Part shown: positions 1 to 11,259 of the stretch, piece by piece | Layout: every line of letters starts with the position of its first letter | Numbering within the stretch: position 1 is the stretch's first letter | DNA from: a virus | Lineage: Duplodnaviria > Heunggongvirae > Uroviricota > Caudoviricetes | Length of the DNA stretch: 11,259 nucleotides | Direction: 5' to 3' (one strand) | IMG/VR virus record: IMGVR_UViG_648276652_000017 | The notes under the pieces: model-generated | The model's database searches: none | Seen by the model: the letters and a program-made list of their open reading frames with translations, nothing else | What the model was told of the DNA's origin: nothing | Position numbers and translations under genes: made by a program

Positions 1-1862
1 TCACCATGATTAATATAGGTAAACTGCGCATTCGCCGTTCCACTTCCGCTGGATGTTGTCGGTGTGGTTATGCGGATCGTCATCGCTGACTTTATCCCCA
101 TCACCTCAATGACAGCGCCGGCGAGATGAATATTTCCGCAGCCCGTATCCGTGATGATTTTATTATTACCGTAAGACCAGGAGCCCTTGCACATCCAGTA
201 TGGGTGGTTAAATGCGCCCTGAGAATCCAGCCACCCGATAAACTGTGCGGTCGTCCAGTCTCCTGTCGTTGTGCTTACGGCCCCACCGAAGGCACGGCAG
301 GCACCAATATTTTTCGTAAAGGTGTCTTTGTCGGGGACATCCGCACCGTTCTTATCTTTCTGCAGTCGTTTCTCAGCATTCTCACAGGCGGCTTTTACGG
401 CCTTTGGTGTTGCCGCCAGTGACTCGGACGTGCTGTTGGTCGCACTGCTGAGCTGGACTATCCCCTTTTTCGTCGTGCTCGCATCCTCAAGCGCCACGGC
501 AGACGCAATATCCTCCGCCCGTTTTGCCGCAGTCTCAGCGCGCGTTGCCGCGGATTCTGCCGTGCTTTTGCTCTGTGCTGCCGCTGTCGCACTGCCAGCT
601 GCCTCTGTCGCCTTCGCGGATGCCGTCGTGGCACTGCCCTGCGCCTCTGACGCCAGCCTTGCCGCCTCATCTTTTGAAGCTGACGCCGATGATGCTGATG
701 ACGCCGCCGAACTGGCGGACGATACGGCTGCCGTTTTTGAGGATTCTGCGCTGGTTTCCGACGCTTTCGCGTTCGTCTCGGATGTCCTCGCAGCGGAAGC
801 AGACCTCGCTGCTGCAGTGGCCTGTTCAGTGGCTTCGCCAGCCTTCGTTGTGGCTGCTGAAGCGGACGATGCGGCGCTTTCTGCCGATTTTCCGGCGGCG
901 GTGGCACTGGCTGAGGCCTCCTCCGCTTTAACTGACGCCTCACGGGACGATGATGCAGCGGCAGTTTCTGAGCCTGCTGCTGCGGAGGCACTCTGTTCCG
1001 CTGCCGTTTCAGAAGACCTGGCGTTCGTCTCAGACGTCTTTGCCGCCTTCGCGGAATTTCCTGCCGCCGTTGCCGAGGAAGCTGCGCTACCGGCGCTCGA
1101 GGCTGCGCTCGTTTCTGATGATTTTGCAGCCTCTTTTGAGGCCGCCGCATCCCTGGCTGACGTGGCAGCTTCTGACGCTTTCGAGGTCGCGGTGGATGCA
1201 GACGTGGCGGCTGATTGTTGTGACGCTGCCGCATTCGTTTCTGACGTTTTCGCGGCACCGGCACTGGTGGCCGCCGCGCTTTTTGAGGACTCTGCAGCGG
1301 CAGCACTTTTTGATGCCTCAGCGGCCTTTGCTGAGGCTGTTTCTGCGCCGGAAGATGCTTCCTGTGCTGACGTCGCAGCCTGTCCGGCGGACGTGCTGGC
1401 GGCGCGTGCTGAGCCTGCAGCATCAGTCGCATGGGTTGCCGCCTCACGGGCAGATGTTCCGGCATCGCCGGCGGATTTTTTCGCGGCTGCCGTGTTCTGT
1501 GCCACTGCGGACGCGTTACGCGCCACCTCTTCCACCATCAGTTCAAAACGGCGCAGAGCCTCCGGACGGGCATCATCCTCCGTCATGGCACCGAGAAAAT
1601 CATTCAGCGTACCGGGTCGGGAATCTTCATACACGGTGATGGTGCCGGCATGTGACGGCGGAAAACCGTCAACCAGCAGGATGACACCGTACTGGCCGTA
1701 CTCAACGTCCATACTGTAACGCCCGGCTTCATCCGGATTTTCTGAGGCCACCGTGTTCACCACCACCGTGGTACTGTTACGTTTTGCTTTCAGCTGAATG
1801 GTGCAGTTCTGTACCGGTTTACCTGCACCGTCTTTCAGCACGCCTGAAATCTTTACTGCCAT
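1..1862 (-). CDS. stf: Side tail fiber protein (lambda Stf/orf-401 family), 3'-partial; gene continues beyond window start
   Basis: Minus-strand ATG at 1862..1860. Hand translation begins MAVKISGVLKDGAGKPVQNCTIQLKAKRNSTTVVVNTVASE, the N-terminus I recall for lambda Stf. Centre is Ala/Ser/Thr-rich with KTSETNA-like repeats (e.g. SSETAAEQSASAAAGSETA around 960..1020). I checked by hand that this frame has no stop from 1862 down to position 3 (no TTA/CTA/TCA in plus frame 3). The plus ORFs 271..1719, 524..931, 950..1639 and minus ORF 458..1465 are out-of-frame shadows of this gene. Confidence 0.85.
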   Translation of the reverse strand, partial: MAVKISGVLKDGAGKPVQNCTIQLKAKRNSTTVVVNTVASENPDEAGRYSMDVEYGQYGVILLVDGFPPSHAGTITVYEDSRPGTLNDFLGAMTEDDARPEALRRFELMVEEVARNASAVAQNTAAAKKSAGDAGTSAREAATHATDAAGSARAASTSAGQAATSAQEASSGAETASAKAAEASKSAAAAESSKSAAATSAGAAKTSETNAAASQQSAATSASTATSKASEAATSARDAAASKEAAKSSETSAASSAGSAASSATAAGNSAKAAKTSETNARSSETAAEQSASAAAGSETAAASSSREASVKAEEASASATAAGKSAESAASSASAATTKAGEATEQATAAARSASAARTSETNAKASETSAESSKTAAVSSASSAASSASSASASKDEAARLASEAQGSATTASAKATEAAGSATAAAQSKSTAESAATRAETAAKRAEDIASAVALEDASTTKKGIVQLSSATNSTSESLAATPKAVKAACENAEKRLQKDKNGADVPDKDTFTKNIGACRAFGGAVSTTTGDWTTAQFIGWLDSQGAFNHPYWMCKGSWSYGNNKIITDTGCGNIHLAGAVIEVMGIKSAMTIRITTPTTSSGSGTANAQFTYINHG

Positions 1863-1873
1863 ATTCGTTCCAC

Positions 1874-1901
1874 AAATAAAAAAGGTGCCATTTCTGGCAC
1901 C
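1874..1901 (-). terminator. Putative intrinsic terminator between J and stf (7-bp GC-rich stem, 4-nt loop, T-tract on the minus strand)
   Basis: Plus 1884..1901 is ggtgcca-tttc-tggcacc. On the minus-strand transcript the hairpin GGUGCCA-GAAA-UGGCACC is followed directly by UUUUUUAUUU (complement of plus 1874..1883). It lies 3' of the J stop (1921..1923) and about 13 nt upstream of the stf ATG. Confidence 0.6.
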
Positions 1902-1920
1902 CGGTCTGGTTTCTGAACAT

Positions 1921-4900
1921 TCAGCTGATACTGATACCAGCTGTGGATTTCTTCATCACGACAACAAGAAGGTCACTGATACTGCTCGTTGGCGTCCAGT
2001 TATTAGCGCCATATGAAGAGACATTGAAAGTCAGGGTGACATGCCCGTGTCCTGCAGGCATATCAATGACTGATGAAAATACCCGACTGACATCCGTCGC
2101 AGGTTGGTGAAAGATTTCCTGTCCGTTCTTCAGTACCTGCAGCTTACAGGTTGAATACCAGTATGACTGTTGGTTGTTGCTGTTGAAGTTTTCATGCTTA
2201 CCACCGCGAAACAGAACGGGTGGAATCACTATCTGACGGTCAAAAGCCTGATCATCATACACAGTGACCGTTATCGTACCGCTGGCATAACTGCTGTTTC
2301 TCGGAAAGGCTTTTCCCACCGTTTTGACAATATCGCCTTCAATCTGGCTGGCAGACAGTTTTCCCAGAATCCGGCAGTTCTGGTTAATCGTGACGTTGTT
2401 GAGTGTTCCGGAGTTCGCATTTACATTACCGCTGATATCGGCATTTTTCGCCGTCAGCCGCCCGTCCGGCGTCAGGGAAAAGGCCGGAGGATTGCCGCCG
2501 CTGGTAATGGTGGGGGCCGTCAGGCGCTTCAGGAACACGTCGTTCATGAATATCTGATCGCCCTGACCAACAAACATCGGTTTTGTGTTGCCATTCGCAG
2601 GATTAACCATCGCAATCCTGTCCGCCGCCAGCAGCACCTGACTCTGCATGCCGTCAGGGGTGTTCTCAATACCGGCACCAATACCCGCGATATAAAGGCG
2701 TCCGTCCTGCATCTGCTGCAGCTTCACAGCCCACATGCTGTTCAGATTATTATTTGTATCAACCTGAACCTTCTGTATCTGCTGAATTGCCGCACTCTGG
2801 TCTTCCAGTTTCTTATTGACGGTCTGTGTGATTTCATTGCTGACATCCGTAATGGACGTCCTGATTTCAGCCAGATCAGGCGCCAGCTGACCGTTATCAA
2901 TCTGCGTCCACAGCTCCTGAGCCAGATGGGTTTTTCCTATCTCGCCTTTGAAAAAATCCAGATAGCCGGATGCATCATCACTCGGCTGACCAACAGCCTC
3001 CACGAATGCCGATTTGCCAACGGTGTTCACACTGCGGATATAAAAGTAATAATCATGGCCCGGCCTGATATTGATACTGGCGGCTATCCAGTACAGCGCC
3101 GTGCCAAGATAGCGTGCTGTGGTTTCAACCTGCCTGATATCCGCAATCCGCTTTTCCGAGAACCAGAACTCAAACTGTACCGTCGGATCATAAACCGCAA
3201 GATGCGGCGTGGCGGTTATCTGAAAATAGCCCGGCGTCAGCTCAATCCGCGACGGCGCTGCCGGTGCGGCAATCCGGAACGATACCGACGCCGGATCGCC
3301 CTGCTGCCCCCACGCATTTACTGCCCGGACTGTCAGCCTGTAGTTCCCCAGAGCCAGTTGTGTGAAGCGGTAAGTGGTTTCCGTCGTCCGGGCCGTGCTG
3401 ACCAGCCGCTCACTGCCGTCATCCGCTGCCACGGTCAGGCGAAGCATGAAACTCACGCCCTTCACCACCTTCGGCGTGTCCCAGCGGGCCAGTACCTGAT
3501 ACTCCCCGCTGTCTGCGGTGACTTCGGCAGTCAGGTGCTGCACTGCTGGCGGCGTGACACCATTCACCGTGCCGCTCTGGTCGCCGTCAAAGTGCGCCCC
3601 GTTATCCACGATAGCTTCTTTTTCCGGTACATGCTGCACGGCAGTGATGGCATACGTGCCGTCGTCGTTCTCACGGATACTCACGCAGCGGAACAGGCGC
3701 TGGCGCAGCGTCGGCAGCTTCAGCCCCCATACGCTGTATCCGGCAACGCCGTCAGGAACACGGCTCACTTTCACCTTCACGCCGTCGGTGACGGACTGAA
3801 CCTCCACGCTGACCGGATTACCACTTCCGTCAACCAGGCTTATCAGCGTGGTACCGGAGGATGGCAGCGTGATTTCACGGTCGAGCGTCAGCGTCCGGGT
3901 CTGGCTGTTTACCGCCAGCACGCGTCCGCCGGTGCGGATACCGGCATAGTCATCATCGCAGATTTCAATGACATCGCCCGGTACATGGCGAAGCCCTTCG
4001 GCACCCACGCTGAAGTCCACGGTCTGCGTTTCCAGCAGTTCTGTTTTAATCAGCCACAGCCCGGCGCGGTGTGCCTGCCCCCGGCTGGTACAGCCAAAAG
4101 CATCCATCTTCGTGACGTTACGACCGTAACGGGCAATGGCCTGCGTGTCCTCCACAAGCTCTGTCGCCGTCTCCCAGCCGTTATTCGGGTCAATCCAGTT
4201 CACCTCAACGGCATTATGGCGGTCCTTCAGGGCGCTGAAGCTGTAGCGGAACGGCGCGCCATCATCCGGCATCACCACATTACTGCGGTTATAGGTCCAC
4301 ACCTTATCCGACGGTCGGTCCTGCACGAACGTCAGCGTCTGCCCGTTCCATACCGGCATACAGCGCATCGCCGAGCAGAAATCACTGAGCACATCCCACG
4401 CCTTGCGCTGTGTGGTCAGGTACGCATTACAGGTGATGCGCGGCTCCGTGCCGCCAAAGCCGTCCGGCACTGACTGGTCGCAGTACTGGCCGATGACATA
4501 CAGCGCCCATTTGTCCACATCCGCCGCACCAAGACGTTTCCCCATGCCGTAGCGTGGATGGGTCAGCATATCCCACAGACACCAGGCCATGTTATTGCTG
4601 TATGCTGGCTTAAACGTTCCGTCCCAGATACCGCTGTATTGCCGAGTCTGCGGGTTATAGTTCGACGGCACCTGCAGAATACGCCCGCGCAGATGATAAT
4701 TACGGCTCACCTGCTGGCTGCCGAACTGCTCCGAATCCACCTGTACGCCGACCAGTGCCGTGTTCGGGTAGCACTGTTTCACATCGATGATTTCGGTGTA
4801 TGACGACCAGAGCGTTTTGTTCTGCAGCTGGTCTGTGGTGCTGTCCGGCGTCATCCTGCGCATCCGGATATTGAACGGGCGCGGCGGCAGGTTACCCACC

Positions 4901-5403
4901 ACCACCGATGCCAGATACTGCGAGGTGGTTTTGCCTTTAATGGTGATGTCTTTTTCCGTCACCCAGCCACCATTACGCTGTATCTGAACCAGCAGGCGGA
5001 CTTCCGACGGATTCCGGTCCCCCTTTGAGGTGGTTTCCACCAGTGCCTGCACACCGAAGGTAAAGCGCAGACGGTCGATGTTTGCCGACGTGATGGTCCT
5101 GGTAATCGGCGTGTCGTACTTCACTTCCGTACCCAGCACCGTCTCGGAGCCGGAGGATTCAAATCCCTCCGGCGGTGTCTGCTCCTGCTCACCGGCCCGG
5201 AACACCACCGTGACGCCGGATATATTGGTATTCCCCTCACTGTCCAGCACCGGCGTACTGTTCAGCAGCACGCTTTTTAATCCGTCCACCGGACCTTCAA
5301 CCGGCCCTTCGCTGATGGCATCGATCACACTCAGCAGCTGCGTGGACTTCAGGTTGTCCTTCGCTTCGCGCGGGGTATGCCCCTTACTGCTGCCTTTACC
5401 CAT
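1921..5403 (-). CDS. J: Tail tip attachment / host specificity protein J (central tail fiber), 1160 aa
   Basis: ORF track translation starts [54 protein letters not shown] and is collinear over most of its length with lambda J as I recall it (lambda J is 1132 aa). ATG at 5403..5401 and TGA at 1923..1921 confirmed from sequence. The C-terminal roughly 250 residues appear divergent from lambda J. Confidence 0.95.
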
Positions 5404-5425
5404 TCGTCATGCTCCATAAACGATA

Positions 5426-5445
5426 AAACCGCCCGGAGGCGGTTT
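5426..5445 (-). other. Perfect 8-bp stem / 4-nt loop hairpin in the I-J intergenic spacer
   Basis: Plus 5426..5433 aaaccgcc pairs with 5438..5445 ggcggttt, loop cgga. On the minus transcript it is followed by UAUCGUUUAUGGAGC and then the J ATG, with GGAG about 9 nt upstream of the start. Confidence 0.5.
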
Positions 5446-5463
5446 CACATAAAACATTTTGCA

Positions 5464-6105
5464 TCAGCGACCAATCACCACAACCTGACCACCATCCCCT
5501 TCGTCTGCCGTGCTGATCTCCTGAGAAACCACGCGTGACCCCACGCGCATTTCACCGTACAGAACCGGCAGAACATTGCCCTGGGCAACCATGTTATCCA
5601 GTGAAGAAAAATAGGTATTCTGTTTGCCGTTATCCGTTGTCTGTGTGCGGGGGGTTTTGGGTTTAGGGGCCAGCATCTGTGCAACACCGCCAAGCGTCAT
5701 ACTGGCACCGAGAGAAAACAGCAGATTACTCGCCATAATTCCTACCCCCGGCATCCATATAGCAACCGCCATAACAGCCGCCCCCAGCACAGCCTGAAAC
5801 ACACCGCCACTTTTGGCTCCTGCCAGACGCGGCACGATATGGATCACGGCACCATTTTCCAGCGGCTCATTAAGACGGGCAGACAATTCGGTTTCACCTG
5901 CATCACGCCCGGCAATGCGTACCTGGTACCAGCCGTCGCTCAGTTTCTGACGAAATGCCGGGATCTGCATGGCCAGCGCCCGGATGGCTTCGGACCCCGT
6001 TTTCACTCGAAGGTCGATGCGGCGGCCAAATCGTTGTAAATCCCCGTAAAGGCAGATGCGTGCCATGCCCGGTGACGCCAGAGGGAGTGTGTGCGTCGCT
6101 GCCAT
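5464..6105 (-). CDS. I: Tail tip assembly protein I (ubiquitin-like N-terminal domain family), 213 aa
   Basis: Translation MAATHTLPLASPGMARICLYGDLQRFGRRIDLRVKTG ... NGKQNTYFSSLDNMVAQGNVLPVLYGEMRVGSRVVSQEISTADEGDGGQVVVIGR matches lambda gpI as I recall it. Position is between K and J as in lambda. ATG at 6105..6103 confirmed. The start overlaps the 3' end of K by 103 nt in another frame, so the true start could be a downstream Met. Confidence 0.9.
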   Translation of the reverse strand: MAATHTLPLASPGMARICLYGDLQRFGRRIDLRVKTGSEAIRALAMQIPAFRQKLSDGWYQVRIAGRDAGETELSARLNEPLENGAVIHIVPRLAGAKSGGVFQAVLGAAVMAVAIWMPGVGIMASNLLFSLGASMTLGGVAQMLAPKPKTPRTQTTDNGKQNTYFSSLDNMVAQGNVLPVLYGEMRVGSRVVSQEISTADEGDGGQVVVIGR

Positions 6106-6746
6106 TTGTCGGTGTACCTCTCTCGTTTGCTCAGTTGTTCAGGAATATGGTGCAGCAGCTCGCTGTCACCACAGTAAATGGCGGCATGATTCGGCACCGA
6201 TGAACCAAAACAGCACAGCAGCACATCGCCCGGCTGCGCCGCTGACAACGGCACCTGATACAGCCCTGTGGCCTCCAGATTATCCAGATAGAGATTCTGA
6301 CCGTTACGCCACCAGTCATCCCCGCGATGAAAATCCGGCATCTCAATTCCCGCCAGATGGTAAGCGTCCCGGAACAGCGTGTAACAGTCCGTTACCCCGT
6401 GCTCAAAGCGCCGCCCGGTGAGATGCGGCACACAGCGGAATTTATGAATCGCCCCCCGGCAGACCAGCCACCACGGCAAATCACTCTGTACCTGCAGCCG
6501 CCGGTCGGCCTCACTCAGCCAGGGCAGACCACCGGGGTGGCTGTGGACCAGCGCCACAATCTCTCTCTGCATTTCTGCACTCAGCCAGTCCTCCGGCGAC
6601 ATCCGGAAATACTCCTCCGGCTCACCGGAGATATTCACGCAGGGAAAATATCTTTCCTCCTCCGGCGTTCTCACCACGAAGCCGCACGACTCCGCTGGCG
6701 CACATCGCCGGGCGTGCGCCAGAATCGCTGATTCTGTCTCTGTCAT
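6003..6746 (-). CDS. K: Tail tip assembly protein K (JAB/MPN metalloprotease-like plus NlpC/P60 peptidase-like domains), 247 aa
   Basis: Translation MTETESAILAHARRCAPAESCGFVV... contains a JAMM-like motif HSHPGGLPWLSEAD (HxH-x7-S-xx-D) and NlpC/P60-like Cys/His context (GVTDCYTLF, VPNHAAIYCGD). ATG at 6746..6744 lies 3 nt downstream of the L stop. Length is longer than the 199 aa I recall for lambda K, so the 3' end should be checked against references. Confidence 0.9.
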   Translation of the reverse strand: MTETESAILAHARRCAPAESCGFVVRTPEEERYFPCVNISGEPEEYFRMSPEDWLSAEMQREIVALVHSHPGGLPWLSEADRRLQVQSDLPWWLVCRGAIHKFRCVPHLTGRRFEHGVTDCYTLFRDAYHLAGIEMPDFHRGDDWWRNGQNLYLDNLEATGLYQVPLSAAQPGDVLLCCFGSSVPNHAAIYCGDSELLHHIPEQLSKRERYTDKWQRRTHSLWRHRAWHASAFTGIYNDLAAASTFE

Positions 6747-6751
6747 GGGAT

Positions 6752-7450
6752 TTACTGCGAAAGTTTGTTAATGGAAAGGAAGCTGCCAAAGTTGCCGACA
6801 TTATTGCGAAACTTACAGCCACTCAGGCATTTGCTGCATTTATCCTTCGTGATATCGGACGTCGGCTGGTCATATTCATCCGCGACCGCCGGACCGCTAT
6901 AACCGCACTCATCGCCGCGATAGGTCCAGGTGCAGGTGTTGGCCAGCATGATACGTCCCGGAAAAACAGCGCCATCCGTTTCAGTCGGCGTGGACAGTAC
7001 AAAAGAGGCACTGACCGCGCTCAGTTCGCTGCACTGCTCGATGCGCCAGCGGCTGATCACCTCCTGCTCCGGATCGGCTTCGCTGTTTCCGTTGACGAAG
7101 TTCACCGCATCCAGAAAGCGGGCGTAAACCTTACGCCGGACCACCGTTCCGCCGACCAGACTCTGCAGATCTTCCGCCATCCCGGTGATCATGCCGTGCA
7201 GGTTAGAGACCGTCAGTGTCGGACGGGCAGCACTGCCCTTGCCGTTCATCTCAAATCCACTCCCCTGAATGGGATAGGCCTGATACTGCCGACTCTGCCA
7301 GGTGACAGACTCACCTTTTTCGTTCTGCTCATTACAGAAAAAGTAGCGATCCCCGCCTACCTCGGTCAGGTCGATTTCCCAGAGCACCACGCTGGCCGAC
7401 TGCTCCGCACGAATGCATTCATTCAGCGTTTCCTGTTGTATGTCCTGCAT
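6752..7450 (-). CDS. L: Minor tail protein L, 232 aa
   Basis: Translation MQDIQQETLNECIRAEQSASVVLWEIDLTEVGG ... CSKCLSGCKFRNNVGNFGSFLSINKLSQ is near-identical to lambda gpL as I recall it, with the same length (232 aa). ATG at 7450..7448, TAA at 6754..6752. Confidence 0.95.
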   Translation of the reverse strand: MQDIQQETLNECIRAEQSASVVLWEIDLTEVGGDRYFFCNEQNEKGESVTWQSRQYQAYPIQGSGFEMNGKGSAARPTLTVSNLHGMITGMAEDLQSLVGGTVVRRKVYARFLDAVNFVNGNSEADPEQEVISRWRIEQCSELSAVSASFVLSTPTETDGAVFPGRIMLANTCTWTYRGDECGYSGPAVADEYDQPTSDITKDKCSKCLSGCKFRNNVGNFGSFLSINKLSQ

Positions 7451-7454
7451 CAGA

Positions 7455-7787
7455 TCACCACTTCGTCAAACTGACACGAAAAATCGGTATAGGTGATATG
7501 TTCTGTCGCTGACCACGTTCGACACACCACTCTGATTTTTCTGTTAATACCCGGCGGGCGCCAAAAAAAGATTTATAGCCTTCATGCCGGGCTAAAAATT
7601 TTTCAAATGAATCACGTTCATTCGCCTCAACTTTGAAATCACAGGTGAAAACGCGCAGAGAATGATTAAGTCCATTTGGACTTCGTTGCTCATAACCATC
7701 GCCAAATCTTACAGTTTTTATCGATGGTTTATTTTCTGTTTTCATTCCATCCTCTGGTAACCAGTGAAATTCTTCCGTATTAGCCAC
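7455..7787 (-). CDS. M: Minor tail protein M (lambda gpM family, divergent), 110 aa
   Basis: Translation contains FHWLPEDGM...[12 protein letters not shown], resembling lambda gpM (FRWKVKPGM...KVRFGDGYSQR). The start codon at 7787..7785 is GTG, not ATG, and overlaps the H stop (minus strand GTGGCTAA, with TAA at 7782..7780). Similarity to lambda M extends upstream of the internal ATG at 7745, which favours the GTG start. The gene lies in A+T-rich DNA, unlike L. Confidence 0.8.
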
Positions 7788-10700
7788 TTAACATTCCCCC
7801 ATCACGTCGCATATTTAACAGATTGCCCTGCACCCGCTGATCAACCATCCCCATAAGTGCTTTTATTGCCTGAGGGCCAATCTCTCCATTCTGGCCGTCA
7901 TTTTGAATAGTGATTTGGTATACAGGGGCATAGGTAATATCTCCGCCTCCATTACCACTTTTACTATTAATAGCTCTGACACCAAGAGAACCATCGGAAG
8001 TTCGTGTTAATGGCATAATGGCTTCCGGTCCAGCCTCACCAAAAACACCAGCCCCTTTTGCAAAAGCAAAAAATTGCGGGGAATCATAAATACCGTTCGA
8101 ATACGTGCTCAATGACGGAGACTCATAAACACCGCCCTTTGCATTCGGAATAAATTTACTAATAGCACTCCCGATAGTTCCTAAAATCCCCCCAGAAGAA
8201 CTGTTACTAATGCTGTCGAAAATCCCAGTAATTGAAGCCTTTAATGCTATTCGACTAAGATCCGAAATCACGGAAGTAGCGAAAGAACGAAAATTTGCCT
8301 TGCCTGTCGTGACAAAATCACCCAGCGCATCGGTCATCCCATCAAACATCTGAGTCGTGGTTGATTTTATCTGCTCACTGATATCCTTAGTGTCATCCAG
8401 CCAGTTATTGAATCCCTGGGAGGCACCACTAACCCAGTCTCCTGCCTGAATATCGAGCTGCTCGTTTTTCTGTCTGACAATTTCTTTTTCCCGTTCCAGA
8501 GCATCATTCAGAGCCTGCATTTTCTCTTGAAAAACATGATCTGACATTCCACGGGATTTATCTGCATAGTCACGTTCAAGTTGCAGACGCTGATTGTTAT
8601 ATCCATGTTCAATCCGCAGTAATTCCTGCTGGCGTTGCTGATTTTTATCGCCAACCCCATAACCAGCAATCTGAATATCATACCCCTGCTGACGATTATC
8701 AATCGAAGCCTGCAATGAATCACGCCATGCTGTTATTTCGGCGGATTCCTTGATTAGCCTGTTATTTTTTTCAATCGCAACATTTTTCTCCATCAACGTG
8801 GTTATTTCTTCCCGGTGTAAGAGAAGCGATTTCTGATCCTGGGTTAATTTCGATGATGGTCGTGACTCTAGGTCGGCAATCCGCTGACGCCACTTAACCA
8901 GTTCCTGTTCAGAGGAACTTAATTTAACGGTCAACTCAGCTTGTGAACTTAGTAACGCATTCTGTTGATTCAGATGATCAATCATTCGTTGGGCTGCATC
9001 ATCAGAATAATCTTTCGCCTTTGGTTGCTTTGGATCTTTATAACGCTCATTTATTTGAGCGATAAGATTATTATATTCTTCCTTTGAATACTGATTCTTT
9101 AGCTTTTCCAGTTTTGCAAGTTCACTAGCTCTCTGCTGCTCCCGGGTCTGATATTGTTTTGAAAAGGCATCTGCTCTCTGTCTGAGTTCAATTCCTTCCT
9201 GTTGTCGCTTGTTGTAATCGTTTATTGATGAATTTAGTACGTCCTGAGCAATTTTTTCTGCTTGAAGTACGCCCAATTGCTGCTTTAATCGTGCCAGCCT
9301 TTTATTTTGAGCTCCGCCATCTCCAATGCCACCTAACCCGAAAACTCCGGATCGGGTATTTTTTTCTATTTCATCAATTTGACGGAGAACATCTGAGATT
9401 TTTTGATCAAGGGAGGCCTCACGGCCAATATCCAGCATGGAATCCCATGCCCATTTTGCGGAGTCTGCGACAGCTTTCCATGCAGTCTCAAGATAACCAA
9501 GATTTTCTTTAATCTGGTTGGTGCGCTGGATCATTGAGGATGAGTATTCTTCTGTCGCAATGCGGGCGGCCTCCTGCTGGTTCCCTTCATCCTGTAGCGC
9601 CTTAATCTGGTTATAAGTCGCAAGTGTCAGAAAATGGTACTGATCATTAAGTTTTGATATGGCACTGACAGGATCCTTTGCAATTTCATTGAAGTCATTA
9701 ACCAGTTGTTCGGTTGATATTCCTGTTACTTCGCTCGTTTTTACTATCGCTGTCGTCACTTGCTCCAGCGAACTGCTCGCTACCTTTCCCGAACGCACAA
9801 GCTGATTTAATACTGCCGCCGCAGCACCAGTTGTCGAATCAGCCGCATTCCCGGCACGTTGAGCTAAATCGCCCAATTGCCCGCTGGTTGTCCCCAACTG
9901 ATTTCCGGTAAGAATAAGAGATTTATTAAATTCGTCCTGCTCCTGAGAGCCTTTATAGTAAGCCAGTCCTAAGACCCCAACGGCTGCTGCGGCCAGGGTA
10001 AAAGGATTAATTAATCCCAGCACATAAGAACCTACCCCTTTGATCGCCGGGCCAATCCCACCGAACATATCTTTTAGCTGGCCGCCCTGCTGCATTAACA
10101 CCATAAATGGCGACTGACCAGTGGACAACCCAACAACAATATCCGTCATTTGTGCAGGCAACATGCGCATAGCAAAAGCCGTTTGTTTTGCCGACATTCC
10201 GGTTTTGCTTAATTGTGATTGAGTAACCTCAAGCTCACTCCGCATAGCACGAAGTTTTCCAGAAAGCTCCTCATACATTTCAGGAGAAAGCATCCCCTTA
10301 GCTTTTGCTTCATTGAGCTGTTTCTGTTGTTCTACCAGACGATTAAAAGCAGTTCCGACAGGATCAAGTTGAGCAATCAGACGTTGCAAAGCAACAACCT
10401 GTTCATCATGCGCTTTTGCTGCTTCTCGCTCTGCCTGAGCCTCTCCGGTAAGCTCTCGCCGTGTTTCCTGTATTTTTCGGCTATAATTCTCAAACTGAGA
10501 ACCATTTATTTTCCCGGATGCAAACGCAGCATTAAGTTCATCATGCTGTTGTTCAAGATTTCTTAGCGCCGCAGCCAGAGGGTCGATCTTGTCCAGCATT
10601 CTTTGAAAGGCCTGAGCCTGCGCTTCCTGCTGGGCGGCAGCAAGTTTTCCGGCCTTCTCGGCTTCTCTCTGCGCTTGCGCAACCCCGCTCAATTCCTCTG

Positions 10701-10923
10701 TGGTTTCATTAAGTTTACGGACAAGAAATTCATATTCTTCTTTATCAATAAGCCCTTTATCGAAAAATTTCTTTAATTCAGAATAGCGTCGACCGACAGT
10801 ATCAATTGCGGCACCAACTGGATCAATAGCTGCTTTTAATTTTGCGAGCGCGTTCTTCTCATCTTCTGTTGCCTTAGTCACTTTCCCTGCGCTATTTGCA
10901 GCAGTTTCCCCAGCCTGCGTCAT
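7780..10923 (-). CDS. H: Tail length tape measure protein (lambda gpH family), at least 1047 aa; 5' end probably displaced by the IS2 insertion
   Basis: Contains [41 protein letters not shown] (compare lambda [41 protein letters not shown]) and the C-terminal [16 protein letters not shown]...RRDGGMLSG block (compare lambda ...NNDGTNGQIGPAALKAV...MRDGGLFSG). Long coiled-coil-like, Q/E/K-rich centre. The reading frame stays open upstream of the ATG at 10923 up to and into the IS2 end, with no in-frame ATG/GTG/TTG and no Shine-Dalgarno before 10923. Confidence 0.9.
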
Positions 10924-11004
10924 TTTGACTAATGAGGAGGTCAGATTGTCAGCATTATTTTTCGCTCCAGTGCTATCAATAATTATTGCGAGACGCGAGG
11001 TTTG

Positions 11005-11045
11005 TAGACTGGCCCCCTGAATCTCCAGACAACCAATATCACTTA
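11005..11045 (+). repeat. IS2 left terminal inverted repeat region (approximate extent)
   Basis: Terminal sequence TAGACTGGCCCCCTGAATCTCCAGACAACCAATATCACTTA matches the IS2 end as I recall it. It contains an internal 8-bp inverted repeat ATCACTTA-tt-TAAGTGAT at 11038..11055. Confidence 0.7.
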
Positions 11046-11095
11046 TTTAAGTGATAGTCTTAATACTAGTTTTTAGACTAGTCATTGGAGAGCAG

Positions 11096-11259
11096 ATGAT
11101 TGATGTCTTAGGACCGGAGAAACGCAGACGGCGTACTACACAGGAAAAGATCGCTATTGTTCAGCAGAGTTTTGAACCGGGAATGACAGTCTCCCTTGTT
11201 GCCCGGCAACACGGTGTGGCAGCCAGCCAGTTATTTCTCTGGCGCAAGCAATACCAGGG
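11096..11259 (+). CDS. insC: IS2 transposase OrfA (InsC), 5'-partial (first 54 codons in window)
   Basis: ATG at 11096 preceded by GGAG 7 nt upstream. Translation matches the IS2 InsC N-terminus, including the helix-turn-helix region ([22 protein letters not shown]). Runs off the window end. Confidence 0.9.

What the first reader, a model, noticed from the sequence alone, without database searches (positions are those of the whole stretch)
1..480. Side tail fiber switches to a distinct Cys-containing distal domain after the conserved collar motif
After the conserved segment KKGIVQLSSATNSTSESLAATPKAVK (found in lambda-type side tail fibers), the protein continues AACENAEKRLQKDKNGADVPDKDTFTKNIGACRAFGGAVSTTTGDWTTAQFIGWLDSQGAFNHPYWMCKGSWSYGNNKIITDTGCGNIHLAGAVIEVMG…. 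This is unlike the lambda Stf continuation as I recall it and contains several Cys residues. It suggests a swapped receptor-binding tip, a known hotspot for host-range exchange. The gene is cut by the window edge, so the domain and any downstream tfa-like chaperone are incomplete.
Basis: partly seen in the sequence, partly recalled or inferred. Interest (0 to 1): 0.4.

Follow-up and report, generated by a model that had tools for sequence, protein, structure and literature searches.

The report
Lambda-type side fibre with P2/Mu-type distal half
This is an ordinary, widespread mosaic prophage side tail fibre gene: a lambda-type front half joined to the well-known distal module of phages P2, Mu and P1.

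Summary
The reading is correct. On the minus strand, window 1862..1 encodes the first 620 codons of a side tail fibre (Stf) gene directly after J, cut by the window edge. It follows lambda Stf up to ...ATPKAVK and K-12 Rac StfR up to ...NGADVPDK, then diverges from both.

The continuation is not new. It is about 80% identical to the P2 tail fibre H, 78% to P1 Sv', and matches the solved Mu S' fibre (PDB 8JU3, E 8.5e-128). The same lambda-shaft/cassette junction is in 661 of 5,426 complete E. coli genomes and in isolated lambdoid phages. An engineered lambda-P2 Stf chimera of the same design works (Brödel 2024).

The visible segment (aa 513-620) is most of a roughly 125-aa cassette. It sits at variable internal positions in 423 protein-cluster representatives and is followed by at least four different continuations. 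Only two of its four cysteines are conserved. So the distal half is swapped relative to lambda, but the specificity-determining tip and the chaperone gene lie beyond position 1.

In the relatives that are 99-100% identical, the tip is of the P1 S/Mu S/P2 H type and the chaperone of the P2 G/P1 U type. No invertase sites or DGR-like repeats were found. Low interest; already known.

The parts
1..1862 (-). 5' 620 codons of the side tail fibre gene stf (ATG at 1862..1860). The open frame runs off the window at position 1. About 241 codons are missing if it matches the 861-aa relatives.
   Evidence: Translation. 99.2% nt identity to the 861-aa ORF in NZ_CP076272; 100% over the last 330 nt to NZ_CP047277.
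1461..1862 (-). N-terminal domain (aa 1-134), Pfam PF08400 'Prophage tail fibre N-terminal'. This is the lambda-Stf-type part that anchors the fibre to the tail.
   Evidence: Pfam E 2e-73, profile covered 1-134/134. 84% identity to lambda orf-401 over aa 1-326.
498..1460 (-). Ala/Ser/Thr-rich shaft (aa 135-455; 38% Ala, 23% Ser) built of degenerate repeats with start-to-start spacings that are all multiples of 3 nt, many of them multiples of 21 nt. It is longer than lambda's.
   Evidence: Composition; direct-repeat families; alignment to lambda orf-401.
357..479 (-). Similarity to lambda ends at aa 490.
   Evidence: Pfam E 2.7e-19; coordinates; lambda alignment ends after ATPKAVK.
327..392 (-). 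Linker AACENAEKRLQKDKNGADVPDK (aa 491-512). It is shared with K-12 Rac StfR, P2 H and Mu S/S'. Similarity to StfR-type fibres ends here, making this a second, nested junction.
   Evidence: StfR alignment, 86% through ...NGADIPDK, then divergence. Phages Turner/ev099/2H10/mEp332 match only to query positions 1570-1573, corresponding to window ~328-331. P2 H alignment.
3..326 (-). Conserved Trp/Cys cassette (aa 513-620 visible, about 513-637 in full-length relatives) of the P2 H / Mu S' / P1 Sv' type. Conserved Cys are at aa 558 (window 189-191) and aa 575 (138-140). It is truncated 17 codons before its 3' junction (...PGWRRDYNxxNKP).
   Evidence: tblastn: P2 80%, P1 Sv' 78%, Mu-like 73%. PDB 8JU3 E 8.5e-128 and the only fold match of the model. 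phrog_21834. No Pfam family. Alignment A1 invariants. 423 cluster representatives.

Best explanation
The window holds the first 620 codons of a natural mosaic side tail fibre gene of a lambdoid prophage.

Shown:
- The proximal part is lambda-Stf type: a PF08400 attachment domain, an Ala/Ser-rich shaft, and one PF03406 repeat.
- After the conserved repeat and linker (ATPKAVK...NAEKRLQKDxNGADxPxK), the gene carries the distal module known from the P2 tail fibre H, Mu S' and P1 S'.
- The visible part of that module (aa 513-620) is a strongly conserved cassette of about 125 aa. It occurs internally in many otherwise different fibres and is followed by different tips.

Inferred:
- The cassette is a structural or trimer-organising knob of the fibre, or at most a generic accessory binding domain. 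It is not the host-range determinant.
- The specificity-determining tip and the fibre-assembly chaperone gene (tfa) lie beyond window position 1.
- By analogy with the 99-100% identical relatives, the missing part is about 241 codons: the last 17 codons of the cassette, a gp37_C-like domain, and a tip whose last 75 aa are 60% identical to the P1 S tip. A tfa of the P2 G/P1 U type (67-77% identity) would follow.
- Such a fibre would trimerise with help from its Tfa, hang from the lambda-type tail tip, and speed adsorption by reversible binding to LPS, as the engineered lambda-P2 Stf chimera does.
- The mosaic most likely arose by homologous recombination at the conserved repeat/linker sequences. 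These act as shared splice points between modules.
For: - Reading frame and motifs.
- Lambda-type front half: PF08400; 84% identity to lambda orf-401 up to ATPKAVK; position right after J in an intact H-M-L-K-I-J tail module.
- Switch of module: no similarity to lambda orf-314; StfR similarity stops at NGADIPDK.
- Identity of the distal module:
  - P2 H, 55% over 520 aa and 80% over the 131-aa visible distal segment.
  - P1 Sv' 78% and Mu-like S 73%.
  - PDB 8JU3 (Mu S/S') E 8.5e-128 over aa 495-732. It is the only significant fold match of an AF2 model of the segment (TMq 0.65, E 1.7e-14).
- Cassette is internal and portable:
  - The same cassette at 90% aa identity is followed by a lambda/T4-type HxH tip plus lambda-type Tfa in phages PhiR68_2 and PhiR29_1.
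  - It is followed by a P2 H-like continuation in L001/L006.
  - Further continuations appear in P0003, P0008, P0011 and P0031.
  - There are 423 representatives, with the cassette at positions from residue 1 to about 1700 and sometimes in two copies.
- Different receptors for fibres sharing the cassette: P2 H part binds K-12 LPS (PMC11338833); P1 S' needs O-antigen (bioRxiv 10.1101/2022.07.24.501295).
- Chaperone in relatives: Pfam Caudo_TAP; 67% identity to P2 G, 77% to P1 U, 30% to lambda Tfa.
- Tip in relatives: 60% identity to the P1 S C-terminus; Mu S 5YVQ E 4e-26.
- Functional precedent: the lambda(1-393)-P2 H(251-end) chimera improves delivery.
- Commonness: the junction-spanning query is covered at >=80% in 661 of 5,426 complete E. 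coli genomes; the cassette DNA is in 713 of 5,426.
Against: - The tip and tfa are outside the window, so the tip type of this particular prophage is an inference. Relatives about 90% identical carry a lambda-type tip instead.
- No complete genome in the collection holds the whole window at >99%, so the true downstream sequence is unknown.
- The structural, non-specificity role of the cassette is inferred from conservation and context, not from a binding experiment.
- The AF2 monomer model is of only moderate confidence (pLDDT 66.6).
- PGAP flags the relatives' gene as a pseudogene 'missing C-terminus', although the ORF is open through 861 codons.
- The receptor (LPS) is extrapolated from P2/P1/Mu literature.
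Confidence: 0.85

Rival explanations
1. The visible Cys-containing segment is itself the swapped receptor-binding tip that sets host range.
For: It begins exactly where similarity to lambda and to Rac StfR stops. It lies in the variable (Sv') part of P1 S' and Mu S'. It has conserved aromatic residues (W, W, F, H, Y, W) that could line a sugar-binding site.
Against: About 241 further residues follow it in the nearest relatives. The same cassette is joined to unrelated tips and chaperones. It is 60-95% conserved among fibres with different receptors. It is internal in most of 423 representatives. Tip-chaperone pairing maps specificity to the extreme C-terminus (5YVQ complex; engineered chimeras carrying the C-terminal host-range-determining region with its cognate chaperone, PMC9942202).
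Confidence: 0.08
2. The fibre in this particular prophage continues, after the cassette, with the lambda/T4 gp37-type His-rich tip and a lambda-type Tfa, as in phages PhiR29_1 and PhiR68_2, rather than the P2 H/Mu S-type tip.
For: Isolated phages with the same lambda shaft plus cassette have that continuation. The window stops 17 codons before the junction, so it cannot decide.
Against: Those phages are only about 90% identical in nucleotides over the visible gene and 89-92% in protein over the cassette. The genomes 99-100% identical over the visible part (L001, L006) both continue with the P2 H-like part.
Confidence: 0.2
3. The gene is part of a programmed variability system, either an invertible G/C-segment-like switch or a DGR, that alternates the distal fibre part.
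For: The homologous module in P1 and Mu lies inside an invertible segment. Some lambdoid relatives carry a PinQ/PinR-type invertase next to tfa.
Against: No cix/gix-like crossover site is found in the window, L006 or L007, while the same pattern finds both cix sites in P1. There are no inverted repeats in window 1-2000. There are no direct or inverted repeats >=20 nt around the distal stf/tfa of L006. In L001/L006 tfa is followed directly by host genes, with no invertase and no reverse transcriptase.
Confidence: 0.03
4. The gene is a decaying remnant of a defective prophage with no function.
For: PGAP marks the relatives' copies as pseudogenes. One relative sits at the Rac site, where K-12 carries a cryptic prophage.
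Against: There are 620 uninterrupted codons here, and 861 in relatives. The whole tail module H-M-L-K-I-J is open in the window. The pseudogene flag contradicts the open frame and looks like an annotation artefact.
Confidence: 0.1

Closest known systems
Engineered lambda-P2 STF chimera (Brödel et al. 2024, Nature; PMC11338833)
   Same: Lambda Stf N-terminal part (aa 1-393, just past ATPKAVK) fused to the C-terminal part of P2 H (aa 251-end). It is functional on lambda particles and targets K-12 LPS. The design matches the gene here: lambda-type front, with a junction in the conserved repeat/linker.
   Different: This gene is natural. Its shaft is about 90 aa longer than lambda's. In relatives, similarity to P2 H falls off after about aa 725, and the tip and chaperone are closer to P1 S/U.
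Phage P2 tail fibre protein H with chaperone G
   Same: 80% identity over the 131-aa visible distal segment and 55% over 520 aa of the full-length relative, aligned through the cassette and the following domain. Relatives' Tfa is 67% identical to P2 G.
   Different: P2 H has a myovirus baseplate-attachment N-terminus and several PF03406 repeats. This gene has the lambda PF08400 N-terminus and Ala/Ser shaft.
Phage Mu S' (gp52) fibre, PDB 8JU3, and P1 Sv'
   Same: The cassette plus the next domain match 8JU3 residues 178-417 (E 8.5e-128). The AF2 model of the window segment matches only 8JU3. P1 Sv' is 78% identical.
   Different: In Mu and P1 the module sits in an invertible segment with an invertase and crossover sites; none are present here. 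The extreme tip of the relatives resembles Mu S/P1 S rather than S'.
Ur-lambda Stf (orf-401 + orf-314) with Tfa
   Same: N-terminal domain, shaft and PF03406 repeat (84% identity over aa 1-326, similar up to ATPKAVK). Same gene position after J.
   Different: Lambda continues with a T4 gp37-like tip that binds OmpC (receptor as stated in PMC11338833) and has a lambda-type Tfa. There is no similarity to orf-314, and the relatives' Tfa is only 30% identical. Lambda has lom between J and stf; this window does not.
E. coli K-12 Rac prophage StfR / TfaR
   Same: Same front half and linker, up to NAEKRLQKDQNGADIPDK (86%). One close relative occupies the same chromosomal site next to uspF-ompN. StfR contains a 52%-identical copy of the domain that follows the cassette (aa 815-896).
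   Different: StfR lacks the Trp/Cys cassette, is 1,120 aa long, and ends in the lambda-type His-rich tip with TfaR and pinR.
Side tail fibres of isolated lambdoid phages PhiR29_1, PhiR68_2, PhiR42_1, mEp460_ev081 and Salmonella phage SPF_0923
   Same: About 90% nt identity over the whole visible gene, including the lambda-shaft/cassette junction. Cassette 89-92% aa identity.
   Different: In PhiR29_1 and PhiR68_2, the two checked, the fibre switches after ...PGWRRDYNSRNKP to a lambda/T4-type tip with lambda-type Tfa. Some have a second PF03406 repeat and a lom gene.

Membership tests
Lambda-type side tail fibre (Stf) | N-terminal 'prophage tail fibre N-terminal' domain (Pfam PF08400) | tested here: met
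   E 2e-73, full profile coverage, aa 1-134.
Lambda-type side tail fibre (Stf) | Gene lies just downstream of J in a lambdoid tail module | tested here: met
   H, M, L, K, I, J, then stf, all on the minus strand, with a 58-nt J-stf gap. Relatives are annotated the same way.
Lambda-type side tail fibre (Stf) | Ala/Ser-rich shaft and PF03406 repeat homologous to lambda orf-401 | tested here: met
   84% identity over 326 aa, with similarity through ATPKAVK. PF03406 E 2.7e-19.
Lambda-type side tail fibre (Stf) | Lambda/T4 gp37-like distal half (orf-314, His-rich tip, Collar domain) with lambda-type Tfa | tested here: not met
   No significant similarity of the distal part of the full-length relative (which includes the window's segment) to orf-314. 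The relatives' Tfa is 30% identical to lambda Tfa. The true tip of this copy is outside the window.
P2 H / Mu S' / P1 S' distal fibre module | Sequence and fold similarity of the cassette after the NGADIPxK linker | tested here: met
   80% to P2 H, 78% to P1 Sv'. 8JU3 E 8.5e-128. Fold match TMq 0.65.
P2 H / Mu S' / P1 S' distal fibre module | Cognate Caudo_TAP chaperone (G/U/U' type) encoded immediately downstream | not testable with these tools
   The downstream DNA is outside the window. In the 99-100% identical relatives a 176-aa PF02413 protein follows, 67% identical to P2 G and 77% to P1 U.
P2 H / Mu S / P1 S whole tail fibre proteins (myovirus fibres) | Myovirus baseplate-attachment N-terminal region | tested here: not met
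   The P2 H N-terminal 220 aa have no counterpart; alignment starts at the PF03406 repeats. The N-terminus here is PF08400.
Invertible host-range switch (Mu G segment / P1 C segment / Pin systems) | Serine invertase plus paired inverted crossover sites flanking alternative fibre ends | tested here: not met
   No cix/gix-like sites in the window, L006 or L007, with a positive control in P1. No inverted repeats. No invertase gene in the window or after tfa in L001/L006.
Diversity-generating retroelement target | Reverse transcriptase and a TR/VR repeat pair at the 3' end of the target gene | tested here: not met
   All large window ORFs are tail genes. No direct repeats >=20 nt in L006 3800-6200. 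The source's own downstream DNA is unseen.

The most novel reading that the evidence does not exclude
The conserved Trp/Cys cassette (aa 513-637) may be more than a passive structural knob. It could be a second, generic glycan-binding site, for example for a conserved LPS inner-core or ECA epitope, stabilised by the C558/C575 pair. Many unrelated fibres (lambda-, P2-, Mu-, P1- and T4-type) would then carry it upstream of their variable tips, giving two-point binding. Alternatively, the unseen end of this particular copy could carry a tip type not yet joined to this cassette.
Probability: 0.1. Interest if true: 0.35.

Novelty: already known. Interest (0 to 1): 0.1.

Why it matters
It matters little as a discovery. 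Exchange of distal tail-fibre modules among lambda, P2, Mu, P1 and T4 has been documented since about 1990 (works cited in PMC3945230). This exact junction is present in about 12% of complete E. coli genomes.

It has three practical uses:
- It is a natural counterpart of the engineered lambda-P2 Stf chimeras used for DNA delivery, and it shows which splice points nature uses: ATPKAVK, NGADxPxK and PGWRRDYNxxNKP.
- It shows that the Cys/Trp cassette is an internal adaptor. Host-range prediction from fibre sequences should not treat it as the specificity region.
- It exposes an annotation artefact: intact genes of this type are flagged as pseudogenes in RefSeq.

Tried and rejected
- Locating the source genome. 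A whole-window megablast against complete E. coli genomes gave a best place with 94% coverage at 96.8% identity. The true downstream sequence could not be read, so relatives L001 and L006 were used instead.
- The search for homologous proteins with the distal segment returned only fragments of <=242 aa. These were good enough for an alignment but not for full architectures. The exhaustive representative search filled that gap.
- The AF2 monomer model of aa 482-620 reached only pLDDT 66.6 / pTM 0.58. It matched 8JU3 and nothing else in the PDB, so no independent fold assignment (lectin or other) is possible. The Cys-Cys distance could not be checked because model coordinates are not exposed.
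- Pfam and NCBIfam give no family for the cassette. Only PHROGs families do.
- Invertase crossover sites and DGR-like repeats were searched for and not found. A by-eye comparison of the DNA encoding FTKNIGA with the Mu gix site recalled from memory gave about 12 of 27 matches, with the right half-site absent. I do not regard it as a relic site.
- The 8JU3 paper (Mori et al. 2024, Virology 593:110017; reference seen) and North & Davidson 2021 are not held in the library. No domain-level description of 8JU3 could be cited.
- Phage loci were not exported to the Python sandbox, so module mapping was done with the pairwise and alignment tools instead.
Full report
**What is in the window**

All large genes are on the minus strand and form a lambdoid tail module:
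- tape measure, 10923..7780
- M, 7787..7455
- L, 7450..6752
- K, 6746..6003
- I, 6105..5464
- J, 5403..1921

After a 58-nt gap, a gene starts with ATG at 1862 and stays open for 620 codons until it runs off the window at position 1. The finding's coordinates 1-480 cover the 3' end of this visible part.

- KKGIVQLSSATNSTSESLAATPKAVK is aa 465-490, window 393-470.
- It is followed by AACENAEKRLQKDKNGADVPDK (aa 491-512, window 327-392).
- Then comes DTFTKNIGACRAF...FTYINHG (aa 513-620, window 3-326).
- Cys residues lie at aa 493, 522, 558 and 575.

**The front half is lambda Stf**

- Pfam finds PF08400 'prophage tail fibre N-terminal' over aa 1-134 (E 2e-73).
- The protein is 84% identical to lambda orf-401 over aa 1-326. 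It aligns again, across a longer Ala/Ser-rich shaft, up to ...ATPKAVK. There lambda reads VVMDETNRK and this protein reads AACENAEKR.
- The shaft (aa 135-455) is 38% Ala and 23% Ser. It is made of degenerate repeats with spacings that are multiples of 3 nt, many of them multiples of 21 nt.

**The continuation is neither lambda's nor K-12 Rac's**

- The distal part of the full-length relative, which includes the window's segment, has no significant similarity to lambda orf-314, the distal Stf half.
- K-12 StfR matches at 86% through NAEKRLQKDQNGADIPDK and then diverges.
- Several lambdoid phages (Turner, ev099, 2H10, mEp332) likewise match only down to window ~328-331.
- There are therefore two nested junctions, after ATPKAVK and after NGADxPDK.

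**What the continuation is**

- A tblastn of the last 131 aa against phage genomes finds 126 records. Lambdoid phages PhiR68_2, PhiR29, PhiR42_1 and mEp460_ev081 and Salmonella phage SPF_0923 match at 89-92%. P2 and P2-like Yersinia/Escherichia phages match at 80-82%, the P1 Sv' segment at 78%, and Mu-like phages at 73%. Vibrio, Aeromonas and Shewanella phages also match.
- Against P2 H, the full-length relative aligns over 520 aa at 55%.
- The PDB holds a solved structure of this module: 8JU3, the Mu S/S' fibre (E 8.5e-128, covering aa 495-732 of the relative).
- An AF2 model of window aa 482-620 (pLDDT 66.6) matches 8JU3 (E 1.7e-14, TMq 0.65) and nothing else in the PDB.
- Pfam and NCBIfam have no family for the cassette. 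PHROGs does, with phrog_21834 covering aa 489-620 exactly.

**What lies beyond the window, judged from relatives**

No complete E. coli genome in the collection carries the entire window at >99% identity. The stf part is 99.2% identical to NZ_CP076272 (L001) and 100% identical over the last 330 nt to NZ_CP047277 (L006). In both relatives:
- The ORF is 861 aa.
- The cassette ends at ...PGWRRDYNTKNKP (about aa 637).
- Next comes a gp37_C-like domain (PF12604, aa 643-718).
- Then comes a tip whose last 75 aa are 60% identical to the P1 S C-terminus and which matches the Mu S fibre of the solved fibre-chaperone complex 5YVQ (E 4e-26).
- A 176-aa Caudo_TAP gene follows. It is 67% identical to P2 G, 77% to P1 U, 50% to P1 U' and only 30% to lambda Tfa or TfaR.
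- Host genes come directly after it: uspF-ompN (the Rac site) in L001 and tRNA-Ser/hyaA in L006.

**The cassette is internal and portable, not the tip**

- Phages PhiR68_2 and PhiR29_1 have the same lambda shaft and the same cassette (90% identity). After ...PGWRRDYNSRNKP they switch to a lambda/T4 gp37-type His-rich tip ending NIAFNYIVRLA, with a lambda-type Tfa. PhiR68_2 also carries a PinQ/PinR-type recombinase.
- Database fragments show further continuations (P0003, P0008, P0011, P0031). They also show different upstream contexts, of Mu S type and T4-like type.
- An exhaustive HMMER search finds the cassette in 423 cluster representatives (313 at E<=1e-10). Among the 150 listed, the proteins are 82-2,352 aa long, the cassette sits anywhere from the N-terminus to residue ~1,700, and it is sometimes present in two copies.
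- Across 30 homologues the core is nearly invariant: W, T, W, L, F, H, Y, W, C558 and I are invariant, and C575 nearly so. The Cys at aa 493 and 522 vary.
- Fibres sharing the cassette use different receptors. The P2 H part targets K-12 LPS (PMC11338833). [quoted passage not shown]
- Engineering work places the host-range-determining region at the C-terminal region of the fibre, supplied together with its cognate chaperone (PMC9942202).
- I therefore infer that the visible domain is a structural or organising knob, or at most an accessory binding domain. The host-range determinant of this fibre is not in the window.

**How common and how known**

- The cassette DNA occurs in 713 of 5,426 complete E. 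coli genomes.
- A query spanning the lambda shaft end, the repeat and the cassette is covered at >=80% in 661 genomes.
- The mosaic relationship of lambda, P2, Mu, P1 and T4 fibre genes is classical (Montag 1989 and Haggård-Ljungquist 1992, as cited in PMC3945230).
- Brödel et al. built the same design artificially, lambda Stf 1-393 fused to P2 H 251-end, and showed that it works.

**Programmed variability**

- A cix/gix-type pattern finds both cix sites in P1 but nothing in the window, L006 or L007.
- There are no inverted repeats in window 1-2000.
- There are no repeats >=20 nt around the distal stf/tfa region of L006.
- No invertase or reverse transcriptase gene is present in the window or after tfa in L001/L006.

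**Verdict**

The distal half is swapped relative to lambda and K-12 Rac, but the flagged segment is a conserved internal cassette of the known P2 H/Mu S'/P1 S' module, not a distinctive receptor-binding tip.
- This is a common, already documented kind of tail-fibre mosaic.
- The main uncertainty is which tip this particular copy carries. I put about 0.75 on the P2 H/P1 S type with a G/U-type chaperone.

Noticed in passing
window 1883-1902 (minus strand), within the J-stf gap 1863-1920: A terminator-like hairpin, GGGTGCCAGAAATGGCACCT followed by TTTTTATTTG, sits between the J stop and the stf start. There is no lom gene here, unlike lambda and phages PhiR68_2 and PhiR29_1. Relatives L001 and L006 also lack lom.
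   Followed up: partly
window 1921-5403 (minus strand), especially the last ~130 codons (about 1921-2310): J is 1,160 aa. Its last 300 aa are only 55% identical to lambda J, and most differences lie after GDIVK in the receptor-binding end. The central fibre therefore probably does not use LamB in the lambda manner. The receptor was not investigated.
   Followed up: partly
window 271-1719 (+), 458-1465 (-), 524-931 (+), 950-1639 (+): Long ORFs (up to 482 aa) overlap the Ala/Ser-rich stf shaft in other frames and on the opposite strand. They look like by-products of the GC-rich repeat codons rather than genes. Lambda's annotated orf206b lies in the equivalent place.
   Followed up: no
L001 6039-7601 and L006 2469-4031 (relatives of window 1-1862): RefSeq/PGAP annotates the intact 861-codon stf as a pseudogene, 'incomplete; missing C-terminus', ending near the cassette. 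The frame is in fact open to the stop just before tfa. This is a likely annotation artefact of the mosaic architecture.
   Followed up: partly
P0082, P0083, P0084 (hits): Some fibre proteins carry two copies of the Trp/Cys cassette (two matched stretches), so the cassette can be repeated within one fibre.
   Followed up: no
L001 (next to uspF-ompN-nifJ) versus L006 (next to tRNA-Ser and hyaA): Near-identical stf-tfa ends lie at the right-hand edge of prophages integrated at two different chromosomal sites, one of them the K-12 Rac site.
   Followed up: no

Follow-up and report, generated by a model that had tools for sequence, protein, structure and literature searches.

Lambda-family J proteins and their receptors

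Modular exchange of the J specificity region has been described before. In the accessible text of Maddamsetti et al. 2018 (PMC6646904), lambda J residues 960-1132 form a "specificity region" that behaves as an independently recombining module, and natural J homologues have four indel hot spots, at lambda positions 1012, 1048-1049, 1077-1078 and 1107. S1012, itself at a hot spot, is also critical for host range, and the gain of OmpF use depends critically on residue 1107. Indel variation outside the specificity region is mentioned in the same text and left uninterpreted. For lambda itself, a mechanism in which the J trimer opens has been drawn from structures of gpJ with LamB (PMC11101478).

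Receptor use has been reported for several relatives. According to the accessible portions of the phage 21 receptor work, phage 21 is LamB-dependent and does not lyse a lamB deletion host before evolving a new receptor (10.1101/2023.04.13.536812; PMC11336670); a single J change, I1025T, adds OmpC use, and further changes add OmpF (PMC11336670). The A8 gpJ chimera of Eligo Bioscience, in which lambda J is fused at residue 964 to the end of a natural E. coli prophage J, gives OmpC-dependent DNA delivery into lamB-deleted cells, and the 1A2 chimera uses OmpC of EDL933 (PMC11338833). Structures of A8 gpJ are available for a closed state (9wca) and for an open state with OmpC of EDL933 (9wcb), whose OmpC chain was confirmed independently here; phages Turner and Chlobot are its natural equivalents.

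Module composition of the window J

The window, that is, the whole 11,259-bp contig ADWU01000070.1 of assembly GCA_000179155.1, carries a lambda-type tail operon on the minus strand, in the order H-M-L-K-I, then J, then stf, as judged from gene order and the Pfam matches of the neighbours. J contains the six J-specific Pfam domains in canonical order, each over its curated cut-off: FNIII-A_GpJ (residues 86-207), Phage-tail_3 (330-498), Ig_J (610-714), Ig_J_second (716-818), Phage_Tail_Tip (872-1000) and Ig_GpJ_C (1030-1160). This is the gpJ family architecture and is shared with lambda J (P03749). The reading frame is unbroken and co-linear with phage 21 J, which rules out a chance or frameshift artefact. 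Its segments, named from the lambda cryo-EM work (PMC11101478) and the Pfam matches, are listed here together with the tape-measure gene.

7780-10923, minus strand: tape-measure gene, 1047 aa
1921..5403, minus strand: gene J, tip attachment protein / central tail fibre, from its open reading frame and translation (1160 aa plus stop codon)
2968..5403, minus strand: J residues 1-812, lambda-like hub and FNIII/Ig domains
2689..2967, minus strand: residues 813-905, divergent alpha-helical shaft segment of phage 21 type
2812..2895, minus strand: about residues 837-864, 28-residue shaft insertion relative to lambda, from alignment gaps (predicted helical)
2326..2688, minus strand: residues 906-1026, beta-prism or "central straight fibre" (Pfam Phage_Tail_Tip), partly conserved
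2464..2539, minus strand: J nucleotides 2865-2940, residues 955-980, lambda-type DNA patch within the 21-type distal region, from informative sites
1924..2325, minus strand: residues 1027-1160, Ig-like receptor-binding domain (RBD; Pfam Ig_GpJ_C) of phage 21 type, from sequence and AF2 fold

Over its whole length the protein is 84% identical to lambda J (J02459, 1132 aa; BLASTP). An initial annotation, made from the sequence alone, had described the proximal part of J as close to lambda and the C-terminal part as different, and alignment bore out both points: identity is 97.8% over residues 1-812 (794/812) versus 50.7% over residues 813-1160 (179/353, gaps counted, from a joint alignment of the window, lambda and phage 21 J), and the pairwise alignment with lambda J found the distal end not as conserved as the remainder. 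Both peptides it had quoted are present in J, the first at residues 820-839 (window 2887-2946) and the second at the end of the protein. The break itself had been placed too far downstream, near residue 900; divergence begins at about residue 813 (window ~2967), and the proposed range of 1921-2700 covers residues 902-1160, so that the most divergent piece, including the 28-aa insertion, lies outside it. The distal divergence is genuine and far beyond chance, and it is patchy, with 38 of 40 positions identical to lambda over residues 961-1000.

J of phage 21 (OL657228, CPT_21_21) has the same length as the window J, 1160 aa, with no indels between them and the same long shaft. The two proteins differ at 29 residues, four of which lie within the RBD: S1037 (G in phage 21), I1060 (V), H1099 (Q) and S1140 (T). 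At the DNA level, codons 1-812 of the window J are about equally close to both phages (identity 95.4% with lambda, 95.9% with phage 21), and the distal region is only ~92-95% identical to phage 21, the differences being mostly synonymous. For phage 21 J against lambda J, the accessible text of PMC11336670 states 94% nucleotide identity; our global alignment puts these two genes at 82.7% when gaps are counted and reaches 94.3% only for codons 1-812, and the published figure thus seems to describe the conserved part of J.

The shaft segment is 97.8% identical to those of phage 21 and VT1-Sakai, and 29-42% identical to those of lambda, 434, 1W and Turner. Single-sequence AF2 predicts helices at residues 811-822, 826-836 and 840-913, with pLDDT 88-93 for residues 851-890. 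The lambda shaft is shorter by 28 residues, and the placement of the corresponding insertion in the window J is uncertain by a few residues. Because 28 residues equal four heptads, the window J shaft is probably longer than that of lambda, by ~4 nm.

The beta-prism is 94.2% identical to that of phage 21 and 75% identical to that of lambda, and it forms the junction zone between J modules. I1025 (codon at 2329-2331) and V1026, the ancestral residues at the prism-RBD junction, are both kept; the numbering used in PMC11336670 for these two residues agrees with a 1160-aa J. Within the prism lies a stretch of DNA, found in the window J and not in phage 21 J, in which 14 informative sites in a row are lambda-type rather than 21-type. 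J nucleotides 2860-2919 are 100% identical to lambda DNA and 85% identical to phage 21, and because of this patch D955, R960, A974 and T984 equal the lambda residues. The patch sits in the conserved prism stretch that was used as a fusion point by the builders of A8 and 1A2.

Among the nine J proteins compared, the shaft and the RBD vary in type independently of each other. In 1W J the shaft is short and lambda-type and the RBD 21-type (97.8%), VT1-Sakai J pairs a long, 21-type shaft (97.8%) with a different RBD (62%), in Turner J a short shaft carries an A8-type RBD, and the J proteins of 434 and mEp460 have a short shaft with a third type of RBD. The VT1-Sakai/1A2-type J of Stx-converting prophages resembles the window J in its long shaft and in a prism that is 93% identical, and differs from it in predicted loops L1, L2 and L4 of the RBD. 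The window J is an intact lambda-family J in which the distal third consists of the phage 21 set of modules, namely the longer shaft, the beta-prism and the Ig-like RBD. The allele probably arose by module exchange inside J, and the lambda patch lies in a conserved prism segment where such exchanges take place. The case is not new in kind, given the modular exchange described in 2018; to the specificity region of that work it adds a second variable module that assorts separately, the shaft at residues 813-905.

Selection, abundance and prophage state

J is under strong purifying selection along its full length. Compared with phage 21, dN/dS ranges from 0.035 to 0.086 over the segments of J, and of the differences within the RBD, 21 are synonymous and 4 non-synonymous (dN/dS 0.047). 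The DNA of window 1921-2950 has matches in 4499 of 5426 complete E. coli genomes, with at least 80% query coverage in 1604, and in two complete genomes the distal region of J is 99.8-99.9% identical. A protein that stands for a cluster of 741 member sequences, P0001, has three differences from the window J in the last 170 residues and already carries S1037 and I1060. Its cluster and the wide spread in E. coli genomes mark the allele as common. At the level of sequence, then, the distal part of the window J is a known phage 21-type module that is very common in E. coli prophages. A match to the whole window above ~97% is absent among the complete E. coli genomes.

Downstream of J, window 1863-1920 holds only a 58-nt spacer, with no lom gene between J and stf. 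The spacer contains, on the coding strand, a GC-rich hairpin followed by a T-run and is terminator-like. Phage 21 is organised in the same way, likewise lacking lom at this point and having a terminator hairpin downstream of J, whereas lambda, 434, BP-4795, Turner, VT1-Sakai and mEp460 have lom at this position. The stf gene (1-1862, minus strand) is cut by the contig end, leaving 620 aa visible. The first ~120 aa of its product resemble phage 21 and lambda Stf and are followed by a long Ala/Ser/Thr/Glu-rich repeat region, which also yields a spurious 482-aa Ala-rich open reading frame on the plus strand (271-1719). The distal part (…KAACENAEKRLQKDKNGADVPDK…WMCKGSWSYGNNKII…) has no counterpart in phage 21 Stf and is presumably unlike lambda Stf too.

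At the other end of the contig, the tape-measure protein has 1047 aa, compared with 853 aa in lambda (PMC12617516); the tail would accordingly be about a fifth longer, if the gene is expressed. A 70-aa fragment of an IS3-family transposase (Pfam HTH_Tnp_1) lies at the contig end (window 11051-11259), with 127 nt between it and the downstream tape-measure start. The contig is homologous to other prophages only up to window ~11004, a point 81 nt upstream of the tape-measure gene that is occupied in lambda by gene T. This could mean that the insertion sequence displaced the G/T tail-chaperone genes, in which case the prophage is possibly defective, or else that the assembly broke at a repeated insertion sequence. 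E. coli NZ_CP035832 has an IS2 within the tail-tube gene, an arrangement unlike the junction seen in the window.

The transposase fragment, the late start of prophage homology at ~11004 and the truncation of stf at the opposite end would fit a J left over, without use, in a defective prophage, where its specificity would be irrelevant, or one that recognises some other surface protein. We regard this as very improbable: the J frame is intact and of full length with dN/dS between 0.035 and 0.086, the genes from H to stf are all open, and the insertion sequence is perhaps just an assembly break at a repeated element. Moreover, the receptors of characterised members of the window RBD cluster are the porins LamB, OmpC or OmpF, and nothing else.

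Probable porin specificity of the receptor-binding domain

The RBD matches Pfam Ig_GpJ_C with E = 5.6e-38. It is 97.0% identical to that of phage 21, 97.8% to 1W, 90% to BP-4795 and 80.6% to A8/Turner, and more distant from VT1-Sakai (62%), lambda (42-46%) and 434/mEp460 (39-44%). Searched by sequence against the PDB, the last 340 residues of J match A8 gpJ 713 (9wca, 9wcb; E = 1.8e-147) and lambda gpJ (8xcj, 8xck, 8iyk; E = 6e-98, or about 1e-97). An AF2 model of residues 991-1160 (pLDDT 83.8) has the fold of the lambda gpJ RBD; in Foldseek it retrieves 9wca/9wcb (TMq 0.77, 82% identity, E = 1e-21) and 8xck/8xcj (TMq 0.71, 49% identity, E = 2.5e-17 to 8xck). The structure search proposed in the initial annotation thus returned a LamB-binding relative, lambda, together with an OmpC-binding one, A8.

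Four bottom loops of the RBD were predicted from the strand alternation in the AF2 model, and the indel hot spots of PMC6646904 indicate the same four. They also correspond to the columns of highest entropy among 30 homologues.

2281..2304, minus strand: predicted loop L1, residues 1034-1041 (PRNSSYAS), an AF2 loop of high entropy holding S1037
2164..2184, minus strand: predicted loop L2, residues 1074-1080 (NSNNQQS), from AF2 model and entropy, with a 5-aa insertion relative to lambda
2086..2109, minus strand: predicted loop L3 and its approach, residues 1099-1106 (HQPATDVS), from AF2 model and entropy, holding H1099
1972..2013, minus strand: predicted loop L4, residues 1131-1144, from AF2 model and entropy, holding S1140

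Lambda J, although alike in RBD fold and probably in receptor, differs from the window J by indels in predicted L1, L2 and L4, and these coincide with three of the hot spots (1012, 1048-1049 and close to 1107). Predicted L1 has a 4-aa deletion spanning lambda S1012, predicted L2 corresponds to the hot spot at 1048-1049, predicted L3 is near that at 1077-1078, and N1135 in predicted L4 aligns with lambda D1107.

The window J most likely binds LamB, the receptor of lambda, by analogy with phage 21; we put the probability at roughly 0.7. The low dN/dS relative to the LamB-using phage 21 points to conserved function, and confidence is held down by S1037, H1099 and S1140, which are in or beside the predicted receptor loops. 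The initial annotation was right that the distal domain is a module other than that of lambda, and its suggestion that the outer-membrane receptor differs finds little support, the allele being that of a LamB user. Lambda and phage 21 share LamB with RBDs that are only ~47% identical, and divergence alone is therefore no predictor of a receptor change. The laboratory phage 21 that was tested differs from GenBank OL657228 by G18903A, which the accessible text of the phage 21 receptor work gives only as a nucleotide change; we mapped it to E1071K, in the RBD just N-terminal of predicted L2. The window J has E1071, like the GenBank sequence.

The RBD cluster of the window J spans both LamB users and OmpC users, and an RBD with OmpC as its receptor, either by itself or alongside LamB, with S1037, H1099 and S1140 tipping specificity, has to be weighed. 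A8 gpJ, the best structural match, belongs to this cluster, has no indels relative to the window RBD and shares an identical L2 and C-terminal strand, and it is the protein for which OmpC-dependent delivery and a structure with OmpC (9wcb) are available. It differs from the window J at 26 RBD positions, mostly in L1, L3 and adjacent strands, and its shaft and prism are lambda-type. The 1A2 chimera is likewise an OmpC user; its C-terminus appears to encode a VT1-Sakai-type RBD (~62-66% identical to that of the window), as read from a machine-read supplement sequence that contains errors. One change, I1025T, suffices to give phage 21 OmpC use, and the differences between the window J and phage 21 fall at high-entropy loop positions. 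However, at the 30 positions that differ between phage 21 and A8 over residues 992-1160, the window J has the phage 21 residue in 27 cases, the A8 residue in one and a residue of neither in two. The one A8-like residue, I1060, is in a predicted beta-strand and not in a loop, and S1037 and H1099 match neither protein. I1025 is unaltered, dN/dS against phage 21 is low, and S1037 and I1060 are already present in P0001, the representative of the 741-member cluster. On this balance, we consider OmpC binding by the window RBD unlikely.

The window RBD is also not of the 434 type, having other indels at 39-44% identity; phage 434 uses OmpC. A search of the accessible literature for receptor data on other carriers of 21-type RBDs (1W/3W, Lambda_ev, the Lambda_2E9 series, PhiR63_2 and ev017) found none. 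The accessible part of a receptor-screen preprint (10.64898/2026.04.02.716166) concerns Drexlerviridae-type GpJ and holds no receptor data on lambda-like 21-type J.

Within a LamB-binding reading, the window J may still have a finer host-range difference or latent OmpC use. It is decidedly doubtful that the allele is a natural intermediate in which the loop residues S1037, H1099 and S1140, together with the prism patch near the trimer junction, shift fine specificity. Such an intermediate would be moving toward a divergent LamB of the host lineage or toward natural dual use of LamB and OmpC, and would then be a natural counterpart of the laboratory-evolved receptor expansions of phage 21.

Judging from the solved structures of lambda and A8 gpJ, the window J would form a trimer at the tail tip. 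Each of its three RBDs would insert four bottom loops into the opening of a porin trimer in the outer membrane, most likely LamB. Binding would cause the bases of the RBDs to spread and the prism to twist, after which the shaft would flip, the tail tip open and the DNA be ejected.

Beyond annotation, the finding has little import in itself, and the divergence of an RBD from textbook lambda is not to be read as a receptor change: the lambda and phage 21 RBDs, only ~47% identical, both serve LamB use, and A8, 81% identical to the window RBD, uses OmpC. Host-range prediction from prophages should take the RBD allele cluster and its four loops as the working unit; the window J falls in the phage 21 cluster. 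The map of modules obtained here, comprising shaft, prism junction and RBD, may help builders of chimeric J proteins for delivery vectors.

Follow-up and report, generated by a model that had tools for sequence, protein, structure and literature searches.

The window analysed here (the whole stretch of DNA, 11,259 nt) carries a set of lambda-like tail genes, and it raises the question of whether these genes share one history and, if not, at which point two histories meet. An earlier note on this DNA had proposed that A+T-rich and G+C-rich halves of the tail module were joined by recombination at or just upstream of the boundary between the genes M and L. The M/L transition is supported here as a modular recombination breakpoint.

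Gene content and composition of the tail module

All genes of the window were called on the minus strand. The six central genes have the order H-M-L-K-I-J, which had been assumed correctly, and their products match the corresponding families, with all Pfam matches above the curated cut-offs. Gene order, overlapping stop/start signals and Pfam families are the same as in lambda. H (7780–11004) encodes the tape measure (TMP_2, TMP_4, Tape_meas_lam_C) and is A+T-rich, as is M (7450–7787), which encodes a minor tail protein of the Rac type (Phage_min_tail). L (6752–7450) is G+C-rich and lambda-type and encodes minor tail protein L (Phage_tail_L). It is followed by K (6003–6746), a lambda-type JAB and NlpC/P60 tail assembly peptidase (Prok-JAB, NLPC_P60), by I (5464–6105), tail assembly protein I (Lambda_tail_I), and by J (1921–5403), the tip attachment protein, with seven J domains in Pfam. 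Directly after J, with no lom between them, comes the 5' part of stf (1–1862), which runs past the window edge. Its translation starts MAVKISGVLKDG... at 1862, and it has 87% nucleotide identity to lambda stf. At the opposite end is the left end of an IS2 element (11005–11259), whose terminus TAGACTGGCCCCCTGAATCTCC starts at 11005. The portion inside the window is 255 nt only, and it is 95–99% identical to annotated IS2 copies in several records. An Rfam scan of the whole window found no RNA family.

The GC content falls from 0.567 in J-I-K-L to 0.445 in M-H. On the lambda-like side, GC and GC3 are 0.558 and 0.674 for L, 0.591 and 0.673 for K, 0.570 and 0.570 for I, and 0.564 and 0.672 for J; on the A+T-rich side they are 0.450 and 0.385 for H and 0.411 and 0.315 for M. 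A maximum likelihood change point over 1921–11004 was placed at 7412 (support 7396–7479), with a log-likelihood ratio of 64.6; the highest value reached by 200 block shuffles was 11.4. Synonymous codon usage differed strongly between H+M and L+K+I+J (chi2 = 333, df 41, p = 2e-47), whereas the two halves of H were alike (chi2 = 36.5, p = 0.58), and the shift in composition is therefore one of silent sites. GC3 and the synonymous codon tests ruled out amino acid composition as the cause of the tape measure gene's low GC. The description of H and M as A+T-rich and L-K-I-J as G+C-rich was accurate (GC3 of 0.32–0.39 versus 0.57–0.67), and GC and codon usage along the tail module are not uniform, with a sharp step at the seam.

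Similarity to lambda and position of the seam

Protein identity to lambda is 28% for H (852 columns), 42% for M with its frame repaired, 93.5% for L, 96.5% for K, 79% for I and 83.6% for J. H and M are thus only distantly lambda-like, as had been claimed, and the term near-identical suits L and K and is generous for I and J. Blastn aligned the DNA with that of lambda at 92.1% identity over 4,603 columns, between 2907–7472 in the window and 13407–18002 in lambda, a recent mosaic tile as De Paepe et al. (2014) use the term, with more than 90% identity between otherwise dissimilar genomes. In the identity profile J is lambda-type across 2907–5403 and divergent in its receptor-binding 3' end, and I is lambda-type apart from a divergent patch at 5673–5872. 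In complete relatives the lambda-like tile reaches past J and spans lambda 13407 to about 22540–22608, that is, L to tfa.

Beyond 7472, blastn found no alignment to lambda DNA in M or H. Global alignment of 200-nt flanks gave 47–51% identity to lambda in the 1,200 nt past the seam, compared with 44–46% in shuffled controls (control maximum 0.50), and the fall from 92.1% to the shuffle level takes about 25 nt. The seam, where lambda-type similarity sets in on the minus strand, is at 7443–7472, with 92% identity below it and shuffle-level identity above. Mismatches to lambda occur at 7454, 7462, 7464 and 7465 and are unbroken from 7473. M ends within this interval, which holds its last 7 codons and its TGA stop (7452–7450), overlapped by the L start ATG (7450–7448). 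The breakpoint is therefore at the M/L boundary, one of the two placements proposed, and not upstream of M; the span first proposed, 7440–7800, is the M gene, and the seam takes up only its low-coordinate end.

A trace of homologous recombination, defined as a flank at least 10 points over background, was absent on the M side in the comparison with lambda, which covered one tile end. No direct or inverted repeats were found in 7200–8000, so the joint has no site-specific or transposon-type signature. A scan of 6900–8300 found 2 promoter-like sites (mean 1.5 in shuffled sequence) and 3 terminator-like sites (1.5), none of either kind on the coding strand at the seam.

A 19-nt boundary word, GTGGTGAWCTGATGCAGGA, contains the M stop/L start overlap and is common to five M lineages; in IMG/VR contigs these five are joined at the word to two L lineages. 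Comparison of the lambda, Stx1 and Rac lineages gave frequent exact matches of 14 nt or longer in L and K, beginning with one at 7443–7464, and none in M.

Relatives and distribution of the joint

Judging by its relatives, the window probably represents the tail region of a Rac-type lambdoid prophage, whose flanks lie beyond the stf and IS2 sequences at the two window ends. Over the window, three close relatives have identities of 96.8% (L001), 97.4% (L002) and 94.1% (L004), and these loci adjoin pinR-ydfK-uspF-ompN, which is the Rac locus on its ttcA side. A further relative, in S. flexneri SFBU0723, is 98.7% identical. The close relatives share the Rac locus and stfR/tfaR-type genes with the known Rac and Rac-like prophages (K-12 Rac; KingRac, PMC6731689; Sp10 and CP-933R, PMC4632033). 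In complete Rac-type prophages the genes from terminase to M have a GC content of 0.41–0.52 and those from L to J 0.55–0.60, whereas the lambda genes V to J are all at 0.54–0.60. The tile is thus at home in lambda-type left arms and foreign to Rac.

The two sides have different best DNA relatives. L-K-I-J matches 278 lambda-like phage records, with alignments that stop at 7402–7472. For H-M the matches are limited to about 10 Rac-type records, apart from a part of H that also matches Klebsiella phages at about 70%. H, which is 1077 amino acids long in intact relatives and 853 in lambda, is a two-part protein: residues 1–737 share 63% identity with the tape measure of a Klebsiella phage, and residues 779–1077 share 43% with the H of an Stx1 phage. 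The Klebsiella phages to which the N-terminal two-thirds are related have a different kind of tail tip. Repaired M is 50% identical to the M of the Stx1 phage. The Stx1 phage compared with lambda has identities of 27% in H, 45% in M, 77% in L and 85% in K.

Divergence among Rac-type prophages is also unequal across the seam. Ten Rac-type loci were compared, a non-random sample in which some were chosen from the identity ranking. The window is 99.6% identical to L004 in M-H and 90.9% in I-K-L; the corresponding values are 99.7% and 93.2% for the window and L008, and 100% and 98.4% for L006 and L009. Between the window and L004 the mismatches reach 7437 and then cease. With M-H 99.6–100% identical and I-K-L differing by 7–9%, the lambda-like side appears to have been exchanged repeatedly. 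The view that the halves of the tail module have different histories is borne out by their DNA relatives, by the GC step and by this unequal divergence.

M-H was found in 720 of the 5,426 complete E. coli genomes (about 13%), with a median of one site per genome; in 669 of the 720 carriers it was at least 99% identical. The exact M/L joint was present in 716 of the 5,426, and also in 10 phage records and 7 IMG/VR contigs. The junction probe, which includes the lambda-type L, matched 4,188 of the 5,426 genomes at a median of two places per genome; the partial matches listed in a spread sample were all on the L side only, ending at or before 7472 (query 300). Among GTDB genomes, one per species, the A+T-rich M was found only in Shigella flexneri (100%) and Escherichia ruysiae (98%), and the next relatives outside Escherichia/Shigella were 43–44% identical, in Providencia and Oceanisphaera. 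No native donor of this M was found in that set. The window's joint between IS2 and H was not found in the complete E. coli genomes.

Origin of the joint

The seam carries a compositional step and a homology step, its position is fixed across genomes, and divergence is clonal on one side and patchy on the other. It is most probably a recombination joint where a Rac-type, A+T-rich late operon meets a pool of G+C-rich alleles at the edge of their homology. The prophage's own operon, which reaches from terminase to H and M, is A+T-rich and has hardly any relatives. The genes that follow the M stop/L start overlap, L, K, I and J, normally with lom, stf and tfa, belong to a pool of G+C-rich alleles common to lambda and to prophages of most E. 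coli genomes. The exchange, with lambdoid prophages resident in the same cell and with infecting phages, probably proceeds by homologous recombination, and the enzymes may be host RecA or phage Red/RecET-type annealases. Exact matches of 14–100 nt between lineages are frequent in L, K, I and J, with none in M and H, so conversion tracts could run to the boundary word and stop there. The seam would then mark where usable homology ends; nearly every carrier of this M-H would have inherited it, and the lambda-like side would be replaced repeatedly while the seam stays. The enzymology and the nature of the founding event, homologous or illegitimate, are what we infer from this pattern. Since there is no trace of homology to lambda on the M side, the founding joint could equally be illegitimate.

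A possible but rather doubtful account of the founding event is a single illegitimate recombination at a random point, of which selection for intact genes kept a joint at a gene boundary (a Hendrix-type model), with the later variation in L-K-I-J due to unrelated homologous exchange. The M-side flank is indeed no more lambda-like than shuffled controls, the joint is exactly at a gene boundary, and its practical invariance in 716 genomes fits one founding event. About 70% of recent E. coli phage mosaics are without homology traces (PMC3945230). The meeting of five M and two L lineages at one 19-nt word, the first patch of conservation in L-K, is harder to fit to this model and would be reached more easily by repeated crossover at short homology. 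This model and the edge-of-homology explanation differ in the founding event only.

An unlikely further reading is that the word (19–25 nt) is a habitual crossover site, through which the host-recognition block from L to tfa is swapped onto unrelated tail shafts. This reading rests on the five M and two L lineages joined at the word and on all 716 E. coli joints being there. Botstein-type models are said to place dedicated recombination linkers at module boundaries, and the word would, if the reading were true, be a concrete case of a conserved linker from the original modular theory. However, the word is also explained by its function: it encodes the conserved C-terminus of M and N-terminus of L, holds the stop/start overlap and includes a putative ribosome-binding site, for which GGTGGTG, 7 nt upstream of the L ATG, is the candidate. 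Its conservation is therefore no proof of a role in recombination. Nor is such conservation unique to the word: the control comparison found similar exact runs of 14–34 nt to be common all through L and K.

Vertical descent of all six genes from a lambda-like ancestor, with H and M evolving faster and drifting to low GC, is highly improbable. In every lambdoid comparison made, H and M are indeed less conserved than the other tail genes, but GC3 shifts by about 0.3 within some tens of nucleotides, identity to lambda drops from 92% to the shuffle level inside 25 nt, GC is low throughout the upstream operon, and near-identical M-H copies occur with L-K-I alleles 7–9% apart. Least credible is a chimera of two prophages from assembly or sequencing of the source genome: a median of two lambda-type L copies per E. 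coli genome could mislead assemblers, and the window has a homopolymer frameshift, but the joint recurs in 716 independent complete genomes, 10 phage records and 7 IMG/VR contigs.

The favoured recombination joint at the edge of homology is real but ordinary, and it mostly confirms textbook mosaicism. Modular evolution of lambdoid phages is reportedly due to Botstein and to Hendrix and colleagues. The seam does not differ in kind from other lambdoid mosaic junctions, having the same sharp transition from similar to unrelated DNA at a gene boundary in a syntenic late operon, and literature searches for the Rac-type M/L joint found no description of this specific joint in the papers covered. Relaxed homologous recombination has been shown experimentally to transfer DNA from Rac, Qin and DLP12 to lambda (PMC3945230); Rac was a partner for exchange across stf-tfa, with the K-12 Rac remnant used (De Paepe et al. 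2014, PMC3945230). As in those mosaics, a prophage otherwise unrelated to lambda carries a tile of more than 90% identity to it, here including stf-tfa; on the M side, the present tile has no detectable homology trace.

The seam marks the exact point where a widespread E. coli prophage family stops being private DNA, past which the tail-tip and fibre genes, determinants of host range, are pooled with lambda-like phages. For prophage typing, M-H is a reliable lineage marker and L-J-stf is unreliable. For phage engineering, an M only 42% identical to that of lambda evidently works in nature with lambda-type L-K-I-J, if these prophages make tails, as is reported for one Rac-like prophage (PMC6731689). 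Prophages of the Rac-like kind can be active, long-tailed phages.

The copy in the window differs from Rac-like prophages in its IS2, its frameshifted M and its missing lom, which is normally part of the tail-tip/side-fibre block. With these three features it is defective and unlikely to produce tails. IS2 has replaced the first 9 nt of H at 11005, so that the start of H is lost and the longest remaining ORF is 7780–10923. In alignment with L001, L002 and L004, a T7 run at 7563–7569 (minus strand) corresponds to T8; with this apparent 1-nt deletion, M is out of frame after codon 75. The present open frame of M is 7455–7787, and intact M in relatives ends at the TGA at 7452–7450. The same T7 state is annotated as frameshifted in E. 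coli YDC107.

Composition and lambda similarity across the tail genes

The minus strand holds all of the long genes, which are transcribed in the order H, M, L, K, I, J, stf, and Pfam places each product, with scores over the curated thresholds, in the lambda tail family expected for it. The gene calls on this strand place the open frame of the tape measure gene H at 7780–10923, M at 7455–7787, L at 6752–7450, K at 6003–6746, I at 5464–6105 and J at 1921–5403. Gene call and translation put the start of the side tail fibre gene stf, also on the minus strand, at 1862, from where it runs downwards and leaves the window.

GC content was 0.450 in H and 0.411 in M (GC3 0.385 and 0.315), against 0.558 in L, 0.591 in K, 0.570 in I and 0.564 in J (GC3 0.674, 0.673, 0.570 and 0.672). 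A likelihood change-point scan of 1921–11004 found the best single break at 7412 (support interval 7396–7479), with GC of 0.567 versus 0.445 on either side; the log-likelihood ratio was 64.6, compared to at most 11.4 in 200 block shuffles. Synonymous codon choice differed strongly between H+M and L+K+I+J (chi2 = 333, df 41, p = 2e-47) and did not differ between the two halves of H (p = 0.58). The shift therefore sits at silent sites, and the amino acid content of the tape measure was rejected as the cause of the low GC. The earlier note, made from the sequence alone, had described an A+T-rich H-M segment joined to a G+C-rich L-K-I-J segment, and GC, GC3, the change point and codon usage all bear this out.

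The H and M proteins are only distantly lambda-like, as also noted earlier, with 28% and 42% identity (the frameshift in M was repaired first). The near-identity to lambda claimed for the other four products holds for L (93.5%) and K (96.5%) and is looser for I (79%) and J (83.6%). At the DNA level, the alignment to lambda has 92.1% identity over 2907–7472 and then ends. Six successive 200-nt blocks past 7472 have 47–51% identity to the corresponding lambda DNA in global alignments, with shuffled controls at 44–46% and a maximum of 0.50; the 92% identity therefore falls to background inside about 25 nt. Mismatches to lambda near this point are at 7454, 7462, 7464 and 7465, and are unbroken from 7473. 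The substitutions at 7454–7465 give M the C-terminus QFDEVVI, a private variant of the family motif F-E-Q-V-V-N. Together, the mismatch pattern and the private C-terminus place the seam between 7443 and 7472, an interval spanning the last seven M codons and the TGATG stop/start overlap. The end of the lambda alignment and the support interval of the GC break both agree with the breakpoint that had been proposed at the M/L boundary, though the proposed span of 7440–7800 takes in the M gene and the first L codons, and the seam itself is narrower.

Two other stretches on the lambda-like side diverge. The 3’ end of J, the receptor-binding region, has only 37–83% identity to lambda over 1921–2900 and 52–73% to other Rac-type prophage loci over 1900–2300; J appears to contain a second mosaic seam here, which host-range swapping would be expected to produce. 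A patch of gene I (5673–5872) has 52–64% identity to lambda. Its first 100 nt (5673–5772) are 54–60% identical to Rac-type loci L004 and L006–L009 and 100% identical to L001 and L010, suggesting a small replaced tract within the lambda-like block.

A lambda-type host-recognition block in Rac-type prophages

The window has 95–97% identity to many E. coli chromosomes and 94% to the ‘Salmonella phage SPF_0923’ record (ON032529.1, locus L004). Rather than a packaged phage genome, this record is a piece of chromosome flanked by E. coli-type genes; it contains a Rac-type prophage plus ompN, uspF, sitABCD, trkG and a partial pyruvate-flavodoxin oxidoreductase gene, and caution is needed with its host label. 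In the relatives, the region adjoins tfaR/stfR, pinR, ydfK, uspF and ompN – the Rac prophage locus – and the late genes upstream are non-lambda: a P22-family capsid protein, a DUF4055 portal and a Mu F-like head protein. In a complete relative, GC is 0.41–0.52 in every gene from terminase to M and 0.55–0.60 in L to J, while lambda’s V, G, H, M, L, K, I and J are all at 0.54–0.60. The G+C-rich block is thus native to lambda-type left arms and foreign to the Rac-type operon. In complete Rac-type prophages this lambda-like tile corresponds to lambda 13407 to about 22540–22608 and contains the end of M, L, K, I, J, part of lom, stf and tfa, the whole host-recognition block.

The window has matches in 278 records of a phage collection; alignments to lambda-like records end at 7402–7472, and M and H are reached only by Rac-type records. 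A sensitive search with M-H alone found ten Rac-type records at 98.5–99.7% identity; its only other matches were Klebsiella phages (about 70%, where the H N-terminal region is encoded) and Stx-phage tails (68%, across the end of H and the start of M). H-M and L-K-I-J thus have different relatives, Rac-type and lambda-like respectively. In a scan of one genome per bacterial species, only Shigella flexneri and Escherichia ruysiae carried this M, and the nearest relatives after these were at 43–44%.

Klebsiella phage ST16-OXA48phi5.1, whose head and shaft genes are also Rac-type but whose tail tip is different and non-lambda, has a tape measure with 63% identity to H residues 1–737. H residues 779–1077 (43%) and M (50%) resemble Stx1-phage proteins. 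The tape measure itself is therefore two-part, and its C-terminal third, like M, groups with lambda-type tips, though as an old, A+T-rich version. The older joint lies at about 8680–8800 (H codons about 737–779 of the 1077-aa form) and has no compositional break; codon usage shows none within H.

Recurrent exchange at the M/L boundary

Of 5426 complete E. coli genomes, 4188 have a match to a 600-nt probe with the seam at its centre, and in 716 the match covers both sides. Among the matches listed, an evenly spaced sample of the ranking, all partial matches were to the L side only, and most of these end exactly at probe position 300 (window 7472). With a second 600-nt probe, covering M and the end of H, 720 genomes give a match; the median number of matching places per genome is one, and identity is at least 99% in 669. 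Nearly all genomes with this M share the joint, and no sampled match places this M beside another kind of L.

Among ten Rac-type loci and the window, M-H is almost clonal and I-K-L is not. Identities to the window are 99.6% in M-H and 90.9% in I-K-L for L004, 99.7% and 93.2% for L008, and 98.5% and 91.7% for L007; L006 and L009 are 100% and 98.4% identical to each other. The I-K-L divergence is patchy (82–100% identity per 100 nt), and in L and K, alleles from different Rac-type prophages have diverged from one another about as much as from lambda. Between the window and L004, the differences extend to 7437 and then stop. The lambda-like side has thus been repeatedly overwritten, always only up to the seam, and the different histories suggested earlier for the two halves of the tail module are evident.

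The best-supported account is that usable homology ends at the seam: L to tfa would be an allele pool exchanged among E. coli lambdoid prophages and phages by homologous recombination, with the Rac-type M and H having no recombination partner. In experiments, lambda takes up DNA from defective prophages, Rac among them, through relaxed homologous recombination dependent on Rad52-like annealases, and about 30% of recent mosaics keep traces of homology (PMC3945230). The founding event that put a lambda-type L behind this M may have been homologous, within the conserved sequence over the M stop and L start (the boundary word) or a now-erased cognate L, or it may have been an illegitimate joining; on the M side there was no trace of homology to lambda beyond the level of shuffled controls. 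Vertical descent with fast-evolving H and M is excluded by the change point, the contrast between M-H and I-K-L, and the background identity past the seam. An assembly chimera is excluded by the presence of the joint in the 716 complete genomes. The seam contains no Rfam families or repeats and no excess of promoter-like or terminator-like sites. The earlier reading of a modular breakpoint under lambdoid mosaicism was right. The seam is a clear-cut case of a phenomenon already known and leaves current understanding unchallenged, although a literature search found no published description of this particular Rac-type joint.

The boundary word, GTGGTGA(A/T)CTGATGCAGGA, is common to Rac-type, lambda and Stx1-type phages, whose M genes are otherwise unalignable as DNA. 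At least 120 IMG/VR loci contain it, and 102 among the matches listed have full flanks, with five M lineages upstream and two L lineages downstream. Among these listed matches, 59 combine lambda-M with lambda-L, 18 (locus L063 and 17 others) a fourth M type, about 75% identical to lambda M, with Stx1-L, 10 Stx1-M with Stx1-L, 7 (locus L059 and six others) a third M type with lambda-L, 7 Rac-M with lambda-L, and one lambda-M with Stx1-L. The M/L boundary is therefore a recurrent lambdoid seam rather than a Rac peculiarity, and the L063-type and L059-type joints appear to be further independent ones.

The boundary word may be a habitual crossover site for swapping host-recognition modules, the only reading of it with some wider interest. 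A control comparing the lambda and Stx1 lineages weakens the case drawn from the word: exact runs of 14–34 nt are common throughout L and K, the boundary word being the first, and there are none in M. The word also codes for the conserved ends of both proteins, and we read its GGTGGTG as a predicted ribosome-binding site for L, beside the stop/start overlap. These coding ends, the overlap and, if read rightly, the ribosome-binding site would conserve it regardless of recombination.

State of this copy

A T run in M (7563–7569, minus strand) has seven T in the window versus eight in four relatives, including L001, L002 and L004. This shifts the frame after codon 75, giving a product of 110 aa versus the 112-aa M. 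E. coli YDC107, in which M is annotated ‘frameshifted’, also has this state, which may reflect either a genuine pseudogene or an error in sequencing the homopolymer. At 11005–11259, the left end of IS2 adjoins the tape measure gene and replaces the first 9 nt of H. The element may simply have inserted there, or it may have mediated a deletion of tail genes lying upstream. This IS2/H joint is absent from the 5426 complete E. coli genomes.

The lom gene is also missing, with a 58-nt spacer between the end of J (1921) and the start of stf (1862), where lambda and the three Rac-type relatives examined have a 600–620-nt Ail/Lom gene. A few E. coli strains, among them SA31-1, Ceylon31 and 357900, are co-linear with the window over about 11,000 nt, leaving no room for a ~600-nt insert, and this match span suggests the same lom-less arrangement. 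Given the M frameshift, the IS2 in H and the loss of lom, the copy in the window is probably unable to build tails.

Follow-up and report, generated by a model that had tools for sequence, protein, structure and literature searches.

[quoted passage not shown] The best explanation, to which we give a probability of roughly two in three, is that they derive from an anciently duplicated TMP module of 63–80 residues, which would act as ruler length and would vary through duplication and cassette exchange.

The gene belongs to a well-known system, as the window TMP is the lambda-type (TMP_2/TIGR01541) tape measure of the Rac-type E. coli prophage. Its body (codons 4–1077 and the stop) extends over positions 7780..11004 of the minus strand, and is identified by Pfam and TIGR01541 matches and by collinearity with lambda H. 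The scores are 273 bits for TMP_2 (cut-off 30), 85 for TMP_4 (27), 91 for Tape_meas_lam_C (23), and 218 for TIGR01541 (105). The TMP_2 domain (residues 267–471; 9601..10215) includes a 19-residue hydrophobic segment, and is followed on the same strand by the TMP_4 (residues 671–748; 8770..9003) and Tape_meas_lam_C (residues 858–932; 8218..8442) domains. The ORFs downstream in the window encode Phage_min_tail, Phage_tail_L, JAB/NlpC, Lambda_tail_I, and gpJ domains, and intact relatives have ydaY and the tail tube gene upstream; the gene thus has the tail chaperone on one side and the M-L-K-I-J tip genes on the other.

In the window, this gene is inactivated by IS2. The start codon and codons 2–3 are gone, with IS2 in their place, and the match to intact TMP alleles ends at 11004, the insertion point being after nucleotide 9 of the gene (codon 3/4). 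The left end of this IS2-family insertion sequence occupies positions 11005..11259 on the plus strand, with the orfA start at 11093 (HTH_Tnp_1, E 3e-15). Neighbouring matches carry the annotation "IS3-like element IS2 family", and we take the terminal sequence at 11005 to be that of IS2. The minus-strand ORF 7780–10923, whose translation is the protein quoted in an earlier note on this DNA, is 5′-truncated. The intact allele is WP_000840620.1 (E. coli CI5, NZ_CP011018 positions 1033958–1037191), to which the window protein is identical from residue 4 on; the "1047+" residues of the earlier note thus become a true length of 1077, in a copy broken by the insertion.

A non-repetitive N-terminal head (residues 4–58; 10840..11004, minus strand, like all features of this paragraph) is common to alleles with one, three, and four units. 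The three units of the window TMP are in register at residues 59–284 of the intact protein (10162–10839). Unit 1 (residues 59–138, 80 aa; 10600..10839; 82 bits against the unit profile) comprises a core (10672–10839), which includes a 22-residue SHOCT-like motif, and an Ala/Gln/Glu-rich linker (10600–10671). Units 2 (residues 139–211; 10381..10599; 89 bits) and 3 (residues 212–284; 10162..10380; 81 bits) are 73 aa long, and unit 3 starts 73 aa before LPAQ, the position typical of the family. The conserved MRMLPAQ anchor (residues 282–288; 10150..10170) corresponds to lambda H 69–75. It covers residues 252–258 of the window ORF, in agreement with the positions of 252 and about 70 previously put forward for the two proteins. 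The boundary of each unit was set four residues ahead of its (I/L)DP motif, found, as described before, at the start of the units (window-ORF residues 33, 113, and 186, i.e., 63, 143, and 216 of the intact protein). The span of 10190–10840 given earlier was close to the one defined here, but a uniform size of about 77 residues does not hold, with lengths of 80, 73, and 73.

The earlier proposal of three tandem N-terminal units proves to be sound. Smith-Waterman comparisons between units give scores of 123, 76, and 81 (z = 16.6, 9.6, and 11.4), against 25–30 ± 5 for composition-preserving shuffles, none of which (0/2000) equalled an observed score; the same alignment test found no comparable similarity to the units in the N-terminal 58 residues. 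The region is rich in Ala (15%), Glu (11.5%), and Gln (9%) and weakly matches SMC coiled-coil models, as would be expected if the similarity were a compositional artefact of helical sequence. However, beyond the shuffling result, the units align without gaps and in register along some 50 residues that include invariant D, P, and G, and searching with the profile brings up the same unit, at fixed offsets, in TMPs by the hundreds. The artefact explanation was thus rejected, its likelihood being negligible. Even very diverged units retain Asp-Pro and Gly with few or no exceptions, and Leu22 and an aromatic position are strongly conserved among them. At the DNA level, the recurrence noticed earlier is confirmed as diverged (43–46% identity in register), but repetition as such is essentially gone: the longest exact repeat between units is 11 nt, TRF detects no tandem repeat in the window, and a repeat search returns only chance-like matches of 11–24 nt.

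Each unit opens with a conserved Asp-Pro and a first helix of about 22 residues; a Gly loop, also conserved, separates this helix from a longer one that continues into the Ala/Gln/Glu-rich linker. In the AF2 predictions the helix breaks fall exactly at the conserved Gly. For unit 3, the model obtained with an MSA (pLDDT 84.5) shows the same helix, Gly loop, helix arrangement, while the single-sequence model of residues 1–323 (pLDDT 60.8 overall) is of use for secondary structure only. Over residues 59–284, hydrophobic power is found at a period of 3.5 residues (z 8.8) and not at 3.6, and a/d positions are enriched (0.473 versus 0.251 ± 0.027). The helical sequence thus displays the heptad periodicity of coiled coils, which bears out the helical, heptad part of the former description as coiled-coil repeats. 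Counting other TMPs as well, unit lengths of 63, 73, and 80 residues occur, close to multiples of 3.5. When compared with the PDB by Foldseek, the monomeric unit model superposes best on antiparallel helical hairpins, generic ones and without any significant match; a PDB sequence search with residues 1–288 revealed no relative (best E 0.12).

Among the closest known systems, the Rac prophage tape measure itself (left as the remnant ynaA/tmpR in K-12, and represented by WP_000840620.1 where the prophage is intact) is the same gene, the window copy differing by the IS2 interruption at codon 3/4. The N-terminal region is annotated ynaA in K-12-type strains, and the Rac-type TMP annotations encountered do not mention the repeat architecture. 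Lambda gpH (853 aa), whose role as a ruler was demonstrated with deletions (Katsura and Hendrix 1984, cited in PMC3271669), is collinear with the window TMP (residues 57–850 versus 270–1077, 28% identity, E 1e-77 by BLASTP). TMP_2 and Tape_meas_lam_C are present in it too, and the gene order agrees, with M, L, K, I, and J coming next. In contrast, it has no DP/Gly unit before MRMLPAQ, its LPAQ lies at residue 72 instead of 285, and its chaperone is G/GT instead of YdaY-type. Lambda H is 224 aa shorter, and since collinearity begins only at residue 270 (H 57), this excess is almost all N-terminal.

Short tandem repeats of variable number are also known from other TMPs, namely those of 11 aa marked by W/F (Belcaid et al. 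2011) and the repeat region of TP901-1 (Mahony et al. 2016), in which their number determines how long the tail is, each residue counting for 0.145 nm. The units described here differ by their size of 63–80 aa, their DP/Gly marks, their position N-terminal to the core, and their age and divergence. Not even a four-repeat version of either published [FW]-x10-[FW] pattern (Belcaid/Siponen type) occurs in the 1077-aa protein. A Pfam scan of the TMP and of its units gave no model covering the repeat unit. The unit centre, L..L...G.I...E[YF], looks like SHOCT (PF09851) and DUF1707, which likewise have two amphipathic helices around a conserved Gly, and arrays of related TMPs do exceed the thresholds, P0151 scoring 41.9 bits against SHOCT and P0122 27.8 bits against DUF1707. 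Membership of the window units in SHOCT was nevertheless rejected (best score 22.7 bits for a cut-off of 27; of 14 units scanned in all, only 3 gave any match). SHOCT is mostly a C-terminal single copy, whereas the window units are internal, N-terminal, repeated, and about twice as long. By sequence, the repeat region is SHOCT-like without being a SHOCT member.

A search with the unit profile (A1, the 56-residue core) retrieved 416 cluster representatives at E ≤ 1e-3, nearly all of TMP size (900–2000 aa). All nine multi-unit matches with a significant family assignment fall into TMP families, two more having no assignment. The comparison of copy number among homologous TMPs suggested in the earlier note turned out to be fruitful, with 0, 1, 2, 3, 4, or 5 units before LPAQ. 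Profile-matched representatives have one to five. Lambda and N15 have none, HK639 (TMP of 1024 aa) has two, and Klebsiella phage 5 LV-2017 (1213 aa) has three. Among close relatives sharing the same head and core, the anchor is at residue 132 (one unit, 23 proteins), 285 (three units, 81 proteins), or 365 (four units, two proteins). Of 86 representatives, 58 have their last unit beginning exactly 73 aa ahead of LPAQ. A unit at this offset is therefore the norm in the family, which makes lambda the unusual case: nearly the whole 224-aa surplus over lambda does come from the repeats, as had been proposed, but only two of the three are really extra. TMP length increases by 51 ± 13 aa per detected unit (regression over proteins of 800–1300 aa, p 2e-4), with no compensating shrinkage of the remainder after the anchor (slope −3 ± 8). 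The slope is smaller than the unit size, probably because diverged units escape detection. That unit arrays can expand is shown by the P0132 TMP, in which this type of unit, 63 aa long, recurs in at least 13 near-identical copies elsewhere in the protein. As judged by sequence, the window units thus belong with the tandem repeats of TMPs that are putative ruler units, being significantly repeated and variable in copy number.

How does this number change? The earlier note saw unequal recombination between repeats as a natural route to tail-length variation. Some features would suit such an active hotspot: near-identical unit arrays occur in other TMPs, the 4-unit allele has direct repeats of 48–87 nt (68–79% identity, 240-nt period) flanking its extra unit, and rare in-frame deletions are seen at short homologies (37 aa in P0036/P0037, 25 aa in P0033). 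However, the window allele offers only the diverged DNA described above, empty for TRF. Complete E. coli genomes in which the repeat region occurs number 1070, and 1064 of them cover at least 80% of it, always with at least 90% identity and mostly as one continuous match, and DNA of the 1-unit and 4-unit alleles has no megablast match in complete E. coli genomes. For the window allele, this route appears already largely refuted at the sequence level, and a hotspot generating tail-length variants is highly improbable. In the 1-unit and 4-unit alleles, whose units are diverged, DNA flanks 85–100% identical enclose completely different cassettes, which look like cassette replacements between conserved flanks. 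Differences of zero to five copies before the anchor would then result from old duplications and from exchange of whole cassettes by recombination in conserved flanks, ongoing unequal crossing-over probably not being the source of the copy number in the window allele.

The units lie in the N-terminal part of the lambda-type TMP, the end thought to be head-proximal, between the short conserved head and the MRMLPAQ/TMP_2 core. Their most likely function would be to provide ruler length. With 0.145–0.15 nm per residue for a fully extended TMP (PMC5099701), each unit would add about 11–12 nm, and the predicted tail would be about 34 nm longer than that of lambda. At 0.15 nm per residue, the length determined by the 1077-aa TMP would come to about 160 nm, compared with about 128 nm in lambda. 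Each residue would contribute about half as much if helical hairpins persisted inside the tube. A literature search for EM tail lengths of phages with the window TMP (vB_EcoS-* records, SPF_0923, Rac) yielded in-silico prophage records only. The sequence and model results show the repeats, their helical and heptad character, the copy variation, and the length scaling; an effect on tail length, like any binding role, is inferred.

The conservation of the DP, Gly, and aromatic positions, together with the constant 73-aa spacing of the last unit, exceeds the needs of a pure spacer. The residues so conserved would probably serve to pack the TMP oligomer or to contact assembly partners. One could consider that the units mainly serve docking or oligomerisation, by binding the tail assembly chaperone or nucleating a TMP trimer or hexamer, length being a by-product. 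The near-invariant Asp-Pro and Gly and the exact offset in so many representatives would fit, as would the SHOCT-like centre, with related arrays exceeding SHOCT or DUF1707 cut-offs, and TMP repeats have been proposed earlier as chaperone anchors (PMC3271669). Nevertheless, when tested, the chaperone family did not co-vary with the units: HK639 (two units) and T1 have Phage_TAC_4, the Rac type has YdaY, and lambda and N15 (no unit) have Phage_TAC_2. Moreover, SHOCT itself showed no oligomerisation in tests (PMC3581485), and lambda and N15 build tails without such a unit before the anchor. Docking as the main role is thus rather unlikely.

A role after ejection, in which the N-terminal units would lengthen or stabilise a trans-envelope conduit formed by the TMP, is suggested by their position next to TMP_2 and its hydrophobic stretch. 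Lambda gpH* has been proposed to form a periplasmic channel, with segment 1–319 modelled as a hexameric tube and residues 116–140 as a possible transmembrane helix (PMC12617516). However, this lambda model is itself tentative, and zero to five copies are found among phages whose hosts have similar envelopes, which leaves the conduit a still slimmer chance than docking. The ruler reading is preferred to both.

For the window itself the message is modest: a well-known Rac-type TMP, inactivated by IS2. For the family, the outcome is a defined module with a 56-residue core, present in hundreds of TMP clusters in zero to five or more copies. Tape measure proteins are a textbook molecular ruler, and to our knowledge no natural ruler unit has been catalogued for the lambda/TMP_2 family. 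We put forward, as a tentative and rather speculative generalization, that the DP-helix-Gly-helix unit could be a portable ruler module, occurring in at least three TMP architectures (TMP_2, TMP_3, and PhageMin_Tail/TMP_3) yet lacking a Pfam model. Siphophage tails would then come in length steps of about 9–12 nm set by its copy number, and the unit located 73 aa ahead of LPAQ would serve as a fixed element of assembly. The alleles with one, three, and four units, which occur naturally between nearly identical flanks, form a clean set for measuring the tail length added per unit, and could also tell whether the TMP lies extended or folded back. Variable copy number of this module is probably a commonplace source of tail-length differences between phages.

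Encoded on the minus strand of the window is the tail-tip end of a lambdoid prophage, comprising genes J (1921-5403), I (5464-6105), K (6003-6746), L (6752-7450) and M (7455-7787), followed on the same strand by a long ORF (7780-10923). Judged by its matches to TMP_2, TMP_4, Tape_meas_lam_C and TIGR01541, all above the curated cut-offs, this ORF encodes a tape measure protein (TMP) of the lambda type. Downstream of J, a minus-strand ORF of 335 aa (458-1465) matches no Pfam family at E ≤ 1e-4. By megablast against complete E. coli genomes, homology to intact alleles ends at position 11004. The terminal 255 bases (11005-11259, plus strand), which carry the start of an HTH_Tnp_1 orfA, belong to what we take to be an IS2-family element, of which they form the left end; the insertion point in the TMP gene follows nucleotide 9. 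The intact gene of E. coli CI5 (WP_000840620.1) has 1077 codons, and from codon 4 on the copy in the window matches it exactly, only ATG-GCA-GAG being missing; residues are numbered here in the intact protein (window-ORF number plus 30). The length of "1047+" residues proposed in the earlier note thus becomes 1077 for the CI5 allele, the gene itself being interrupted in the window. The insertion parts the TMP body from its ribosome-binding site and start codon, and the strain carrying it therefore probably has a defective tail module. Among the top complete-genome matches listed, none spans the exact IS2/TMP junction as one continuous match.

The N-terminal part of this protein contains three (I/L)DP motifs, at residues 63, 143 and 216, ahead of the MRMLPAQ anchor at 282-288. 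With boundaries set four residues before each motif, the minus-strand units 1 (10600-10839), 2 (10381-10599) and 3 (10162-10380) measure 80, 73 and 73 aa. Local alignments between units score 123, 76 and 81, where shuffled partners give 25-30 ± 5 (z 16.6, 9.6 and 11.4); none of 2000 shuffles came up to the actual score. They are in register, without gaps across a core of about 50 residues, and leave residues 1-58 outside the repeat. DNA identity between units in register is only 43-46%, with longest exact runs of 5-7 nt, and TRF reports zero repeats on the DNA. The three diverged repeats described in the earlier note are thus borne out. A compositional artefact, considered as the source of the similarity, is ruled out by the shuffles together with the profile results. 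In K-12-type strains (genome matches H119, H120 and H122), the same repeat region (window 10170-10850) is annotated as ynaA, the remnant of the Rac prophage TMP gene, so that all three repeats are also present in laboratory E. coli K-12.

When units from many proteins are aligned, Asp6, Pro7 and Gly29 are invariant or nearly so, Leu is strongly conserved at position 22 and position 36 is mostly aromatic; an Ala/Gln/Glu-rich linker closes the non-terminal units. In a single-sequence AF2 model of residues 1-323, the predicted helices are long and break precisely at the Gly loops 86-90, 166-170 and 239-243. For unit 3 plus anchor, AF2 with a 69-sequence alignment gives helix 7-27, loop 28-32 and helix 33-72 (pLDDT 84.5). 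Hydrophobicity over residues 59-284 is strongly periodic at 3.5 residues (z 8.8) and not at 3.6, with an a/d-position enrichment of 0.473 compared with 0.251 ± 0.027 in shuffles. Given the predicted helices and this periodicity, the label "coiled-coil" is a fair one. Foldseek of the unit model against the PDB returned no significant match; its lowest-rmsd superpositions, none significant, are antiparallel helical hairpins. No Pfam family describes the unit itself, TMP_2 starting only at residue 267. Its centre is SHOCT-like, unit 1 scoring 22.7 bits for a 27-bit cut-off, and related TMP arrays pass the SHOCT or DUF1707 cut-offs.

Lambda H residues 57-850 are collinear with residues 270-1077 of the Rac-type protein (BLASTP, 28% identity, E 1e-77), MRMLPAQ lying at 69-75 in lambda. 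The Rac-type protein exceeds lambda H by 224 aa, 213 of which precede the aligned block, and "N-terminal extension" is thus correct relative to lambda. No unit precedes the anchor in lambda H or N15 gp16; T1 gp38 has one weak match there, HK639 gp15 two units and Klebsiella phage 5 LV-2017 three, whereas HK97 gp16 belongs to another family. On these sequence comparisons, one anchor-adjoining unit is the family norm, to which the Rac-type protein adds two; lambda either lost the unit or never had it. A weak unit-like motif (TPLEKYTARQEELNKALKDGKILQADY) is seen mid-protein in the zero-unit TMPs, at about 405-440 in lambda H (locus L012) and 411-437 in N15 gp16 (L008), with a domain E-value of 6e-4 in N15 only.

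Copy number varies among close homologues. Of the best 120 matches to residues 1-506, those sharing the head (residues 4-58) carry one unit with LPAQ at 132 (23 proteins), three with LPAQ at 285 (81) or four with LPAQ at 365 (two); Klebsiella-named proteins occur in both one-unit and three-unit forms. In the four-unit alleles, the additional unit is itself diverged, lies between units 1 and 2, and has its linker and MLDKIDP junction in common with unit 1. A 56-column unit profile run against 1.84 billion cluster representatives matched 416 proteins at E ≤ 1e-3, 70 of them at E ≤ 1e-10; almost all measure 900-2000 aa. Re-scanning these revealed one to five units before LPAQ, most commonly spaced by 63, 73 or 80 aa. 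Each of these spacings differs by no more than 0.5 residue from a multiple of 3.5, and heptad power is coherent through the entire three-unit region (window 10162-10839, z 8.8), as though the need to keep the heptad phase limited unit length.

In 58 of 86 representatives, exactly 73 aa separate the start of the last unit from LPAQ. This fixed offset and the conserved unit positions would suit the suggested role of the units in docking or oligomerisation, but the chaperone family varies independently of them (TAC_4 in HK639 and T1, YdaY in the Rac type, TAC_2 in N15) and the SHOCT domain, when tested, did not oligomerise (PMC3581485). In an intact relative, ydaY (PF27119, Phage_YdaY; L001:7115-7947, outside the window) occupies the position of the lambda G/GT chaperone; the roughly 470 nt from ydaY to the TMP start are unannotated and could, by analogy, encode a frameshift extension like lambda T. 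A part in a post-ejection conduit is also conceivable, the units adjoining a hydrophobic segment and lambda gpH* 1-319 having been modelled within a trans-envelope channel (PMC12617516).

Eight of the 11 multi-unit representatives with Pfam results examined are TMP_2-family TMPs; P0184 is of the TMP_3 family and P0132 of PhageMin_Tail/TMP_3, and the five-unit fragment P0151 passes only the SHOCT cut-off. In two more proteins, P0178 and P0195, the Pfam scan gave no significant family. P0132 repeats the 63-aa unit at least 13 times in near-identical form within its C-terminal half (residues ~800-1620), and P0151 five times (~150-465), in each case just ahead of the C-terminal domain. Such copies indicate that recent tandem duplication can enlarge arrays of the unit, in contrast to the old, diverged copies of the window TMP.

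Unequal recombination, the route proposed in the earlier note, is not supported for the Rac-type allele: it lacks the substrate, since no exact repeat in it exceeds 11 nt, and the population is uniform. The region is present in 1070 of 5426 complete E. coli genomes, always at ≥90% identity and in 1064 of the 1070 at ≥80% coverage, and no DNA of a one-unit or four-unit allele occurs in these genomes. Other parts of that interpretation are supported (extension relative to lambda, coiled-coil, copy-number variation), and the observation as a whole is confirmed. The four-unit locus L003 and the one-unit locus L006 are 85-93% identical over their first ~155 nt, bar one more diverged stretch, and about 90-100% identical over some 330 nt starting at GGCATGTCxGCAAAGCAAACC. 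Unrelated cassettes, one of four units and one of a single unit, lie between these conserved flanks, a pattern which, at the sequence level, is the signature of mosaic exchange in the flanks. The four-unit allele also retains direct repeats of 48-87 nt (68-79% identity, 240-nt period) around its extra unit, so the three-unit form could have derived from it long ago via homeologous deletion. Within L003:6001-9877, the four-unit protein P0064 has only 505 aa and is directly followed by a J-like gene (FNIII-A_GpJ); this looks like a deletion derivative in which the M-L-K-I genes and the greater part of the TMP are missing. Rare in-frame deletions within the repeat region, of 37 aa in P0036/P0037 (short homology EAAKA/NEAKA) and 25 aa in P0033 (AMR/AMR), all from E. 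coli contigs, may be real variants or assembly artefacts.

Among 59 representatives of 800-1300 aa with an anchor, each detected unit adds 51 ± 13 aa to the protein (r 0.47, p 2e-4) and 54 ± 9 aa to the anchor position, the post-anchor remainder being unchanged (slope -3 ± 8). With no compensation elsewhere in the protein, more units mean a longer TMP. We infer an effect on tail length from the published values for fully extended TMPs, 0.145 nm per residue in TP901-1 and 0.15 nm in lambda (PMC5099701), at which one unit would be worth 9.4-12 nm and a window-type TMP would give a tail ~34 nm longer than that of lambda. Repeat units in TMPs are known as a kind, and the gene itself is the well-known Rac prophage TMP; the DP/Gly unit is a new, uncatalogued instance, and its main interest lies in offering a tidy natural series to test ruler mechanics.

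Follow-up and report, generated by a model that had tools for sequence, protein, structure and literature searches.

A long open reading frame on the minus strand of the window (the whole stretch of DNA analysed here, 11,259 nucleotides) encodes most of a phage tape measure protein, and its first ATG lies at 10923, leaving 81 nt (10924–11004) between that codon and the end of an IS2 element. This arrangement raises the question of where the gene truly begins, and whether IS2 has separated it from its start, as an earlier note had claimed from the sequence. The window is the entire contig ADWU01000070.1 (11,259 bp) in reverse orientation, from assembly GCA_000179155.1; accession ADWU00000000 belongs to E. 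coli MS 119-7 (HM339), which was isolated from the colon/rectum of a patient with Crohn's disease (PMC8741296). The assembly is a 2010 draft, and the contig breaks off 255 nt into IS2. From comparison with uninterrupted homologues and with other copies of the element, an IS2 copy is very probably inserted in the tape measure gene, at codon 4 or 5, in a Rac-type lambdoid prophage of MS 119-7. The features on which the argument depends are as follows.

11005–11259, plus strand: left end of an IS2 isoform, truncated where the contig stops; boundary as the curated start of IS2A in K-12
11005–11046, plus strand: 42-bp IRL of IS2 (IRL length from PMC3299598)
Up to 11259, plus strand: IS2 leader, then orfA/insC from its ATG at 11096 for 164 nt
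11000–11004: GTTTG (CAAAC on the gene strand), nt 10–14 of the tape measure CDS; predicted target duplication copy beside IRL
10924–11004, minus strand: tape measure codons 4–30, now without start codon or RBS
7780–10923, minus strand: rest of the tape measure gene, Met31 to stop (1047 aa), a gpH homologue of the Rac ynaA/tmpR type (Pfam, BLASTP)
7450–7787, minus strand: gene M homologue, next in order after the tape measure gene, with a 1-nt homopolymer deletion

The boundary of the element was placed by alignment with K-12 MG1655, in which similarity starts exactly at the first base of the curated mobile element IS2A, corresponding to 11005 of the window. In window letters the IS2 left end, TAGACTGGCCCCC, begins at this position; the terminus TAGACTGGCCCCCTG is found there, and the letters from 11005 read TAGACTGGCCCCCTGAATCTCC. 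Four other IS2 copies with unrelated flanks have the identical first base. Some IS2 BLAST matches ran 7–27 nt further left, and a boundary to the left of 11005 was considered and rejected, because the flanks of the independent copies differ (…CTTTG, …GGTTC, …ATTTG and …CATTC) and are only loosely alike; the leftward extension reflects loosely similar target sites and not another boundary. The terminal inverted repeat, starting TAGACTGG, is present, as is InsC (orfA) approximately 90 nt inside IRL, incomplete because the contig stops within it; this terminal gene call matches Pfam HTH_Tnp_1 (helix-turn-helix), and its ATG at 11096 lies at the same offset as the start codon of K-12 insC1. Terminal sequence, boundary and orfA offset are all shared with K-12 IS2A, and over the 255 nt present, which are the left end only, the window element is an isoform 94.5% identical to it (241/255). 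The closest sister copy, a complete 1331-bp element in strain EC96 with a frameshifted transposase, matches at 254/255 positions. The terminus that the earlier note had put at about 11005, 81 nt above the first ATG, is thus fixed at exactly that base by the IS2A alignment, and insC lies on the plus strand, divergent from the tail genes, as it had also described.

Below this terminus, the tape measure frame was found to be open across all 81 nt and for a further 14 codons of IS2, as far as a TAA at 11049–11047, whereas the other two minus-strand frames contain 3 and 4 stops, respectively, within 10924–11004. No ATG, GTG or TTG occurs in frame among these 41 open codons, which offer just ATA, ATT and CTG, and neither GGAG nor AGGA is present in the 25 nt before 10923 (CAATCTGACCTCCTCATTAGTCAAA). 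On recheck, all of the sequence-level statements of the earlier note (terminus, continuation of the frame into IS2, stops in the other two frames, missing start codons and missing Shine–Dalgarno) were therefore correct. An open stretch of 27 codons is, by itself, not improbable by chance, and the open frame becomes meaningful because of the comparison with uninterrupted genes.

Ten phage records at least 99% identical to window positions 10300–11004 were recovered, each matching over the full length and wholly inside an annotated tape measure gene. Uninterrupted homologues, including ynaA of the K-12 Rac prophage, are 99.3–100% identical to the window up to 11004, and local BLAST gave 99.3–99.97% from 11004 downward with nothing matching above it; beyond that point they continue ...GAGCAAAC back to an ATG with AGGAG 8 nt upstream. 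The uninterrupted start reads ATG GCA GAG CAA ACC TCG and the product has 1077 aa; the best match, ON032529, has a CDS of 3234 nt (1077 aa) that begins caGGAGttttaataaATGGCAGAGCAAACCTCGCGT. On its minus strand the window reads IS2-...GGCCAGTCTA and then CAAACCTCGCGT, and homology to the uninterrupted genes ends at GTTTG (11000–11004), stopping at nt 10 of the CDS. Because homology ends at CDS nt 10–14, the RBS, the ATG and the first 3–4 codons should lie beyond IS2. The start is the same across sources: in the phage records, in the full-length gene of strain TUM9868 (PGAP) and in the K-12 Rac remnant ynaA, it lies 90 nt upstream of the Met equivalent to 10923, PGAP having chosen the identical ATG for the latter two. 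Klebsiella and Erwinia phage homologues, with 37–70% identity over the first 70 residues aligned, are likewise annotated as starting at the residue that aligns with M1, and GGAG or a similar motif lies 7–9 nt upstream in each. These distant homologues share M-x-E-x-x-S-R-L-A-I-x-x-D-S-x-G-A-x-x-x-A-D, and residues 1–22 are the best-conserved stretch among the 70. Taken together, the homologue starts and the conservation identify the 81 nt as tape measure codons 4–30. The claim that IS2 separates the gene from its start is accordingly supported by uninterrupted homologues that begin 90 nt further upstream. The window contains neither the start nor a Shine–Dalgarno, so that a complete frame with its own start and RBS is absent, and the tape measure gene is present there in disrupted form.

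The remainder of the gene was characterized by Pfam and BLASTP. Pfam matches to TMP_2 (1.8e-80), TMP_4 and Tape_meas_lam_C were obtained, and BLASTP of the protein against lambda H gave E = 5e-76 over residues 270–1077, with 28% identity. Genes M, L, K, I and J follow downstream in the window, and the ydaY chaperone lies upstream in the uninterrupted homologues; the lambda gene order (chaperone with a −1 frameshift, tape measure, M, L, K, I, J) is therefore shared. The Rac-type protein is about 220 residues longer than lambda gpH, on its N-terminal side. A resemblance of the N terminus to that of lambda H, as previously suggested, held only in part: the two proteins share an initial MAE and 5 identical residues over 22 positions, but the likeness is weak, and BLASTP leaves that part unaligned. 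K-12 Rac ynaA/tmpR is far closer, its 5′ region being 99.9% identical to the window gene, with the same annotated start and with ydaY upstream; ynaA keeps its start but has lost its 3′ two-thirds by deletion, whereas the window gene has a complete body and a start split off by IS2. Relative to uninterrupted alleles the gene body is 99.3–99.97% identical, with no indel and 4–6 amino acid differences. As the body is otherwise undamaged, the insertion is probably a recent event.

Sister IS2 copies are 1331 bp long and are flanked by 5-bp duplications (CTTTG, CATTC and ATTTG, 3 copies), and GTTTG at 11000–11004 is predicted to be one copy of a 5-bp target duplication, the second of which would lie beyond the contig. 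The AGGAG RBS and the ATG, together with codons specifying M-A-E(-Q), would now be ~1.33 kb away, past the right end of IS2. On this prediction the far side would read IS2 right end, GTTTG, CTCTGCCAT..., and the far junction would carry ...ATGGCAGAGCAAAC adjoining the IS2 right end; on the plus strand of the window, the junction is expected as ...GGGGCAAATCCA, GTTTG, CTCTGCCATTTATTAAAACTCCTGAC, so that, past the right end, the duplicated GTTTG is predicted to be followed by ATGGCAGAG in reverse complement and by the AGGAG motif. A ribosome starting at the original ATG would enter IS2 and produce MAEQT followed by about 57 IS2-derived residues, ending after about 60. Gapped-pattern scans of genome and metagenome contig collections for the far junction (IS2 right end, 0–20 nt, gene start region) returned 0 matches, the left junction pattern likewise gave 0 matches in the genome contig collection, and none of three variants of the predicted 61–63-aa fusion peptide (MAEQTGFAPIF...) was on record by exact look-up. 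It may also be that sequence beyond IS2 has been deleted or rearranged. The 5-bp sites beside IRL in four independent IS2 copies are CTTTG, ATTTG, CATTC and GTTTG, and may hint at a target preference for NTTTG.

If the protein instead truly started at Met31 (10923), the 81 nt would be untranslated or part of another gene, and IS2 would lie upstream of an intact gene. One record appeared to fit: an uninterrupted and otherwise identical prophage in a Logan contig from SRR25183528 carries a 1047-aa call from precisely that Met. In that contig the true start ATG is mutated to ATA (about 9912–9915), which accounts for the shorter call, and the record was rejected as support for a Met31 start. Every other annotation begins 90 nt upstream behind AGGAG, no Shine–Dalgarno precedes 10923, and Met31 is not conserved, being V or I in two distant homologues, in contrast to the well-conserved residues 1–22. 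Two outcomes that the earlier note had named as telling against its own reading, namely a homologue starting at the Met of 10923 and the 81 nt belonging to a different gene or to intergenic DNA, were both looked for: the phage records, TUM9868 and ynaA ruled out the former, and the assignment of the 81 nt to codons 4–30 ruled out the latter. The alignments already refute a Met31 start, to which we attach almost no weight. Hardly more credible is an artefact of assembly that joined tail-gene reads to one of many IS2 copies in a chimeric contig end. The contig does end in a repeat, and it carries a suspicious homopolymer indel elsewhere, so that its sequence quality is imperfect. The break, however, coincides exactly with the terminal base of IS2, as true transposition gives, whereas a random chimera could fall at any position. 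Moreover, short-read assemblies usually break inside insertion sequences, and real insertions yield contigs that end a few hundred bases into the element, just as this one does.

In this reading of an insertion in codon 4 or 5, IRL abuts the gene body, with the transposase genes pointing away from the tail genes; codons 4–1077 remain, having no canonical in-frame start before Met31 and no Shine–Dalgarno there. As the remnant has neither, it would appear that full-length tape measure protein cannot be made. Long non-contractile tails cannot be built without a tape measure protein, and loss of this one should abolish tail assembly; for this reason the prophage most likely makes no infectious particles unless IS2 excises precisely, and, judged from the sequence, the Rac-type prophage of MS 119-7 is probably unable to form them. 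An insertion that is real but leaves the gene working, with a protein lacking residues 1–30 or initiated at a non-canonical codon still supporting tail assembly, is improbable, if a little less so than an artefact. Its transcription would have to come by read-through or from IS2: late-operon transcription from the far side could conceivably read through the element, the downstream genes own their starts, and the frame open for 14 codons into IS2 contains ATT, ATA and CTG, so that some weak translation from one of these or from Met31 may persist. Against this, the junction offers no Shine–Dalgarno, no canonical start and no promoter-like site, and the motif best conserved within the first 70 residues lies in the missing stretch, so that the remnant is without it. 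IS2 has 41/42-bp ends, with a weak inward promoter in IRL (PMC3299598), and the outward −35 by which IS3-family elements such as IS2 activate their neighbours sits in IRR (PMC9330008); here, IRL faces the gene and IRR faces away from the gene body. A promoter and terminator scan of 10500–11259 on both strands found none, although the scan was crude and also missed the known weak IS2 IRL promoter.

Several further observations were made on the neighbouring genes. The gene M homologue has A7 at 7563–7569 where four homologues have A8, and the resulting frameshift replaces the 37 residues at the C terminus, a part conserved in lambda M; either this is a further inactivating lesion, or the 2010 draft has a sequencing error in the homopolymer. 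Upstream, in the uninterrupted homologue locus L001, ydaY has an in-register A_AAA_AAG slippery site (2506–2512) two codons before its stop, with the −1 frame open to 2826, which predicts a 252-aa G-T-like tail assembly chaperone fusion (2069–2826); its distal −1-frame part is annotated in records as a separate 61-aa hypothetical protein. A terminator-like GC hairpin with a T-run lies directly upstream of the tape measure RBS (L001 2944–2975), inside the late operon and just before the tape measure gene, and is kept in E. coli, Klebsiella and Erwinia phage homologues (L001 and L006–L009) despite sequence divergence. In the distal direction, the window ceases to match ON032529 at about 7311, within gene L, and the J protein has 1160 aa in the window versus 1132 aa in ON032529, from which the distal tail-tip and fibre genes (1–7310) appear to be a different mosaic module; a fibre gene runs off the contig at window position 1. 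ON032529.1 itself, deposited as the 'complete phage genome' of 'Salmonella phage SPF_0923', carries trkG, sitABCD, ompN and a pyruvate-flavodoxin oxidoreductase gene; in a 705-nt comparison it showed 100% identity with Rac-type DNA of E. coli, and the record seems to be a predicted prophage region together with some host chromosome.

The wider distribution of the locus was examined among complete E. coli genomes using an 801-nt query made up of 432 nt of upstream sequence and 369 nt of the gene counted from its ATG. The Rac prophage family locus is present in 1077 of 5426 genomes and is uninterrupted across the query in 1059 of the 5426. Junction BLAST found the MS 119-7 IS2 junction in none of these 5426 genomes. 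The sole match, TUM9868 (NZ_CP128923.1), was rejected as a second case of the junction, as it carries a different insertion: an independent 1331-bp IS2-like element at 4472–5802 of the extracted locus, with a 5-bp duplication CATTC. As in the window, the element is IS2-like, in the same orientation and close to the tape measure start, but it lies at a different site, 308 nt upstream of the tape measure ATG in the −1-frame extension of ydaY, so that it hits the chaperone frameshift extension and leaves the tape measure gene whole. An IS5-type element beside the lom remnant in K-12 Rac is likewise a case of an IS-disrupted prophage gene. Three independent lesions by the tape measure start have thus been found: IS2 in codons 4–5 in MS 119-7, the IS2-like element in TUM9868 and the ATG-to-ATA change in SRR25183528. 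That the stretch from ydaY to the tape measure start is a recurrent lesion target in Rac-type prophages is a speculative and unlikely proposal; if true, the recurrence could reflect selection for tail loss (domestication) or a target preference of IS2 near the conserved hairpin and NTTTG-like sites.

For annotation, the 1047-aa 'tape measure protein' call represents what is left of a 1077-aa gene that IS2 has split, and the gene should be annotated as disrupted; truncated gene calls at contig ends beside IS elements are not to be trusted as real starts. The type of event is already known, being an unremarkable knockout by IS2 of one of a prophage's structural genes, and a jump of an insertion sequence into a structural gene is an ordinary route to prophage disablement. 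For the Rac-type prophages, MS 119-7 would add one more case of insertion sequences disabling resident prophages.
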